Origin: Betaproteobacteria bacterium
GTDB lineage: Bacteria; Pseudomonadota; Gammaproteobacteria; Burkholderiales; Burkholderiaceae_C
Assembly: GCA_031417735.1 (NCBI GenBank)
Contig: JANOWE010000174.1
Location: 2,358 to 66,357 of the forward strand
Length of the DNA stretch: 64,000 nucleotides
Direction of reading: 5' to 3'
In this document: positions 1-64,000 of the stretch, piece by piece
How positions within the stretch are numbered: position 1 is the stretch's first letter
Layout of the letters: every line of letters starts with the position of its first letter
Program-made: the position numbers and the translations under genes
The notes under the pieces: model-generated
What the model saw: only the letters and a program-made list of their open reading frames with translations
Told to the model about the DNA's origin: nothing
The model's database searches: none

Positions 1-594
1 CAGGTCAGCCTTGAGCGTCTGATCGTCGATGTGCTGCGCTGGCAGCGTCTGGTGGTGGACGTGGCCGGCGCGGCCGACATGCCGGCCGTGCTGGTGCACA
101 CCGGCCAGGCCCTGGCGGAGGTGCTGGCCGCGCAGGACGGCGCGCAGCCGCTGGTGCTGCGGGTCACGCTCACAGGCCGCTGCCCCGCCCATGGCCAGCT
201 CTTCGGCCAGGAGCTGGCGCTGCGCGAGGCCGTGCTGGCCCAGGCTGCGGCGCTGGCCGACCAGCGGCTCTGGATAGAAAAACTCCAGCTTCAGACCCAG
301 CCACCGGCCGAGCCGGCGGCGCTGGACGACGGCAGCACAGCAGCCGAACGTGCCGATGCTGTACACGATCTGCAGACCTTGCTGGCCGGAGTGCAGCAGG
401 ACGAGGCCTTCATGCAAAGCCTGACCGAAGACCTGCAGCAACTGGCTGCCAAGGCCCCGCCCGAACTGCTGTTGGCCTTGCCTGAACTGGCCGCCGTGCG
501 CAGCGGCGAACTGGCCGGCCTGGTGCAGGCCGTGGTGCCCTCGCTGCTGGCACAGCTGGCCGCCCCGGCACCCATGGACAGCGCGCAACGCTGA
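1..594 (+). CDS. DNA repair exonuclease SbcD/Mre11-like (YhaO-type metallophosphoesterase), C-terminal part; 5'-truncated by the window edge
   Basis: Frame is open from position 1 (QVSLERLIVDVLRWQRL...). Contains LRVTLTG and WIEK segments typical of YhaO-type C-termini. Ends 6 bp before an SbcC-like ATPase. The catalytic N-terminus is outside the window. Confidence 0.75.
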   Translation, partial: QVSLERLIVDVLRWQRLVVDVAGAADMPAVLVHTGQALAEVLAAQDGAQPLVLRVTLTGRCPAHGQLFGQELALREAVLAQAAALADQRLWIEKLQLQTQPPAEPAALDDGSTAAERADAVHDLQTLLAGVQQDEAFMQSLTEDLQQLAAKAPPELLLALPELAAVRSGELAGLVQAVVPSLLAQLAAPAPMDSAQR

Positions 595-600
595 GCACCC

Positions 601-3600
601 ATGCGCCTGCAACAGCTGCGCCTGCTGGCCTATGGCAAGTTCACCGACCGGGTGCTGGACTTTGCGCCGGCGGCGATGGACTTTCACCTCGTCATCGGCC
701 AGAACGAGGCCGGCAAGTCGACCACCCGCCAGGCGATCCTGGACCTGCTCTACGGCATCGAGCTGCGCTCGGCTTTTGACTTCGTGCATGCCAAGCCGCA
801 GCTGCGCCTGGCGGCGGTACTGCAGCAGCAGGGCCAGACGCTGGACCTGGTGCGCAGCAAGGGCCGGTTGAACACCCTGCGCGACGCCCAGGGCGAGGTG
901 CTGCCTGACAGCGTGCTGCTGCCCTTCCTGGCCGGCACCGACCGCACAGGCTTCGATCAGATGTTCGGCCTGGACCATGGCCGGCTGCAGGCCGGTGGCC
1001 AGGCCATCCTCAACAACGCCAGCGACATCGGCCAGCTGCTGTTCCAGTCGGCCAGCGGCATGGCCGGCCTGGGCGCCGTGCGTGAACAGCTGCGCGCCGA
1101 GGCCGACACGCTGTGGGCGCCCAAGGCTGCCGGTCACCGTGCCTGGTACCGCGCCAAGGACGAGCTCGACGAGGCCAAGGCCGCATTGAAATCGGCCACC
1201 GTGCGCACCGCCGACTGGCTGGCGGCGCAGCAGGCCGTTCAGGCGCAGCAGCAGCGCGGCCAGCAGGCGCAACAGCGCTGGCAGACCTTGCACACCGAGC
1301 GCATTCGTCTGGAGCGCGCGCGACGGGTGGCGCCCTCACTGCGTCTGCTGGCCGAGCGTGAGGCCGAACTGGCCGGGCTGCAGCAGGTGCTGCCCCTGCC
1401 CGCCGACGCGGCCCAGCGCCTGGCCGACGCCGAGCTGGCCCTGGCCAGCGCGGGCCGCGACCAGCAACTGCACCAGGCCCAGGCGCAGCGTGCGCAGCAA
1501 GCCCTGGCGGGTCTGTCGCCCGACGCCGCCTTGCTGGCCCAGGCCGCCGCCGTGCAATCGCTGGCCAGCCGCGCCCAGCAACTGGCCGGGCACGAGGCCC
1601 AGATCAACCGGGCCCAGACCCAGGCGCAAGGCCTGTGGCAGCAGCTGCAGGCGCTGCAGCGCCAATTGCCAGGTGCGTTGGCGGCAGCGGCAGACGAAGC
1701 CGCGCTGCGCCAGGCCCTGCCGGCCCCGCCTCAACGCGCCGCACTGGCCACGCTGGTCCAGCGCTTTGCGCTGCTGGCGCAGGCCGGTCAGAGCAGCGCG
1801 CAGGCGCTGGACGAGCAGGCCAGCCAGCTGCGGCTGCTGGAAACGCAGGCGCTGCAGGTGACGGTGGGGCCGGTTCCCGCCGCGCTGCGGGCGGCCGTGG
1901 CCGGTGCCCGGTCGTTGGGGGACCTGGCCAGCGAGCGCCGCCGCCACCAGGCCACGCTGCGGCGCTGCCAGCTGGCGCAAGACCAGGCCCAGGCCGATCT
2001 GCAGTGGCTGTCGGCCACCGATGAGGGCGTCTCGGCCAAGCCGTTCCAGCCCGATCAGGTGCGTCTTGGCGCGCTGCCCGGTCCGGCCGAGGTCGCGGCC
2101 CTGCAGCAGGCCCTGGCCGACGCGCTGCTGCGCCAGGCCACGCTGGTCGAGCAACAGCAGGCGCTGGACGACAGCGTGGCGGCGCAGGAACTGGGCATCC
2201 GGCAATTTCGCCAGACCCACCATCCGGTCAGCCACGACGATCTGACGGCCGCACGCGGTGCGCGCGACGCACTCTGGCAGCGCATCAAGTCCGGTGAGCC
2301 GAAGCTGCCCGCACTGGCGCCGGCGTTTGAGCAAACGCTGCAACAGGCCGATGCGCTGGCCGACCAGCGCCACGACAAGGCCGCCGAACTGGCCGCGCTG
2401 CAGGCCAGCCAGGACCAGGTGCAGCGCCTGCGGCTTCAACGGGCCAGTCTGGCCCAAGGCCTGCAGACGCTGCAGCAAGACATCCGCCAGCAGCAGCAGG
2501 ACTGGGTCCGCCGGCTGCAGCGCCTGGCCCTGCCTGCATTGCCACCGGCCCGTTTCGAGGGCTGGCGCGCCGCCTGTTCGGCCTGGCAACAGGCCAGCGC
2601 GCAGCGGCTGGAGGCCGTGGCCCAGGCCGAGCAGGCGCAGGACCATGCCCAGGCCTCGGCCAAGGCCCTGCGCGCGGCGCTGGCCGAGGCCGGCACCGTG
2701 ACAGAGCTTGAAGCTGAGGGCCATGTCGACCGCCTGCTGCTGCACGCCAGCGATGTGCTTGAAGCCGCCACCGCTGCCCAGGCCCGTGGCCAGGCGCTGC
2801 AGCGCGAACTGGACAGCGCCCGCGCCAGTGCGGGCCGCTTGCAGCAGCGTGCGGCGGCCGCCCAGGCCGAGGCGCAGGACTGGGCCGGCCAATGGCAGCA
2901 GGCGCTGACCTGGGCGGGGCTGACCGGTCTGGTGCCTGCAGGCCGCGCCGGTGCCGATGGCCGGGCGCTGAACGCCGATGGCGTGCAGGTCGCCGCCGTC
3001 CAGGCCGCGCTGGGCGTGATGGCCGACATCGACCAGCGCCTGACCGCCCTGGCCGAATTGCGCGACGGCCGCATCGCCGGCTGGCAGCAAGAGCTGGTCA
3101 GCTATGGCAGCGAGCTGCTGGCGCTGTGCGAGCCTGTGGCGCCAGAGCTGTGTGCCGACGCGGCTGTGGCGCCGCTGGCCACCGCCGCCAGCCTGGCCGG
3201 CCGCTTGCTGCAGGCCCGGCAGCAGCAGCAGCGGGTGGAACAACTGCTGGCCGAGTACCAGGCCCAGGAGGCCCAGGCCCAGGCCGCCGCCGGGCGCGTG
3301 GCCCACGCCGGCGCGGCGCTGCAGCCGCTGCTGGCGGCCGCGCAGGTGCAACAGCCAGCCGAGCTGCGGCCCTTGATCGAAAGGTCCGACCGCCGCCGCG
3401 CGGCGGCGCAGTCGGCAGCCAGCGCGCGCGCGGCGCTGGAAGAGGCTGGCGACGGCCTGTCGGTGTCGGCGTTGCAGGCCGAGCTGGCGGCCGTCGATGC
3501 GAGCCAGGTTCCAGTGCTGATCGAGCAGATCCAAACCGCCATCGAGGCCGAACGCACGCAGCAGGACCAGATCACCCGCGAGCTGACCCAGGCCAGCACA

Positions 3601-4212
3601 GCGCTGGCCGCCATCGCCGGCCAGAGCGAGGCCGCGCTGGCCGAGGCCCGCCGCCAACAGGCCCTGGCCGCGATGGCCGCTGCGGCCGAGCGTTACCTGA
3701 AAGTGCACACCGCCCAGCGCTTGCTGAAATGGGCCATCGACCGCTACCGCGACACCCGCCAGGGCCCGATGCTGGGCCGAGCCAGCGCCATTTTCCAGTC
3801 GCTGACGCTGGGCTCTTTCTCCCGGCTGGTGATCGACGCCGACGCCGAGCCGCCCACGCTGCTGGGCCAGCGCCAGGACGGCACGCTGGTGGCCATTGCC
3901 GGCATGAGCGAAGGCACGCGCGACCAGCTCTATTTGGCGCTGCGCCTGGCCGCGCTGGCCCTGCACCTGGAAGTGCCGGCGGCCGATGAGGCCCGGCCCG
4001 GCGCGTCTGCTGCGCGTCAGCCGGGCCACGCCATGCCCTTCATCGCCGACGACCTGTTCATCAACTACGACGACCAGCGCGCCCGCGCCGGCCTGCAGGC
4101 CCTGGCCGAACTGTCGCGCCACACCCAGGTCATCTTCCTCAGCCACCACGAGCATTTGCTGCCGGCGGCGCAGGCGGTGTTTGGCGCCGGGCTCAGCGTG
4201 CAACGCCTGTAA
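601..4212 (+). CDS. YhaN-family SMC/Rad50-like AAA ATPase (SbcC-like), 1203 aa
   Basis: Walker A GQNEAGKST; long Q/A/L coiled coil; signature MSEGTRDQLYLALRLA; Walker B FIADDLFINYD; His switch FLSHH. Confidence 0.9.
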   Translation: MRLQQLRLLAYGKFTDRVLDFAPAAMDFHLVIGQNEAGKSTTRQAILDLLYGIELRSAFDFVHAKPQLRLAAVLQQQGQTLDLVRSKGRLNTLRDAQGEVLPDSVLLPFLAGTDRTGFDQMFGLDHGRLQAGGQAILNNASDIGQLLFQSASGMAGLGAVREQLRAEADTLWAPKAAGHRAWYRAKDELDEAKAALKSATVRTADWLAAQQAVQAQQQRGQQAQQRWQTLHTERIRLERARRVAPSLRLLAEREAELAGLQQVLPLPADAAQRLADAELALASAGRDQQLHQAQAQRAQQALAGLSPDAALLAQAAAVQSLASRAQQLAGHEAQINRAQTQAQGLWQQLQALQRQLPGALAAAADEAALRQALPAPPQRAALATLVQRFALLAQAGQSSAQALDEQASQLRLLETQALQVTVGPVPAALRAAVAGARSLGDLASERRRHQATLRRCQLAQDQAQADLQWLSATDEGVSAKPFQPDQVRLGALPGPAEVAALQQALADALLRQATLVEQQQALDDSVAAQELGIRQFRQTHHPVSHDDLTAARGARDALWQRIKSGEPKLPALAPAFEQTLQQADALADQRHDKAAELAALQASQDQVQRLRLQRASLAQGLQTLQQDIRQQQQDWVRRLQRLALPALPPARFEGWRAACSAWQQASAQRLEAVAQAEQAQDHAQASAKALRAALAEAGTVTELEAEGHVDRLLLHASDVLEAATAAQARGQALQRELDSARASAGRLQQRAAAAQAEAQDWAGQWQQALTWAGLTGLVPAGRAGADGRALNADGVQVAAVQAALGVMADIDQRLTALAELRDGRIAGWQQELVSYGSELLALCEPVAPELCADAAVAPLATAASLAGRLLQARQQQQRVEQLLAEYQAQEAQAQAAAGRVAHAGAALQPLLAAAQVQQPAELRPLIERSDRRRAAAQSAASARAALEEAGDGLSVSALQAELAAVDASQVPVLIEQIQTAIEAERTQQDQITRELTQASTALAAIAGQSEAALAEARRQQALAAMAAAAERYLKVHTAQRLLKWAIDRYRDTRQGPMLGRASAIFQSLTLGSFSRLVIDADAEPPTLLGQRQDGTLVAIAGMSEGTRDQLYLALRLAALALHLEVPAADEARPGASAARQPGHAMPFIADDLFINYDDQRARAGLQALAELSRHTQVIFLSHHEHLLPAAQAVFGAGLSVQRL

Positions 4213-4323
4213 GCGCAGGTCAGGCTGTTCCTGGGCGCAAGCGGCATGGGTACTAACCCGGGCTCGCCATGGCCTGGGCAGGGGTCCACAGTGAAGGGTC
4301 ACCCTCAACCCAAGGAGAGCCTG

Positions 4324-6132
4324 ATGTCGAGTCCGGACACCGAACAGTCACCCAACGCCGCTGCGCAAGCCTGGCTGAGCGGCTTCGACAAAGCCCTGGC
4401 CAGCCGCAACATCGATGCCGCCGTGGCGATGTTTGGCGAAGCATGCTTCTGGCGCGATCTGGTCAGCTTCACCTGGAACCTGAGCACCCAGGAAAGTCCG
4501 GCTCAGGTTCGTGACATGCTGACCGCGCGGCTGGACGATGTGGCGCCATCGAACTGGCAGCTCGTCGGCGACGCCAGCACCGCCGACGGCATCACCGAAG
4601 CCTGGTTCGGCTTCGAGACCCGCGTTTCGCGCGGCAAGGGCCTGCTGCGGCTGAAAGACGGCAAGGCCTGGACCCTGCTGACGAGCATGGTCGAGTTGAA
4701 GGGCATGGAAGAGCAGACCGGCGAGCGCCGCGCCGCCGGCGCCGAACATGGTGCGCAGCAGGGCCGGCAAAGCTGGGGCCAGCGGCGTGCGGCCGACCGT
4801 GCCGCGCTGGGCCACGAGGTGCAGCCCGATGTGGTCGTGATCGGCGGCGGCCAGGGCGGCATCGCACTGGGCGCGCGCCTGGCCCGGCTCGAGGTGCCAA
4901 CCATCATCGTCGAGAAGAACGCCAAACCCGGCGACAGCTGGCGCAATCGCTACAAGAGCCTGTGCCTGCACGACCCGGTCTGGTACGACCACCTGCCTTA
5001 CCTGAATTTTCCGGACGACTGGCCGGTGTTTGCGCCCAAAGACAAGATCGGCGACTGGCTCGAGGCCTATACCCAGATCATGGGCTTGAACTACTGGGGC
5101 TCGACCACCGCCACCCACTGCGAATACGACGAGGCCAGCGGCCGCTGGGCAGTGCAGGTGCAGCGCGACGGCAAGACCATCACGCTGCGGCCGAAAGAAC
5201 TGGTCATCGCGCTGGGCGTGTCCGGCCATGCCCAGGTGCCCAAGATTGCTGGCGCCGAAAGCTTTGAAGGCGACCAGCACCATTCCAGCCGGCACCCCGG
5301 GCCCGACGCCTATGTCGGCAAGAAGGCGGTGGTGCTGGGCAGCAACAACTCCGCCCACGACATCTGCGCCGCGCTGTGGGAGGCGGGTGTGGACGTGACC
5401 ATGGTGCAGCGCTCGTCGACCCACATCGCGCCCTCGGCCGCGCTGATGGAGCTGGCGCTGGGCGGGCTGTACAGCGAGCAGGCGCTGGCCGCCGGCATCG
5501 ACCACCACAAGGCCGACCTGATCTTTGCGTCGGTGCCCTACAAGATCATGCACAGCTTCCACATCCCCGTTTATGAGGAGATGAAGCGGCGCGAGGCTGA
5601 CCTCTACGGCCGGCTGGAAAAGGCCGGCTTCATGCTCGACTTCGGCGACGACGACTCGGGCCTGTTCATGAAGTACCTGCGCCGGGGCTCGGGCTATTAC
5701 ATCGACGTCGGCGCGTCCGAGCTGGTGGCCAATGGCAGCATCAAGTTGAAGAGCGGCGTCAACATCGAGCACATCAACCCGCACTCGGTCACGCTGACCG
5801 ACGGCAGCGAGCTGCCGGCCGACCTGCTGGTCTACGCCACCGGTTACGGCTCGATGAACCGCTGGCTGGCCGACCTGATGACGCCAGCGGTGGCCGACCG
5901 CCTGGGCAAGGTCTGGGGCCTGGGCTCGGACACCACCAAAGACCCCGGGCCCTGGGAAGGTGAGTTGCGCAACATGTGGAAGCCCACGCAGGTGCCGCAC
6001 CTGTGGGTGCACGGTGGCAACCTGCACCAGAGCCGGCATTACTCGCAGTTCTTGTCGCTGCAGTTGAAAGCCAGGCTGGCCGGGTTGCCCACGCCGGTGT
6101 ATGGCCAGGCGCCTGTGCACCACCGCGCCTGA
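4324..6132 (+). CDS. Flavin-containing monooxygenase (BVMO/FMO-like) with N-terminal SnoaL/NTF2-like domain
   Basis: Rossmann motifs VIGGGQGG and VLGSNNSAHD; FMO motif variant FEGDQHHSSRH; ATGY motif; GGAG RBS upstream of ATG 4324. Confidence 0.85.
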   Translation: MSSPDTEQSPNAAAQAWLSGFDKALASRNIDAAVAMFGEACFWRDLVSFTWNLSTQESPAQVRDMLTARLDDVAPSNWQLVGDASTADGITEAWFGFETRVSRGKGLLRLKDGKAWTLLTSMVELKGMEEQTGERRAAGAEHGAQQGRQSWGQRRAADRAALGHEVQPDVVVIGGGQGGIALGARLARLEVPTIIVEKNAKPGDSWRNRYKSLCLHDPVWYDHLPYLNFPDDWPVFAPKDKIGDWLEAYTQIMGLNYWGSTTATHCEYDEASGRWAVQVQRDGKTITLRPKELVIALGVSGHAQVPKIAGAESFEGDQHHSSRHPGPDAYVGKKAVVLGSNNSAHDICAALWEAGVDVTMVQRSSTHIAPSAALMELALGGLYSEQALAAGIDHHKADLIFASVPYKIMHSFHIPVYEEMKRREADLYGRLEKAGFMLDFGDDDSGLFMKYLRRGSGYYIDVGASELVANGSIKLKSGVNIEHINPHSVTLTDGSELPADLLVYATGYGSMNRWLADLMTPAVADRLGKVWGLGSDTTKDPGPWEGELRNMWKPTQVPHLWVHGGNLHQSRHYSQFLSLQLKARLAGLPTPVYGQAPVHHRA

Positions 6133-6177
6133 GCCGGCCCGGCCGACCGGCGGCGCGGCCTTGCAGGTCAGCGGCAT

Positions 6178-6201
6178 GGCGCTGAACTAGACTTCAGCGC
6201 C
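6178..6201. promoter_or_regulatory. 9-bp inverted repeat GGCGCTGAA-N6-TTCAGCGCC between the monooxygenase and the reductase (hairpin or operator)
   Basis: Read directly from the sequence; no U-tract follows; function unknown. Confidence 0.3.
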
Positions 6202-6242
6202 GCTGCGGCTTGGCGCTGCGGACCCATCGACGCTGAGACCAC

Positions 6243-7529
6243 ATGCCCCTCGACCCTGAGCCCTCCCGCCCGCCCGCGCTGCTGATCGTGGGTGCCGGCA
6301 ACGCCGGCGCCGAACTGGCCGTGGCGGCGCGGCAGCAGGGCTGGGCCGGCGCCATCACGCTGCTGGGCGACGAGCCGCACCTGCCCTACCACCGGCCGCC
6401 GCTGTCCAAGGCCTACCTGGCCGGCAGTGCGCCGGCTGACACGCTGACCATCCGCCAGCAGGCTGCCTACGACAAGGCCTTGGTCAGCGTGCGCACTGGC
6501 GTGAAGGTGCAGCGCATCGCCCCCGCCGCGCGCTGCGTGGTGCTGGATGACGGCAGCACGCTGGCTTATGACAAGCTGGCGCTGTGCACCGGCGGCAGCG
6601 CACGCCAGCTGCGGGTCGACGGTTTGGCCGAGGGCGCTGCGCCAAACAATCTTTTCTACCTGCGCCGTCGTGAGCACAGCGACGCGATGCGCGCCGCGCT
6701 GTTGCCCGGCACGCGGCTGGTGGTCATTGGTGGCGGATACATCGGGCTGGAGGTGGCCGCGTCGGCGCGCAAGCTGGGCGCCGAGGTCACGGTACTGGAA
6801 GCGCTGCCGCGGGTGCTGGCGCGCGTGACCGGACCGCAGCTGTCGGCGTTCTATGAATCCGTGCATCGCGAGGCAGGGGTCGATGTGCGCGCCGGCGTAG
6901 CGGTGGTGCGGGTGGACTGCGCTGACGATGGCCGCGTCACGGCGGTGGTCTGCGCCGACGGCAGCCGCATTCCGGCCGACGTGCTGGTGGTCGGTGTGGG
7001 CATGCTGCCCAACGTGGCGCTGGCCGAGGCGGCGGGCCTGGTGGTGGACGGCGGCATCGTCGTCGACGCGCTGTGCACCACGTCCGACCCGGACATCTTC
7101 GCCGCCGGCGATTGCACGGTGCACGACAACCTGGCCTATGGCCGGCGCATCCGGCTGGAATCGGTGCCCAACGCGCTGGAGCAGGCGCGGGTGGTGGCCG
7201 CCACGCTGTGCGGCAAGCCCCGTGCCGCGCCTGCCGCGCCCTGGTTCTGGTCGGACCAGTACGCGCTGAAGCTGCAGATGGTGGGCCTGTGCGAGGGCTT
7301 TGACGAGTTTGTGCTGCGCGGTGACATGGCCCAGCGCAGCTTCATCGGCTTCTACCTGCGCCGCGGCCAACTGATCGCGGCCGATGCGGTGAACCGTCCG
7401 GCCGAGTTCATGGTCGCCAAGCGGCTGGTGGGCGAACGCCTGGCCGTGACGGCGGCCGCGCTGGCGGACGAGGCTCAGCCGTTGAAGCAACTGCTGCCGG
7501 CGCCACCGGTCGCGCCTGCCTCGGCCTAG
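6243..7529 (+). CDS. Ferredoxin--NAD(P)+ reductase (putidaredoxin/rhodocoxin reductase-like)
   Basis: IVGAGNAG FAD motif; PYHRPPLSK; VIGGGYIGLE NAD motif; TSDPDIFAAGD; RLESVPNA; PWFWSDQY. Confidence 0.92.
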   Translation: MPLDPEPSRPPALLIVGAGNAGAELAVAARQQGWAGAITLLGDEPHLPYHRPPLSKAYLAGSAPADTLTIRQQAAYDKALVSVRTGVKVQRIAPAARCVVLDDGSTLAYDKLALCTGGSARQLRVDGLAEGAAPNNLFYLRRREHSDAMRAALLPGTRLVVIGGGYIGLEVAASARKLGAEVTVLEALPRVLARVTGPQLSAFYESVHREAGVDVRAGVAVVRVDCADDGRVTAVVCADGSRIPADVLVVGVGMLPNVALAEAAGLVVDGGIVVDALCTTSDPDIFAAGDCTVHDNLAYGRRIRLESVPNALEQARVVAATLCGKPRAAPAAPWFWSDQYALKLQMVGLCEGFDEFVLRGDMAQRSFIGFYLRRGQLIAADAVNRPAEFMVAKRLVGERLAVTAAALADEAQPLKQLLPAPPVAPASA

Positions 7530-7690
7530 TACTGCGACCCGGAGATATCGAAACATGAAACCGCGTCTTCGACCCGAGGGCGTCGTTGCACATCGTCGCG
7601 ATACCTACGGGTATCGCTGCGGTTTGCGCCTAGCCTTCGGGCCGAATCCATCGCTTTCATCATGTTTCGATCCTTCCGGGTCGCAGTACT
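7528..7690. mobile_element. MITE-like element, ~163 bp, with 31-bp imperfect terminal inverted repeats
   Basis: Left end AGTACTGCGACCCGGAGATATCGAAACATGA versus reverse complement of right end AGTACTGCGACCCGGAAGGATCGAAACATGA (28/31 identical). Internal hairpin GCGATACC-TACG-GGTATCGC. Lower GC than the flanks. Lies between convergent genes. Confidence 0.7.
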
Positions 7691-7692
7691 GG

Positions 7693-8421
7693 TCAGAGAT
7701 CGAAGTTGCTGGGCATCATCACCACGTCGCGGATGGTCAGTCCGCGCCTGCGGCTCAGCATGAACAGCACCACCTCGGCCACCTCGCTGGCCTCGATCAG
7801 GCTGCCGTCGGCCCTGGCCTGAGCCAGCTTTTCGGGTGGCCAGTCGGCCAGCAGGCCGGTGATGACGGGCCCCGGTGAGACCGATCCCACGCGCAGCCCA
7901 TGCTTGAAGACCTGCCGGCGCAGGGTCTGCACAAAGCAATTGATGGCCCATTTGGACGCGGCATAAACCGGCTCCCAGGGCGTGGGGAAATGCGCCGCCA
8001 GTGAGCTGGTGATGATGATGTCGCCGCTGCCCCGCTCGATCATGTGCGGCAGCACGTCGTGCACGTTCTTCATCACCACGTTGACATTCAGGTTCAGCAT
8101 GCGGTCGATGGCCGAGGTCTCGTTGTCGACCAGATCGCCGCCCACATACAGCCCGGCATTGGCATGCAGGATGTCGATCTGGCCGGCCAGCGCCAGTGCC
8201 TGCGGCACCAGCGTGGCGCAGGCCGCCGCGTCCAGCAGGTCCAGGCACAGCGGCATGGCGGCGCCGCCATGCGGGTCGCACAGCGCGGCCAGGGCCGCCT
8301 GGTCGCGGTCCACCGCCACCAGGCGCGCACCTGCGGCCAGCAGGGCCTGGCTGCAGGCCAGACCGATGCCCGACGCGGCCCCGGTCACCACCGCCACTTT
8401 GCCGTCCAGGCGGCCCGTCAT
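7693..8421 (-). CDS. rbtD: SDR oxidoreductase, ribitol 2-dehydrogenase-like
   Basis: TGAASGIG; NAGLYVGG; YxxxK (VYAASK); WEPVY, LADWP and TIRDVVMMPSNFDL match the ribitol dehydrogenase subfamily as I recall it. Start M54 of the listed ORF gives 242 aa. Confidence 0.8.
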   Translation of the reverse strand: MTGRLDGKVAVVTGAASGIGLACSQALLAAGARLVAVDRDQAALAALCDPHGGAAMPLCLDLLDAAACATLVPQALALAGQIDILHANAGLYVGGDLVDNETSAIDRMLNLNVNVVMKNVHDVLPHMIERGSGDIIITSSLAAHFPTPWEPVYAASKWAINCFVQTLRRQVFKHGLRVGSVSPGPVITGLLADWPPEKLAQARADGSLIEASEVAEVVLFMLSRRRGLTIRDVVMMPSNFDL

Positions 8422-8595
8422 CGTGTTCACCATCGCCATCGCCATCGCCCCGGTAGTGCGCGCCGGCCACCCTGGCTCCCGCTGCATGTTGACGCGAAGC
8501 ATACGGCCTCGATCCACAGGCGCCCTGCCGGAATTTTGTAGGGATGCCGCTCCACGCGCATAGGGGTAAGCTGGCCGCAAACCGGAGACATCGCC

Positions 8596-11500
8596 ATGGC
8601 CAGGTCACCCAAGCCAACTCGATCAGGCGGCGCTGCTGCCGACACCGCCCTGCCCACACTGTCGGTGCTGGCGGTGGACGACGGCCCCGCTCGTGCGCTG
8701 CCGCCGCAGCAACAGGTACAGGTGCAATCCAGGCGCCGGTTGCGGCCCGGCGCCGCGCGTGACGCAGCGGCCACCGCCACACCGGTGGCGCCCGACGAGG
8801 TGGTGCGGGTGGAGTACCAGAACGGCCTGGTGATGTGGACCCGCGCCGACGACCTGCTGCGCGAGCGTGGCCACAAGACCCTGGCCCGGGGCGACGGCAC
8901 GGCGCATTGGCAGATCGACGCCGGCCCGCGCAACATGGCGCTGCGCAGCGACGTGGCGCCGGGCGCCGATAGGGGCGCGCTGGGCCTGGGCATCAAGCTG
9001 CTGGAGTTCTTCGGTGTGCGCGTGACCGAAGGTGCGGCGCGGGCCATCGGCACCCGCTTCGAGCGCCGCCAACTCGGCCGCGATCCCGGCCTGTACCGGG
9101 TTGACCTGAGCCCGGCGCTGGCCATGGCCGCCATCGCCGACGGGCCGGGCACGGTCAAGGCCGACCAGCCGGTGCTGCTGTTCTTGCACGGCACCATGTC
9201 CAGTTTCGGTGGCAGCTACCGCGACCTGGCAGCGGCCGGCAACGACGAGACCGGCCGCGCCGCGCAGGCGCTGCGCCAGCAGTTTGCGGTGCGCTACGGC
9301 CAGGAGATGTACGCCTGGGAGCACCGCAGCCTGAGCGAGAGCCCGATCCAGAACGCGCTGGCGCTGGTGCAGCAGCTGCCGGTGGGCGCGCGGCTGCACC
9401 TGATCTCGCATTCACGCGGCGGCCTGGTGGGCGAGCTGCTGTGCCTGGCCCAGCGCGACCATCAAAGCGACCCGCTGACCGGCACGCTGCTGGACGGGCT
9501 GTTTGCCGGCGACCACAGCGTGGGCGAACAGCTGGGCCTGAACCAGCTCGGCGCCGACGAGCTGGCCGCTCACCAGGCCGCCTATGCCGAAGACCGCCAG
9601 AGGCTTCTGCTGCTGCTGAAGGAACTGGACGAGCGCCGCATCCAGGTTCAGCGCTTTGTGCGCGTGGCCTGCCCGGCGCGCGGCACCACGCTGGCCTCGG
9701 GCCGGCTCGACCGCTGGCTCAGCGTGGTCGACGCGCTGGTGCCCGACGGCCTGTTCGGTGACGCGCTGGATTTTCTGCTCGCGGTGGTGAAAGAGCGCAC
9801 CGACCCCCGCACGCTGCCCGGCCTGGAGGCGATGATGCCCGGCTCGGCGCTGACCCGGTTGCTGCAGATGCCGGGCCTGAGCACCAGTGCCGACCTGTCG
9901 GTGATCGCCGGCGACGTGCAGGGCAAGGGTCTGTGGGGCCAGTTCAAGCTGCTGGCGCTGGACTGGTTTTATGCCGCCGACCACGACCTGGTGGTCAACA
10001 CCGGATCGATGTATGGCGGCATGCGCCGGCCTGATGGCGGCGCTCGCTGGCGGCGCGACCAGGGCGAGCAGGTCACCCATTTTCATTACTTCCGCAACCC
10101 GAGTTCGATGGCCTGGCTGGGCGCCGCGCTGGCGCGAGAGCAGGGCAGCGACGCCGGTTTCCTGCCCATCGCGACGGCCGTGCAGCAAGAGCCGCGCTGG
10201 CGTTCGGCGGTGCGGGCCTCGCGCGCGTCGGCCACGCCCCGGCCGATCGTGGTCGTCATTCCCGGCACCATGGGCAGCGCGCTGGCGGTCAACGAGCGGC
10301 CGGTCTGGCTGGCCTACCTGGCGCTGCTCAAGGGCGGTCTGGGCGACATCGGCATCGACGCCACCGGCGTCGCGCCGGTCGACCTGCTCGACAACTTCTA
10401 CGGCCCCTTGCTGGAGCACCTGGCCCAGGCCCACCGGGTCGAGATCCTGCCCTATGACTGGCGGCGCTCGGTGCGGCAGGCGGCGGTGCTGCTGACCAGC
10501 AAACTTGAAGCGCTGCTGCCCGAGGCCGAGCGCAGCGGCCAGCCGCTGCACATCGTGGCCCATTCGATGGGCGGTCTGGTGGCCCGGGCCATGATTGCCG
10601 ACGGTGGCGCCGGCGCAGCGGCCTGGCGCCGCATGACCCAGCTGCCGGGCAGCCGGCTGCTGATGCTGGGCACGCCCAACCGGGGCTCGTTCGAGGCCGT
10701 GCGCTGGCTGACCGGCGAGAACCCGACCCAGGCCAAGCTGATCCTGCTCGACTTCACCCGCGGCAGCCGGGGCGTGGTCGACGTCGTGCGCCGCTTCCCT
10801 GGCCTGGCCGAGCTGCTGCCCTTCGACCAGGAGCCCAACCCCTGGGCCCAGACCGGTACCTGGCGTGCGCTGAAGACCCAGCTCGCCGCCAGCTGGCCGC
10901 TGGTCGACGAGGCCGTGCTGCGCGAGGCCCAATCGACCTGGACCCTGCTGCGCAACGCAGCGGTGCCGGCCGAGCACATGCTCTATGTCGCCGGCTGCCA
11001 ACCGGCCACCGTGGTCGGCCACCAGGTGGTCGACGAGAGCGAGGCCTTCACGCGCCAGCGACTGCGCTGGATCGCCAGCGCCGACGGTGACGGCACCGTG
11101 GCCTGGGCCTCGGGCCGCCTGCCCGGCGTGCCGACCTATTACGCGCCGGATACCGGCCACGACCAGCTGTGCAGCAACAGCGCTGACCGGCGCATCTTTC
11201 GCGGCTATGTCGACCTGCTGGCCAGCGGCCGCACCGACCAGCTGGCCATCACCCCCCCCGGCGGCCAGCGCAGTGCGGCGGCGTCCGAAAACTTTCTGCT
11301 GCCTGACCTGCCGCTGGTGGACGATCTGCCCGACGAGGCCTCGGTGCGCCAGCTGGGCTTTGGCGGCACGCGCGGCAAGGCACCGGGCGAGGCCGACACC
11401 GGCAGCGGCACCCGCTTGCAGGTCAGCGTGCGCCATGGTGACCTGCGCTATGCGCGCTACCCGGTGCTGGTAGGCCACTACCAGGGCGACACCATCGTCA

Positions 11501-14268
11501 GCGCAGAGGCCGTGCTCGACCACCAGCTCAAGGGCAGCGACAGCCTGGGCCCGCTGACACGCCGTCGCGACCTGGGCCTGTACCCCGGCCCGCAGGGCAC
11601 GCACGCGGTGTTCTTCAACCCGCAGCCGGGCGGCTCGCCGGTGGGCGCGCTGGTGGTCGGCCTGGGCCAGGTCGGCGAGCTCACGCCGGGCCGGCTGGAG
11701 GCCGGCGTGCGCGACCTGTTGCTTGACCATGCGCTGCGGCTGCTGCAGCGCGGACCGGGCCAGGGCGAGGCCGGCGCTGGTCCGGCGAGCACCGCGCCCA
11801 CACGCCTGCAGGCCAAGATCAGCTGCCTGCTGGTGGGCACCGGTGCGGGCAGCCTGAGCCTGGCCGATTCGGCCGAGGCCCTGCTGCGCGGCGCGGTGGC
11901 GGCCAACCGCAAGCTCGAAGCGGCCCGGCTCGACCAGCAGGTGCTGATCAGCCACATCGAGTTCATGGAGCTGTACGAAGACCTGGCCCTCGGCGCGGCG
12001 CAGGCCCTGTCGGCCCTGGTCGGCAGCGCCGATCTGGGGCCGCAACTGCACTGGCCGCAGCGCCTGGTGGTCGAGGGTGAGGGCCGTTTGCGGCGCAGCC
12101 GTTTCGAGCCCGACAACGCCTGGTGGCAGCGGGTCGAGATCACCGAAGACCGTGACGCCGACCGGCTGCGCTTTGTGCTCATCGGCGACCGCGCGCGGGC
12201 CGAAGAAACCCTGGCCATGGGCCAGCTGCGCCTGGCCGACCGCTTCATCGCCCAGGCCTGCGGCAGCGCGTCGCAGAACGCCGAGGTCAGCAAGACCCTG
12301 TTCGAGATGCTGCTGCCGCAGCGGCTGAAAGAAAGCACACCCGACCAGCGCTCCACCGTGCTGCTGCTGGACGAAGCCTCGGCACGCTTCCCGTGGGAGC
12401 TGCTGGAAGACCGTTTCGGCCACGACGGCCGGCCGCCGGCGGTGGTGGCCGGCATGGTGCGCCAGCTGAAGGAGCAGAACTTTCGCGAACGGCCGGTACA
12501 TGCTTTTGAGCAGACCGCGCTGGTGGTGGGCAACCCCCAGCTCGACGGCTGGTTGGGCTTTGCCGACCTGCCCGGCGCCCGGCGCGAGGCGCAGCAGGTG
12601 GTGGCGCTGCTGGGCGCGGCCGGCTACCGCACCGAAGACGCGATCGACGCCTCGGCCGACACCGTGCTCAACCGATTGCACGCCCGGCCCTGGCGCCTGC
12701 TGCACCTGGCCGGTCATGGCGAGCATGGCTTCGACATCCTGCAGGCCGCGGCGCCGGCGCTGGCCACACCGGTGAAATTGCCCGATGGCCGCGAGGCCTT
12801 GCCGCTGCCGCAGAAAAAGCTGTGTTCGGGCATGGTCATCGGCCCGGGCGTGTTCCTGACCCCGGGCGACGTGGTGCAGATGCGCCATGTGCCCGAACTG
12901 GTGTTCATCAACTGCTGCCATCTGGGCAACACCGGTGGCGGTGCCCGAGCGCACAACCTGCTGGCGGCCAACCTGGGGGTCGAGTTCATCCGCATGGGCG
13001 TGCGCGCCGTGGTCTGCGCCGGCTGGGCGGTGGACGACGCGGCCGCGCTGAGCTTTGCCCAGACCTTCTACACCGCACTGCTGCAGGGCAGCAGCTTCGG
13101 CCAGTCCGTGCTGCTGGCGCGCCAGACCACCCATGCCGCCCACCCTGGGGCCAACACCTGGGGTGCCTACCAGTGCTACGGCGACCCCGGCTACCGTCTG
13201 CAGCACCAGACACAGCGCCAGACGCCGAGCATCGCGGCGCCGTATCTGTCGCCGGCCGAACTGGTCACCGATCTGGGCAACCTGGCCGAAGCCACACGCA
13301 TGGGCAGTCTGCGTGGTGACGGTGACGAGGCCCAACTGCAGCGCCGCCTGCGCGAGCGCATCGACGGCCTGCTGCAGCGCATTCCCGAGCCGGCGCGCGG
13401 CAAGGGACGCGGCCAGTGGGTGGCCCGTGCCGACGTTTGCGCCGCACTGGGTTTTGCCCACGGCGAGGGCCGCATGTTTGCCGACGCACTGCAGTGGCTG
13501 GGCCTGGCGCTGGCGGGCGGGCAGGGCGACTGCCCGCTGCGGGTGGTCGAGCAGCATGCCAACTTCAGCGTACGGCTGGCGGCGATGGACTGGGCCCAGG
13601 CCCGCAGCGCCGACCCCGCGCTGGCTCCGCCCGATCTGCTGCGCCGGCAGGCGGAACTGGCACAGCGCATTGCCCTGGCCTTGAAGGTGCTGGAACCCAT
13701 GACCCTGCAGGCGCCCAACGGTGAGCGCCAGGCGCTGCTGGGCGGGGCGCAGAAACGTCTGGCCTGGATCCAGGCCGGCCCGCAGCGTCGCCAGGCCATG
13801 CGGCGCATGGCCGAGCATTACCGCCAAGCCCTGGACTCGGCTGGCGGTGACGACGCCTATGCCTTCACCAACTGGGCCGTGGCCTGTTTGTTGCTGCAGC
13901 GGCTTGACCCGGGGCCATCGGGCGGTGACTGGCATGGCCCGCTGGGCGCCATGGTCCAGCAGCAGCGTGAGGCCACGCTGCGTGCGCAGCAGGACTCACC
14001 CACGCTCTGGCGGGCCACCGGCCTGGCCGACCTGATGCTGGTCGAGCTGTTGATGGCGGCCGACGACGCCAGGCGCTGTGAACAGCTGGGTGGGGACGCG
14101 GCTGCGCAATACCGCCTGGCCTTCGACCGGGGCGCCAGCCCGCGCGAGCGCTCGTCGATCCAGGAGCATGTGGACTTTCTGCTGGCCCTGGCCGCCGATC
14201 CGGCGCTGGTGCCAGCCTGGCCCGAGGCGGTGCAGACCGCGCTGCAGGCGGTGCGAGCGGCGGTGTAG
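8596..14268 (+). CDS. 1890-aa multidomain CHAT (caspase-like) protease with two tandem alpha/beta-hydrolase (lipase/LCAT-like) domains and a C-terminal TPR-like helical region
   Basis: Nucleophile elbows SHSRGG and AHSMGG; GDGTV and GHDQL; CHAT dyad HLAGHG and FINCCH; GWAVDDAAALSFAQTFY; WGAYQCYGDP; GGAG RBS. Confidence 0.88.
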   Translation: MARSPKPTRSGGAAADTALPTLSVLAVDDGPARALPPQQQVQVQSRRRLRPGAARDAAATATPVAPDEVVRVEYQNGLVMWTRADDLLRERGHKTLARGDGTAHWQIDAGPRNMALRSDVAPGADRGALGLGIKLLEFFGVRVTEGAARAIGTRFERRQLGRDPGLYRVDLSPALAMAAIADGPGTVKADQPVLLFLHGTMSSFGGSYRDLAAAGNDETGRAAQALRQQFAVRYGQEMYAWEHRSLSESPIQNALALVQQLPVGARLHLISHSRGGLVGELLCLAQRDHQSDPLTGTLLDGLFAGDHSVGEQLGLNQLGADELAAHQAAYAEDRQRLLLLLKELDERRIQVQRFVRVACPARGTTLASGRLDRWLSVVDALVPDGLFGDALDFLLAVVKERTDPRTLPGLEAMMPGSALTRLLQMPGLSTSADLSVIAGDVQGKGLWGQFKLLALDWFYAADHDLVVNTGSMYGGMRRPDGGARWRRDQGEQVTHFHYFRNPSSMAWLGAALAREQGSDAGFLPIATAVQQEPRWRSAVRASRASATPRPIVVVIPGTMGSALAVNERPVWLAYLALLKGGLGDIGIDATGVAPVDLLDNFYGPLLEHLAQAHRVEILPYDWRRSVRQAAVLLTSKLEALLPEAERSGQPLHIVAHSMGGLVARAMIADGGAGAAAWRRMTQLPGSRLLMLGTPNRGSFEAVRWLTGENPTQAKLILLDFTRGSRGVVDVVRRFPGLAELLPFDQEPNPWAQTGTWRALKTQLAASWPLVDEAVLREAQSTWTLLRNAAVPAEHMLYVAGCQPATVVGHQVVDESEAFTRQRLRWIASADGDGTVAWASGRLPGVPTYYAPDTGHDQLCSNSADRRIFRGYVDLLASGRTDQLAITPPGGQRSAAASENFLLPDLPLVDDLPDEASVRQLGFGGTRGKAPGEADTGSGTRLQVSVRHGDLRYARYPVLVGHYQGDTIVSAEAVLDHQLKGSDSLGPLTRRRDLGLYPGPQGTHAVFFNPQPGGSPVGALVVGLGQVGELTPGRLEAGVRDLLLDHALRLLQRGPGQGEAGAGPASTAPTRLQAKISCLLVGTGAGSLSLADSAEALLRGAVAANRKLEAARLDQQVLISHIEFMELYEDLALGAAQALSALVGSADLGPQLHWPQRLVVEGEGRLRRSRFEPDNAWWQRVEITEDRDADRLRFVLIGDRARAEETLAMGQLRLADRFIAQACGSASQNAEVSKTLFEMLLPQRLKESTPDQRSTVLLLDEASARFPWELLEDRFGHDGRPPAVVAGMVRQLKEQNFRERPVHAFEQTALVVGNPQLDGWLGFADLPGARREAQQVVALLGAAGYRTEDAIDASADTVLNRLHARPWRLLHLAGHGEHGFDILQAAAPALATPVKLPDGREALPLPQKKLCSGMVIGPGVFLTPGDVVQMRHVPELVFINCCHLGNTGGGARAHNLLAANLGVEFIRMGVRAVVCAGWAVDDAAALSFAQTFYTALLQGSSFGQSVLLARQTTHAAHPGANTWGAYQCYGDPGYRLQHQTQRQTPSIAAPYLSPAELVTDLGNLAEATRMGSLRGDGDEAQLQRRLRERIDGLLQRIPEPARGKGRGQWVARADVCAALGFAHGEGRMFADALQWLGLALAGGQGDCPLRVVEQHANFSVRLAAMDWAQARSADPALAPPDLLRRQAELAQRIALALKVLEPMTLQAPNGERQALLGGAQKRLAWIQAGPQRRQAMRRMAEHYRQALDSAGGDDAYAFTNWAVACLLLQRLDPGPSGGDWHGPLGAMVQQQREATLRAQQDSPTLWRATGLADLMLVELLMAADDARRCEQLGGDAAAQYRLAFDRGASPRERSSIQEHVDFLLALAADPALVPAWPEAVQTALQAVRAAV

Positions 14269-14317
14269 CGCCTGGGCCCTGCAGCCAGGAGACCGACAAT
14301 CTGCGGCATGACCTGAT

Positions 14318-14340
14318 CGCCGCCGCCGCCGCCGCCGCCG
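14318..14340. repeat. (CGC)n trinucleotide tract, ~7.7 units, intergenic
   Basis: Read directly from the sequence. Confidence 0.7.
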
Positions 14341-14421
14341 TTTCTGCCGATGACGTCACCTTTGCGGACCGGGCCTGCGTCGCCGGGTCAGCCGCCATAG
14401 CCAAGCTCCACGTCCTTGTCC

Positions 14422-15501
14422 ATGCCTCCATATCCCGACCGCGCAGCGCCCGGCCACGCCTTGCGCCACCCCGGCGTGCTGGCCGCGCTGCTGGCCGCTG
14501 CCATGTTCGGCGCCGGCACACCGCTGGCCAAAAGCCTGTTGGGCGCCACCGATCCCTGGCTGCTGGCCGGCCTGCTGTACCTGGGCTCGGGCCTGGGCCT
14601 GGCGCTCTGGCGGTTGTTCAGCCGGGCCCAGGCGGTGCAACTGCCGCCCGGCCATTGGCGCTGGCTGGCGGGGGCAGTGCTGGCCGGCGGGGTGCTGGGC
14701 CCGCTGCTGCTGATGCTGGGCCTGTCGCGCATGCCGGCCTCGGGTGCGTCGCTGCTGCTCAATGCAGAGGCGGTGTTCACTGCCTTGCTGGCCTGGTGTG
14801 TCTTCAAGGAAAACGTCGACCGCCGCATTGCGCTGGGCATGGTGGCCATCGTTGCCGGCGCCGTGGTGCTGAGCTGGCCCGGCCAGGCCGATCTGGGCCG
14901 GGCCTGGCCGGCGCTGGCGGTGCTGGGCGCCTGCCTGGCCTGGGGCATAGACAACAACCTCACCCGCCAGGTCTCGCTGACCGACGCCAGCTGGATCGCG
15001 ATGGTCAAGGGCCTGGTCGCGGGCAGTGTCAACCTGGCTCTGGCCTGGACGCTGGGCGGCAACCCGTCATGGCCGTCACCGCCGGTGGTGGCCGCTGCCC
15101 TGGTGCTGGGCCTGGCCGCCTACGGCGTGAGCCTGACCTTGTTTGTGCTGGCGCTGCGCCACCTGGGCTCGGCGCGCACCGGGGCCTACTTTTCGGTCGC
15201 GCCGTTCTTTGGCGCGCTGCTGTCGCTGTGGTGGCTGGACGAGCCCGTCAGCACCAGTCTGGTTCTGGCCGGCGGCCTGATGGCGCTGGGCGTGTGGCTG
15301 CACCTGAGCGAGCGCCATGAGCATCTGCACCACCATGAACCGCAGGCGCATGCCCACGAACATGAGCATGACGAGCACCACCGGCATGCGCATGACGGCC
15401 CTGTCGTCGGCGGTCGCCACAGCCACGCCCATCGGCATGAGGCACTGAGCCATGCCCACGCGCATTACCCGGACGAGCACCACCGCCATGCGCATGAATG
15501 A
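14422..15501 (+). CDS. DMT/EamA-family transporter with His-rich C-terminal tail
   Basis: About 10 hydrophobic segments; YLGSGLG, WGIDNNLTR and ARTGAYFSVAPFFG motifs; tail HEHLHHHEPQAHAHEHEH...HYPDEHHRHAH. Confidence 0.9.
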   Translation: MPPYPDRAAPGHALRHPGVLAALLAAAMFGAGTPLAKSLLGATDPWLLAGLLYLGSGLGLALWRLFSRAQAVQLPPGHWRWLAGAVLAGGVLGPLLLMLGLSRMPASGASLLLNAEAVFTALLAWCVFKENVDRRIALGMVAIVAGAVVLSWPGQADLGRAWPALAVLGACLAWGIDNNLTRQVSLTDASWIAMVKGLVAGSVNLALAWTLGGNPSWPSPPVVAAALVLGLAAYGVSLTLFVLALRHLGSARTGAYFSVAPFFGALLSLWWLDEPVSTSLVLAGGLMALGVWLHLSERHEHLHHHEPQAHAHEHEHDEHHRHAHDGPVVGGRHSHAHRHEALSHAHAHYPDEHHRHAHE

Positions 15502-15545
15502 GGCGTGGGCCCGCATGTCGTTGGCGTGGGTACAGGCGGTGCGGT

Positions 15546-15566
15546 CAGCCAGCCAGCCAGCCAGCC
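15546..15566. repeat. (CAGC)n tetranucleotide tract, ~5 units
   Basis: Read directly: CAGCCAGCCAGCCAGCCAGCC. Confidence 0.6.
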
Positions 15567-15585
15567 GAAATCAAACGCCAGTCAC

Positions 15586-15613
15586 GGCCGCGACAATATG
15601 CATTATGTAAAAC
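15586..15613 (+). other. dif-like (XerC/XerD) 28-bp recombination site
   Basis: GGCCGCGACAA-TATGCA-TTATGTAAAAC has an 11-6-11 layout. The right arm matches the E. coli XerD arm TTATGTTAAAT at 9/11; the left arm is divergent (5/11). AT-rich patch between convergent genes. Confidence 0.5.
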
Positions 15614-15705
15614 CAAAGTCTGAATCAGCAGCCGAGCAACCGGCCCGTGTCCCCCCAGGCGGTCAACGCTGGCCTGGCTGCAAGTGCAGCGCTACCGAGC
15701 GCGCC

Positions 15706-17205
15706 TCAGTCTTCTGGCGCGGGCCATGCCGGCGCATGGCTGCCGGGCGGCATCGCCGGCCTGGCCCAGCCTGCCGGAGTGCGCGAGAACTGCGCCGTGT
15801 GGCGCAGCGCGCGCAGACGGCCAAAGCCCGAGTACTGTTCGTCCATCAGCGCCTCAAACTCGTCGGCAGCTGGCGGCACGGTGGCCAGGTCCTGGGGCCG
15901 CTGCCCCATCTGGCGCAGCCAGTGGCCCACACCCGCCAGCGACACCCGTACCCGCCAGCTGCCGCCCTCGGTTTGCTGCCGCAGCAATGCGGCCTGAGCG
16001 CCAAAGGCCAGCAGGTGGCCGGCTGCGTAGTCCAGGATGGGCAGCGGCAGGGCCTGGGGCTGGGTCTTGCCGGCGGCTGCGGCCTCGGCCAGGTTCAGGC
16101 CGGTGGCGGTTTGCACCAGCGAATCAAAGCCGCGACGCCCGGCCCAGGGCCCCGTCCAGCCGTAGGCGCTGAGCTCGGCCACGACGATGCCGGGCCGTGC
16201 ATGCGCGAGCTGCTGCGCGCTCAGCCCACGCAGGTCCAGGCTGCCCGGGCGGTAGCCCTGCAGGAAGACATGGGCCCGTGCGCTCAGGTCCGCGAGTTGT
16301 TCGCGGCCGGCGGGTTGCCGCAGGTCGATCTGGCACGACAGCTTGCCCCGGCTGGTGTCGGCGATGGCCTCGATGTTGGGCAGATGCGGGCCATTGACCA
16401 GCAGCACGTCGGCGCCGTAGGCGGCCAGGCAGCGGCCGGCCACCGGCCCGGCGAGGATGCGGGTCAGCTCCAGCACGCGCAGGCCCGAAAGCGGCGGCCG
16501 GTCGGCGCTGACGGTGGGCCAAGGCAGCGGGTCTGCGTCAGCGATGCGGTCGATCTGCAGCAGGGCTTGAGCCGCTACCGCCTGGCCCTGGGCATGCTCA
16601 TCCCACTGCGCCAGGCTGCGCGCCGCGGCAGCCACGCCACCGGCCTGGTTCAAGACCAGTTCGACGTCTTCGGCCTGCCACCGGGTCAGCGCCTGGGTCA
16701 CGGCAGGACGCTCGGTCTGGTCGCCTTCGGGCAGCCCGAGCAGGCGCAGTGCGGCGTCGCGGTGGTGGGCAAAGTTCGCATGCAGGCGGACCCAGCCGCC
16801 GCGCTGTCCGGTCAAGGCGTCGCCGCAGCGGTACAGGCCCGACAGCTTGTCCCACATCGGCGGGGTCTGGCCGTCGATCTGGAAGCGGGCCATGCATTCC
16901 AGCGTGGCATGCCGGCGGTCAATCCGCAGCCGCTGCGGTGGCTCACCGGGGTGGCGCAGCGCCCACAGCCTGGCCGCCGCCAAGGCCGCCGCTGCCAGAC
17001 TGGCTTGCGCTGCGCTGGCCACTGCAAAACTGCTGGACAGAACGGCGGCCTGTGTCGCTGCCAGAGGCGCTGACGCGTCGTGACCCAGGTCGACCCAGGA
17101 CAAGGCCTCGGGTGTCAATCCGGCGTCGTGCCACAGCTTGGCCAGCAGCTGCTTGGCGTTGGCTGCGTCCGGAAAGGCGTGGTGCTTGGGGTGCATGACG
17201 GACAT
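15706..17205 (-). CDS. Family III CoA-transferase (CaiB/BaiF), long form with duplicated architecture
   Basis: PLSGLRVLELTRILAGP; YGADVL; TSRGKLS; QGYRPG; RRGFDSLVQ containing the catalytic Asp. Confidence 0.9.
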   Translation of the reverse strand: MSVMHPKHHAFPDAANAKQLLAKLWHDAGLTPEALSWVDLGHDASAPLAATQAAVLSSSFAVASAAQASLAAAALAAARLWALRHPGEPPQRLRIDRRHATLECMARFQIDGQTPPMWDKLSGLYRCGDALTGQRGGWVRLHANFAHHRDAALRLLGLPEGDQTERPAVTQALTRWQAEDVELVLNQAGGVAAAARSLAQWDEHAQGQAVAAQALLQIDRIADADPLPWPTVSADRPPLSGLRVLELTRILAGPVAGRCLAAYGADVLLVNGPHLPNIEAIADTSRGKLSCQIDLRQPAGREQLADLSARAHVFLQGYRPGSLDLRGLSAQQLAHARPGIVVAELSAYGWTGPWAGRRGFDSLVQTATGLNLAEAAAAGKTQPQALPLPILDYAAGHLLAFGAQAALLRQQTEGGSWRVRVSLAGVGHWLRQMGQRPQDLATVPPAADEFEALMDEQYSGFGRLRALRHTAQFSRTPAGWARPAMPPGSHAPAWPAPED

Positions 17206-17294
17206 GATTTGCGGTGCTGTTCAAGGCCCTGCCGGCAGCCAGGGCGGGCACCATGCGCCGACCATAGCAGCGGCAGAACAATCGCGCGCGGCTG

Positions 17295-17446
17295 TGTAAA
17301 TGAACTAACGCCATAGCCATGACCCTTACCTTGCCGAAGCATCGGCGTGGCCTTGCCGCAATGGCGGCACAAGAGCGTTGCCAGCGGCACCGATCTCTGC
17401 GCTGACCAGCGGCCCCGGTTGCCGCTGTGGCGTTAGTTCATTTACA
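17295..17446. repeat. Perfect 19-bp inverted repeat (17295-17313 and 17428-17446) flanking a 114-bp spacer
   Basis: TGTAAATGAACTAACGCCA ... TGGCGTTAGTTCATTTACA, exact reverse complements. Ends 8 bp before the recombinase-like ATG. Confidence 0.9.
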
Positions 17447-17454
17447 GTTCAGTC

Positions 17455-18600
17455 ATGCCCGCCCATCCTGTCCTTGCATCGCCATTGACCCTGGCCTTCG
17501 AGCAGTGGCTGCAACACCAGCAACTTCGCGGCCGGCTGCGGCTGGCCTCGTCGCAGGCCGTTTACCGGTCGATATGGGGTGCGCTCACCGATTGGTGCGG
17601 CCAGCAACAGCCGCCGTTGCGTCGCCTGGCCAGGCTCGACGCACCAACGATGCTGGCCTATGTCGGCTCGCGCGACACCGCCGCACGCAATGGCCAGGCC
17701 TTGACGGCGCGCTACCAGGCCCGGTTGCTGCGCCTGGTGGCGCGGGTCCAGCACCACGCCGCTGAGCTGGCCGCGGCACAACAGCGCGCCGACCTGGCGC
17801 AGTTGCCAACGCAGCCCCGCCCCAACCCACGACCGATGGCGGCCTCGCTCGCGCTGGGCGTCATCCGCGACGACGCCCCCAACCCGCCGGAACACCTGGG
17901 GCCAGAAGCCGCGCTGAAACTGCAGCAATGGCTGCAGTCCACGCCAGCCGAGCCCGCGTTGCGCTGGCAGGACCAACGCGACCGCTGCGCCTGCGCGCTG
18001 CAGCTGGGCGCCGGCCTGGGCCCGGGCGATCTGCGCGCACTGCGCTTGGGCGATGTGTGGTGGCAGCCCCTCCAGGCCGATGCCCTGGCCGAGCAGGATA
18101 TGAGCCTGTTGCTGCGCCCCGGCCTGTCACCGGCCGACCAAGCGCTCGCCCCAACGGCCCTGGCCGATCTTGCCGCCAGCACCCTGCCCTGGGCCCTGCA
18201 GGTGTCCGCCAACGGCAACGCACCGGCCCATCTGGCGCCACTGCCACCCTGGGCGGCGCGCCTGCTGGCGCAGTGGTTGACGCAGCGCCAGGCGCTGGCC
18301 ATGCCCGGCCCGGTGCTGCTGCCGTCCACCCGCAGTGGCAAGCCCTGGGGCAAGGTGGCGCAGTACAACGCCAGCCTGGCGGTGCTGCAGGCGGCCGGAT
18401 TGCCCAGCCGTCGCGCTGGGGGTTCGTTCCGCCTGCGCCACAGCTTTGCGCTGCAGCAGCTGGCGCTGGGCCATGCGCCGGAACTGGTGGCCCGCTGGCT
18501 GGGCGTGGCCGACCCGGCGGTGATGGCACGCTACCGTCAGGCGATGCGACCCATGCCTCTCTCACCGGTCACGACAGTGCCACCAGAGTCCCGCCGATGA
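17455..18600 (+). CDS. Tyrosine recombinase/integrase-family protein with degenerate catalytic residues
   Basis: Box I RDRCACALQLGAGLGPGDL (Arg to Gly); box II SFRLRHSF...LG-V...MARY (His to Phe, His to Val; Arg and Tyr retained). Confidence 0.75.
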   Translation: MPAHPVLASPLTLAFEQWLQHQQLRGRLRLASSQAVYRSIWGALTDWCGQQQPPLRRLARLDAPTMLAYVGSRDTAARNGQALTARYQARLLRLVARVQHHAAELAAAQQRADLAQLPTQPRPNPRPMAASLALGVIRDDAPNPPEHLGPEAALKLQQWLQSTPAEPALRWQDQRDRCACALQLGAGLGPGDLRALRLGDVWWQPLQADALAEQDMSLLLRPGLSPADQALAPTALADLAASTLPWALQVSANGNAPAHLAPLPPWAARLLAQWLTQRQALAMPGPVLLPSTRSGKPWGKVAQYNASLAVLQAAGLPSRRAGGSFRLRHSFALQQLALGHAPELVARWLGVADPAVMARYRQAMRPMPLSPVTTVPPESRR

Positions 18601-18822
18601 ACCACGCCCATCACCGGCCCGACCAGGTCGACACTGTGGTGCTGGGCGTCGGCCTGTTCTGGCTCGCCGGCCAGGGTGGCTATGGCATGCAGAGCGCCGA
18701 CGGCGCGGCGCGGCTGGCCGCCGCGCTGCCGCTGGGACAGCCGCTGCCCGATGACCTGCTGCAAACCGAACTCAATCTGCCGGCCCTGCTGGGCCCGGCG
18801 CGCTGCCGGGCTCGATGCTGGC

Positions 18823-20436
18823 TCAGGCGGTGCGCTTGCGTGCGGGCGCGCGACGCGGCGCCGCGTCGCCCACCAGGTTCAGCGTGGCCGCCTTGGCAGC
18901 AGTCTTGCGGCGCGATGCTGGCGTGGCCGCGGCAGCGATGGCCTTGCGGGGCCGGGCCGCCCTCGCCACCTTCGCAGCAACGGCCACAGGCGCCGCCAGC
19001 GCCGCTGCCGGTTCGGCCTCGATCGCACGGGCCAGCACCAGCAGTTCCTGGTGCGCCGCCAGCAGCGCGTCGGCCAGGTCGGCGATATCGGGTACCGCGC
19101 GGCGGCAGCCGATCAGGCCATAGTCGAGCCGGCCGTTGTAGCTCTGCACGGTGACGTTCAGCGCCATGCCATGGGCCGGGATCGACACCGGGTAGTAGCT
19201 GATGATCCTGGCGCCGGCAAAGTACAGCTGGGCCTGCACGCCGGGCACGTTGGAGATCACCACATTGGCCAGCGGCGGCAGCACATTGGCCAGCCGCGAG
19301 CGGCCGTAAAGCGAGGCCAGGCCCGACATCAGCCAGGGCGCGGCCAGCATCGGAAAGTCGGTCGGGATCGCCGACTTGACCCGGCTCAACATCGACTTGG
19401 TGTGGCGCGAGCCGGCGGCAATGGCCTGCAGGCGCTGCAGCGGGTCGGCCACGTCGGTGGCCAGGGTCATGGTCACCATGCTGACCTGGTTGTTGGCGCT
19501 GTCGTCGCCCTCGGCGCGCAGGCTCACCGGTACCGCGGCCGACAAGGCGCGCTCGGGCAGCTCGCGGTGGCCCAAAAAGTAGCCGCGCAACGCGCCGGCC
19601 ACGCTGGCCATGACCACATCATTGAGCGACACGCCGCAGCGCTTGGCGATCTCCTTCGCCTCGGCCAGCGGCACGGTGCGCGCGGCAAAGCGGCGCTGGT
19701 TGGTGATGGCCACGTTCATCGAGGTGCGCGGGGCCAGGAACTTCATGTCACGCCGCAGCAGCCAGGCGCGTTTGCCCTGCTCATCCTTCTCGGGCAGCAA
19801 CAGGCTCTTGGCTGCGCGGGTGATGGCCGGCAGCGCCTTGACCAATTTGACGACCTGGAGCGCGGTGTTGCTCAGCGCCGCGCCCAGCAACTCGGCCACG
19901 CCCAGCTGGTACTGGTTGCGGCGCAGCCTGGCGCGCGGCGGCTTGATGCGCCGGCCCTCGGCCACGGTGTCCATGATCGCCCGGGCCAGCGCCACACCGG
20001 CCTGGCCGTCCAGGCGCGAATGGTGAACCTTGATGTACAGCGCCACCTCGCCGCTGCGCAGCCCGTCGATGATGAAGAATTCCCACAGCGGGCGGCTGCG
20101 GTCCAGCAAGGTGGAATGCAGCCGCGCCACATACTGCTGCAGTTGGCTGTTGCTGCCCGGCTTGGGCAGGGTGATGTGGCGAATGTGGTGCTCGAGGTCG
20201 ATGTCCTCGTCCTCGACCCAGACCGGGTTGGACAGGTCAAACGGCATCAGTGCGAGCTTGCGCGTGAACACATCGGCCAGGTGCAGGCGTTCGGCCAGGC
20301 AGGCCTTGACGTCCTCGAAGAAGTCGCCGCTGTAGTTCGGCGGCAGTTCCAGCACATTGAGCGAGCCCACATGCATGGGCATTTCGGGCGACTCCAGGTG
20401 AAGAAAGGCCGCGTCTATGCCGCTGAGGTGGTTCAT
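18823..20436 (-). CDS. Wax ester synthase/diacylglycerol acyltransferase (WS/DGAT) with basic Ala/Lys/Arg-rich tail
   Basis: LSGIDAAFLHLE; PMHVG; LDRSRPLWE; catalytic HHSRLDG; SNVPG; LNVTVQSY. Confidence 0.93.
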   Translation of the reverse strand: MNHLSGIDAAFLHLESPEMPMHVGSLNVLELPPNYSGDFFEDVKACLAERLHLADVFTRKLALMPFDLSNPVWVEDEDIDLEHHIRHITLPKPGSNSQLQQYVARLHSTLLDRSRPLWEFFIIDGLRSGEVALYIKVHHSRLDGQAGVALARAIMDTVAEGRRIKPPRARLRRNQYQLGVAELLGAALSNTALQVVKLVKALPAITRAAKSLLLPEKDEQGKRAWLLRRDMKFLAPRTSMNVAITNQRRFAARTVPLAEAKEIAKRCGVSLNDVVMASVAGALRGYFLGHRELPERALSAAVPVSLRAEGDDSANNQVSMVTMTLATDVADPLQRLQAIAAGSRHTKSMLSRVKSAIPTDFPMLAAPWLMSGLASLYGRSRLANVLPPLANVVISNVPGVQAQLYFAGARIISYYPVSIPAHGMALNVTVQSYNGRLDYGLIGCRRAVPDIADLADALLAAHQELLVLARAIEAEPAAALAAPVAVAAKVARAARPRKAIAAAATPASRRKTAAKAATLNLVGDAAPRRAPARKRTA

Positions 20437-20649
20437 GGTCTGTCCCTGTGTCGCGCTGAAAGCAGGCCCGCATTATGCGAAACCGAGTCAAGGGCATGGG
20501 TAACGCAGCAGGCAGACCTCGGCGCGGGTGGCGCCGTGCAGGCAGCGTGACCCTTCGTCCTACCGGTGGACAGGGCGCGCGCTGACCGGGGCCGGGGTCC
20601 ACGCGCCGTCCAATCTGTGCATGAACAATTTCATGCCATCCGCATCGCC

Positions 20650-20673
20650 GGCGGGCCTGCATGCAGGCCCGCC
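20650..20673. promoter_or_regulatory. Perfect 24-bp palindrome GGCGGGCCTGCATGCAGGCCCGCC in the divergent intergenic region
   Basis: Read directly from the sequence. The half-site GCAGGCCCGC recurs at 20462-20471. Confidence 0.4.
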
Positions 20674-20680
20674 CTTCCTC

Positions 20681-21532
20681 ATGAACACCGCAGCCAACTC
20701 CAGCACCAGCCCACCTCAGCGGGTGGCCTGGCAGCAGGCCGCCCGCGTCGAATCCGAGGTCGACTGCACGCTGCACTACCAGGTGGACGGGCCCACCGAC
20801 GGCCTGTTCCTGATCCACGCGCTGCAAGGCATGGACCAGCAGGTGCTGACTGAATCGCTGGAGGTGACGCCCTTGCTGGCGACGCGTGTGATCGTGGACC
20901 CCAGCCTTCAGCACCGTTTCATCCGGCTGCGCGCCGAGGCTGGCGAGTTCACGCTGCGCTACCGCGCCACCGTGAGCCGCGTTGTCGAGGCCTTCGACCC
21001 CCACGCCCGGCTGGTGCCGATCGCCGAGTTGCCCGATAAGCTGCTGCACAACCTGATGCCCACGCGCTATTGCGAATCCGACCTGATGAGCCGCACCGCA
21101 GCCAAGCTGTTCGGCGGTGTCAGGCCCGGTGCACCACAGGTCATGGCGGTGGTGGATTGGATAGGCCAGAACATCGACTACCAGCCCGGCTCTACCCAGA
21201 GCTTTTCCACCGCACAGGACGTGTACCTCCAGCGCGCCGGCGTTTGCCGCGACTTTGCCCATCTGGCCATCACTTTCTGCCGCGCCCTGAACATTCCGGC
21301 ACGGCTGGCGGCGGGCTATTCACCGTTCGACAACCCACCGCCCGACTTTCATGCCCTGTTCGAGGCCTACGTTGGCGACCGCTGGGTGATGTTCGACCCC
21401 ACCCGAATGGCCCCGCCCGAGCATCTGGTGCGCATCGCCAGCGGCCGCGACGCCAAGGACGTGGCCTTCGCCACGCTGTTCGGGCCGGCGCGCATGCTGG
21501 ACATGGCGCCAGAGGTGCGGCCGGCGCGCTGA
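20681..21532 (+). CDS. Transglutaminase-like family protein
   Basis: Triad GVCRDFAH (Cys), DFHALFE (His), FDPT (Asp); PTRYCESD. Start uncertain (20621 possible). Confidence 0.88.
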   Translation: MNTAANSSTSPPQRVAWQQAARVESEVDCTLHYQVDGPTDGLFLIHALQGMDQQVLTESLEVTPLLATRVIVDPSLQHRFIRLRAEAGEFTLRYRATVSRVVEAFDPHARLVPIAELPDKLLHNLMPTRYCESDLMSRTAAKLFGGVRPGAPQVMAVVDWIGQNIDYQPGSTQSFSTAQDVYLQRAGVCRDFAHLAITFCRALNIPARLAAGYSPFDNPPPDFHALFEAYVGDRWVMFDPTRMAPPEHLVRIASGRDAKDVAFATLFGPARMLDMAPEVRPAR

Positions 21533-21536
21533 GCGC

Positions 21537-23093
21537 TCAGCCCGGCACAAAGACGTTGCGCTGGCCATCGTGGCTCACACGGCCGCGCCGGCCGACGAAG
21601 TCCTCGCGCTGCATCGCATCCCACAACCCGGTATCGGTCGGCGTGTTGGCGATGAAACGGCTGCCGTCGTCCAGTGTGCCAATCACCAGCGCGCCGTTGG
21701 CGCCCTGCGCGCCATGGCTGACGGTGCAGGTTCCAAGCGTCGCCGGCCCCTGTGCCAATTCGGTGAACGCCGGACGGGGCAGCCGGTCCAGTTCGGCCTG
21801 CCCCAGCGCCGGGTCTTGCCGCGCGAACGGCCGCTCGGGCGGCCGGGTTGAATAGACCCCCGCCGAATGCTTGGTCAGGTAGTTGCCATTGGCGGTGACC
21901 AGGCCGAAGCTGCCCGGCGCGGCGCGCAGGCGCTGAACCATCTGCGCGATGGCGTGGCTGACGTAGTTGTTGCCCGGCCCGCCAAAGTAGGGCAGGCCGC
22001 CGGTGACGGTCAGGCCGCGCGGGTCGTCCGGCGCCAGGCCCAGTGCGTCGCAGGCCACCGACACGGCGCAGGCAAAGCAGCTGTAGATGTCGAACAGCTC
22101 GATGTCGGGCAGGGCCACGCCAGCCATCGCCATGGCCTGCGCGAACACCTGCTTCATGGCCGGTGAATGGTGCAGTGCGGCACGCTCGCTGACAAACCAG
22201 TGATCATGTGCGTCGGCACAGCCATGCAGGTAGACCCAGCGGTCCTGCGCGATGCCCAGTTGCCGCGCCTGCGCCACGCTGGTCAACAGCAGGGCTGCGC
22301 TCTGGTCGATGTAGGCGTTGGCGCACATCAGCCGGGTGTAGGGGTGGGCAATCATCGGGTTGCCGGGCGCAGCGGTGGTGATCTGTTCGGCGCTGTAGCC
22401 CGCGCGCCGGTCGGCCAGCGGGTTGGCAGCGGCCACCGCCGCAAAGCGGGCCAGCAGTGCGCCCATCGCGACCTGGTGCTCGGCCAGGCTCAAGCCCCGA
22501 GACGCGCGCAGCGCATGTTCGATCAACGGGTACATGGCGATGGCCGCACGTGCGCCATGGCGGTCTTCGGCGTCCGACCAGCCGCGCCTGTCAACGCCCC
22601 AGGAGGTGGCGCTGCCGCCCGCAGCGTCGGCCCAGTCCAGCGCCACGCCGCCGCGCACCGCAGCCTTTTGCGTGGCCAGGGCTTCGGCACCGACCACCAG
22701 CGCGGCGCCGACCTCGCCCCGCGCCACGCCTTCGGCCAGGCGGTTGATGCACCACTGCGGCATGTTGCCGCCGGCCTGGGTGTAGACGAATTGCCGCGCC
22801 TGCGTGGCGCCCAGGCGCTGCGCGATCGACTTGGGCGGGTTGCTCGAACCACCGAAGGGGCAGACAAAGCGGTGGCTGGTGTGGGCAAACTGGCGGATCA
22901 CGACCACGCTGTCCAGCGCCTGCAACAAGGCGGGTCCGGCGCCGCTGTCGTCTGCCGCCGCGCGGGCGGCAGCGGCCATCAGGTCCAGCGGCGACAGCGC
23001 GGCGCGCGGGTCAGGTTCGCGCTGGTTGATCTGGCCGCAACCCACCAGCACCGGCATGCGCTCGTCGCCGCCGGGGCTGGTGACCACGCTCAC
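21537..23093 (-). CDS. Thiolase-like protein (acetyl-CoA acetyltransferase family, TLP1-type with C-terminal extension)
   Basis: PVLVGCGQ; DIYSCF; LTVTGGLPYFGGPGNNY; ANGNYLTKHSAGVYS. GTG start overlaps the upstream stop. Confidence 0.8.
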   Translation of the reverse strand: MSVVTSPGGDERMPVLVGCGQINQREPDPRAALSPLDLMAAAARAAADDSGAGPALLQALDSVVVIRQFAHTSHRFVCPFGGSSNPPKSIAQRLGATQARQFVYTQAGGNMPQWCINRLAEGVARGEVGAALVVGAEALATQKAAVRGGVALDWADAAGGSATSWGVDRRGWSDAEDRHGARAAIAMYPLIEHALRASRGLSLAEHQVAMGALLARFAAVAAANPLADRRAGYSAEQITTAAPGNPMIAHPYTRLMCANAYIDQSAALLLTSVAQARQLGIAQDRWVYLHGCADAHDHWFVSERAALHHSPAMKQVFAQAMAMAGVALPDIELFDIYSCFACAVSVACDALGLAPDDPRGLTVTGGLPYFGGPGNNYVSHAIAQMVQRLRAAPGSFGLVTANGNYLTKHSAGVYSTRPPERPFARQDPALGQAELDRLPRPAFTELAQGPATLGTCTVSHGAQGANGALVIGTLDDGSRFIANTPTDTGLWDAMQREDFVGRRGRVSHDGQRNVFVPG

Positions 23094-23869
23094 TTCCCGG
23101 TCCAGCGCGGTGCGCGCTTCTCGATGAAGGCCAGCGGGCCTTCCCTGTAATCCTCGCTGGCCATCACCGCCTGCTGGGCCTGGCCCGACAGGGCACGCAG
23201 GCCGGCGTCGTCCAGGTCCAGCGCCTGTTTGGCCACCCTCAGGCTTTCACGCACCGCCACCGGCGCGTTGACGGTGATGCGCGCGGCCAGCGCCTGGGCG
23301 GCGGCCAGCAGGCCCTCGGGCTCGGCCAGCGCGTTGACCAGGCCGAGCTGCAGCGCACGCTCGGCCGAAATCGGCTCGCCGGTCAGGATCATCTCCAGCG
23401 CCAGGGCCTGCGGCAGCGCGCGTGGCAGGCGGTACAGACCACCGGCCGAGGCGACCAGGCCACGCTTGACCTCGGGCAGGCCGAAGCGCGCCGTGGGCAC
23501 CGCCACGCGCAGCTCGCAGGCCAGCGCGATCTCACAGCCGCCGGCCAGCGCCGGGCCGTTGATGGCGGCGATCCAGGGCTTGCGGCGTGTGGCGTGGACA
23601 AAGCCGGCAAAGCCGCCGCGTTCGGTGCGCAGGCCCTGGCCCTGGCCGCTGGAGACCGCCTTCAGATCGGCGCCGGCGCAGAACGCCGCGTCGCCGCTGC
23701 CGGTCAGGATCACCAGCCAGACATCGTCGTCGGCCTCGGTGGCATCGATCGCCGCCTCCAGCCCCTGCGCCACATCGCCATTGACGGCATTGCGCGCCTC
23801 GGGCCGGTTCAGCGTGACCAGGGCGACATGGTCGGGCAGGCGTTCAAGGGTGACGGCGGTGCTGGTCAT
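23090..23869 (-). CDS. Enoyl-CoA hydratase/isomerase (crotonase)
   Basis: [10 protein letters not shown]; FCAGADLK; ALAGGCE; FGLPEVKRG; FIEKRAPRW. Confidence 0.93.
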
Positions 23870-23992
23870 GGTGGACTTTCTGGCTGCACAAGGTGGCAGC
23901 TATCCTAGTGCAGGCCAGGCAAGTACCAAGTTCCCAGCGGGCGCTCGCTGCATAGACTGTGGCGCAGCACAACCCGGCAAGCGACAAAGCCC

Positions 23993-25921
23993 ATGACCGC
24001 CAGCGCCCACCTGCTCGACCGATTGATCGGCGCCGAATTGCCCCGCTTCACCAGCGCCGCCGATGTCGCCGCCTTCGAGGCGCAGGCGCCCTGGTCCGAG
24101 CGGGTGGCCGCGGCCAGCACCTACGAGGCCCTGCGCCTGGGCGCGGCGCTGGACCCGCACGCGCCGGCACTGATCTTCCTGCCCGACGCCGACCCCGACG
24201 CGCCGCCGCACAGCTGGACCCATGGCCAGTTCTTCGGCCAGCTGACCCAGGCCGGCAACCTGTTCCACAGCCTGGGCGTGGGCGCCGGTGATGTCGTCAG
24301 CCTGCTGCTGCCGCTGCTGCCACAGGCCTTCGTCGCGCTGTACGGCGCGCAGGCGGTGGGCGTGGCCAATCCGGTCAACGCCATGCTCTCGGCCGCACAG
24401 CTGGCGGGCATCCTGCAGGCTGCGGGCACGCGGGTGCTGGTCACCCTGGGCACCGGCAGCGACGCCGGCGACGAACTGTGGCGCAAGTTGCAGACGGTGC
24501 TGCCGCAGTTGCCTGCGCTGCGCCATGTGCTGGTGGTGGGCGGGGCCGCGCCCGATGTGGCCAGCTTCGACAGGGCCCCCACAGTGCAGGACTTTGACGC
24601 GGCATTGGCGCAGCAGCCCGCTGACCGGCTGCTCAGCGGTCGATCGCCCTTGGCCACCGACATTGCCGGTTATTTTCACACCGGCGGCACCACCGGCACG
24701 CCCAAGCTGGTGCGCCACCGCCCTGGCCAGCAGGTCTACCAGGCCTGGGCGCTGCGGCTGATGGGCCTGGGTCGGCCCGGCCGCGCGGTGCTGTTCGGCC
24801 TGCCGCTGTTCCATGTCGGCGGTGCGCTGACCCAGGGCCTGGCCACGCTGGCCAACGGCGGCCATGTGGTGGTGCTGTCGGCGGCCGGCTGGCGCCACCC
24901 GCAGGCGGTGCGCAACATCTGGCGCCTGGTGCAGCGCTACCGGCCAGCGCTCCTGGGTGGCGTGCCCACGGTGCTGGGCGGGGTGCTGCAGGTGCCGGTG
25001 GCTGAGGCCGACATCAGCAGCCTGGAACTGGCCTCGGCCGGCGGCTCGGCGATTCCGCTGGCGGTGATTCAGGCCTGTGAAGAGCGCCTGCACCTGCCGG
25101 TGCTGCAGGTCTACGGCATGACCGAGACCGCCAGCGTGCAGACCATGAGCTACCCGGACCGGCCGCGCCAGGCCGGCGCCAGCGGCTGGCCGCTGCCCTA
25201 CAGCCGCACCCGGGTGCTGCGTGCGGACGCCCTGCCCGGCCTGGTGCAGGACTGCGCGCCCGATGAAATCGGCGTGGTGGCCATGGCCGGCCCCGGCTGC
25301 TTCGACGGCTACCGCAGCGAGCAGCACAACGTCGGCGCCTTCGTCGAGCCGGGCTGGGTCAACTCGGGCGATCTGGGCCGGCTGGACGCCGATGGCGCGC
25401 TGTGGCTGACCGGCCGCGCCAAGGACCTGATCATCCGCGGCGGCCACAACATCGACCCCGCGCCGCTGGAAGAGCTGCTCTACCAGCACCCGGCCGTGCT
25501 GCTGGCCGCGCTGGTGGGCCAGCCCGACGCCCATGCCGGCGAGCTGCCGGTGGCCTATGTGCAGCTCAAGCCCGGTCAGCAGGTCGAGCCGTCAGCGCTG
25601 ATCAGCTACCTGCGTGAACACACGCCCGAGCGCGCGGCCGTGCCAGTGGCGCTGCACTTTGTCGACCCCATGCCGCTGACGGCGGTGGGCAAGATCTTCA
25701 AGCCCGCGTTGCGCGATGACGCGGCGCGCCGGGTGGTTGAGGCCCTGCTGCGTGGCGCGCTGGGCGGGCAGGGCTGGACCTTGTCGCTGCTGGCCGACGC
25801 CCGCCAGGGCCAGCTGCTGCGCGTGGTGCTGGCGGCTGCGCCGGGGCCGCAGCGCCAGGCCCAGCAGGCGGCCATTGCCCAGGTGCTGGGACCGCTGACG
25901 CTGGCGCACGAGGTGGTCTAG
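23993..25921 (+). CDS. Acyl-CoA synthetase (AMP-binding, long form)
   Basis: P-loop [11 protein letters not shown]; YGMTET; SGDLG; [13 protein letters not shown]; TAVGKIFKP. Confidence 0.93.
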
Positions 25922-25948
25922 CCTGGCCAACCCGGCGGCTGGCCGGGG

Positions 25949-26371
25949 CTATTTGGCAAACACCTGGCTGCGGTCGGCAAAGGCCTTGAATTCCAGCGCA
26001 TTGCCCGAGGGGTCGAGAAAAAACATCGTCGCCTGCTCGCCCACTTCGCCGGCAAAGCGCACATGCGGTTCGATGATGAAGCGCGTGCCGGCGGCCTTCA
26101 GTTTGGCGGCCAGCGCTTGCCAGTGCGGCAGGTCCAGGATGGCGCCGAAATGGCGCACCGGCACGGCGTCGCCATCAACCTCGCCGGTGGGCGCGGCGCG
26201 GCATTCTTCGGGCGCCAGATGGGCCACGATCTGGTGGCCATGGAAGTCGAAGTCAACCCAGTTCGGGCTGCTGCGGCCTTCGGGGCAGCCCAGCAGGCCG
26301 CCGTAGAAGCCGCGCGCTTCGGCGATGTCGCGCACGGGAAAGGCCAGGTGGAACAGGGCGTTGGTGGTCAT
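25949..26371 (-). CDS. VOC/glyoxalase-family protein, 140 aa
   Basis: FHLAFPV; WVDFDFHGHQIVAH; PVRHFG; FFLDPSGNALEFKAF. Confidence 0.9.
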   Translation of the reverse strand: MTTNALFHLAFPVRDIAEARGFYGGLLGCPEGRSSPNWVDFDFHGHQIVAHLAPEECRAAPTGEVDGDAVPVRHFGAILDLPHWQALAAKLKAAGTRFIIEPHVRFAGEVGEQATMFFLDPSGNALEFKAFADRSQVFAK

Positions 26372-26494
26372 GGTGTGGGCTTGAGGCAGAGTCTGTGCGG
26401 CATTCTGCCGCGCAGCCCACAGGGCTGACCAGCGCATCGCTGCAGCGGGCCATGGCCTTGACGCCACGGCGGCGGGGCTGTGAGAGCATGGGCC

Positions 26495-27715
26495 ATGACC
26501 CGATCGCACGATGTTGTTGTCTACGGCGCCACCGGTTTCACCGGCCGCCTGGTGGCCGAGGCGCTGTTGCAACAGCAGTCGAACAACCCCGGCCTGCGCT
26601 GGGCCTTGGCCGGCCGCAGCCTGGACAAGCTGGCCGCCGTGCGCACAGAGATCGGCGCGCCGGCGTCGCTGCCCTTGATCGCCGCCGACGCCAACGACCC
26701 GGCGGCCATGCAGCAACTGGCCGGATCCACCCGCGTGGTGATCACCACCGTGGGCCCCTACCAACTGCACGGCCAGGCCCTGGTCTCGGCCTGCGCGAAC
26801 GCCGGCACCGACTATGTCGACCTCTGCGGCGAACCGCTGTGGATGGCGCAGATGATCGACCAGTTGCAGGCGCCGGCCCAGGCCAGCGGCGCGCGCATCG
26901 TCTTTTCCTGCGGCTTTGATTCGATTCCGTTTGACCTCGGCGTGGTGTTCTTTCAGCAGCAGGCGCAGCAGCGCTTCGGCGCACCGGTGCAGCAGGTGCA
27001 TGGCCGCGTGCGGCGCATGAAGGGCGGGCTGTCGGGCGGCACCGCCGCCAGCGCGCTGGCCACCTTTGCGAGCGCCGCCACCGACAAGAGCCAGGCCCGC
27101 TTGCTGGCCAACCCGTTTGCGCTGACGCCGGGTTTTCAGGGCCCGCCGCAGCCCGATGCTGAATCGGCCGCCTACGACGCCTTGGCCCGCTGCTGGACCG
27201 GCCCCTTCGTGATGGCCACCATCAACACCAAGAACGTGCACCGCAGCAACGCTCTGCGCGGCCACCCCTGGGGCCGCGACTTCCTGTACGACGAGCGTCT
27301 GATGACCGGCCGCGGCGCCATCGGCGCGCTGGCCGCTCAGGCCCTGGCCACCGCCACCTGGATGCAGGGCCTGGTGATGGGCGTGGCACCCGGCCGGCGC
27401 CTGCTGCAGCGGCTGGTGCTGCCGGCACCTGGCCAGGGCCCCGGTGCGCGTGCGCGCCGGCGTGGCCTGTTCGACCTGCGCTTTTTTGGCCAGTCAAGCG
27501 ATGGCCAGACCCTGCAGGTGGCTGTGACCGGCGACCGCGACCCCGGCTATGGCGCCACCTCACGCATGATCAGCCAGGCCGCCTTGTGCCTGCTGCACGA
27601 CATTGACCACGACGCCACGCCGGGCGGTGTCTGGACCGCCGGCTCGGCCATGGGTCTGGCCCTGCAGCGGCGCCTGGAGGCGCATGCGGGCATGCGCTTC
27701 GAGGTGGTGGGCTGA
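26495..27715 (+). CDS. Saccharopine dehydrogenase-like NAD(P)-binding oxidoreductase (trans-enoyl reductase-like)
   Basis: YGATGFTG; TTVGPY; YVDLCGE; CGFDSIPFD; DPGYGATSRM. Confidence 0.88.
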   Translation: MTRSHDVVVYGATGFTGRLVAEALLQQQSNNPGLRWALAGRSLDKLAAVRTEIGAPASLPLIAADANDPAAMQQLAGSTRVVITTVGPYQLHGQALVSACANAGTDYVDLCGEPLWMAQMIDQLQAPAQASGARIVFSCGFDSIPFDLGVVFFQQQAQQRFGAPVQQVHGRVRRMKGGLSGGTAASALATFASAATDKSQARLLANPFALTPGFQGPPQPDAESAAYDALARCWTGPFVMATINTKNVHRSNALRGHPWGRDFLYDERLMTGRGAIGALAAQALATATWMQGLVMGVAPGRRLLQRLVLPAPGQGPGARARRRGLFDLRFFGQSSDGQTLQVAVTGDRDPGYGATSRMISQAALCLLHDIDHDATPGGVWTAGSAMGLALQRRLEAHAGMRFEVVG

Positions 27716-27776
27716 GCGCCGCTCCGCAGCCAGGCTGCGGCGCCCGTAGACTGAAAAATCCTTGACGAGGTGCCCC

Positions 27777-28862
27777 ATGGCCGACCACCCGATTCTGCGC
27801 ATCGAGCCCCTCGACTTCCCGTGGCAGACGCTGGATCCCTTCCTGTTCTGCGTCCACCATGATGACGCCTATCCACCCGGCAACGCCCAGTTCGGACCGG
27901 CGGCCAGCCTGGCCGGGCGCCAACTGGGCCAGGACTTTGCCGGGCTCGACGGCTGGCGCATGTACCACGGGCTGAGCGTGCCGGGCTTTCCGGCGCACCC
28001 GCACCGAGGCTTCGAGACCGTGACCATCGTTCGCCAGGGTCTGATCGACCATGCCGACTCATTGGGTGCGGCGGCCCGTTTCGGCGCTGGCGACGTGCAA
28101 TGGCTCACCGCCGGCCATGGCATCGTGCATGCCGAGATGTTTCCGCTGCTCGACCAGGCCGCACCGAACCCGCTCGAGCTGTTCCAGATCTGGCTCAACC
28201 TGCCGGCGCGCAGCAAGATGGCCGCGCCGCATTTCACGATGTTCTGGTCGGACCAGATTCCTCGGCAGACGGCCACCGACGCTGAAGGCCGTCTGACCGG
28301 GATCGCCTGCATTGCCGGCTCGCTGGCGGGCGCGCAGACCCAGCCGCCGCCACCGCCGCCCGACTCCTGGGCCGCGCAGCCGCCGTCGGACGTGGCGATC
28401 TGGACGCTCAGGATGGCGCCCGGCGCGTGCTGGACGCTGCCCGCAGCGCAGGGCCAGGACAGCCGGCGCATGCTTTATTTCTTCAAGGGTGAGCAGGCCA
28501 GTCTGGCCGGCCAGCGGGTAGACGTGCAGCAGGCGATCGAGCTGCGCGCCTCGCAGGCGGTGGACATCGTCAATGGCAGCGTTGGCGCCGAGTTCCTGCT
28601 GCTGCAGGGCAAGCCCATTGGCGAGCCGGTGGCGCAGGCCGGGCCCTTCGTGATGAACACGCGGCAAGAGCTGGAACAGGCCTTTGCCGACTTCCAGCGC
28701 AGCCGCTTCGGCGGCTGGCCCTGGCCGGACGAAGCGCCTGTGCACGGTGCGCCGCGCGGCCGCTTTGCGCGCCATGCCGACGGCCGAATGGAAACCCTCG
28801 CCGAGTCGGCGGCGGCAGCGGGTCTGGATCAAGCTGCCGGCCGGCCTCACCCTGGAGTGTGA
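27777..28862 (+). CDS. Pirin-family (bicupin) protein
   Basis: DPFLFCVHH; HPHRGFETVT; DHADSLG; QWLTAGHGIVHAE; GPFVMNT. Confidence 0.92.
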   Translation: MADHPILRIEPLDFPWQTLDPFLFCVHHDDAYPPGNAQFGPAASLAGRQLGQDFAGLDGWRMYHGLSVPGFPAHPHRGFETVTIVRQGLIDHADSLGAAARFGAGDVQWLTAGHGIVHAEMFPLLDQAAPNPLELFQIWLNLPARSKMAAPHFTMFWSDQIPRQTATDAEGRLTGIACIAGSLAGAQTQPPPPPPDSWAAQPPSDVAIWTLRMAPGACWTLPAAQGQDSRRMLYFFKGEQASLAGQRVDVQQAIELRASQAVDIVNGSVGAEFLLLQGKPIGEPVAQAGPFVMNTRQELEQAFADFQRSRFGGWPWPDEAPVHGAPRGRFARHADGRMETLAESAAAAGLDQAAGRPHPGV

Positions 28863-28941
28863 AAACCCAGTCAATTTGGTGGCGCCGCCGTCATGGGCGC
28901 CCCCGCACACCATGAGGCCTGATGCCCGGACCCCAACCACC

Positions 28942-29766
28942 ATGAGCACGCCGACTGACAAGACCGAAACGCCCCAGCGTGGCATCCAGAGCATCGAGGT
29001 CGGTGGCCAGTTGCTGCATGCCCTGGCCCACCAGAGCCGGCCGATGGCGCTGAAGGACCTGGCCGCAGCGGCGGGCATGGCCGCGGCCAGGGCCCACCCC
29101 TACCTGGTCAGCCTGGGCAAGGTGGGCCTGGTCGAGCAAGAGCGCGCCAGTGGCCGCTACGGCCTGGGCCCGCTGGCCCTGCAACTGGGGCTGATGAGCC
29201 TGCAGCAGATCGACCCGGTGCGCCTGGCCACGCCGCTGCTGGACGATCTGGCGCAGCACACCGGCCACACCATCGCGCTGGCGGTGTGGGGCAGCCGGGG
29301 CCCGACCATCGTGCTGCTGGCCGAGTCTCCCGCCGCCGTGCATGTGAACATGCGCCTGGGCACGGTGTTCTCCATCGCCGGCACGGCGTCGGGCCAGCTG
29401 TTCGCCGCGCTGCTGCCGGCCGATCAGGTGCGCCCGCTGTACGAGGCCGAGCGCCAGACCCGCGCCCTGCCGACCTGGGCCGCGTTTCAGAAAACCACGC
29501 TGGCCGAGGTGCGACACCAGGGTCTGGGCCGGTCGGACGGCGCGGTGGTGGCCGGGGTCAGCGCCATGTCGGCGCCGGTGTTCGACCACCGTGGCCAGGT
29601 CGTGCTGGCCATCACCGCCATCGGCCCGTCGGCGGCGCTGGACCTGGGCGCAGACGGCGCACCGGCCAGGCTGCTGGGCGAGGCCGCCGCGTCGGTGTCG
29701 ACCCGGCTGGGCCACCGCCACAACGCTCCCATCCACAGCCCGCCCATGAACGGAAAACAGCCATGA
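28942..29766 (+). CDS. IclR-family transcriptional regulator
   Basis: N-terminal HTH ([10 protein letters not shown]...AHPYLVSL...GRYGLG); C-terminal effector domain [11 protein letters not shown]. Confidence 0.9.
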
Positions 29767-30260
29767 ACCGCGTGAACCGCATGAACCGATCACACCGCCT
29801 TGCCGCGCTGGCGCTGCTGGGCCTGGCCAGTGCCGGCCTGGCCCGTGCCGAGACCATCGGCTCGGTGGACACCGCCTTCAAGCTCATCGGCCCCGACCAC
29901 AAGGTGGTCGTTGACGCCTACGACGACCCCGGCGTGAAGGGGGTGACCTGTTTTGTGTCGCGCGCCAAGACCGGCGGCATCAGCGGCGCGCTGGGCCTGG
30001 CCGAAGACAAGGCCGAGGCCTCGATCGCCTGCCGCCAGGTCGGCCCGATCAGCTTTGCGCGGCCGGTGCCCAAGCAGGAAGAGATGTTCTCCGAGCGCAT
30101 CTCGCTGATCTTCAAGCGTCTGCGCGTGGTGCGCATGGTCGACAGCGCGCGCAACACCCTGGTCTACCTGACCTACTCCGACCGGCTGATCGACGGCTCG
30201 CCGAAGAACAGCCTGACCGCCGTGGCGGTGGACCGGGGCACGCCCATACCCGTGAAGTGA
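29763..30260 (+). CDS. creA: CreA-family protein (exported)
   Basis: Signal peptide, then [46 protein letters not shown] and GSPKNS. ATGA overlap with IclR. Confidence 0.88.
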
Positions 30261-30300
30261 GCGTGCAATGCGCCCCGGCAGCCGTCACGCTCAACGGCGC

Positions 30301-33300
30301 TCAGCGTGCCTGCGCTGCCTGCAGCAGCTCGGCGGCCTGAGCAAAGTCCAGCCCGTCCAGCGCCTGGCGCAACGCGCGGTGGCGCTGCTCGCCCAGTTGC
30401 CCGCGCAAGGCGCTGTCGGCGGCCTGCAGCTCGGCCAGCGCGGCCAGGTCTTGCCGTCGCAGCAGGTCGACCAGCCGGGCCAGGGCCTGGGCCGACAGTG
30501 GCGGCGCCGGTGGGCCCACCGGCGCTGCGGCCCGGCGCTGCGCCAGCCAGGGTTCGGCGGCCTCGCCCAGCGCCTGCAGCGCGGTGGCCAGGGTGCGCAT
30601 CGCGGCAGTGGCCCCGGCGTCGTCGCCGCCGCGCAGGGCCTGCTCGGCAGCGTCGGCCGGCAGCGCCACGCCCTGCGCGGCCAGCAGGCCGGCACCGCCG
30701 CGCAACTTGTGCAGCCGGGCGGCCAGCGCATCGCGCTGCTCGGGCGGCATGGGCTGTGGCCAGGCCGGTGGCATGCTGAAGTCGGCAAACTCGGCCAGCA
30801 GGCGCTGCAGTGTGGACGCCAGCAACGCCTGGTCGCCGCCCAGGCGCACGGCGGCCTGCGCGGTGTCGATGCCGGCGATGGGCGGCCAGCCTGCAGCCTC
30901 GGCAGGGGTGGCGGGCGCAGGCGCCAGGCCGGGCTGCACCGGCCAGGGCTTGCCGTGCAGCCGGTCCATGTGCCGGCGCAGCGTGCGGATCAGAGCGGCC
31001 GGTTCCAGCGGTTTGGCTACGAAATCGTTCATGCCGGCGGCGATGGCCAGCACCTGCTCGCCGGCCAGCGCGCCGGCGCTGAGCGCGATCACCGGCAGCT
31101 CGGCCAGGCCGGGCAGTTCCCGCAGGTGGCGGGTGGCGCTGTAGCCGTCCATGCCCGGCATCTGCACATCCATCAACACCAGATCTTGCGCCTGCGGCTG
31201 CAGGCGCAGCGCGGTCACCGCCTCGCTGCCGTCGCGGCACAGCGTGACCACCGCACCCTCGCGCTGCAGGATGCGCCTTGCCACCTCGCGGTTGATCTCG
31301 CTGTCGTCCACCACCATCAGACGCAGACCGGGCAGCCAGCGGCAGTGCACGGTGTCGAACCGGGTCGCCAGCGCCAGCCGCTCCTGGCCGCCGGGGCTGG
31401 CTGCCATGGCCGCGCTGAGGGCGTTGAACAGCGCCGAGCTGTCGGCCGACGGCGCCAGCCGGGGCGGGGCGGCCGGGTCTGGCGGTCCGGCCGGGTCGGT
31501 CGGGTCGGCATCGGTGGAGGCCATCGCCACCAGCGCCGGCCACTGTTGGGCGTCCAGGCGCTGGCGCAGCGCAGCCAGGTCGTGCTGCTGCGCCAGCAGC
31601 AGCTGGTCGTCGGCCAGCAGCGCGTGGGCAGGCTGGCCACGCGCGCAACGCTGTGCCAACGCGTCGGCCAGGGTCATCTCGGCGTTCAGCACCTCGGCCT
31701 GCCAGCCGAAGCCGCCGGCCAGCTCGGCCAGGCGCCGGGCATGCGCGGCGTCGGTGCTGGCCACCAGCAGCCGCAGGCTGTCGGGGCCGGCGGCCAGGTC
31801 GCCGGCGCGCGGGCGCCGCAGCGCCAGCGTGAGGACAAAGCGGCTGCCCTGGCCGGGGCTGCTGTGCACCGCCACCTCGCCGTCCATCATGCGCAGCAGC
31901 CGGTAGACGATGGACAGGCCCAGGCCCGAGCCGCCGAAGCGCCGCGTGGTCGACGCATCGCCCTGGGTGAAGGGACTGAACAGCCGCGACTGCAGCTCGT
32001 CGGACATGCCGATGCCGGTGTCGATGACCTCGATGCACAGCGGCACCCGGCTCGCCCGGTCCGCTTCGTCCGCGTCCGCGCCCGCACCCGCTACGGCGCT
32101 GTGGCCTGCCGCAGGCGCCGGCGCGTCGGCCAGCGACAGCCGCACCGTGACCTGGCCCCGCTCGGTGAACTTCAGCGCATTGGCCACCAGGTTGGACAGC
32201 ACCTGGCGCAGCCGCAGCGCATCACCCAGCAGCGGGTCGGGCAGGTCGGCCGGCAGCTCAAGGCGCAGCGCCAGGCCCTTGGTGCGGGCGCTGCTGCGCA
32301 GCATGTCGACCACATCGCCCACCAGCCGCGGCAGGCTCAGCGGCGCCTGTTCCAGCACCATTTCGCCGGCCTCGATGCGCGACAGGTCCAGCACATCGTT
32401 GATCACCGACAACAGCAGCCGGCCCGACAGCTGCAGCTTGGCCATCAGGTCCTGCTGTTCGGCATTCAGCGCGGTGTGCTCCAGCAGGTAGGCCAGGCCC
32501 AGCACCGCGTTCATCGGCGTGCGGATCTCGTGGCTCATGGTGGCCAGGAAGTCGCTCTTGGCCGCGTTGGCGGCCAGCGCGGCGTCGAGCCGGCGCAGCG
32601 CCTCGTCGGCCTGGCGGCGCTGGCTGATGTCCTGGAACGCGCCCACCAGCCGCAGCACCGGGCCGGGGCTCTGGCCGTCGGCAGCAGGCGCGCGCTCGGC
32701 CTCGCCCACGGTGCGCACCCAGATCGCCCGACCGCGCGCGGTCACGAACGGCAGCTCCAGGTCCCAACCTCGACCCTGTTCGACCGCGTCGCGCACCGCG
32801 CGCTCGATCACCGGACGCGCCTGTGGCGGGTAGAACGACAGCCCGTCCAGCAGCTGCACCTGCACCTCGTCGTCCACATCGTGGATGCGGCGGGTCTGGG
32901 TCGACCAGGTGATGGCACCGCTGGCCACGTCCAGCTGCCAGCCGCCCACGCCGGCGACCCGGCCCACCCGTTCCAGAAAGGCCTCGCTGTCGGCCAGGCG
33001 CCGGCGGCCCTCGGTGATTTCGGTCACGTCCTGCACCAGCTCGTAGGCACCGTGCACCTGGCCGTCCACCACAGCGGGCAGGCAATGCATCAGCCAGTGG
33101 CGCAGGCCACCACCGTCGGCGCGCTCCAGGCTGAGCTCGACGCGACCCCGCTCACCAGCCAGCGCGGCCTGCAGCCAGGGGCGGACCTGGGCCAGCAACT
33201 CGGCCGGCATCAGCTCGCCGATGCTGCGCCCGATCGGTGACGGCGCACCGGCGCCGAAGCGCTCGCGGTAGGCGCGGTTGGCAAAGCGGTTGACCCACTG

Positions 33301-34887
33301 CCGGTCCCAGTAGCCCAGCATCGACGGCACCGCGTCGAGGATGGTCTGCAGCTCCAGCCGCGCCGCCTCCAGCTGCGCGGTGCGCTCGGCCACCTGCTGT
33401 TCCAGCTGGCTGTTGAATGCGCGCAGCTGCGCTTCAGCGCGCTGGCGGTCGCTGGTGTCGCGCAGCGTGTGGCCGATGCCCACCATCTGGCCGGCGCTGT
33501 CCAGGATGGCCGAACTGCTCACCTCCAGCGGCACGCCCTGGCCGTCGCGGTGCAGGCCCTGCAGCTGGCGCAGCGGCAGCCGTTGGCCGGCGCGAAGGCC
33601 CTCGAAGGCCTTCAGCTCGTCGGCGCGGTGACCGGGCGCCAGCAGCAGTTCAGTCAGCGGCTGGTCCAGCGCCTGCTCGGGCCGGTGGCCGAAGATGCGC
33701 TCGGCGGCACGGTTCCAGCTGCTGATGCGGCCGTCCAGCCGGGTGCTGATGATGGCGTCGCTGGCGTTGTCGACGATGGTGGCCAGCCGGCGCTGGCCTT
33801 CGCGCGCCACCGCCTTTCGCCGGCGGGCCAGCAGGTGGGCATACAGCAGGCCGGCGGCCAGCACGGCCGACAGCGCGCCGGCGGCGAACACCGTGGTCGG
33901 CTGCAAGTGGCGGTGGCGCTGGACAAAAGCTGGCGCGGCACGCATGGACATGCGCCACGGCCGACCGTAGACGGTGCGCATGCGCTCACGCTGCAGGCCG
34001 GCGACGGCCGGCGCTTCGGGCGCACCGGTGGCTTCGGCCACCGCGTCCTGCGCACCGCCCACCGGACCATAGAACGGCAGGCCGGTGCTGCCGGGGCCGG
34101 CATCGGCCAGGGTCAGGGACAGGGCGGTCAGCTGTGGCCGCAGGCTCACCAGCACATCCTCGATCACCAGTGGCGTGTACGACCAACCGTCGGTAGCCGC
34201 TTCGCGCTGCTCGGCGTCAGCCAGCGGCATGCCCGGGCGGTAGATCGGCAGCAGCACCAGAAAGCCCTGCCGGGGCCGCCCGATGGCCTGCAACAGGGTG
34301 ATGGGCTCGGTGATGGCGGGCGCGGACTGCAACATGGCCCGGCGCGCGGCGCTGCGGCGGTTGCCCTCGGACGCAATGTCCAGCCCCAGCGCAAACAGGT
34401 TGGCATGCGCCGGCTCGATGTACTGGATGATGTAGCGGTCACCGTCGTGCGGCGCCAGCTGCTGCAGCGTGAAGCCGGGCGCACCGTCGGCCCGCGCGGC
34501 GGCCAGAAAGGCATCGGTCTGCGCCGGCGGCACGCGGCGGATGACGCCGAAGCCCAGCGCGCCGGGAAATTCGGTCGGCAGGTCGCGTGACTGGTGGTAG
34601 ACGCGAAAGCGCTCGCGCTGCATCCGGTCCAGGCCCACGGTGAGCACCGCTCCGCGCACGCCGCGCAGCCCATATTCGTAGGTGTGCAGCCGTTCCACCA
34701 GGGCGTCGGCCAGCGCGTCGACCTCGACATCGAAGGCCTTGTCCAGCCCGCGCTGGTTGTCTCGCTTCTGCCAGAGCGCACCGACGGCGGCCAGCAGCAG
34801 GCCCAGCAGCAGGGCCAGCCCGGCGCGACGGGCCGGGCTGGCGCGCAGCAGCGGGCCCAGGGCGGCCACCACGGTGCTCCGGTTCAC
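30301..34887 (-). CDS. Hybrid sensor histidine kinase: CHASE-PAS-PAS-PAS-HisKA-HATPase-(pseudo-REC)-REC-HPt
   Basis: TM, then CHASE (FPGALG, YIEP, LGLDI); PAS motifs SWNRAAE and GWQLD; H-box MSHEIRTPMN; G-boxes DTGIGM and GGSGLGL; REC LMDVQMPGMDG; HPt HKLRG. Confidence 0.92.
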   Translation of the reverse strand: MNRSTVVAALGPLLRASPARRAGLALLLGLLLAAVGALWQKRDNQRGLDKAFDVEVDALADALVERLHTYEYGLRGVRGAVLTVGLDRMQRERFRVYHQSRDLPTEFPGALGFGVIRRVPPAQTDAFLAAARADGAPGFTLQQLAPHDGDRYIIQYIEPAHANLFALGLDIASEGNRRSAARRAMLQSAPAITEPITLLQAIGRPRQGFLVLLPIYRPGMPLADAEQREAATDGWSYTPLVIEDVLVSLRPQLTALSLTLADAGPGSTGLPFYGPVGGAQDAVAEATGAPEAPAVAGLQRERMRTVYGRPWRMSMRAAPAFVQRHRHLQPTTVFAAGALSAVLAAGLLYAHLLARRRKAVAREGQRRLATIVDNASDAIISTRLDGRISSWNRAAERIFGHRPEQALDQPLTELLLAPGHRADELKAFEGLRAGQRLPLRQLQGLHRDGQGVPLEVSSSAILDSAGQMVGIGHTLRDTSDRQRAEAQLRAFNSQLEQQVAERTAQLEAARLELQTILDAVPSMLGYWDRQWVNRFANRAYRERFGAGAPSPIGRSIGELMPAELLAQVRPWLQAALAGERGRVELSLERADGGGLRHWLMHCLPAVVDGQVHGAYELVQDVTEITEGRRRLADSEAFLERVGRVAGVGGWQLDVASGAITWSTQTRRIHDVDDEVQVQLLDGLSFYPPQARPVIERAVRDAVEQGRGWDLELPFVTARGRAIWVRTVGEAERAPAADGQSPGPVLRLVGAFQDISQRRQADEALRRLDAALAANAAKSDFLATMSHEIRTPMNAVLGLAYLLEHTALNAEQQDLMAKLQLSGRLLLSVINDVLDLSRIEAGEMVLEQAPLSLPRLVGDVVDMLRSSARTKGLALRLELPADLPDPLLGDALRLRQVLSNLVANALKFTERGQVTVRLSLADAPAPAAGHSAVAGAGADADEADRASRVPLCIEVIDTGIGMSDELQSRLFSPFTQGDASTTRRFGGSGLGLSIVYRLLRMMDGEVAVHSSPGQGSRFVLTLALRRPRAGDLAAGPDSLRLLVASTDAAHARRLAELAGGFGWQAEVLNAEMTLADALAQRCARGQPAHALLADDQLLLAQQHDLAALRQRLDAQQWPALVAMASTDADPTDPAGPPDPAAPPRLAPSADSSALFNALSAAMAASPGGQERLALATRFDTVHCRWLPGLRLMVVDDSEINREVARRILQREGAVVTLCRDGSEAVTALRLQPQAQDLVLMDVQMPGMDGYSATRHLRELPGLAELPVIALSAGALAGEQVLAIAAGMNDFVAKPLEPAALIRTLRRHMDRLHGKPWPVQPGLAPAPATPAEAAGWPPIAGIDTAQAAVRLGGDQALLASTLQRLLAEFADFSMPPAWPQPMPPEQRDALAARLHKLRGGAGLLAAQGVALPADAAEQALRGGDDAGATAAMRTLATALQALGEAAEPWLAQRRAAAPVGPPAPPLSAQALARLVDLLRRQDLAALAELQAADSALRGQLGEQRHRALRQALDGLDFAQAAELLQAAQAR

Positions 34888-35840
34888 GGCAGACGCAGGC
34901 GCTGGCCCGCCGGCGCGGAAGGATCAGCGTCGGCCTGCGCACTGGCGACGCGGGCCCGGCCGCCATGCTTGGCCGCGTACAGCGCGCGGTCGGCCGCCGC
35001 CAACAATTCGGCGGCGCTGAGCTCGGCGACGGCGTCGGCCACCGAACTGCTGGCCACACCGACCGACACCGTGACCACCGGCGCGGTGGCCGACGCCGCA
35101 TGCGGCAGCGCCAGCGCGGCCACCGCCTGGCAGAGCGCCTGGCCGACCTGTATCGCGCCGGGGTGGTCGGTCTCGGGCAGCAGGGCCACGAACTCCTCGC
35201 CCCCGTAGCGCGCCACCAGGTCGGCCGGACGGTGCGCGGCCTGTGCCAGCGCGCCGGCCAGCCGCTGCAGGCAGGCATCACCGGCGGGGTGGCCGTAGTG
35301 GTCGTTGAAGCGCTTGAAGTGGTCCACGTCGACCATCAGCAAGGAAAGCGGCAGCCCGTTGCGGTGGGCGCGCTGCCATTCCAGCGCCAGCGCTTCGTCG
35401 AAGCGCAGGCGGTTGGCCACGCCGGTCAGGCCATCCAGCGTGGCCTGGCGGCGCAGCGCGTCGGTCAACTGCTTCAGGCGCAGCTGGGCGCGGACACGGG
35501 CCTGCACCACCGGTTCACGCGGGGGCTTGCGGATGAAGTCCACCGCGCCGGCGGCCAGCGCCTGCAGCTCGGTGCCCAGGTCCTCATGGCTGGTGACGAA
35601 GATCACCGGCACCTGCGCCAGCAGCGGGTCGGCGGCCAGGGTGCGGCACAACGCCACGCCGCTCATGTCGGGCAGATCGGCGTCCAGCAGCACCAGGTCG
35701 GCCGGCCAGCGCGCGAGCTGCTGCAGGCCGCTGCGCCCGTCCAGCGCAAAACGCACCTCGCCCAGCGGAGCCAGCATGCGACCCAGCACCTGCACCGACG
35801 CCGGGTCGTCGTCGATGATCAGCAGGCGCTGGCCAGCCAT
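34884..35840 (-). CDS. Response-regulator diguanylate cyclase (REC-GGDEF)
   Basis: REC IIDDD...LLDADLP; DGLTGVANR; DVDHFKRFNDHYGH; I-site RPAD; GGEEF. Confidence 0.93.
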   Translation of the reverse strand: MAGQRLLIIDDDPASVQVLGRMLAPLGEVRFALDGRSGLQQLARWPADLVLLDADLPDMSGVALCRTLAADPLLAQVPVIFVTSHEDLGTELQALAAGAVDFIRKPPREPVVQARVRAQLRLKQLTDALRRQATLDGLTGVANRLRFDEALALEWQRAHRNGLPLSLLMVDVDHFKRFNDHYGHPAGDACLQRLAGALAQAAHRPADLVARYGGEEFVALLPETDHPGAIQVGQALCQAVAALALPHAASATAPVVTVSVGVASSSVADAVAELSAAELLAAADRALYAAKHGGRARVASAQADADPSAPAGQRLRLP

Positions 35841-35846
35841 GCCGGT

Positions 35847-37421
35847 TCAGCCCGCCGCGTCCGGCGCCTGGCCGGGCAGCACCAGCGTGAAGCAGCTGCC
35901 CTGGCCCGGCGCGCTGCGCACCAGCAGCCCGCCCTGCATGGCCTGGACCAGGGTGCGGGTGATCAGCAGGCCCAGGCCGACGCCTGGCGTGGCCGAGCTC
36001 TGGCCCAGGCGATTGAAGGGCTCGAACAACGCGGCCTGTTGCTGGGCGCTCAGGCCGGGACCCTGGTCATGCACGGCGATGCGCAGCTCGCCCTGCTGCT
36101 GGCTCAGCTCGACCAGGACCTGGCCCCCTTGGGGGCTGAACTTCAGCGCATTGCCGACCAGATTCAGCAGGCACTGCTGCAAGCGCCGCCGGTCGCAGCG
36201 CAGGCCCAGCGTGGCCGGCTCGGGCAGCCGCTGCAGCAGCACGCCGGCACGCTGGGCCTGCGCCGACAGCGTGTCGAGCGCCTGCTGCACGATGTCCACG
36301 GCGTCGGCCTCGCCAATGTCCAGGGTGAAGTGGCCGGTTTCCAGCTGGCGCAGGTCCAGCAGGTCATGCAGCAGCCGCTGCAACTGGCCGCCGGCCTGCT
36401 GCAGCAGCTGCAGCCGTTGCAGATGCACAGGCGGCAGCGGCTGCTGCGGGTCCATGGCCATCAGCGCGGCCATGCCCAGCATGCCGTTGAGCGGGTTGCC
36501 GATCTCATGCGCCACATAGGCCAGCATCAGCGACTTGCCGGCGCTGGCGCTCTCGGCCGCCGCGTGCGCTCGTTCGGCACTGACGGCGCGCTGGTGGCCC
36601 TGGGCGCGCTCGTCGAGCACGCGTTGCTGCTGCACCTGGCGCAGCCGCAGCAGGTTGCGCACCCGGGCCTGCAGCACCACCGGGCTGAAGGGCTTGCCGA
36701 TGAAGTCGGTGGCACCCAGGGCCAATGCCCGGGCTTCGTTGTCGACGTCGCTGAAGCGGGTGACGAACAGCACGCAGGGCTCGCCCAGCGCAGGGTCTTG
36801 CAGCAGGCGCTGGCAGACGTCGAAGCCGTCCAGCCCCGGCATGTGCAGGTCCAGCACGACCAGGTCGGGCAGCACCTCGCGCGCCATCGCCAGCGCGCCT
36901 GCGCCTTGGTCGGCAAAGTACAGCTGCGCGCCGGTGGGCACCAGCGCCTTGCGCAGCGCCAGCACCGCGCTGGGGTCGTCGTCCACGATCAGCACGCGCT
37001 GCACTTGCAAGGCTGGCGCCGGCGTCGGCACCGACAAGCCGGTGGCAGCGGGCTGGCGCCGCAGCACCGCCTGCACCCGTGCCAGCACCTGCGCCGGCAG
37101 CAGTGGCTTGGTCAGGTAGTCCACCACGCCCAGTTCCAGCGCCGCCACTTCGGCCGCCGCGTCGGCGCGGCTGGTGGCCACCACCACCGGCACCTGGGCC
37201 AGCGCGGCGTCGGACTGCAGCGCGCGGCAGACCTCGAAGCCGTTCAGCCCCGGCATGTTCAGGTCGAGCACGATCAGGTCGGGCCGCTGCAGATGAGCCA
37301 GCCGCAGGGCGTCGCCACCGCTGGTGGCAAAGCGCAGGTCGCCCTGCCCGCCCGGCATGCCGGCCAGCGCGTGGATGGCGCTGGGGTCGTCGTCCACCAA
37401 CAGCAGTTGTTTGCGGTCCAT
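35847..37421 (-). CDS. Soluble hybrid kinase REC-REC-HisKA-HATPase
   Basis: Two receivers (LDLNMP, LDLHMP); H-box VAHEIGNPL; NALKFS; DQGPG; GVGLGL. Purine-rich RBS before MDRKQ. Confidence 0.88.
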   Translation of the reverse strand: MDRKQLLLVDDDPSAIHALAGMPGGQGDLRFATSGGDALRLAHLQRPDLIVLDLNMPGLNGFEVCRALQSDAALAQVPVVVATSRADAAAEVAALELGVVDYLTKPLLPAQVLARVQAVLRRQPAATGLSVPTPAPALQVQRVLIVDDDPSAVLALRKALVPTGAQLYFADQGAGALAMAREVLPDLVVLDLHMPGLDGFDVCQRLLQDPALGEPCVLFVTRFSDVDNEARALALGATDFIGKPFSPVVLQARVRNLLRLRQVQQQRVLDERAQGHQRAVSAERAHAAAESASAGKSLMLAYVAHEIGNPLNGMLGMAALMAMDPQQPLPPVHLQRLQLLQQAGGQLQRLLHDLLDLRQLETGHFTLDIGEADAVDIVQQALDTLSAQAQRAGVLLQRLPEPATLGLRCDRRRLQQCLLNLVGNALKFSPQGGQVLVELSQQQGELRIAVHDQGPGLSAQQQAALFEPFNRLGQSSATPGVGLGLLITRTLVQAMQGGLLVRSAPGQGSCFTLVLPGQAPDAAG

Positions 37422-37672
37422 GCCTTCTTCTCCAGGCGCCGCCATGGGGATGGACAGGGTTGGGTTGAGTCTTGAGGCAATGCCTGGCGAACTGCAAGCG
37501 CCAGCGGTCCGAATGTGCGGCCCTGATTTGCCGCCCGGAAAGGCCACCCGGATAGGCGGCCCGTCCGTGCGTCCCCATCGGCCGCTGACCACAATGCTAT
37601 CAGCCGGCGGACCGCACTCTGGCCCGGCGTTGCCTGTCGGCGCAGGCCCGCGCCCGCAGGCGCAGCCCCGGC

Positions 37673-37990
37673 ATGCCACAAGCCCATGCCAGACTCTGGC
37701 GCCTGCCCGCCAGCGCCAGCGCCACCGCCACCGCCAGCGCCACCGCCACCGATGACCACCCTCCCGCTCAGCCCCCCAGGGCCTTCATGACCCTGCTGCT
37801 GGTGGCGCTGATGTTCGGCGCCAACCACGTGGCGGCGCGCATCGCGCTGGACCATGGCGTGAACGTGGGCACGGCGGTGGCCGCGCGCAGGAGGTGGCGA
37901 CGCTGGACGGGCGTTTTCGCACCGTGCTGACCATGGCCCTGGTCGGCGCGCTGGCGCTGGCAGGCACGCTTGTCAGGGTCTTGCCGAGGA
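37673..37990 (+). pseudogene. Remnant of a DMT/EamA transporter (N-terminal TM1 fused out of frame to an internal segment)
   Basis: [33 protein letters not shown] resembles a DMT N-terminus. It then shifts frame to [23 protein letters not shown], and no remainder follows. Confidence 0.5.
37708..37749. repeat. Hexamer tandem repeat CGCCAS x7
   Basis: Read directly; encodes ASASATATASATAT in the remnant frame. Confidence 0.75.
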
Positions 37991-38031
37991 AGGCATCATG
38001 CAAAGCCCTTCACCGCCCAGGACTGCACGCC

Positions 38032-38531
<500 letters not shown>

Positions 38532-38535
<4 letters not shown>

Positions 38536-40808
38536 GCCGGCGCCCCAACAGCGGCGCCGTGCTGCCGCCAGCCTTGCGCGGTCTGCTTGACGGCGCCATG
38601 CCCGGCGGAACCGCCGCGGCCGTGTCCGGCTTGTCGCGGCGCAGCTTCATCGCCAGCGCCGGCCTGGCCAGCGGCGCGCTGGTGCTGGGTTTTCCGCTGC
38701 GTGCGTCGGCCCAGGGCCAGGCGCCTGAGCTCAACGCCTGGGTCGTGGTGCAGCCCGATGAGAGAGTCATCATCCGCATCGCCCGCAGCGAGATGGGCCA
38801 GGGCACCTTGACCGGCCTGGCTCAGATGGTGGCCGAAGAGCTTGGCTGCGACTGGGCCCGCGTGAGCACCGAATACCCCACGCCGGGTCAGAACCTCAAG
38901 CGCAGCCGGGCCTGGGGCAACTTCTCCACCGGCGGCAGCCGGGGCATCCGCGAGTCGCACGACTATGTTCGCAAGGGCGGTGCCGCGGCCCGCATGATGC
39001 TGGTGCAGGCCGCCGCCGACGGCTGGGGCGTGCCGGCGGCCGACTGCCGCGTCGACAAGGGGCTGGTCAGCCACCCGGCCAGCAAGCGCCGCGCCAGCTA
39101 TGGCCAGCTGGCCGCCGCTGCGGGCAAGCTCACGCCGCCGGCCAACGTGGTGCTCAAAGACCCGAAGGACTGGCAACTCATCGGCCAACCTCTGGCCCGC
39201 CTGGACACGGCGGAGAAAACCACGGGTGCCCAGGTCTATGGCATGGATCTGTTGCTGCCCGGCATGCTCAACGCCGCGGTGCGCGACTGCCCGGTGTTCG
39301 GCGGCAAGCTCAAGTCCTTTGACGCGGCGGCGGTCAGCGGCCGGCCCGGCGTGAAGAAGGTGCTGCAGATCAGCGACAGCGCGGTGGTGGTGGTGGCCGA
39401 CACCTGGTGGCGGGCCAAGACCGCACTCGACGCGCTGCCCATCGCCTGGGACTTCGGCCCCAACGGCCAGGTCCAGCAGGCCGACATCGACGCCATGCTC
39501 AAGGAAGGCCTGTCGGCCGACAAGGCGGCCGTGGGCAACAGCAACGGCGACGCCAAGGCCGCGCTGGCCGGCGCGGCGCGGCGGATCGAAGCGGTCTACG
39601 GCGTGCCGCACCAGAACCACGCCACCATGGAGCCGATGAACGCCACCGCGCTGTTCACCGCCGCCGCCGGCGTCCAGCCCGCGCGATGCGAGGTCTGGAC
39701 GCCAACGCAGAATGGCGAGGCCGCGCTGGCCGCCACCGCCGAGGCCGCGGGTCTGCCGCCGGCGCAGTGCGAGGTCTACAAGATCCACCTCGGTGGTGGC
39801 TTCGGCCGGCGCGGTGCGGTGCACGACTGGGTGCGCCAGGCGGTGGCCATTGCCAAGGCCATGCCGGGCACGCCGGTCAAGCTGCTGTGGACGCGCGAGG
39901 AGGACATGGCCCATGGCCTGTACCACCCGATCACCCAGTGCAAGCTCAGCGCCGGACTGGACGCGCAGGGGCAGTTGCAGGCGCTGCACATGCGCATCTC
40001 GGGCCAGTCGATCCTGGCCGGGCTGTTTCCGCAGAACCTGCGTGACGGCAAGGATCCGGTGGTGTTCCAGGGCCTGAACAACGGCGGCGGCGAGGCCATG
40101 TTCGGCTACAGCGTGCCACACCTGCTGATCGACCACGCCATGCGCAACCCGCATGTGCCGCCGGGCTTCTGGCGCGGGGTGAACCTGAACCAGAATGCGA
40201 TCTATGTCGAATGCTTCATCGACGAGGTCGCTCACGCCACCGGCCAGGACCCGCTGGCCCTGCGCCGCAGCCTGATGAAGGCCCACCCTCTGCACCTGCG
40301 TGTGCTCAACGCCGTGGCCGAGCGCGCCGGCTGGGGCCAGCCGGCGGCCGACATCGCCGGGCAGAAGGTGTTTCGTGGCCTCGCGCAAACCCATGGCTTC
40401 GGCAGCTATGTCGCGGCCTGCGCCGAGGTCTCGGTCAACCCGGCGGGCGAGCTGACCATGCACCGCATCGTCGCCGCCACCGACCCCGGCCACGCCGTCA
40501 ACCCGCAGCAGATCGCGGCCCAGGTCGAGGGCTCGTTCGCCTATGGCCTGTCGGCCGCGCTGTACGGCGCCTGCACGGTCAAGGACGGCCGCATGGAGCA
40601 GACCAACTTCGACACCTATCCGGTGCTGAAGATGGCGGCCATGCCCAAGGTCGAGGCCCTGGTGCTGCCGTCGGGCGGCTTCTGGGGCGGCGTGGGCGAG
40701 CCGACGATTGCGGTGGCGGCGCCGGCGGTGCTCAACGCGATCTTTGCCGCGACAGGTGTGCGCATCCGTCAGTTGCCGCTGGCTCAGCAAAGCCTGAAAC
40801 GTGCTTGA
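38532..40808 (+). CDS. Molybdopterin-binding large subunit, IorB/aldehyde oxidoreductase family, Tat-exported
   Basis: Tat motif SRRSFI; RSEMGQGT; TGGSRG; HATMEP; GGGFGRR; FWRGV; GVGEP. ATGA overlap with the small subunit. Confidence 0.92.
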
Positions 40809-41184
40809 ACGGGCCTTGACCGTCGCTCTGACCCTGACCAGCCTGGCCGCATCGGCGCAAGCAGCGGGCGACCCCCAGCGTGGCGCGGCGATCGTGGCCG
40901 GCCGCAGCGCCGGCCTGTGTGTGCTGTGCCATGCGGTGCCCGGCGTGCCGGCCACGCAGGTCGGCAACCTGGGGCCTGATCTGGCCGGTGTGGGCATGCG
41001 CTTGAACGCAGCCGATCTGCGCCAGCGCCTGCTGGCGCCCGAACGCAGCAACCCCGAGACGGTGATGCCGGCGTATGGCCGCAGCGAAGGTCTGGTCCAG
41101 GTGAGCAGCGCCCGCCAGGGCCAGCCGCTGCTGGGCGAGCAGCAGATCGAGGATGTGCTGGCCTATCTGGGCACGCTGAAGTGA
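40801..41184 (+). CDS. soxX: SoxX-like monoheme c-type cytochrome
   Basis: Sec signal; CVLCH; GNLGPDL; NPETVMP (distal Met). Overlaps the upstream stop. Confidence 0.85.
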   Translation: MLERALTVALTLTSLAASAQAAGDPQRGAAIVAGRSAGLCVLCHAVPGVPATQVGNLGPDLAGVGMRLNAADLRQRLLAPERSNPETVMPAYGRSEGLVQVSSARQGQPLLGEQQIEDVLAYLGTLK

Positions 41185-41660
41185 GCCGAACCACCGCCCT
41201 GCCCTCGCGCCGCCGACTGATGGGCCAGGGCCTGCTGCTGGCTTTGTCGGTGCGGCCGTTGTCGGCGCTGGCGCTGCCGCTGGAGCCGTCGCTGCTGGCC
41301 GCGATCAAGGCCTGGGCCGCCGGCACGCCGCCGCAGACCGGCCGCGTCGCGTTGGACATCGCCCCCCTGGTGGACAACGGCAACGCGGTGCCGGTGGTCA
41401 TACGCGTGCAAAGCACCATGACCGAGGCCGACCATGTGCGCGAGCTCGTGGTGTTCAACGAACGCAACCCGCAGCGCGACATGCTGCGCTGCCAGCTCGG
41501 CCCGGCCAACGGCGCGGTCAACGGCGCGGCCCAGGTCAGCGCCCGGCTGCGCCTGGCCACCAGCCAGCGCCTGGTGGCGCTGGCGCGCATGGCCGACGGC
41601 AGCGTCTGGCAGCACCAGGTCGAGGTCATCGTCACCCTGGCCGCCTGCATCGAGTCCTGA
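41181..41660 (+). CDS. SoxY paralogue with non-canonical C-terminal arm (VTLAACIES instead of VTIGGCGG)
   Basis: Tat motif SRRRL; PLVDNGNAVP; NPQ; ARLRLATSQ; terminal AACIES. Confidence 0.85.
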   Translation: MSRTTALPSRRRLMGQGLLLALSVRPLSALALPLEPSLLAAIKAWAAGTPPQTGRVALDIAPLVDNGNAVPVVIRVQSTMTEADHVRELVVFNERNPQRDMLRCQLGPANGAVNGAAQVSARLRLATSQRLVALARMADGSVWQHQVEVIVTLAACIES

Positions 41661-41671
41661 CCCGAACGACC

Positions 41672-41995
41672 ATGGCCGCCCGCATCCTGCTGCACATTCC
41701 CAGCCCGGCCCGGCGCGGCGAGGTGGTCGAACTGCGCGCGACCATCGGCCACGCCATGGAAACCGGCCTGCGCCCCGACAGCCAGGGCCGCACGGTGCCG
41801 CGAAACACCATCACCCGCTTCGAATGCCGGCTCGACGGCGTGCTGGTATTCGGCGCCGACCTCTACCCCGCCACCGCCGCCAATCCCTACCTCGGCTTCA
41901 CGCTGCTGGCGCAGCGCAGCGGCACGCTGCAGTTCAGCTGGACCGGCGACCAGGGCTTCAGCCACAGCGAGACCCGGCCGTTCACGGTGACATGA
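41672..41995 (+). CDS. soxZ: SoxZ-like protein
   Basis: GEVVEL...HAMETG; AANPY...F; FSWTGD. No signal peptide, as expected for SoxZ. Confidence 0.88.
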   Translation: MAARILLHIPSPARRGEVVELRATIGHAMETGLRPDSQGRTVPRNTITRFECRLDGVLVFGADLYPATAANPYLGFTLLAQRSGTLQFSWTGDQGFSHSETRPFTVT

Positions 41996-42750
41996 ACGGC
42001 CTGCGTTCGGTCGCCGCCACGACCCTGGCCTTGACCCTGGTGTTGGCAGCACAGGCCGACCCGCGCCGCAGCGGCGCCACGGCCATGAGCCCTGAGTTGC
42101 AGGCCTGGCAGGCGGACGACACGCGCAATCCGGCCCAGCTGTGGGTGGGCGAGGGCCAGGCGCTGTGGCAGCGCGCGGCCGCCAACGGCGCCAGCTGCGC
42201 CGGCTGCCATGCGCCGCAAAGCCTGGCCGGCGTGGCGCTGCGCTACCCGGCATTCGACGCGCGGCTGGGTCGCGCGCTGAGCCTGGCCGGGCGCATCGAC
42301 CAATGCCGCCAGCGCCACCAGGGACTGCCCGCCCAAGGGCCGGATGGCGCCGAGGTGCTGCCGCTGAACGCCTGGCTGGCGCACCAGGGCCGGGGCCTGC
42401 CCATCGCGCCACCCGCTGACACCCGGCTGGCGCCCGCGCAGGCCCGGGGCGCGCAGATCTGGTTGCAGCGCCTGGGCCAGCTCAACCTGTCGTGCGCCCA
42501 ATGCCATGAGCAGCGCGCCGGCGGCCGGCTGGGCGGCACGCTCATCCCGCAGGCTCACCCCACGGCCTACCCGGTGTACCGGCTGGAATGGCAGGCCTTG
42601 GGCTCGCTGCAGCGCCGGATGCGCGGCTGCCTGGTGGGCGTGCGCGCCGAACCCTTCGCGCCCGACTCAGCCGACTGGGTGGCGCTGGAGGCCTACCTGA
42701 TGCAGCGCGCGGCCGGCATGGTCAGCGAGGGCGCCGGGCTGCGGCCCTGA
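41992..42750 (+). CDS. soxA: SoxA-like diheme c-type cytochrome
   Basis: Signal peptide; CAGCH; RIDQC; GQLNLSCAQCH; YPVYRLEW; RRMRGC active-site Cys; ALEAYL. ATGA overlap with soxZ. Confidence 0.88.
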   Translation: MNGLRSVAATTLALTLVLAAQADPRRSGATAMSPELQAWQADDTRNPAQLWVGEGQALWQRAAANGASCAGCHAPQSLAGVALRYPAFDARLGRALSLAGRIDQCRQRHQGLPAQGPDGAEVLPLNAWLAHQGRGLPIAPPADTRLAPAQARGAQIWLQRLGQLNLSCAQCHEQRAGGRLGGTLIPQAHPTAYPVYRLEWQALGSLQRRMRGCLVGVRAEPFAPDSADWVALEAYLMQRAAGMVSEGAGLRP

Positions 42751-42803
42751 CCCTGCAGCGCTCGACGGCGGCGCCGTCATCGAGCTCACATCGATGCGCA
42801 GTT

Positions 42804-42821
42804 TGATGCACAATAGCATCA
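42804..42821. promoter_or_regulatory. Inverted repeat TGATGC-N6-GCATCA in the AT-rich vapBC promoter (probable autoregulatory operator)
   Basis: Read directly, ~33 bp upstream of the antitoxin ATG. VapBC complexes typically bind promoter palindromes. Confidence 0.55.
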
Positions 42822-42853
42822 TATTTATCATCAAGCTCTGTCTGAAACAAACC

Positions 42854-43063
42854 ATGCGAACCACGTTGACCATCGACGACGAGCTGTTCGACCAGGCCAT
42901 GGCCCTGTCTGAGGCCGGCATCGACAAGGCCGAACTGCTGCGCGAGGCGATGCGCACCTATGTGCGCGTGCAGGCCGCCAAGCGCCTGGCTGCGCTGGGC
43001 GGTGCCGCGCCGGCCATGTCGCCCGTGCCACGCCGCCGGCCGGTCAATGACCCCCGACCGTGA
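42854..43063 (+). CDS. vapB: Type II antitoxin, VapB family (RHH-type)
   Basis: MRTTLTIDDEL...ELLREAMRTYVRVQAAKRLAALGG; precedes a PIN toxin. Confidence 0.88.
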   Translation: MRTTLTIDDELFDQAMALSEAGIDKAELLREAMRTYVRVQAAKRLAALGGAAPAMSPVPRRRPVNDPRP

Positions 43064-43443
43064 GCGCGGTTCTCGCTGACACCTCCATCTGGGTGGCGCA
43101 TTTCCGCCGGGCCAATGCCGAGTTGCAGGCCTTGGCCAGTGCCGACCGATTGCTCTGCCACCCGCTGGTGGTGCTGGAGCTGGCCTGCGGCACGCCACCG
43201 GCGCCGCGCCAGACCACGCTGTCCGCGCTGCGCCAGCTGCGCCAGGCCACGCAGGCCAGCCTGGACGAAACGCTGGCGCTGGTGGAAGGTGAACGATTGT
43301 TCGACGCCGGCTGCGGCGCGGTGGACATGGCCCTGCTGGCCGCCGTGCGCCTGACGCCCGGCGCCTTGCTGTGGACACTGGACAAGCCTTTGCAGGCGCT
43401 GGCCCGGCGCCTGGGCGTGGCGCACGCCGCTGCCCCGCACTGA
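43060..43443 (+). CDS. vapC: Type II toxin, VapC family (PIN domain)
   Basis: VLADTSIW; HPLVVLELACG; GCGAVDMALLA; LWTLDK. GTGA overlap. Confidence 0.9.
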   Translation: MSAVLADTSIWVAHFRRANAELQALASADRLLCHPLVVLELACGTPPAPRQTTLSALRQLRQATQASLDETLALVEGERLFDAGCGAVDMALLAAVRLTPGALLWTLDKPLQALARRLGVAHAAAPH

Positions 43444-43458
43444 GGCGCGCCGCCCTGC

Positions 43459-44774
43459 TCAGCGGTGCGGCGCGGCAGCCGCCGCAGCGGCCCGCAACTT
43501 GTCCTTCTTGCTCGGCCGCCGGCCCTTGACGCCACCCGTCGGGTCGGCCGGCAGCTCCGCCAACACCAGCGCGACAGGCTCGAAACCGGCTTCGATCTCG
43601 CGCGGCACGCGCTGGCCCTGGCGCTTCTCGATCAGCCGGAAATGGGCCTCGCTGCCCGGCGCGTCGGCCAGGATGAAGCTCACCGCCAGCCCAGCCAGAC
43701 CGGCGCGACCACCGCGGCCCACGCGGTGGGTGTGGTCCACCGCCGAGCGCGGCAGGTCATGGTTGACGACCACGCCCAGGCCGGCCACGTCGATGCCGCG
43801 CGCGGCCAGGTCGGTGGCCACCAGAACGGCCAGCGTGCCATGGCCGAACTCGGCCAGCACCTGGTGGCGGCGGCCGGCGCTGAGCTGACCATGCAGCGCG
43901 GCAGCGCGAAGCCCCGCGCGCTGCAGCTTGGCCGCCACCTGTTCGCTGGCATGCTGGGTCGCCACGAACACCAGCACCCGGGCCCAGCCATGGCGCTCGA
44001 TCAGATGGCGCAGCAACAGATTGCGCCGGCCGCTGTCGACCACGATCGCGCGCTGGGCCACGCTCACGGCGGCGGCATCGCCGGCCGGCCGCACATCGAC
44101 CCGCTGCGGGTTGCGCAGCAGCTGGTTGGCCAGCGCCTGCACCTCGTCGGGCAGCGTGGCCGAGAACATCCAGGTCTGGCGCTGCGCCGGCAGCCTGGCC
44201 AGCAGCGCGCCCAGCTCGTCGGCAAAGCCCAGGTCGAGCAGGCGGTCGGCCTCGTCGAGCACCAGCAGCTGCAGCGAGCCCAGCGGCAGCGCGTTGTGGC
44301 GCACCAGGTCCAGCAGCCGGCCGGGCGTGGCCACCACCAGGTCGGCGCCGCCGCGCAAGGCCAGCAGCTGGGTGTTGACCGAGCCGCCACCCACCGCCAC
44401 CACGGTGGTCAATGGCGGGCCCAGGGCGCGCAGCACGGCTGCGGTCTGCAAGGCCAGCTCCCGCGTCGGACAAAGCACCAGGGCGCGCAGCGGCAGGCGG
44501 CGCTGCGGTGCGGGCCGGTGTCCGACGGCATGCCGACCAGTTTTTGCAGCAGGGGCAACACAAAGGCCGCTGTCTTGCCCGAGCCGGTGGGCGCGGTGGC
44601 CAGCATGTCGGCGCCCTGCACCATGGCCGGCATGGCCGCAGCCTGCACCGGTGTGGGCCGGGCCCAGCCCAGCGTGGCGGCAGCGCGCAGCAGGCCGGGC
44701 GCAAACAGGTCCAGGCTGGCCAGGGTGGCCGCCGACGCGGGTGTGGCAACGGGGGTTGAGTCAGCAGGCAGCAC
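43459..44774 (-). pseudogene. DEAD-box RNA helicase (RhlE/DbpA-like) split by a frameshift near 44490-44550; pseudogene or sequencing error
   Basis: Q motif PTPVQ and Walker A GSGKT are in one frame. PTRE, TPGRL, DEAD, SAT, ATDLAARGID and HRVGRGGR are in another. Start approximate. Confidence 0.8.
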
Positions 44775-44978
44775 GGCGGCAGCGCCTCGGCGGGCCCCTG
44801 GACTTGGGGCGGGCGCGCAGTGTACGGCGGCGGCCAACACACAATGGCAGGCAGCGCTGCTGCGGGGGCGCTGACAAGGGCTGTGGGGCCATGGGCCGGA
44901 CACCGAACCGGACGCTCCATCACGCTCAGGATGGACGATGGCGCGCTGTCCCACACTGCAGGCGCCGCGCAGCCCGCT

Positions 44979-45365
44979 TCAGTCTTGTTCGGCCTGCAGA
45001 TACAGCCGCTGGCGCACCACGCCGTGCACCGCGCTGCGCAGCACCAGGCGCAGGGCCTGACCAGCGGCCAATTGGCGTGAAAAGCGGTAGTCCAGGCTGT
45101 CGCTCTGGCCCGGCAGGCTGGCCTGGATGCGGCGCTGCCATTGCAATGCGCCGTCGGCCAGCACCGTCAGCTCGAACCACTCGCCGTCCAGCTCGGCCGG
45201 GCAGCGCACCTGCAGGCTGCAGCTGATCTCGAAGCGGCGTTCATGCAGCAGATCGGCCGGCACCAGCAGCACCGCCTGGGCGGCGTCGCCGGCGTCGGTG
45301 ATCCAGCGCTCGGGCCGGGGGGGCGCTGCAGCAGGCCCGGCCACGCGGGCACGGGGGGTGGCCAT
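44979..45365 (-). CDS. Hypothetical beta-rich protein, 128 aa
   Basis: ATG overlaps the crotonase stop (TGATG coupling); alternating beta-strand-like pattern; no recognised family. Confidence 0.7.
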   Translation of the reverse strand: MATPRARVAGPAAAPPRPERWITDAGDAAQAVLLVPADLLHERRFEISCSLQVRCPAELDGEWFELTVLADGALQWQRRIQASLPGQSDSLDYRFSRQLAAGQALRLVLRSAVHGVVRQRLYLQAEQD

Positions 45366-46153
45366 CAGCGGCTGGGTCTTTGTTCGAAGAACTCGGCCAG
45401 TGCGGCCGCATGCTCGGCCGTGTGGTGGGCCTGGCCCTGGAACACCGCCGCCTGGTCCAGCGCCTGGTCCAGCGTGCTGTGCTGGCCCTGGCGCAGCAGC
45501 TGCTTGGTCCAGCGCAGCGCCTGGCGCGGGTTGGTGGCGATGCGCCCGGCCAGCGCCAGCGCCTCTTTCATCAGCGACCCGGACTCGACCACCCGTGAGA
45601 CCAGGCCGATGCGCAGCGCCTCGGCGGCGTCGATCACGTCCCCGGTCAGCGCCAGCTCCGCGGCCTTGGACATGCCCACCACCCTGGGCAACAGCCAGGC
45701 GCCGCCGTCGCCGGGCACGATGCCGAGCTTGACGAAGCTTTCGGCAAAGCGCGCCGTGCTCGCGGCGATGCGGATGTCGCACAAACAGGCCAGATCATTG
45801 CCGGCACCGATGGCCGCGCCATTGACCGCCGCGATGATGGGCAGCTGCAGGCGCTGGAAGGCACGCGGAATGCGCTGGATGCCGTCGCGGTAGCCCTGGG
45901 CGATCTGCTCGGGCGAGCCGCCGAACATGCCACCCCGGTTGCGCATTTCGGCCAGGTTGCCGCCCGAGCAGAAGGCGCTGCCGGCGCCGGTGAGCACCAA
46001 CGCACGCAATTCTGGCTCAGCGTCAAGCTGGGCAAAGGTCTGCTCGAAGGCGGCAAACAGGTCCTCGCCCGACAGCGCATTGCGCGTGTGGGGCCGGTTC
46101 AAGGTCAGCACCGCGACCGGGCCATGGCGCTGCACAAGCAAGGGGTCGTTCAT
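45365..46153 (-). CDS. Enoyl-CoA hydratase/isomerase (crotonase)
   Basis: LNRPHTRNAL; FCSGGNL; AAVNGAAIGAG; FAESFVKLGIVPGDGG. Confidence 0.92.
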   Translation of the reverse strand: MNDPLLVQRHGPVAVLTLNRPHTRNALSGEDLFAAFEQTFAQLDAEPELRALVLTGAGSAFCSGGNLAEMRNRGGMFGGSPEQIAQGYRDGIQRIPRAFQRLQLPIIAAVNGAAIGAGNDLACLCDIRIAASTARFAESFVKLGIVPGDGGAWLLPRVVGMSKAAELALTGDVIDAAEALRIGLVSRVVESGSLMKEALALAGRIATNPRQALRWTKQLLRQGQHSTLDQALDQAAVFQGQAHHTAEHAAALAEFFEQRPSR

Positions 46154-46293
46154 GGTCGTCTCCGGTGGGTCTGGGCGGTTGGCGATGGTAGCCAATGCCC
46201 ATGCCTATGGGTCATGACCGCGACAGTGTGGGCCAGGGCACCGGTGTAGGCTGCATCTGGCCGACTCCTCACCGAACAAAATCGGAACCCACC

Positions 46294-47553
46294 ATGCCAG
46301 ATCTGCAACGGCAAGTCGAACGCGATCGCGTCTGGGCCATGCCGCTGGAAGCCATCGATCCGTCCAAGGGCTGGCTGTTCGAACATGACCTGGTCGACCT
46401 GCATTTCGAGCGCCTGCGTTCCGAAGACCCGGTGCACTTGAGCCCCAGCAAGCGCTATGGCCCCTACTGGTCGGTCACCCGCTACCAGGACATCATGGCC
46501 GTGGACACCAACCCGGCGGCCTTCTCGTCCGACGCCCACCGGGGTGGCATCACGCTGGCCGAGCGGCCGCCGGGCGAGGTCTTGCCCAGCTTCATCGCGA
46601 TGGACGAGCCCCGCCATGGCCAACAGCGCAAGACGGTGAGCCCTATCGTGGCGCCGGCCAACCTGGCGCTGCTGGAGGCGACCATCCGCCAACGCGCCGC
46701 CACCATCCTGGACGACCTGCCCATCGGCGAGCCCTTCGACTGGGTGCAGCGGGTGTCCATCGAGCTGACAACACAGATGCTGGCCACGCTGTTCGATTTT
46801 CCGTTCGAGCAGCGCCAGCTGCTGACCTGGTGGTCGGACATGGCCACCGGCGACCCCGACGGCAACGGGCCGGTGCAGTCCTGGGCCATGCGGCTGACCG
46901 AGCTGGGCAAATGCCGCGACCATTTCACCCAGCTCTGGAACCAGCGCGTGAACGCCGAGCCCGGGCCCGACCTGATCTCGATGCTGGCCCATTCGCCGGC
47001 CACCCGCGACATGGCGCCCGACGAATACCTGGGCAACGTGATCCTGCTCATCGTGGGTGGCAACGACACCACACGCAATTCCATCAGCGGGGGGCTGCTG
47101 GCGCTGAACCAGTTTCCGGCCGAGTACGACAAGCTGCGCACCAACCCGGCGCTGGTGGCCAGCCTGGTGCCCGAGATCATCCGCTGGCAGACGCCCCTGG
47201 TCCATATGCGGCGCACCGCGCTGCAGGACACGGTGCTGGCCGACAAGCTCATCCGCAAGGGCGACAAGGTGGTGATGTGGTATTTGTCGGGCAACCGCGA
47301 CGAGACGGCCATCGCGCAGGCCAACCAGTTCATCATCGACCGCGCCCGGCCGCGCCAGCACCTGAGCTTCGGCTTCGGCATCCACCGCTGCGTGGGCAAC
47401 CGCCTGGCCGAGCTGCAGCTGACCGTGCTGTGGCAAGAGATCCTGCAGCGCTTTCCGCGCATCGAGGTGGTCGGCACACCGAAGCGCACCAGATCAAACT
47501 TCGTGCGGGGCTTCTTGACCATGCCGGTGCGAATACCGCAGCGCTTGAACTGA
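46294..47553 (+). CDS. Cytochrome P450, CYP153-like (alkane/fatty acid terminal hydroxylase family)
   Basis: YGPYWSVT; FIAMDEPRH; LLIVGGNDTTRNS; EIIRWQTPL..MRRTA; heme motif FGFGIHRCVG. Confidence 0.9.
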   Translation: MPDLQRQVERDRVWAMPLEAIDPSKGWLFEHDLVDLHFERLRSEDPVHLSPSKRYGPYWSVTRYQDIMAVDTNPAAFSSDAHRGGITLAERPPGEVLPSFIAMDEPRHGQQRKTVSPIVAPANLALLEATIRQRAATILDDLPIGEPFDWVQRVSIELTTQMLATLFDFPFEQRQLLTWWSDMATGDPDGNGPVQSWAMRLTELGKCRDHFTQLWNQRVNAEPGPDLISMLAHSPATRDMAPDEYLGNVILLIVGGNDTTRNSISGGLLALNQFPAEYDKLRTNPALVASLVPEIIRWQTPLVHMRRTALQDTVLADKLIRKGDKVVMWYLSGNRDETAIAQANQFIIDRARPRQHLSFGFGIHRCVGNRLAELQLTVLWQEILQRFPRIEVVGTPKRTRSNFVRGFLTMPVRIPQRLN

Positions 47554-47566
47554 GACAGGGTTGAGC

Positions 47567-48601
47567 ATGAGCATGCACACCACGGTCACCGAACAGGTTG
47601 TCAAGACCGCCCGCCACACCAGCTTCTACCTCGGCGCGGGCCGGGCCGATGCGCCGCTGATCATCTTTGTGCATGGCTGGCCCGAGCTGTCCATCAGCTG
47701 GCGCCACCAGCTGCAGTGCTTTGCGGCACTGGGCTTTCGGGTGGTCGCGCCCGACATGCGCGGCTATGGCCGATCGACCGTGCATGCCGGTCTGGGAGAC
47801 TATGCGCTGGAGCACATCGTGGCCGACATGCGCGAGCTGCTGGCCGGGCTGGGTTCCAAATCGGCGCTGTGGGTCGGCCATGACTGGGGCGCGCAGGTGG
47901 TGTGGAGCCTGGCCCGGCAACACCCCGAACTGGTCGACGGCCTGGCCAGCCTGTGCGTGCCCTATCTGCCCGGCGGCTTCTGCCCCGACCAGGTCATCCC
48001 GCTGGTCGACCGGGCGCTGTACCCGGCCGAGCACTACCCCGCCGGCCAGTGGGACTACCAGCTGTTCTACGAAGAGCAGTTCGAACGCGCCTGCGCGGTG
48101 TTCGACGCCCAGCCGCGCAACCTGATCAAGGCGCTGTTCCGCAAGGGCAGCCCGGCCGGACGCGGCAAGCCCGCCGGCACCGCGTCGGTGCGCCGCAATG
48201 GCGGCTGGTTTGGCGGCGCCGACATGGCGCCCGACCTGCCGCTGGACACCGATTTGCTCAGCGCAGAAGACCTGCAGCGCTACGCCACGGCGCTGGCCAT
48301 CAACGGCAGCTTCGGGCCCAACGCCTGGTACATGAATGCCCGGGCCAACGCCGATTACGCCCACCGTGCGGCGCCCGACAGCCGGCTGGCCATGCCGGTG
48401 CTGTTCTTCCATGCCGCCTACGACTACGTCTGCGACACCATCGGCTCACGCCTGGCCGAGCCGATGCGTGCAGCCTGCGCCGACCTGACGGAGCTGACCC
48501 TGCCCACCGGCCACTGGATGGCACAAGAGCGGCCCGAACTGGTCAATGCCGGGCTGGCACGCTGGCTGGCCGCACGGTTCCCGCAGCACGGGCCAGGCTG
48601 A
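47567..48601 (+). CDS. Alpha/beta hydrolase, epoxide hydrolase (EphA/sEH-like)
   Basis: HGWPE; APDMRGYG; GHDWG (Asp nucleophile); WDYQ; GHW...E. Confidence 0.9.
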   Translation: MSMHTTVTEQVVKTARHTSFYLGAGRADAPLIIFVHGWPELSISWRHQLQCFAALGFRVVAPDMRGYGRSTVHAGLGDYALEHIVADMRELLAGLGSKSALWVGHDWGAQVVWSLARQHPELVDGLASLCVPYLPGGFCPDQVIPLVDRALYPAEHYPAGQWDYQLFYEEQFERACAVFDAQPRNLIKALFRKGSPAGRGKPAGTASVRRNGGWFGGADMAPDLPLDTDLLSAEDLQRYATALAINGSFGPNAWYMNARANADYAHRAAPDSRLAMPVLFFHAAYDYVCDTIGSRLAEPMRAACADLTELTLPTGHWMAQERPELVNAGLARWLAARFPQHGPG

Positions 48602-48706
48602 CAACTTGATGGGCACCCGGCGGCGGCGCACAGCCGCTGTGCAAGCCTGGGCCTGGGCCGCGCCGACAATTCGGCGGCACTCTCCTTCTGCCCTCCCCCG
48701 CCCACC

Positions 48707-49624
48707 ATGACCCCGGAACGCCGGCAAGCCCTGGCCCGCTGGCTGCTGTGGCTGACGCCGCTGGTCTGGTCGTCCAACTACATCATTGCCCGCGCGGCCG
48801 ACGGCGTCATCGCCCCGCATGCCCTGGCCCTGGGCCGCTGGGCCCTGGCCTTCTGCCTGATGCTGCCGCTGGCCTGGCGCGGCCTGCGCGCCGACGGCAT
48901 GGCCTGGCGACAGGAATGGCGCCAGCTGCTGGTGCTGGGCGCGCTGGGCATGTGGGTCTGCGGCGCCTTTGTCTACATCGGCGGCCAGACCACCGCCGCG
49001 CTGAACATCGGCCTGGTCTATGCCGCCACGCCCATCGTCATCGCCGTGGTCAGCGCCCGCGTGCTGCATGAGCGCATGGGCCGCGCGCAATGGGTCGGCG
49101 TGGCGCTGGCTGCGGCCGGTGTGCTGTTCGTCGTCGCCCGTGGCCAGCCGCTGAACCTGGGCCGCGTGCAATGGGTGGTGGGCGACCTGTGGATCCTGGC
49201 CGCCGCGCTGTCCTGGTGCGCCTATTCGGTGCTGCTGCGGCTGTGGCCTTCGCGCCTGGGCACGGCGGCGCGGCTGGTGGCCATCACCGGTGGCGGGCTG
49301 GTGCTGCTGCTGCCCTTCACGTTGCTGGAATGGTGGCTGATGCCGCGCCTGCCGCTGAGCTGGGCCGCCGCCGGCCTGGTGCTGGCCGCGGCCGTGCTGC
49401 CCGGCGTGCTGGCCTACCAGGCCTATTCCTTCATGCAGCGCGAGATGGGTGCCTCACGCGCGTCGCTGGTCACCTACCTCAGCCCGGTCTATGCCGCCTT
49501 CAGCGCCTGGGTCCTGCTGGGTGAAGCGCCGATGTGGTTCCACGCCGTGGGCGGGGCGCTGATCCTGCCCAGCATCTGGTTTGCCACCCGGGGTGCTGGG
49601 GTGGCGCCGGCGCGGCCACGCTGA
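48707..49624 (+). CDS. DMT/EamA-family transporter
   Basis: WSSNYII; about 10 TM segments; YLSPVY...LLGE. Confidence 0.9.
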   Translation: MTPERRQALARWLLWLTPLVWSSNYIIARAADGVIAPHALALGRWALAFCLMLPLAWRGLRADGMAWRQEWRQLLVLGALGMWVCGAFVYIGGQTTAALNIGLVYAATPIVIAVVSARVLHERMGRAQWVGVALAAAGVLFVVARGQPLNLGRVQWVVGDLWILAAALSWCAYSVLLRLWPSRLGTAARLVAITGGGLVLLLPFTLLEWWLMPRLPLSWAAAGLVLAAAVLPGVLAYQAYSFMQREMGASRASLVTYLSPVYAAFSAWVLLGEAPMWFHAVGGALILPSIWFATRGAGVAPARPR

Positions 49625-49688
49625 CGGCGTCAGCTTGTCGCCGCGGCGCCGGTGCACACTGGCAGCCCCAGCCGTCCGGGCCCCTGCC

Positions 49689-50282
49689 ATGACCGACCCC
49701 CTGCTCATCGACCTGCCGGCGGAGCTGCACACCCCCCGGCTGCTGTTGCGCCCGCCGCGCGCCGGTGACGGTGCCATGCTCTGCCAGGCCGTCACCGATT
49801 CGCTGGCCGAACTGCGCCGCTTTCTGGCCAGCCTGCCCTGGGTCGCCGCCGAGCCCGGCGTGGCCGCGTCCGAGGCCTGGTGCCGCCAGGCGCAGGCCAA
49901 CTTCCTCAGCCGCAAGGACCTGCCGTTTCTGCTGCTGGACAAGGCCGACGGCGGCTTGCGCGGTGTGGTCGGCCTGCACCGCCCCGAATGGACCACGCCC
50001 AAGGCCGAGATCGGCTACTGGGGCCACAGCGGCCATGCCGGCCAGGGCTGCGTCAGCGAGGGCGTGCTGGCCGTGGCCGCGCTGGCCTTTGAACAGCTGG
50101 GGCTGGCGCGGCTGGAACTGATCACCGACCAGGCCAACGAGCCGTCCCGCAGGCTGGCGCTGCGCTGTGGCTTCGGGCTCGAAGGCACCTTGCAACATGA
50201 ACGCCGCGCACCCGACGGCACGCTGCGCAACACCTGCGTCTATGCCCGTCATCCCAAGCCCTTTTCAGAAGCCACTGCATGA
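49689..50282 (+). CDS. GNAT N-acetyltransferase (RimJ/RimL-like)
   Basis: TPRLLLRP; EIGYW...GQG...E; NEPSRRLALRCGF.LEG. Confidence 0.9.
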   Translation: MTDPLLIDLPAELHTPRLLLRPPRAGDGAMLCQAVTDSLAELRRFLASLPWVAAEPGVAASEAWCRQAQANFLSRKDLPFLLLDKADGGLRGVVGLHRPEWTTPKAEIGYWGHSGHAGQGCVSEGVLAVAALAFEQLGLARLELITDQANEPSRRLALRCGFGLEGTLQHERRAPDGTLRNTCVYARHPKPFSEATA

Positions 50283-51325
50283 CACCGTCAAACCCCGCCA
50301 GGATCGCCCTGCTCTACCCCGGTGACCGCGCCGCACGCGACGCCGCCGACCCGTCCGCCAGCCGCTTCGCCGTCTTGTTCGACGCCTTCGCCGCCGCCGG
50401 CGTGGCGGCCAAGCCGGCGGTCTACCACGATGATTTTGCCGACGAGGTGGCGGCGCAGTTGCGCCAGGTGCAGGCGGTGCTGGTCTGGTGCAACCCGATC
50501 GAGCAGGGCCGCCGCCGCGACCGGCTGGACGCGCTGCTGCGCGAGACCGCTCGCCACGGCGTGCTGGTCAGCGCCCACCCCGACGCTGTTCAGCGCCTGG
50601 GCACCAAGGACGTGCTGCTGGCCACCCGTGACCTGGCCTTCGGCAGCGATGTGCACCGGGTCGACAGCCTGGCGCAACTGGCGGCCGAGTTGCCGGCCCG
50701 GCTGCAGCAGGGTCCGCGTGTGCTCAAGCAGCACCGGGGTCACAGCGGCATCGGCGTCTGGCGGGTCGAGGCGGGGGTTGGAGCGGGGGTTGGAGCGAAC
50801 GCGGGCGGCGGCAACCTGTTCACACTGCGCCACGCCCAGCGCAGCAGCGAGCCCGAGCAGGTCGACCTGCCTGGCCTGCTGCAGCGCATGGCGCCCTACT
50901 TCGAACCTGAGCAGGGTGGCCACATGGTCGACCAGTCCTGGCAGGCCCGGCTGGCCGAGGGCATGCTGCGCGCCTACCTGGTCGGCGACCGCGTCAGCGG
51001 CTTCGGCCACCAGGCCGTCAATGCCCTGCACCCGACCGAGTCACAGCCTGGCTCTCGGCTGTACCACGGGCCTGAGCTGCCGGCGTTTCAGGACCTGAGG
51101 CAGCGGCTGGAGCAGGGCTGGATTGCACAGCTGTGCGAATGCGTGGGCTTGGCCGCAGAACAACTGCCGCTGCTGTGGGACTGCGACTTCATGCTGGGTG
51201 ACAGCGCGCCGGGTGAGCCGCAGCGCCATGTGCTGTGCGAGATCAACGTCAGCAGCGTGTCGCCGTTTCCGCCGTCGTCGGTGGCACCGCTGGTGGCGGC
51301 GGTGCGGGCCAGGCTGGGCGGCTGA
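50279..51325 (+). CDS. ATP-grasp-like protein (Cj0069-family-like)
   Basis: VLVWCNPIE; AHPD...LGTKDVL; RVLKQHRGHSGIGVW; WDCDF; LCEINVSSVSP. ATGA overlap with the GNAT. Family name from recollection. Confidence 0.7.
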   Translation: MTPSNPARIALLYPGDRAARDAADPSASRFAVLFDAFAAAGVAAKPAVYHDDFADEVAAQLRQVQAVLVWCNPIEQGRRRDRLDALLRETARHGVLVSAHPDAVQRLGTKDVLLATRDLAFGSDVHRVDSLAQLAAELPARLQQGPRVLKQHRGHSGIGVWRVEAGVGAGVGANAGGGNLFTLRHAQRSSEPEQVDLPGLLQRMAPYFEPEQGGHMVDQSWQARLAEGMLRAYLVGDRVSGFGHQAVNALHPTESQPGSRLYHGPELPAFQDLRQRLEQGWIAQLCECVGLAAEQLPLLWDCDFMLGDSAPGEPQRHVLCEINVSSVSPFPPSSVAPLVAAVRARLGG

Positions 51326-51333
51326 ACGCCCCA

Positions 51334-51355
51334 GGCCTGGCGCCGGCGCCAGGCC
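51334..51355. terminator. Perfect 22-bp GC palindrome GGCCTGGCGCCGGCGCCAGGCC just after the stop (hairpin, possible terminator or REP)
   Basis: Read directly; no U-tract. Confidence 0.35.
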
Positions 51356-51655
51356 GATCACTGCGCTGTCATCCGTTGAAATCAACGGGAGATTTTTGTT
51401 CGGGCGTGGATTGGATGGCGGTGTCAAAGCCGTCGGCCTTAAAGCCTGGCTCCCCCGGCCTTGCCAAGTGAGTTTCTGGCGGGTAAACCCCTGGATGACG
51501 TGCGCCTGGCGCCCACAGCCACCGCGCCCGGTTCAATGCCGAACCCCCGATTCAAGGGGCTGACCATTCAAATCAGCAGCCATCCGCCCGGATTGACTTG
51601 ACCGGTAGTGCCAATAACCGGACTATGAAGTTTGATCGGTCAATGAAGTCACAAC

Positions 51656-54523
51656 ATGTCAAAAAATCTGCTTCTAGGGTTGTTGTTCGCCGCAACGATG
51701 GCGTTTGCGCAAGGCGATGCGGACATCCCGCCCAAGTTCAGCAACAGCATCAGCGCGGAGGCTTACCACCGGCTGCGCAATGCGCACATGGACCAGCTGC
51801 GCGGCTTGCCTGCGGACCCCAGCCTTCGCCAGGCGGCCATCAACCATCTGGCCAGGCAAAAGAAGACCCTCCGCGACAGACGGACGGCACAGTTGGCGGC
51901 GGGCGCCAGCGTCATCACGCCTGCGCAATGGACGGCGCTGGGTCCGGCACCCATCCCCAATGGTCAGGTCGCGGGCGCGCTGCCTGTCAGTGGTCGCGTG
52001 ACCTCGTTCGTCATGGACCCCAATAATTCCAACAAGCTCTACCTGGGAACCGCGCAGGGCGGCGTTTATCGGTCGCTGGATGCTGGCGCCAACTGGACGC
52101 AGATCTTCGATGGCGCCACCACCTCCGCCATCGGCGCACTGGCGCTGGCGCCCTCCGACTCCACCATACTCTTCGTGGGCACGGGCGAAGCCAACGGCTC
52201 GGGCGACAGCTACGCTGGCGTCGGCATGTACCGCATCGACAACTGCGACACCACGGCCACGCTGGTGGGCCCCATCAACCCCGTGCGCAACTACAACAAC
52301 GCCAGCAGCGTGGCGGTGAGCAACCCGGTCTTCAACGGTCGATCCATCTCCAGCATCGTGGTCAATCCAACCAATCCCAACATCGTCTTTGTCGGCGTGG
52401 CGGGTGGCGTCATTGGCATCGGCGGTGATGTGCCGTTTGGAAACACCATTCCCCCACTCGGCATGCGCGGCCTTTACCGCCTGACCAACGCCACCTCGGC
52501 TCCCGGCAGTGTTGTGGCCCAAAAGCTGACCGTCACGACGGCCGCTCCCGGCTTCGACCTGCCCGCCAGCGGCAACCGAAATATCGACAGCATCTTCATG
52601 GACCCGGGCGATGCCAATACCCTGACCGTCTGGATCAACGGCACCACCACCGCAGGCGATGGCGGCATCTACCGCTCCATCAACGCGCAGGCCGCGACGC
52701 CGACCTTCGCCCAGGTCATGACCACAGCCACCAGCAGCGCCCGTGGCATCCTGCGTGGCTACAAGGAAGGCGCCAATCCCGCCGTGATTTATGTGGCCAG
52801 TGGTGAAAGCACCAATGGCCGTGTTCGCCGTTCCGTCGATGGCGGCGCCAGCTGGTCCGTCGCGCTGTCCACAGGCGCCGGCAGCGGCACCGGCTTCTGC
52901 GGCGGCCAGTGCTTCTACAACATCGGCATCGACGTGCTGCCGGGGCCCACCACGGCCGCCAGCGACGACATCGTCGTCCTGGGTGGCAATGTGGCGGGCA
53001 GCAGCAGCCGCCTCTTCGCCAAATCCACCAATGGCGGCGTCACCTTCACCGAATCCAGCGCAGGCATCCACGCCGATACCCATTTCATCAACATTGATCG
53101 CAACAACACCAGCGTCATCTACCACGGCAACGACGGCGGCGTTGTCAAATCCATCAACGGCGGCACCAGCTGGGCCAGTCTCAACAACGGGCTCAACACC
53201 GTGCAGTTCAGCGGGCTCGCGGTCCACCCCACCGATCCGAAGTGGTCCCTCGGCGGCACCCAGGACAACGGCACCAACATGCTCAGGGCCGATGGCACCT
53301 GGTTCCGGGTCGACTTCGGCGACGGTGGCTACGCGTTGATTGACCGCAACGCCGTCGATACCACCAACATCACGCTGTACCACACCTATTTCAACCAGAC
53401 CAACAATCTGATCGGCTTTGGCCGCGTGCTCAGCGCCGCGTGCGCTACCGAAGGCGAGTGGGTTTTCAAGGGTATCTACGGCGGTAGCGTCGATCCCACT
53501 CCGTATGGCTGCGAAACCAGCACCGATACCTTCAACGGCATTCCAATCACCGATGCCGTCATGTTCTACGCGCCCATGGAACTGGGGCCGGGCAACCCCA
53601 ACACCGTCTACTTCGGCGCCGGCGGCGTGTACCGCTCGACCGACAAGGGTGAATCCATGACCCTGGTCAGCGCGCGCACCGCGTCCGCGGTCAGCACCAT
53701 CGCGGTTTCCCCGCAGGACGACAACTACCGCATCTTCGGTCGCAGGGATGGCACGGTCTTCTTCACCACCACCGGCAGCAGCAGCCCGACGCAGCTGACG
53801 GGCATCCCAGCCAAATACGTTGGTCGCGTTAAGTTCGACCCCACCAACAAGAACACCGCCTATGTGGCGCTGGGTGGTTATTTTGGCGCCACCAACACCG
53901 CCAGTTCCCATGTGTGGAAAGTGACCAATCTGAACACGATCCCCGTGGTGACCGGCATCAACAACGGCCTGCCGGATGTGCCGGTCAACGCGTTCTCGGT
54001 TGATCCAGCCAACGGCAACAACCTTTATGCCGGCACCGATGTGGGCGTCTTTACCTCCACCGATGGTGGCGCCAGCTGGGGCCCCTACGGCTCCGACCTG
54101 CCAGTGGTCGCGGTCTTCGGGATGGAAGTTCAGCCCACCGCGCGCAAACTGCGCATCGCCACCCACGGCCGCGGCATGTGGGAAATCGGTCTGCCTGCAG
54201 CCAATGTCACCAGCAAGTTCAGTGTTTCCAACAACGTGCCGTCGTTCAACCGTGGCACCGGCAAGTGGACCCAGGCTGTCACCGTTACCAACAACGATGC
54301 GGCTGCCACCCAAGTCGCGTTCGTGCTGGACAACCTGGCTGCCGGCTGGACGCTGACCAACGGCGACGGCGTCACCAGCGCGACCACGCCTGCGGGCAGC
54401 GCTTACAAGGTTCTGGGCTCCATTGGCGCGGGTGCTTCTTCCAGCTTCCAACTGCAGTTCAACCGGGTCGGTACACCGGCATTCACCTACACGCCCCGGC
54501 TGCTGGACGGCACGCCGCGCTAA
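51656..54523 (+). CDS. Secreted Asp-box (BNR) repeat beta-propeller protein with C-terminal Ig-like domain, 955 aa
   Basis: Sec signal; Asp-boxes RSLDAGANW, RSVDGGASW, KSTNGGVTF, KSINGGTSW, RSTDKGES and TSTDGGASW; GTQDNG; ATHGRGMW. Confidence 0.85.
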   Translation: MSKNLLLGLLFAATMAFAQGDADIPPKFSNSISAEAYHRLRNAHMDQLRGLPADPSLRQAAINHLARQKKTLRDRRTAQLAAGASVITPAQWTALGPAPIPNGQVAGALPVSGRVTSFVMDPNNSNKLYLGTAQGGVYRSLDAGANWTQIFDGATTSAIGALALAPSDSTILFVGTGEANGSGDSYAGVGMYRIDNCDTTATLVGPINPVRNYNNASSVAVSNPVFNGRSISSIVVNPTNPNIVFVGVAGGVIGIGGDVPFGNTIPPLGMRGLYRLTNATSAPGSVVAQKLTVTTAAPGFDLPASGNRNIDSIFMDPGDANTLTVWINGTTTAGDGGIYRSINAQAATPTFAQVMTTATSSARGILRGYKEGANPAVIYVASGESTNGRVRRSVDGGASWSVALSTGAGSGTGFCGGQCFYNIGIDVLPGPTTAASDDIVVLGGNVAGSSSRLFAKSTNGGVTFTESSAGIHADTHFINIDRNNTSVIYHGNDGGVVKSINGGTSWASLNNGLNTVQFSGLAVHPTDPKWSLGGTQDNGTNMLRADGTWFRVDFGDGGYALIDRNAVDTTNITLYHTYFNQTNNLIGFGRVLSAACATEGEWVFKGIYGGSVDPTPYGCETSTDTFNGIPITDAVMFYAPMELGPGNPNTVYFGAGGVYRSTDKGESMTLVSARTASAVSTIAVSPQDDNYRIFGRRDGTVFFTTTGSSSPTQLTGIPAKYVGRVKFDPTNKNTAYVALGGYFGATNTASSHVWKVTNLNTIPVVTGINNGLPDVPVNAFSVDPANGNNLYAGTDVGVFTSTDGGASWGPYGSDLPVVAVFGMEVQPTARKLRIATHGRGMWEIGLPAANVTSKFSVSNNVPSFNRGTGKWTQAVTVTNNDAAATQVAFVLDNLAAGWTLTNGDGVTSATTPAGSAYKVLGSIGAGASSSFQLQFNRVGTPAFTYTPRLLDGTPR

Positions 54524-54559
54524 GCCCCATCAAATAACGAGAAGATCGCAAGGATTTTT

Positions 54560-55210
54560 ATGATGAAACTCTCTCTTCTGTTGGCCGGACTCGTTTCGGC
54601 CACCGCTTTGCAGGCCTCCCCGGTCTACGACAACACCACCACGGATACCTTTGACACCGTGGTCTATTCAACTGCCCCCTACACCGAAATCGGTGATCGG
54701 ATCCAACTGGCCGGAACGGAGCGCAGCGCGGGCACCGCCGCCGCCCAGGTCTACAACCTAGGGTCCGGCGGCAACTTTGACGCCACGCTCTACCTCTATG
54801 GTTTGGCTTCCAACAGCGTTGATGTAGGCAGCTTGTTGGGTTCGTACACAGCGGCCGGCCTGGCCCTAGCCAACGGTGCCCTGCTCGAGGTGAGTTGGTC
54901 ACTGGCCGGTTTGACATTGCCGGACGAGTTGTTTTTCACGGTGTCGGTGGACAACTTCAGCTCCGGCATGGACCTCGGCCTCACTGTGTTCAATCCGCCC
55001 ACGGTTGGCTCGTCCAGTGACCAGTTCCTGGTCGTCAAGGGGGCCAGCGGCTTCGCGCAGGCCTCCCAGGGTAACGGGCATGACAACATCTACTTCCGGC
55101 TGGACGCGACCAGTGCCAATGCCGTTCCCGAACCTGGTTCGGCTGGCTTGGTGTTCCTGGCCATGCTGCCCTTGCTTGCCATCCGGGGCCGTCGCGCCGT
55201 ACCCGGATAA
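54560..55210 (+). CDS. PEP-CTERM sorting domain-containing secreted protein
   Basis: Signal peptide; C-terminal VPEPGS, hydrophobic helix, then basic RGRR. Confidence 0.9.
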   Translation: MMKLSLLLAGLVSATALQASPVYDNTTTDTFDTVVYSTAPYTEIGDRIQLAGTERSAGTAAAQVYNLGSGGNFDATLYLYGLASNSVDVGSLLGSYTAAGLALANGALLEVSWSLAGLTLPDELFFTVSVDNFSSGMDLGLTVFNPPTVGSSSDQFLVVKGASGFAQASQGNGHDNIYFRLDATSANAVPEPGSAGLVFLAMLPLLAIRGRRAVPG

Positions 55211-55251
55211 GCTCGCCGGCCCTGGGAGCCTGTCGGGTTGTGAGGTGAACC

Positions 55252-55734
55252 ATGGTCTGCAGGCGGTGTTTGCTTCTGGTGTTTTCGGCGATGACCATGT
55301 CAGCTCAGGCCCAACCCGGTTTGGCCTTTGGCCTGCTCGGCATGGCCGAAGGCCAGAGTCTTCGCATCAATGCGCTGAATCTGGGTAGTCGCTCGTCAAC
55401 GCCAGCTTCCGGGTGTGAAGTGACCTTGCGTTTTCTGGACGCGAAGGGCCTTGTACTGCGCGAAAAAGTGCTGCACCTGTCGGTGGGCCAAGGCGCTTTT
55501 TTCGACCTTCGACGCGCACAGGTTTCCGACCAGCCTGGCCGTGCCTCGGTTCGCGCCGTGCTGCTGTTCGGCGTCACCGGTGGCGGTGCTCCTCCGGGAC
55601 CCGACGCCCGCCAGAACTTCGACTGCAACATCGTTCCGACATTGGAACTTGTTGACGATGCCACCGGCCGCACCACGCTTGTTCTGACCGATGCCAAACC
55701 GCTCCCGCTGCCCGACCAGCGAGCAACCAGTTAG
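55252..55734 (+). CDS. Hypothetical secreted beta-sandwich protein with two Cys
   Basis: Signal-like N-terminus; GAGG RBS; FGLLGMAEGQSLRINALN...CEVTLRF...CNIVPTLELVD. Confidence 0.7.
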   Translation: MVCRRCLLLVFSAMTMSAQAQPGLAFGLLGMAEGQSLRINALNLGSRSSTPASGCEVTLRFLDAKGLVLREKVLHLSVGQGAFFDLRRAQVSDQPGRASVRAVLLFGVTGGGAPPGPDARQNFDCNIVPTLELVDDATGRTTLVLTDAKPLPLPDQRATS

Positions 55735-55979
55735 CAGCGCCAACCCGTGGCGACGGCCCGCGGACGCAGAAATCCAAATCCCATCTGCAAGGCGGAAAAC
55801 CGGTTTGCGGCGATCTGAACACCACTGCCCGGGTACCGCGACCGGCATCTTGGCTGCCTCGCGGTGGAGGTGGCCATGCGATCGGCTCTCGCGGCAGGGT
55901 TCAGACTGCTGTTAGCAGCGCTGCAGCAGCCCGGCGCGGGCGGCAGGTCGAGGGCGATGTATTACTTCATGCCAAGACA

Positions 55980-56609
55980 TCAATCCACGAGAATGCCCAT
56001 CACTTCCAGCACGCACAGAGCGCCCAACACCACCAGCGCCGCTACCGCACCGTAGCGCACATTGCGGGGCGATGCGTTTGCTGCGATCCAGCCCCGAGCA
56101 CGGGCGCCGAGTGTCACTGCCAACCCGCCTTTGGTGACCATGGCCAGCACCGCTGCCACCCAAACCACCAACGCCATGCCGATGTGGCCTTGTCCAAGCT
56201 GAGGTGCATTGCTGACGGCCGTCGCGGCAAAGACGCCTGCGGTCACCATCCCCTTGTCGCCCCATTCCGCCAGCAGAATTGTCGAGAAAGTGACCGCCGC
56301 GCCCCTGATGGGGCTGGCATCCTTCTCCTTGAGCGCGACTACATCCGGCTGGCGCCACACAGCGATCGCGATGGTCACGAAGCTGACCGCCGTGAGCACC
56401 GCAACCAGCCAAGGCGGCAGCAACTCGCCGATGGCCGCCCCCACCGCGACCGCGACCGCCATTTTCGCCATGAACGCCAGACTCATGCCGCTGATCACGG
56501 GCCCCCAGCGGAATCGAGTCGCCAGGATGCTCGAGGTATAGAGCAGTTTGTCGCCGACGATCTCGGCAATGAAAACCGCAGCGTAGGCGGCGAAGAAAGC
56601 GGCGAACAT
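55980..56609 (-). CDS. GDT1/TMEM165 (UPF0016)-like Ca2+/Mn2+ transporter, divergent motifs
   Basis: Two repeats with AEIVGDK and AEWGDK (canonical E-x-G-D-[KR]-[ST]); about 6 TM segments. Confidence 0.75.
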   Translation of the reverse strand: MFAAFFAAYAAVFIAEIVGDKLLYTSSILATRFRWGPVISGMSLAFMAKMAVAVAVGAAIGELLPPWLVAVLTAVSFVTIAIAVWRQPDVVALKEKDASPIRGAAVTFSTILLAEWGDKGMVTAGVFAATAVSNAPQLGQGHIGMALVVWVAAVLAMVTKGGLAVTLGARARGWIAANASPRNVRYGAVAALVVLGALCVLEVMGILVD

Positions 56610-56720
56610 GGCAACCCCCGAAACGGAACAGTGTTCCGTCGAACCTGTCGCCGCTATGGGCGCGCTAGAGTTTGCAAGGCCCAGGACTGCACAGCCTTGA
56701 TTCAAGGAACACTATAAGCA

Positions 56721-57989
56721 ATGAAACAAGGTCTTGACAGTGACATTCACCCGCAAACCGAGACGGCCGCGCAGTGGCTGGGCATCAATCGTGCAACGCT
56801 CGCGGTGCTGGTCGTCATTGGCTGCCTGGGGCTCAGCGAAGAGATCTGGGCCAGCTACCTGGCACTCCATTTGGCCAATGAAACAGCGTCGGTGCTCAAG
56901 GCTGCACAGTACGTGGGCGTGATCGCCTTCGCCCAGAACGTGCTCGAGGGCTTTGGCTACATCATCGGCGGCAGCTTGGCGCACCGCATGGGCGCGCGGC
57001 TGGCACTGGCGGTTTCGGCGATTCCCATGGCCATCGGCTTCGCCGTCATGCTCAGCACCCATTCCCCGCTGGGCATCGCGATCGGCGCGGTGCTCATGAC
57101 GAGCTGGGAACCGCTTTCCGTGCCGGCCACTTTTGACGTCGTGGGCAGCGAGGTTCCCAAGAACCGGCGCACCGTCGCGTTCGCGGTGCAGAGCATCCAG
57201 AAGCGGCTGCCCAAGGTGATCGGCCCGGCCGTCGGCGCGGCGGTGTTCGTGACGATGGGTTACCGGGCCAACGTCGCGCTGGCCTTCGCGCTGCTGGGCC
57301 TGGCGGTGATGCTGCAACTCATGCTGTCGCGGCGCATGCGCCCGAAGGCGCTGCCCACGCATGTGCCGTTCTCGACGATCGTGCGCAGCATGCCGCGAGA
57401 TCTGCGCATGTTGTTGACGGCCGAGATCTTCATTCGCTGGGGTGACTGGTTCGTACGCAGTTTCTCCGCGCTCTATGTGTACAGTTTCCTTACCACCGAG
57501 CAGGGTTGGACGGCACCCCGGGCTGTGGCTGCGGTGGGCATGCTGATCGCGATCACCAACCTCACGGCCCTGGCGACATACATCCCGGTGGCCAAATGGG
57601 TAGACCGTTCGCCGTCGCCCAAGCCCTTCATCGGCATGACGTTCTTTCTGTTCGCCATCTTTCCGATTTGTCTGGTGATTCTGCCGCGCGCCGCCCTGTG
57701 GGCTGGCGCGCCTGTCATCGCAGGGCTGGTCGCCGCTTACGCACTCAACGGCCTTCGGGAGATTGGCGAACCAGCGCGCAAGGCGCTGATCTCTGGCGGT
57801 TTCGCACCCGAAATTCGAGCTCGCGCCGTCGGTCTCTATTGGGGGCTGCGGTCGTTTGCCTACTGCCCCGCGCCCCTGGTTGCTGTGCTCTTGTGGAGCA
57901 CCATTGGTCCGGAACGCACGTTCCTGATCGCCGGGGGTGTCGGTCTGATCGGTACCGTCGCTTATGCCATCGCCGGAAGCCGGAGCTGA
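56721..57989 (+). CDS. MFS transporter
   Basis: About 12 TM segments; GGSLAHRMGARLAL motif A-like; second-half repeat WVDR..SPKP. Confidence 0.88.
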   Translation: MKQGLDSDIHPQTETAAQWLGINRATLAVLVVIGCLGLSEEIWASYLALHLANETASVLKAAQYVGVIAFAQNVLEGFGYIIGGSLAHRMGARLALAVSAIPMAIGFAVMLSTHSPLGIAIGAVLMTSWEPLSVPATFDVVGSEVPKNRRTVAFAVQSIQKRLPKVIGPAVGAAVFVTMGYRANVALAFALLGLAVMLQLMLSRRMRPKALPTHVPFSTIVRSMPRDLRMLLTAEIFIRWGDWFVRSFSALYVYSFLTTEQGWTAPRAVAAVGMLIAITNLTALATYIPVAKWVDRSPSPKPFIGMTFFLFAIFPICLVILPRAALWAGAPVIAGLVAAYALNGLREIGEPARKALISGGFAPEIRARAVGLYWGLRSFAYCPAPLVAVLLWSTIGPERTFLIAGGVGLIGTVAYAIAGSRS

Positions 57990-58021
57990 GTGCCTCCCGG
58001 CGGCTCAGGGATCGCCGCGAT

Positions 58022-58219
58022 GAGCTTCAGTGCGCTGTCGCGGTCGGCCATGTCGTACTAAGCCTCCACTTGCAGCAACACCCTCCCACGGGAGGGCAGC
58101 TTCATCAATCAGGTGATGATCTTGGACACCACAGCCTGCAGCGCTTCATCGGTCGGCGCGGGTACTTCGATGAACTCGGGCGCGCCATTCGCGCCGGGCC
58201 AGTACACATTCGAGATCAT
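58022..58219 (-). pseudogene. Degraded IS91/ISCR-like (rolling-circle) transposase fragment with two in-frame stops
   Basis: Manual translation: MISNVYWPGANGAPEFIEVPAPTDEALQAVVSKIIT*LMKLPSRGRVLLQVEA*YDMADRDSALKL. This resembles the DGVY...GAPEF.EVPAPTDEALQ..LHKIITRLMKLL segment of betaproteobacterial IS91-family transposases, from memory. Confidence 0.65.
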
Positions 58220-58289
58220 GTCCACGGCGCCTGAGCTGGCGCTGAAATCACGTCACGGCTGACGGGCCTTAATCCCGCCAGCCGGCAGA

Positions 58290-59267
58290 TCAGCTCTCGA
58301 TGCTGACCTTGCCCTCTTTCACCACCCTGGCCCACTTGGCAATTTCGCTGCTGATGAAGGCCTTGAACTTCTCGGGTGAGCCGCCGCCGTCTTCGGCGCC
58401 GTAGCTGTCCATGCGCTCCTGCACGTCGGGCATGGCCAGCACGGTGTTCACGTCCTGGTTGATCTTGGCCAGCACCGCCGGTGGCAGGCCCTTGGGGCCG
58501 GCCAGGCCGTACCAGGTGGTGGCATCAAAGCCGTCGAAGCCCTGCTCTTGCATGGTCGGCACATTCGGGTGGCCCTTGGCGCGCTTGGTGCGCGTTTGCG
58601 CCACGGCGATGACCTTGCCGCTTTTCACATGCGGCGTGGCTGCCGTCATGGTCTCGAAGCTGTAGTCGATCTGGCCGCCGATCAGGTCGATCAGCAGCGG
58701 GCCGCTGCCTTTGTACGGGATGTGCAGCGCATCGACCTTGGCCGCGAGCTTGAACATCTCCAGCGCCAGGTGCTGGGCCGAGCCCGGCCCGGCCGAGCCG
58801 AAGCTGATCTTGCCCGGCGCGGCGCGGCAGGCGTCGACCACCTCTTTCACCGTCTTGCCCTTGCTGGGGTGGGCGATCAGCAGGTTGGGCGTGACGCCCA
58901 CCAGCACGATGGGCACGAAGTCGCGCTCGGCGTTGTAGCGCAGCTTGGGCTGCAGGCTGGGCGCCAGCGCATGGCTGTTGATGTGCGCCATCAGCAGCGT
59001 GCTGCCGTCGCCGGGCTGCTGGGCCACGTACTCGGCGGCCAGCAGGCCGGCGGCGCCGGCCTTGTTCTCGACGTTGACCTGCTGGCCCCACATGCCGGTA
59101 AGCTTTTGCGCCACCACCCGGGCCAGCGCGTCGGTGCCGCCACCGGGCGGAAAGCCCACGATGATGCGCACCGGGCCAGCGGGCCAGCTTTGCGCACGAA
59201 GCAGCGGCGCGGCCAGCGGCAGCAGGGACGTGGCGGCAGCGGCCTGGATCAGGGTGCGGCGTTGCAT
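58290..59267 (-). CDS. Bug/TctC-family tripartite tricarboxylate transporter substrate-binding protein
   Basis: Tat-like MQRRTL; WPAGPVRIIVGFPPGGGTD; VENKAGAAG; HIPYKGSGP; DLIGGQID; WYGLAGPKGLP. Confidence 0.95.
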   Translation of the reverse strand: MQRRTLIQAAAATSLLPLAAPLLRAQSWPAGPVRIIVGFPPGGGTDALARVVAQKLTGMWGQQVNVENKAGAAGLLAAEYVAQQPGDGSTLLMAHINSHALAPSLQPKLRYNAERDFVPIVLVGVTPNLLIAHPSKGKTVKEVVDACRAAPGKISFGSAGPGSAQHLALEMFKLAAKVDALHIPYKGSGPLLIDLIGGQIDYSFETMTAATPHVKSGKVIAVAQTRTKRAKGHPNVPTMQEQGFDGFDATTWYGLAGPKGLPPAVLAKINQDVNTVLAMPDVQERMDSYGAEDGGGSPEKFKAFISSEIAKWARVVKEGKVSIES

Positions 59268-59297
59268 GGTGTGTCTCCGAACGGGTGGTGTGGGAAA

Positions 59298-60530
59298 TCA
59301 AGCCGCCGGCAAACCAGCCGGATGCTGCGCAAAATGGTCCATCGCCGCAGCCACGCCGCTGCCGGCCAGCGTCACGCCGGCCAGCTTCAGGCCCATCTCG
59401 GCGCCCGCCAGCATGGCCAGCAGCGTCAGGTCATTGCTGTCGCCCAGGTGGCCCAGGCGGAACATGCGGCCGCGCAACTTGCCGAGGCCGGTGCCCAGTG
59501 ACAGATCGAAGCGCTGGTGGATCAGCTGGCGCACCGCGTCGGCATCCACCCCGGGCGGGGTGATCACGCCGGTCAGCACCGGTGAGTACAAGGCCGGGTC
59601 GGCACACTGGATCGGCAGGCCCCAGGCGGTGACGCCCGCGCGCACGCCGGCGGCCCAGCGCTGGTGGCGGGCAAACACCTGGGGCAGGCCTTCGGCCAGC
59701 AGCATCTCCAGCGCCTCGGCCAGGCCGTAGAGCAGGTTGGTGCTGGGCGTGTAGGGCCAGTAGCCGTCGCGGTTCATGGCGATGATCTCGGCCCAGTCCC
59801 AGAACGCGCGCGGCAACGTGGCGGTCTTGGCCGCTGCCAGCGCGCGGGGTGAGACGGCATTGAAGCTGATGCCTGGCGGCAGCATCAGGCCTTTTTGGGA
59901 GCCGCTGATGGTCACGTCCACGCCCCAGTCGTCGTGGCGGTAGTCGGCGCTGGCCAGGCCGCTGATGCTGTCGACCATCAGCAGCGCGGGGTGCTTGACG
60001 GCGTCGATGGCGCGGCGCACGGCGGCGATGTCGCTGGTCACGCCGGTGGAGGTTTCGTTGTGCACCACGCACACAGCGCGGATCTGGTGGCCGCTGTCCT
60101 GGCGCAGCCTGGCCTCGATCTGCTCGGCCTGCACGCCCTGGCGCCAGCCGGCAGCGTTTGGCAGCACCTCGTCGGCGCCTGCATAGGCCAGAAACTCAGG
60201 CGCCAGGCCCAGCCGCAACGCCATCTTCTGCCACAGGCTGGCGAAATGGCCGGTCTCGAACATCAGCAGCGCGTCACCCGGGCTGCAGACGTTGCACAAC
60301 GCGGCCTCCCAGGCGCCGGTGCCCGAGGCGGGATAGACCACCACCGGATGCCGGGTCTGAAAAATCTGGCCCAGGCCGGCCAGGATCTGCAGCCCCAGCG
60401 CGCCGAACTCGGGGCCGCGGTGGTCGATGGTGGGCAGGCTGATGGCACGCAGGATGCGGTCGGGCACCGGGCTGGGGCCGGGGATCTGCAAAAAATGGCG
60501 GCCACGCGGATGCTTGTTCAAGGGAGACAT
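59298..60530 (-). CDS. Serine/alanine--glyoxylate aminotransferase-like (class V PLP enzyme)
   Basis: HFLQIPGPSPVP; SGTGAWEAAL; VHNETSTGV; VDSISG; SGSQKG (PLP Lys); PYTP; FRLGHLG. Confidence 0.92.
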   Translation of the reverse strand: MSPLNKHPRGRHFLQIPGPSPVPDRILRAISLPTIDHRGPEFGALGLQILAGLGQIFQTRHPVVVYPASGTGAWEAALCNVCSPGDALLMFETGHFASLWQKMALRLGLAPEFLAYAGADEVLPNAAGWRQGVQAEQIEARLRQDSGHQIRAVCVVHNETSTGVTSDIAAVRRAIDAVKHPALLMVDSISGLASADYRHDDWGVDVTISGSQKGLMLPPGISFNAVSPRALAAAKTATLPRAFWDWAEIIAMNRDGYWPYTPSTNLLYGLAEALEMLLAEGLPQVFARHQRWAAGVRAGVTAWGLPIQCADPALYSPVLTGVITPPGVDADAVRQLIHQRFDLSLGTGLGKLRGRMFRLGHLGDSNDLTLLAMLAGAEMGLKLAGVTLAGSGVAAAMDHFAQHPAGLPAA

Positions 60531-60555
60531 GCGACACCTTTCTGGGCCGCGAGTT

Positions 60556-60631
60556 TTGCATGCAATCCTGAAGCGTCTGGCGTGGATAACCCTGTACAAG
60601 CAGTTCTCCGGCTGCAAACTTTGCATGCAAA
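60556..60631. promoter_or_regulatory. Two TTGCATGCAA palindromes (60556-60565, 60621-60630) in the divergent promoter; probable GntR operators
   Basis: Read directly; located between the aminotransferase and the GntR gene. Confidence 0.65.
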
Positions 60632-60676
60632 ATAGGCATCGGCCCGCTTTGGCCAGGCAATTCAGGGTCGGAAACG

Positions 60677-61381
60677 ATGGCCGAGGTAATCCGCATGACC
60701 AGTGGCGCGCTGCACGCGCAGGTGGCGGCGCGTTTGCGCAGCGCGCTGATCGAGGGCCGCATCGCGCCCGGCGCCAAGCTCAACGAACGCGTGCTGGCCG
60801 AGCAGCTGATGGTCTCGCGCACGCCGCTGCGCGAGGCCATCAAGCTGCTGGCCGCCGAAGGCCTGGTCGACCTGCTGCCCAACCGGGGCGCGGTGGCGGT
60901 GCAACTGACCGAGGCCGATGTGCGCCACAGCTTTGAGCTGCTGGCCGGCCTGGAAGCGATGTCGGGCCAGTTCGCCGCGCAGCGCGCCAGCGATACCCAG
61001 CGCGCCGAAATCCGCGCCATGCATTACGAGATGATGGCCTGCCACGCCCGCGGCGACCTGCCCGGCTATTACGGCCTGAACGCGGCCATCCACAGCGCCA
61101 TCAACCAGGCGGCGGCCAACCCGGCGCTGGCGGCCACCTACCGCCAGGCCAATGCCCGCGTGCAGTCGCTGCGCTTTCGCAGCAACCAGAACAGCAGCAA
61201 ATGGGCGCATGCGCTGAAGGAGCATGGCCAGATGGTGGACGCGCTGGACGCGCGCGACGCCGACGGCCTTGGCCGCCTGCTGGTGCAGCATTTGCAGCAC
61301 AAGCGCGACACGGTTCTGGCGCTGATGGCCTCGGGCGCGCTGGCGTTGCCAAGCCTTGAAACCAGCTCGAGCAGCGCATGA
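60677..61381 (+). CDS. GntR-family regulator (FadR/FCD subfamily)
   Basis: PGAKLNERVLAEQLMVSRTPLREAIKLL; FCD domain with NAAIH and EHGQM. Confidence 0.93.
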   Translation: MAEVIRMTSGALHAQVAARLRSALIEGRIAPGAKLNERVLAEQLMVSRTPLREAIKLLAAEGLVDLLPNRGAVAVQLTEADVRHSFELLAGLEAMSGQFAAQRASDTQRAEIRAMHYEMMACHARGDLPGYYGLNAAIHSAINQAAANPALAATYRQANARVQSLRFRSNQNSSKWAHALKEHGQMVDALDARDADGLGRLLVQHLQHKRDTVLALMASGALALPSLETSSSSA

Positions 61382-64000
61382 ACACCGCCACGCTGACCCC
61401 CGCTCTGGGCACCACCCTGCCCCCCAACGAGGTCTGCGCCGACCTGGCCCGGCGCCTGCAGCGCGAAACCGGCGCAGAAATCCTGTTCGACGCCGCGTCG
61501 CGTGGTCGTTATGCCACCGACGCCTCGATCTACCAGATCATGCCCGCCGGGGTGATGGTGCCGCGCACCGAGCAAGACGTGGCCACCGCGCTGGCGTTGG
61601 CGGCCGAGCTGGGCGTGCCGGTGCTGCCGCGCGGTGGTGGCACCAGCCAATGCGGCCAGACCACCGGCGCGGCCCTGGTCATCGACACCAGCAAGCATTT
61701 GCGCCAGCTGCTGTCGGTGGACGCAGAGCGCAGGCGCGCCGTGGTGCAACCCGGCATGGTGCTCGACCATCTGAACGCCCAGCTCAAGCCCTTGGGGCTG
61801 TGGTTTCCGGTCGACGTGTCGACCAGCGCCCAGGCCACGCTGGGTGGCATGGCCGGCAACAACAGCTGCGGTTCACGCTCGCTGGCCTACGGCAACATGG
61901 TGCACAACGTGCTGGGTGCCCAGGCCTGGCTGGCCGATGGGGCGCTGCTGCACTTCGGCCCGGTGGCCGGGCTGGGCCCGCGCGAGGCGGCGATTGCCCA
62001 CTTTGTGCGCGACCTGGCGCGCCAGCACCACGCCGACATCGCCGCGCGCTGGCCGAAAGTGCTGCGCCGGGTGGCGGGCTACAACCTGGACATCTTCGAC
62101 AACCAGAACCAGCGCCCCTACACCGCCGACGGCAGCGTCAACCTGGCGCACTTGCTGGTGGGCAGCGAGGGCACGCTGGCCTTCACCCGCAGCCTGACGC
62201 TGCAACTGGCACCGCTGCCGCGCGCACGGGTGCTGGGCGTCGTCAACTTCAAGAGTTTCCGCGCGGCGATGAACGCGGCCCAGCACATCGTCAAGCTCAT
62301 GCCCACGGCGGTGGAACTGGTCGACCGCATCATGGTCGAGCTGGCGCTGGCCAATCCGGCCTTTGCGCCGACCATGCGCACCGCGCTGATCGGCCAGCCG
62401 GCCGCGATATTGCTGGTCGAGTTCTGCGGCGAGACCGGCGCCGAGCTGCTGCCGAAATTGAAACAGCTCAATGAGTTGATGGCCGACCTGGGCCATCCCG
62501 GCTGCGTGGTGGCCATGCCCGACGAGAGCCGGCAGAAAGCGCTGTGGGAGGTGCGCAAGTCCGGGTTGAACATCATGATGAGCCTGAAGGGCGACGGCAA
62601 GCCGGTGAGCTTCATCGAAGACTGCGCCGTGCCGCTGGAGCACCTGGCCGACTACACCGACGCGCTGAGCGAGGTCTTTGCCCGCCATGGCACGCATGGC
62701 ACCTGGTACGCCCATGCGTCGGTGGGCACGCTGCATGTGCGGCCCATCCTGGACCTGCGCCGCGACGGGCCCGACGGCGGCCTCAAGCGCATGCGCGCCA
62801 TTGCGGAAGAAGCCGCCGCGCTGGTGAAAAAATTCAAGGGCGCCTACAGCGGCGAGCATGGCGACGGCCTGTGCCGTGGCGAATGGATTGAATGGCAGTT
62901 CGGCCCGGCGATCAACCAGGCCTTCCGTGCCATCAAGCAGCAGCTGGACCCGAAAGCCCTGTTCAACCCCGGCAAGATCGTCGACCCGCCGAAGATGGAC
63001 GACGCGCGGCTGCTGCGATTTCCACCGCCGTCGGCGCCCTCGCCTTACCGCCGCATACCCATCACCCCGGCGCTGGACTGGTCGGCCTGGAACGTGCAGA
63101 ACGACCCGGTGACCGAAGCCACCGGCGCGCCCGGCAGCGGCGGCGACGTCACCGGTGGCCTGGCGATGGCGGTGGAGATGTGCAACAACAACGGCCATTG
63201 CCGCAAGTTCGATGCCGGTGCGATGTGCCCGAGCTACCGCGCCACGCGAGACGAGCTGCATGTGACCCGAGGCCGCGCCAACACGCTGAGGCTGGCGATC
63301 TCGGGCCAGATCGGCAGCGACGGCCTGGCCAGCGCCGAGGTCAAGGAAGCGCTGGACCTGTGCGTGGGCTGCAAGGCCTGCAAGCGTGAATGCCCCACCG
63401 GCGTGGACATGGCGCGGCTGAAGATCGAGGCCGCTGCCGCGCACCAGGCCCGCCATGGCCTGACCCTGGCCGACCGGCTGCTGGCCTACCTGCCCGACTA
63501 CGCCGCGCTGGCCGGCCGCTTGCCCTGGCTGGCCAATCTGCGCAACCGCGTGCCGCTGCTGGCAAGGCTGGTCGAGCGTTGGCTGGGCCTGGCCGCCAGC
63601 CGCGCCCTGCCCACCTGGCGGCGCGACAGTTTCTGGCGCGGCCTGGCCAAGGCCCAATACGACGGCCTGTTCGTCAGCCGCGAGGTGGCCATCGCCGCTG
63701 CGCGCGACGGGCAGAAGGTGGCGGTGCTGTTCGTCGACACCTTCAACGGCCATTTCGAGAGCGAGAACGCCTGGGCTGCCGCGCGCGTGCTGCGGGCTGC
63801 CGGCTATGTGCTGCACACGGTGGAAAAGCGAGGCGGCCACCACTGCTGCGGCCGCAGCTTTCTGGCCGCCGGCCTGGTCGATCAGGCCAAGGCCAGGGCC
63901 GGTGCGCTGGTGGCTGCGCTGGCGCCATTGGCCGATGCCGGCATCGACATCGTCGGGCTGGAGCCGGCCTGTCTGCTCACGCTGCGCGACGAGGCCTTGG
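61378..64000 (+). CDS. FAD-linked oxidase/4Fe-4S fusion (GlcD/GlcF-like, D-2-hydroxy-acid dehydrogenase family); 3'-truncated
   Basis: ATGA overlap with GntR; YATDASIYQ; PRGGGTSQCGQ; GSEGTL; GEHGDG; CNNNGHC; CPSY; LDLCVGCKACKRECP. No stop before the window end, so absent from the ORF track. Confidence 0.92.
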   Translation, partial: MNTATLTPALGTTLPPNEVCADLARRLQRETGAEILFDAASRGRYATDASIYQIMPAGVMVPRTEQDVATALALAAELGVPVLPRGGGTSQCGQTTGAALVIDTSKHLRQLLSVDAERRRAVVQPGMVLDHLNAQLKPLGLWFPVDVSTSAQATLGGMAGNNSCGSRSLAYGNMVHNVLGAQAWLADGALLHFGPVAGLGPREAAIAHFVRDLARQHHADIAARWPKVLRRVAGYNLDIFDNQNQRPYTADGSVNLAHLLVGSEGTLAFTRSLTLQLAPLPRARVLGVVNFKSFRAAMNAAQHIVKLMPTAVELVDRIMVELALANPAFAPTMRTALIGQPAAILLVEFCGETGAELLPKLKQLNELMADLGHPGCVVAMPDESRQKALWEVRKSGLNIMMSLKGDGKPVSFIEDCAVPLEHLADYTDALSEVFARHGTHGTWYAHASVGTLHVRPILDLRRDGPDGGLKRMRAIAEEAAALVKKFKGAYSGEHGDGLCRGEWIEWQFGPAINQAFRAIKQQLDPKALFNPGKIVDPPKMDDARLLRFPPPSAPSPYRRIPITPALDWSAWNVQNDPVTEATGAPGSGGDVTGGLAMAVEMCNNNGHCRKFDAGAMCPSYRATRDELHVTRGRANTLRLAISGQIGSDGLASAEVKEALDLCVGCKACKRECPTGVDMARLKIEAAAAHQARHGLTLADRLLAYLPDYAALAGRLPWLANLRNRVPLLARLVERWLGLAASRALPTWRRDSFWRGLAKAQYDGLFVSREVAIAAARDGQKVAVLFVDTFNGHFESENAWAAARVLRAAGYVLHTVEKRGGHHCCGRSFLAAGLVDQAKARAGALVAALAPLADAGIDIVGLEPACLLTLRDEAL

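Follow-up and report, generated by a model that had tools for sequence, protein, structure and literature searches.

A conserved inverted two-box cassette upstream of a degenerate tyrosine-recombinase-fold gene, with a putative role in Rep_3-type secondary replicons

The window, by which we mean the whole 64,000-nucleotide stretch of DNA that was analysed, carries an exact inverted repeat just upstream of a gene that we have labelled recL. Comparison with related genomes gives a little better than an even chance that this repeat is a pair of boxes for the adjacent RecL protein, autoregulatory in function and serving as the cis site of a secondary-replicon module. Conservation of the two-box cassette, co-variation of its arms, its co-occurrence with recL, its linkage to rep genes and the loss of catalytic residues from RecL were all observed directly. 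Binding of the boxes by RecL is likely on these comparative grounds, and autoregulation of recL is probable, if somewhat less so.

In the mechanism that we propose, one RecL clamp would sit on each box without cutting the DNA. The proximal box would overlap the recL promoter or start, so that RecL would curb its own synthesis and would perhaps also limit expression of the divergent CoA-transferase gene. In this scheme, Rep_3-type secondary replicons (plasmids, chromids or integrated remnants of these) would have a maintenance module whose cis-acting site is the two-box cassette, with one cassette beside recL and orphan cassettes on other replicons served in trans. Our favoured candidate for the replicon-level role is a Ter-like roadblock.

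The inverted repeat and its conservation upstream of recL

The repeat lies within a 249-bp gap between a CoA-transferase gene on the minus strand and recL on the plus strand. The features of this region are as follows.

15706..17205, minus strand: CoA-transferase family III gene (CoA_transf_3), the divergent neighbour of recL
17295..17313, no strand assigned: distal (left) arm, the exact 19-mer TGTAAATGAACTAACGCCA; one putative RecL box
17314..17427, no strand assigned: spacer of 114 bp, 67% G+C
17428..17446, no strand assigned: proximal (right) arm, the exact reverse complement of TGTAAATGAACTAACGCCA; a putative RecL box, inverted
17440..17457, plus strand: A/T-rich tail and start codon, without a Shine-Dalgarno sequence
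17455..18600, plus strand: recL (our own label), encoding a 381-aa protein of Xer-like tyrosine-recombinase fold whose active site is degenerate

The original prediction had described a perfect 19-bp inverted repeat around a 114-bp interior, and exact arms were indeed found at 17295-17313 and 17428-17446. The distal arm is made up of an A/T-rich outer tail (TGTAAAT), the core GAACTAAC at 17302-17309 and an inner GCCA. The proximal arm has an inner TGGC, the core GTTAGTTC at 17432-17439 and an A/T-rich tail (ATTTACA) that stops 8 nt short of the recL ATG. With one mismatch allowed, the repeat extends to 23 nt (17295-17317 and 17424-17446). None of 100 dinucleotide shuffles of the window gave a repeat matching at three or fewer mismatches, and the single-stranded DNA fold of the repeat reaches -49.3 kcal/mol (z = -7.0). 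A genome-wide search for the 19-mer, which had been suggested together with the original prediction, found both arms to be unique and the 181-bp element to be single copy in the 4.6-Mb assembly. Of the five genomic occurrences of the core 8-mer GAACTAAC, two are in this repeat.

Comparison of orthologous loci, suggested likewise, showed that the two boxes are kept: approximately 40 RecL orthologues carry the same cassette immediately upstream. The carriers are Aquabacterium-like genomes, eight other genera, and plasmids or chromids of Variovorax, Piscinibacter, Ideonella and Eleftheria. recL itself is present in 38 of the 58 genomes of the genus and in 9 of 200 sampled genera of the family, the window's genus included, and 32 of the 38 recL-positive genomes of the genus have the full cassette. 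The exact pattern GAACTAAC-N30-160-GTTAGTTC was found in 28 genomes of the genus, all of them RecL-positive, and both arms read the variant GAACCAAC/GTTGGTTC in four further RecL-positive genomes; the canonical pattern was absent from all 20 RecL-negative genomes of the genus (n = 58). One box or none accompanies recL in G001, G009, G023, G077 and the P0099 clade.

Across these loci, the cassette consists of two inverted boxes of about 18 bp whose core 8-mers are separated by 54-133 bp. Across orthologues the proximal box stops 4-16 nt short of the ATG, and there is no Shine-Dalgarno sequence. Position counts from 28 RecL-adjacent and 11 orphan cassettes gave the box consensus, read outward, as T-G-S-C-GTTAGTTC-R-T-W-W-W-T, and the conserved box is shorter than the window's perfect 19-mer. 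The original prediction had tied the repeat to a nearby dif-like site through a shared TGTAAA; that link fails, as this part of the arm is the A/T-rich tail and is variable among orthologues. Beyond the box, arm-to-arm identity within one cassette is no higher than between cassettes, which argues for selection on two protein-sized sites rather than on a long hairpin; a long hairpin or attC-like fold was rejected on this same evidence. No conserved element at a fixed distance was found in the spacer family-wide (28 RecL-adjacent and 11 other cassettes). The window's spacer sequence is unconserved between species; it is homologous to that of the closest relative, in the same orientation. The spacers of one clade share a G/T-rich stretch, with pairwise scores that are marginal after multiple-test correction.

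In many orthologues, but only in part of them, the tail reads CATAAT 5-9 nt upstream of the ATG, and these CATAAT-like tails suggest a -10 element and a leaderless mRNA at the recL start. A sigma-70 consensus scan of 17100-17600 returned no promoter, non-consensus promoters being outside the reach of such a scan. A terminator scan of the same interval found none, and no T-run terminator is present; checking the arms by eye for ECF, sigma-54, LexA and IHF sites gave no fit. The divergent pairing of the CoA-transferase gene with recL is seen again in at least eight lineages, and the CoA-transferase gene is therefore a possible co-regulated target. Downstream of recL, the scan-listed open reading frame at 18676-20550 runs antisense to a WS/DGAT gene (18823-20436), so there is no tandem recombinase array. 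A recombinase-in-trio element was rejected, the downstream reading frames being this antisense artefact and unrelated WS/DGAT and transglutaminase-like genes.

The arms co-vary by lineage (GAACCAAC, AAGTTAAC, AAACCAAC, GTACTAAC, ACGCTAAC and GGRTAAC variants). Variants carried by both arms of a cassette are listed below.

G188: AAGTTAACGG
G120: AAACCAACGGC
G251: CGGRTAACGGCAA
Piscinibacter plasmid: CGTACTAACGCC
Variovorax SRS16 plasmid: TACGCTAACGGC
Variovorax RA8 plasmid: TACTAACGGCAGC
G056, with a 26%-identical homologue from another family: TATACGGTAACCCC

Many genomes also have one or two extra cassettes that do not adjoin recL and that show these same tails and boxes. The inner type of these orphans, GCC or GGC, is that of their own genome, and the orphan G081:C3 bears its genome's T-to-C variant in both arms. 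Orphans are often sited where no gene starts, and some, such as the one upstream of rbgA, are on short contigs or remote from rep genes; orphan positions are syntenic between species. No alignable empty site was found at the rbgA-linked cassette, where other species have different neighbours. A lineage-specific sequence common to all of a genome's cassettes points to one trans-acting reader, since the need for a hairpin alone would allow independent drift, and RecL would be the obvious candidate for this reader.

The same comparisons bear on whether the repeat instead serves a factor other than RecL, or is purely structural (a bidirectional hairpin, for instance), with recL next to it by chance. 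Such a reading could appeal to the stability of the DNA hairpin and to the fact that the proposed link between RecL and the boxes comes from comparison rather than experiment. Yet it has to contend with the strict co-occurrence of cassette and recL across 58 genomes, the fixed position upstream of recL on chromosomes and plasmids in several families, a box sequence that is lineage-specific and common to all cassettes of a genome, and the lack of a T-run terminator, and we regard it as extremely improbable. One of the readings offered in the original prediction, namely paired sites for the adjacent protein with a role in autoregulation, fits the comparative data: the boxes are kept across approximately 40 orthologues, co-vary by lineage, are absent where recL is absent, and include a proximal box abutting the start.

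The RecL protein and the recombination alternatives

RecL of the window matches Phage_integrase weakly (E = 0.015), and 23 of 25 aligned RecL relatives match PF00589 (best E = 3.6e-11). The family profile matches XerA, XerH and XerD, with a weak PDB match to IntI4. An AlphaFold model of RecL (pLDDT 81.3) contains both the CB and CAT domains of the tyrosine-recombinase fold and is closest to XerA, XerH, the Tn1549 integrase and Cre. Pfam, NCBIfam and fold searches with RecL returned only tyrosine recombinases, and no homology to Tus or RTP. Relatives from Aquabacterium, Ideonella or Pseudaquabacterium, and Burkholderiaceae are named ‘site-specific integrase’ in the databases, and a literature search found no description of the RecL family.

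The catalytic positions, placed by aligning the RecL family profile to XerA, XerH and XerD, do not carry the canonical set of Arg-I, Lys, His-I, Arg-II, His/Trp and Tyr. Gly, part of an invariant GAGLGPGD, occupies the Arg-I position, nothing corresponds to the beta-hairpin Lys (ANGSAPAH), the His-I position is a Phe (FRLRH) and the His-II position is a Val (LGV); Arg-II and Tyr are retained. Across 25 sequences these positions vary little or not at all, and the copies on plasmids are degenerate in the same way, with Thr at Arg-I. RecL thus appears to be an Xer-type fold that has lost four of the six catalytic residues. Invariant basic residues are still present (R194, R293, K296 and K300), and with these, Arg-II and Tyr retained, RecL may still be capable of some chemistry. 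In Cre, activity above 5% depends strictly on only two residues, the Tyr and the beta-hairpin Lys (PMC2943603).

The nearest precedent for RecL as a dead tyrosine recombinase used for DNA binding would be TnsF of Tn6022-like Tn7 elements, a tyrosine-recombinase-derived protein that has lost catalysis and binds DNA sequence-specifically (PMC10293859). TnsF has zinc fingers and two CB-like domains but no catalytic chamber, and selects the transposon target at comM (PMC10293859). Unlike TnsF, RecL retains the whole two-domain fold and is unlinked to transposition genes.

Inverted repeats around a short segment, divergent genes and an adjoining recombinase-like gene all invite the idea of a fimS-type phase-variable promoter, in which a recombinase flips the 114-bp spacer and thereby switches recL or the CoA-transferase gene; fimS invertons (FimB/FimE) and Clostridioides RecV switches likewise have short inverted repeats around a small segment beside a tyrosine-recombinase-family gene. 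This was the other reading of the original prediction, and the data do not support it. Among independent metagenome contigs representing three strains and their RecL proteins, 10 of 10, 10 of 10 and 6 of 6 had a single orientation, 26 contigs in all. The window's spacer and that of its closest, 90%-identical relative share the same orientation (score 33.5, against 7.5 when inverted; shuffles 1.3 ± 4.5). No promoter-like or conserved element lies at a fixed position in the spacer, the spacers of 54-133 bp are short, and RecL lacks Arg-I, the hairpin Lys and both His residues. Moreover, and unlike the fimS and RecV systems, extra cassettes frequently occur where no gene start is nearby. The spacer of the rbgA-linked orthologous orphan is inverted between G031 and G074 (p about 0.004); at recL, the comparison of these two genomes is ambiguous. 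The recL-adjacent spacer of G022:C4 partly resembles, in the opposite orientation, that of G068:C1, a likeness that is not significant once corrected. One clade shows spacer similarity in either orientation, marginal after correction for 1,560 comparisons. Rare inversion over evolutionary time, conceivably without a dedicated enzyme, is possible, and we consider a phase-variable promoter very unlikely.

A multimer-resolution or recombination site, at which an atypical but active RecL would exchange strands, resolve dimers of secondary replicons in the manner of Cre/loxP, ResD/rfsF or XerCD/cer, and act on orphans in trans, is a less distant prospect, though still an improbable one. RecL has a tyrosine-recombinase fold with the Tyr and Arg-II retained, recL adjoins its own site and a plasmid rep or parAB, there is roughly one cassette per Rep_3 module, and the inverted spacer in the one orthologous orphan pair, together with spacers that look related at different loci within one clade, would be in keeping with exchange. 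Cre/loxP, ResD/rfsF, XerH/difH and TnpI/IRS of Tn4430 are comparable in that RecL has an Xer-like fold, its gene abuts the putative site, and it is found in plasmid backbones near rep or par; by analogy, self-regulation by site occupancy is likely. RecL differs from those systems in lacking Arg-I, the hairpin Lys and both His residues, and the absence of Arg-I and of the Lys, which is indispensable in Cre (PMC2943603), is family-wide. The sites differ as well: rather than two inverted half-sites around a 6-8-bp crossover region, each arm presents an isolated half-site, with no second conserved one across such a region, and the two half-sites are 54-133 bp apart. The A/T-rich tails of the two arms usually differ, which is at odds with a need for overlap homology, and the spacer similarities are marginal after multiple-test correction. 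Extremely unlikely, in our judgement, is a MITE-like or attC-like element whose hairpin is recognised, moved or copied by RecL. Integron attC sites span 57-141 bp, and the size of the cassettes (70-170 bp), their variable length and their bounding inverted ...CTAAC / GTTAG... motifs recall attC with its R'' and R' boxes; there are one to three copies per genome at unrelated loci, and spacers seem related between loci within one clade. However, the window's genome has a single copy, complementarity does not go beyond the box and hence leaves no L boxes or extended imperfect stem of the R''-L''...L'-R' kind, and the cassettes are single and isolated, with neither cassette arrays nor target-site duplications seen. 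RecL does not belong to the IntI proteins, the sites occupied by orphans are syntenic from one species to another, and an Rfam search (E <= 1) with the window locus and six related loci matched no family. A MITE or repeat family was rejected on its own terms, given one copy here, one to three in relatives with divergent interiors, and no target duplications.

Linkage to Rep_3-type replicons and strand asymmetry

Burkholderiales genomes often include chromids and megaplasmids. RecL homologues occur on large plasmids or chromids of Variovorax, Piscinibacter, Ideonella, Eleftheria and Aquincola, one per replicon. The order on the 143-kb plasmid of Piscinibacter gummiphilus is parB, parA, rep, iteron-like repeats, cassette, recL. 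On Variovorax RA8 plasmid 2 recL adjoins parAB, and on Variovorax SRS16 plasmid 3 and an Ideonella plasmid it lies 7-8 kb from rep or parB. Three orphans (G068:C2, G004:C8 and G003:C328) are found 38-66 bp past the stop codon of a Rep_3-family gene, beside parA. This link to a plasmid-type replication module had been missed by the original prediction.

Using the window genome's own Rep_3 protein as query and counting only cassettes on long-enough contigs (n = 20), we found a Rep_3 homologue within 75 kb of 17 of the 20 cassettes, and within 6 kb of several; by a rough estimate, chance would place rep within 75 kb of about 5% of cassettes. The number of rep genes per genome approximates the number of cassettes. 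Rep_3 genes can also occur in RecL-negative genomes, and the RecL/cassette module is therefore accessory. The window's genome has a Rep_3-ParA-ParB module on another contig (C213), without a cassette, and the contig of the window's cassette has no rep. An origin inside the window at 55-64 kb was rejected, there being no rep or par genes there. A role for the cassette as a chromosome terminus marker by dif was also rejected: apart from the window, only the closest relative has the dif-like site (15586-15613), and recL elsewhere has no such site in its vicinity.

If rep marks an origin and the cassette a fork stop, the stretch between them should be opposite in strand asymmetry to both flanks, with a polarity given by their order. 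Raw GC skew follows this prediction in all six contigs with a rep-cassette spacing of 10-74 kb, as listed here.

G015:C7: p = 4e-6
G015:C10: p = 0.002
G081:C1: p = 4e-4
G006:C42: p = 3e-8
G022:C4: p = 1e-4
G068:C1: p = 0.02

Raw skew partly tracks gene orientation, because coding strands are C-rich in this genus, and we corrected for this by removing a per-gene coding-strand term, which may differ inside the block from that in the flanks. After correction, the flip persists with the predicted polarity in G015:C7 (-0.020 / +0.022 / -0.011, p = 4e-4), G006:C42 (p = 0.002) and G068:C1 (p = 4e-4) and is weak in G015:C10, whose block has only four genes. It is gone in G081:C1 and G022:C4, and it is absent at spacings of 126-136 kb (G025:C26 and G079:C1), so that a corrected flip at both rep and cassette is seen in three to four of eight contigs. 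The contigs G015:C7 (681 kb) and G015:C10 (593 kb) have one skew sign nearly throughout, the block excepted, and a global skew switch at recL is absent from G015:C7. On the window's contig the corrected skew has a positive sign on the left side of the cassette, where there are only nine genes, and a negative sign over about 40 kb on its right side (p = 0.09). Most genes in the flipped blocks are oriented towards rep and would meet the proposed fork head-on. The same block of skew would arise from a segmental inversion, or from the remnant of an integrated plasmid with rep and recL at its ends.

Likeness to origin-proximal fork traps and significance

We suggest, tentatively and by analogy, that the replicon-level role of the cassette could be that of a two-faced fork barrier or terminus, comparable to terRL/terRR of plasmid R1 or the IRI-IRII sites near rtp in B. 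subtilis. The genes tus and rtp each have a ter site in their promoter through which they are autoregulated, R1 has its two ter sites (terRL/terRR) beside the origin, and in the secondary chromosome of Pseudoalteromonas tus adjoins the origin and the skew fits unidirectional replication (PMC10331603). Like these origin-proximal fork traps (R1/Tus, Pseudoalteromonas tus and the IRI-IRII sites of rtp), the cassette is an opposed pair of sites tens of bp apart near a plasmid-type origin, with the gene of the putative binder adjacent and one site in the promoter region of that gene. Further sites would likewise be served in trans, the length of DNA between origin and site is variable, and the asymmetry of some RecL contigs is compatible with largely unidirectional replication. 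Unlike Tus and RTP, to which it is unrelated in sequence and fold, RecL has the fold of a tyrosine recombinase, and its cassettes are always symmetric pairs, in contrast to the mostly single, polar Ter sites of chromosomes.

Well-characterised bacterial replication terminator proteins belong to only two families, Tus and RTP, both narrowly distributed, and we know of nothing comparable described in Burkholderiales. It is conceivable, though we think it rather unlikely, that RecL and its cassettes are a third, independently evolved bacterial replication terminator. A dead clamp would then sit on opposed Ter-like boxes near the Rep_3-type origin of Burkholderiales plasmids and chromids, one fork would be stopped almost at once and the other only after going round, replication would be largely unidirectional, and recL would repress itself via the promoter-proximal box.

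The analysis defines a conserved cis-trans pair in which an apparently chemistry-less recombinase-fold protein is matched to a co-evolving inverted two-box site with a link to Rep_3. The pair occurs in several hosts that are in culture and have complete genome sequences (Piscinibacter gummiphilus, Ideonella dechloratans and Variovorax strains), and the question is therefore testable. The database label ‘site-specific integrase’, which wrongly implies a mobile element, would need correcting. Any of the roles considered, be it a fork barrier, a replicon-specific repressor or an odd resolution system, would make RecL a clear example of tyrosine-recombinase domestication in bacteria.

Genes and a dif-like site beside recL

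The gene for the degenerate Xer-like recombinase-fold protein, recL, is paired divergently with a CoA-transferase gene in at least eight lineages. The CoA-transferase family III domain occupies only residues 239-430 of the 499-aa product of the window copy (15706-17205, minus strand), and its N-terminal part of about 230 aa has no Pfam match. To the left of this gene lies a dif-like site:

Window 15586-15613: dif-like 28-mer, GGCCGCGACAATATGCATTATGTAAAAC, between the convergent EamA and CoA-transferase genes

The closest relative (L075) carries a counterpart at the same place, with 25 of 28 bases identical, and none of about 25 other loci showed a dif-like 28-mer at up to 8 kb from recL. Downstream of recL, a long plus-strand ORF (window 18676-20550), Arg/Gly/Ala-rich in composition and matching no family, was rejected as a gene and is instead an antisense shadow of the WS/DGAT wax-ester synthase gene at 18823-20436 on the minus strand.

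Variation of the cassette between lineages

The two-box cassette upstream of recL varies between lineages in both its spacer and its boxes. In the GAACCAAC lineage (L022, L153 and L154, from genomes G006, G080 and G081), the spacers have a strong G/T bias towards recL, contain GGG/GGGG runs and may form G-quadruplexes. The proximal box has been lost in some lineages: in G023 (L016, contig C455) tandem 15-bp repeats stand in its place and extend the RecL N-terminus; in the P0099 clade (L117-L126) the distal box alone is left, and a longer ORF follows 180 nt downstream of it. Two draft genomes (G036, contigs C28 and C80; G023, contig C246) each contain two assembled copies of the recL 5′ end, on different contigs with breaks close to the cassette; mixed strains or difficulty in assembling the repeat may be the cause.

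A RecL-like gene from another family (L028, G056 contig C7, about 51.0-51.3 kb; 26% identical) has its own inverted repeat of 16 nt with a 92-bp spacer. There, a LexA-box-like CTGT-N8-ACAG overlaps a TTGACA...TAGACT promoter, suggesting that this gene is under SOS control.

Strand composition and plasmid-type replication modules

Coding strands are C-rich genus-wide, with a bias of -0.014 to -0.027 when all positions are counted and of about -0.03 to -0.10 when third codon positions are taken alone. For this reason, raw GC skew computed on these genomes tracks gene orientation and, uncorrected, is unusable as a sign of replication direction.

On the Piscinibacter gummiphilus plasmid (L160), eight or more copies of an iteron-like repeat (approximately AGGTGRCCRTCYATGGGAG), distributed over both strands, separate the initiator gene rep from the cassette; this region (8230-8680) is probably the plasmid origin. 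The window's own genome also carries a replication module:

Contig C213, 4983-9280: ParB-ParA and divergent Rep_3 initiator module

The gap between parA and rep is A/T-rich and contains repeats, and no cassette lies 3′ of rep in this module. The ParB-ParA/Rep_3 module shows that the window's assembly includes a plasmid-type replicon, free or integrated.

Follow-up and report, generated by a model that had tools for sequence, protein, structure and literature searches.

A Burkholderiales family of Xer-related recombinase-fold proteins with a non-canonical catalytic residue set is coupled to inverted half-sites at its own start codon

Several described recombinase genes lie beside the site on which their product acts. 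In Tn3 (TnpR-res), Tn4430 (TnpI-IRS) and P1 (Cre-loxP), the site directly precedes the recombinase gene, whose promoter it overlaps. Which active-site residues a tyrosine recombinase can spare has been charted by saturation mutagenesis of Cre, where no substitute is accepted for the Tyr or the hairpin Lys and where His alone is tolerated at Arg-I (Lys in vivo) (PMC2943603). The closest precedent for a recombinase fold in another role is MrpR (YopR), the SPbeta master repressor of Bacillus subtilis (PDB 8A0A), which has other residues in place of Arg-I, His-II and His/Trp-III but still has the Tyr, a residue important for its DNA binding (PMC10516654). MrpR binds a repeated element and represses, and recombination was absent in vitro (PMC10516654). 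The repurposing of a recombinase fold as a DNA binder is known from this one phage protein.

The window considered here is the whole 64,000-nt stretch of DNA that was analysed, and the features of the locus are collected in Table 1. The AF2 model of the encoded protein (pLDDT 84.4, pTM 0.66) is a two-domain recombinase, and on this model the protein is predicted to have the tyrosine-recombinase fold with core-binding (CB) and catalytic (CAT) domains. Its best Foldseek matches in the PDB are XerH, XerA, Cre, Tn1549 Int and lambda Int, with E-values of 3e-7 to 1e-3 for XerH, XerA, Cre and lambda Int and an rmsd of ~3.1 Å over 218 columns between its catalytic domain and XerH; 8A0A is not among the best 50 matches listed. 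Sequence profiles place the protein at the edge of the known families. It scores 15.5 bits against PF00589 (Phage_integrase), for which the gathering cut-off is 27.1, and 60 of 63 family members match that profile at E<=0.01. NCBIfam and PADLOC return zero matches for the protein, and PHROGs only generic integrase families.

Table 1. Features of the locus (window coordinates) and of the 381-aa protein (residue numbers), with residue counts among 105 full-length family representatives.
Feature	Position	Strand	Sequence or alignment	Family residues (of 105)	Remark
dif-like site	15586..15613	+	GGCCGCGACAA-TATGCA-TTATGTAAAAC		paralogue of true dif
Distal (left) arm	17295..17317	+	TGTAAATGAACTAACGCCATAGC		23-nt inverted repeat
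Half-site in distal arm			AAATGAACTAACGCC		conserved, ~16 nt
Half-site core in distal arm	17302-17310		GAACTAACG
Interior between arms	17318..17423				106 nt, variable
Proximal (right) arm	17424..17446	-			reverse complement of left arm (22/23)
Tyrosine-recombinase-fold gene (predicted fold)	17455..18600	+			381 aa, intact ORF
Core-binding domain	about residues 10-116
Linker	residues 120-148				low confidence
Catalytic-type domain	residues 150-364
Insert	residues 201-245				lineage-specific, inside catalytic-type domain
Arg-I	G189		XerA GAGLRVSE with GAGLGPGD	T66, A12, S10, G7, K7, R1	box I GLG189PGD
R194	194			R86
Hairpin Lys	none		XerD GKGN-KERLVPL with ANGSAPAHEAPL		hairpin residues 246-263
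Position 259	259			R72, H29
His-II	F325		XerD PHVLRH with SFRLRH	F57, Y33, H5	box II SF325RLR328H
Arg-II	R328		XerD PHVLRH with SFRLRH	R103	kept
His329	329			H95
His-III	V351		LGHSD with LGVVD	V/I/L 93, H1
Position 359	359			R87, K10
Tyr	Y360		QIYTH with ARY360QR	Y98	kept

The sequence-only reading had described the catalytic pentad of this intact 381-aa ORF as G-(N?)-F-R-V-Y, and alignment to XerA and XerD upholds that description, read as G-(no K)-F-R-V-Y, and fixes the positions. The catalytic positions were assigned by aligning a profile of 63 homologues to solved recombinases in the PDB, and residues at each position were counted among 105 full-length family representatives. The window protein keeps Arg-II and the Tyr; the other four of the six catalytic residues are replaced. 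At the hairpin position Lys is absent from the family, and between residues 244 and 264 of the window protein there is neither Lys nor Arg, H259 being the sole candidate there. This placement rests on a gapped loop alignment (XerD GKGN-KER with ANGSAPAH), and the conserved R/H259, two residues past the hairpin-Lys position, might be a stand-in for the Lys. Because Arg-I, Lys, His-II and His-III are all missing at once, canonical cleavage by the protein is unlikely by analogy with the Cre mutagenesis. The Tyr, Arg-II, His329, R194, R/H259 and R/K359 are conserved beyond the obvious needs of simple DNA binding.

The family is large. The protein database holds more than 322 homologues at 45–53% identity, in Burkholderiales, and in an exhaustive profile search the number of representative clusters is 147 at E<=1e-30 and rises to 454 at E<=1e-10. 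The motifs GAGLGPGD.RAL, PSTRSGKPWGK, GGSFRLRHSFA and WLGV.DP.VM.RY show no variation or almost none in alignments of 22 and of 63 sequences, and the non-canonical residue pattern is common to more than 100 representative clusters; judged from these alignments, the residue set is an old and fixed trait of a large family. Purifying selection acts on the gene. Its dN/dS against an orthologue of 90% amino acid identity (L013) is 0.34, compared with 0.24 for the adjacent CoA-transferase gene; the structured domains lie at 0–0.3, and values near 1 are found solely in the insert (residues 201–245) and the C-terminal tail. The earlier view that the protein is a conserved and selected derivative, and not a product of decay, is thus borne out by substitutions that are family-wide and by the dN/dS of 0.34. 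A decaying integrase pseudogene with neutral substitutions could account for a Pfam score below threshold, and the neighbouring DAO gene is indeed a deletion remnant in the window's genome. Against decay stand the intact ORF, motifs that are invariant across homologues of 45–55% identity, the dN/dS value and the 454 representative clusters; we accord decay a negligible likelihood, and family-wide conservation led us to rule it out.

What accompanies the gene throughout the family is a pair of convergent arms. The arm pair is AT-rich within a surrounding genome of 71% GC, and its core is present at these two places only in the window (0 expected) and, across the whole 4.6-Mb assembly, again at just this pair. 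The window's genome has one copy of the gene, as do most of its genus relatives; in the genus relatives, too, a convergent arm pair is present upstream of the gene. Of 80 loci in named genomes, 40 have the arm pair when the exact core GAACTAACG is searched for, and most of the remaining loci carry a clade-specific arm variant, such as AAATACACTAACGGCA...TGCCGTTAGTGTATTT in Variovorax; under a relaxed criterion the pair is present in 61 of 71 loci. It extends to distant members, one of which (L100) has the arm pair and another (L101) a perfect 18-nt repeat with ACTAAC/GTTAGT. The consensus half-site reads AAAT-(G/A)(A/C)-ACTAACG-(G/C)C. At its three variable positions the two arms of the same element agree with a frequency of 0.90–0.98, against 0.49–0.53 for random partners, and this agreement drops to the random level just beyond a footprint of ~16 nt. 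The tight coupling of gene and repeat suspected from the window alone therefore stands: it is family-wide, the repeat is unique in the genome and its arms co-vary.

Paired complementary arms could in principle act as structure, either as a 5' RNA stem or as an attC-like hairpin of single-strand DNA. The 163-nt region does fold at -81 kcal/mol (z = -6.8), and the length range of the element and its CTAAC...GTTAG ends recall attC. However, the z-score stems from the repeat itself, the interiors lack self-complementarity (mean z 0.48, with 8 of 61 above 2), and complementarity ends at the fixed edge of ~16 nt. Differences between arms show, by eye, no bias towards wobble pairs on one strand, an Rfam scan of positions 16900–19000 at E<=1 gives zero matches, and with the start codon at the arm edge sense transcripts probably leave out most of the element. 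A structural role for the arms is consequently very doubtful. The more specific candidate of an integron-type hairpin (IntI/attC) was rejected because palindromic interiors and a complete active site are both lacking here.

The DNA between the arms behaves differently from the arms. Across loci the two arms are 45 to about 215 nt apart; by eye these distances show no helical phasing, which is contrary to strict looping. No conserved ORF was found in the interior, which is ~55–60% identical to that of the orthologue with 90% amino acid identity and diverges faster than the flanking intergenic DNA. Inverted repeats around a short segment, beside a recombinase-like gene and between divergent genes, are the arrangement expected of an invertible promoter switch of the fimS type, in which the 106-bp segment would be flipped by the 381-aa protein or by another recombinase and the flanking genes would be phase-variable. 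Yet related interiors (~10 pairs, up to moderately distant) align in the forward direction only, bearing in mind that assemblies report the majority form. Conservation of the arms far exceeds the needs of a crossover site and the arms abut the start codon; the upstream neighbour differs between lineages and the active site is degenerate. We regard inversion of the segment as highly improbable.

The position of the proximal arm relative to the gene is informative. In the window the ATG at 17455 lies 18 nt past the end of the proximal core and 8 nt past that of the repeat; TACAGT occupies -12 to -7 relative to this ATG and a Shine-Dalgarno sequence is absent. Of 58 loci, 47 have an in-frame start, mostly ATG, no more than 21 nt from the proximal core (median ~10 nt), with CCGTTAGTGTATTTATG and CTGTTAGTTCATTATG as typical sequences, and a Shine-Dalgarno-like motif is found in 1 of the 58. 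A scan of 17100–17600 for sigma-70 and terminator consensus sequences gave zero matches. This layout suggests an mRNA that is leaderless or nearly so, with a promoter and initiation region that would overlap the proximal half-site.

Our preferred reading, to which we assign a probability of roughly 0.55, is that the protein is a non-cleaving, site-specific and autoregulating DNA binder analogous to MrpR of SPβ. An Xer-related recombinase-fold protein would have lost canonical strand cleavage and would act as a sequence-specific DNA binder, with one monomer clamping each of the inverted half-sites of ~16 nt (AAAT-nn-ACTAACG-sC) that lie 45–215 bp apart. Occupation of the proximal half-site would block the protein's own promoter and start because this half-site abuts the start codon, resulting in autorepression. 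A monomer at the distal site may bridge to the proximal one, looping the DNA and strengthening repression, and such looping would re-use the synapsis interfaces of recombinases. The pocket formed by Tyr360, Arg328 and His329 would hold on to a phosphate of the backbone and leave it uncut, in the way put forward for MrpR. Binding, autorepression, looping, loss of cleavage and the role on the replicon are all properties that we infer for this protein. That the sole detectable target is the gene's own promoter counts against this reading, as such a regulator does not by itself account for the function under selection.

An alternative active site is possible because the Tyr, Arg-II and the extra basic residues are so conserved. 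A remodelled enzyme would use Tyr360 as nucleophile together with Arg328, with R194, R/K359 and R/H259 replacing Arg-I and Lys, and would cleave at the arms, the two arms together making up a single 'split' recombination site whose overlap region is very long. In a replicon dimer two identical elements would synapse and exchange one strand pair at one arm, after which the Holliday junction would migrate through the identical interior and resolution would follow at the second arm or through host enzymes, the outcome being dimer resolution or a similar maintenance reaction. Near-invariance of the Tyr, Arg-II, His329 and the extra basic residues is in keeping with this, as are the site directly upstream of the gene, like that of many resolution systems, and arms oriented like those of Xer sites with GTTA a few bases inside the inner edge. 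The interior varies in sequence and length between species as if identity between sister copies alone counted. IntDOT is active though it lacks Arg-I at the canonical position, which likewise counts for a rebuilt enzyme. The replacement of four catalytic positions together, among them the Lys that Cre cannot do without, argues against it. To our knowledge, an overlap of 45–215 bp is used by no known tyrosine recombinase. The window's genome, moreover, already has dif and canonical recombinases of Xer size, and the chromosomal copies of the gene are mostly far from dif. Cleavage at a split site is on balance unlikely, although one copy per replicon and a plasmid position by oriV iterons, rep and par speak for it.

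The same distribution bears on the setting in which a non-cleaving binder would work. A family III CoA-transferase gene lies upstream in divergent orientation in an Aquabacterium/Pseudaquabacterium-type clade (17 of 87 loci); it was rejected as a conserved regulatory target, its presence being clade-specific. In other clades an H-NS-family gene follows the recombinase-like gene (14 loci), and a KorA-ParA-KorB-type operon is close by in 7 Variovorax loci. The downstream genes differ between chromosomal copies, and around the chromosomal copies inspected there are no phage, ICE, conjugation or transposition genes. A single copy is present on each of fifteen large plasmids or chromids of 130 kb to 2.5 Mb, 13 of which are classed as non-mobilizable. 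Among ten plasmid contexts inspected, rep and/or par lie within ~8 kb in five, T4SS genes are close by in four, the neighbourhood is metabolic in three and an H-NS gene is directly downstream in two. A Piscinibacter gummiphilus plasmid carries parB<-parA<-rep, followed in order by ~9 iteron-like repeats, the arm pair and the gene. The window's genome itself has one ParB only, and ten canonical PF00589 genes of which some are Xer-sized. One copy per replicon together with a position in the plasmid backbone suggests a replicon-linked regulatory or architectural function for the recombinase-fold protein. A bolder version, which we think decidedly unlikely, is that a branch derived from Xer has rebuilt its active site for a split site with arms 45–215 bp apart and serves replicon-specific maintenance by dimer resolution or by control of topology close to the origin. 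If true, such a split-site maintenance device would serve chromosomes, chromids and megaplasmids of Burkholderiales.

A dif-like site in the window had invited the further proposal of a link with Xer recombination. The true dif of the window's genome lies on another contig (C98) and reads AACCGCGCCAA-TGTATA-TTATGTAAAAT; the two sites have the outer flank CAAAGTCT in common and differ in their central regions. The dif-like site is conserved in the relative with 90% identity, and in one Variovorax lineage (L047, L049 and L060) a canonical dif is found 600–700 bp upstream of the gene. Proximity of the gene to a dif or dif-like site is nevertheless seen in 5 of 90 sequences, which represent two lineages only, and dif proximity was rejected as a family trait. 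Among genus relatives the gene and dif fall on separate contigs, whose length reaches hundreds of kb in some cases, and in most genomes the chromosomal copies are far from dif. From this distribution the dif-like site is probably a neighbour of the module of gene and arms and not a part of it, and the proposed link as a family property fails, being limited to two lineages and with the true dif on a different contig. The protein could still assist or partner the Xer machinery at the dif-like site at 15586–15613, for instance on a secondary replicon or on an island integrated by Xer. The site is a true paralogue of dif, flanks included; one Variovorax lineage has its canonical dif close to the gene; and Xer proteins are the best structural relatives. 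The rarity of dif near the gene, the genus relatives with the two on different contigs and a family-wide companion, the ACTAACG arm pair, that is unlike dif all weigh against an accessory role, for which we see only a slim chance. Of the role in DNA binding and regulation first put forward from the letters of the window, the binder itself stands as the best reading, at the probability given above, with plasmid copies by rep and par, whereas an accessory role in Xer recombination tied to dif does not.

The family matters beyond this locus for how such genes are annotated and for what recombinases can become. Annotation pipelines label hundreds of family members 'site-specific integrase', which implies mobile DNA where it is absent, and our analysis corrects this annotation. 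A single precedent, the phage protein MrpR, is extended to cellular chromosomes and megaplasmid backbones, in a large and vertically inherited family that has kept the fold and the Tyr/Arg-II pocket; the repurposing of recombinases as DNA binders may accordingly be widespread. One protein with one defined 16-nt site also constitutes a clean experimental system, with which either a conserved Tyr pocket that works without catalysis or recombinase chemistry on a different set of residues can be probed.

Comparison with described systems sets out what is shared and what is distinct. fimS (FimB/FimE) likewise has inverted repeats around a short intergenic segment next to a gene of the tyrosine-recombinase family; unlike fimS, the present element is not seen in inverted orientation among relatives, its long repeats resemble protein sites and abut the start, and the active site is degenerate. 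TnpR-res, TnpI-IRS and Cre-loxP share with the Burkholderiales family an upstream cognate site and a location in the replicon-maintenance regions of plasmids, but these systems are catalytically complete and have short spacers in their core sites. The Xer recombinases (XerH 5JJV/5JK0, XerA 4A8E/5HXY and XerD 1A0P/5DCF) are the closest relatives in both sequence and structure, with the same simple CB and CAT architecture, half-sites in the orientation of dif arms and a GTTA element in common. The R-K-H-R-H-Y set is complete in Xer proteins, which act at sites of 28–30 bp with a central region of 6–8 bp, whereas here four residues are replaced and the arms are 45–215 bp apart.

MrpR resembles the family in its two-domain fold, in the replacement of Arg-I, His-II and His-III by small or hydrophobic residues and in the retention of the Tyr. 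It differs in keeping the hairpin Lys, which the Burkholderiales family is without, and in being a phage lysogeny repressor with many sites across its prophage; the Burkholderiales family is single-copy on chromosomes and megaplasmids with one pair of half-sites at its own start, and the chromosomal copies, unlike MrpR in its setting, have no prophage genes around them. We found no description of the Burkholderiales recombinase-fold family in the literature searched. The suggestion of an undescribed module was right in that the coupling of gene and arms is new, and went too far in that the concept is already known from the characterised MrpR. What is new relative to MrpR is the Xer-like lineage, the loss of the Lys as well, the inverted half-sites at the gene's own start and the chromosome and megaplasmid setting.

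The two dif-type sites of the window's genome, one in the window and one on contig C98, have their two arms in common, together with an 8-nt stretch of outer flank (CAAAGTCT), whereas their central regions differ, reading TATGCA in the window and TGTATA on C98. Shared arms with differing centres would be the pattern expected if one site were the dif of a second replicon or marked an Xer-integrated element's degenerate border. In one Variovorax-type lineage the recombinase-like gene and its upstream arm pair of inverted half-sites lie only 600–700 bp downstream of a near-canonical dif.

The EamA-family transporter of the window carries at its C-terminal end a long tail rich in His (HLHHHEPQAHAHEHEHDEHHRHAHD...HSHAHRHEALSHAHAHYPDEHHRHAHE). 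The tail is encoded by an imperfect direct repeat of 62 nt and may be a metal-binding extension. Downstream of the recombinase-like gene, the relative with the 90%-identical orthologue (L013) has a 384-aa DAO-family gene joined to the recombinase-like gene's stop by an ATGA overlap. The window copy is cut down to a remnant of ~68 aa, with a ~950 bp internal deletion at short GyCGGC microhomology and a TGA to CGA mutation of the original stop codon, and could be a true pseudogene or else an artefact of MAG assembly. In many Variovorax copies the recombinase-like gene is followed on the same strand by an H-NS-family gene, which in an Aquabacterium subclade lies ~2 kb downstream, and the two genes may be co-expressed.

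Features near the recombinase-like gene or, for the second dif-type site, elsewhere in its genome, with positions in the window or in the named locus
Feature	Position	Context
DAO-family FAD-dependent oxidoreductase remnant	window 18597-18800	compared with L013 9146-10300
EamA-family transporter	window 14416-15501	tail region 15320-15501; repeat copies 15334-15395 and 15436-15497
H-NS-family gene	L103 10321-10866; L105 9050-9583	also at 14 loci
dif-type sites	window 15586-15613; G000:C98:2230-2248 (L102)	window's genome
Near-canonical dif, TTTATACAATGTATATTATGTTAAAT	L047 ~676; L049 ~2348; L060 ~2406	one Variovorax-type lineage
DUF3701-type tyrosine recombinase	L016 2363-4204	Burkholderiaceae MAG contig
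DUF3701-type tyrosine recombinase	L106 5497-7329	Ideonella dechloratans 709-kb plasmid
Iteron-like repeats (~nine), GGTGaCCaTCTATGGGAgC	L104 8230-8660	Piscinibacter gummiphilus plasmid NZ_CP136338.1

At two loci (L016 and L106) a large DUF3701-type recombinase of ~610 aa is encoded close to parAB, with the recombinase-like gene a few kb away, and these three may form a recurrent trio on secondary replicons. On the Piscinibacter gummiphilus plasmid, iteron-like repeats occupy the gap between a rep-parA-parB operon on one side and the arm pair with the recombinase-like gene on the other. This array is probably the oriV of the plasmid, directly abutting the module of arm pair and gene.
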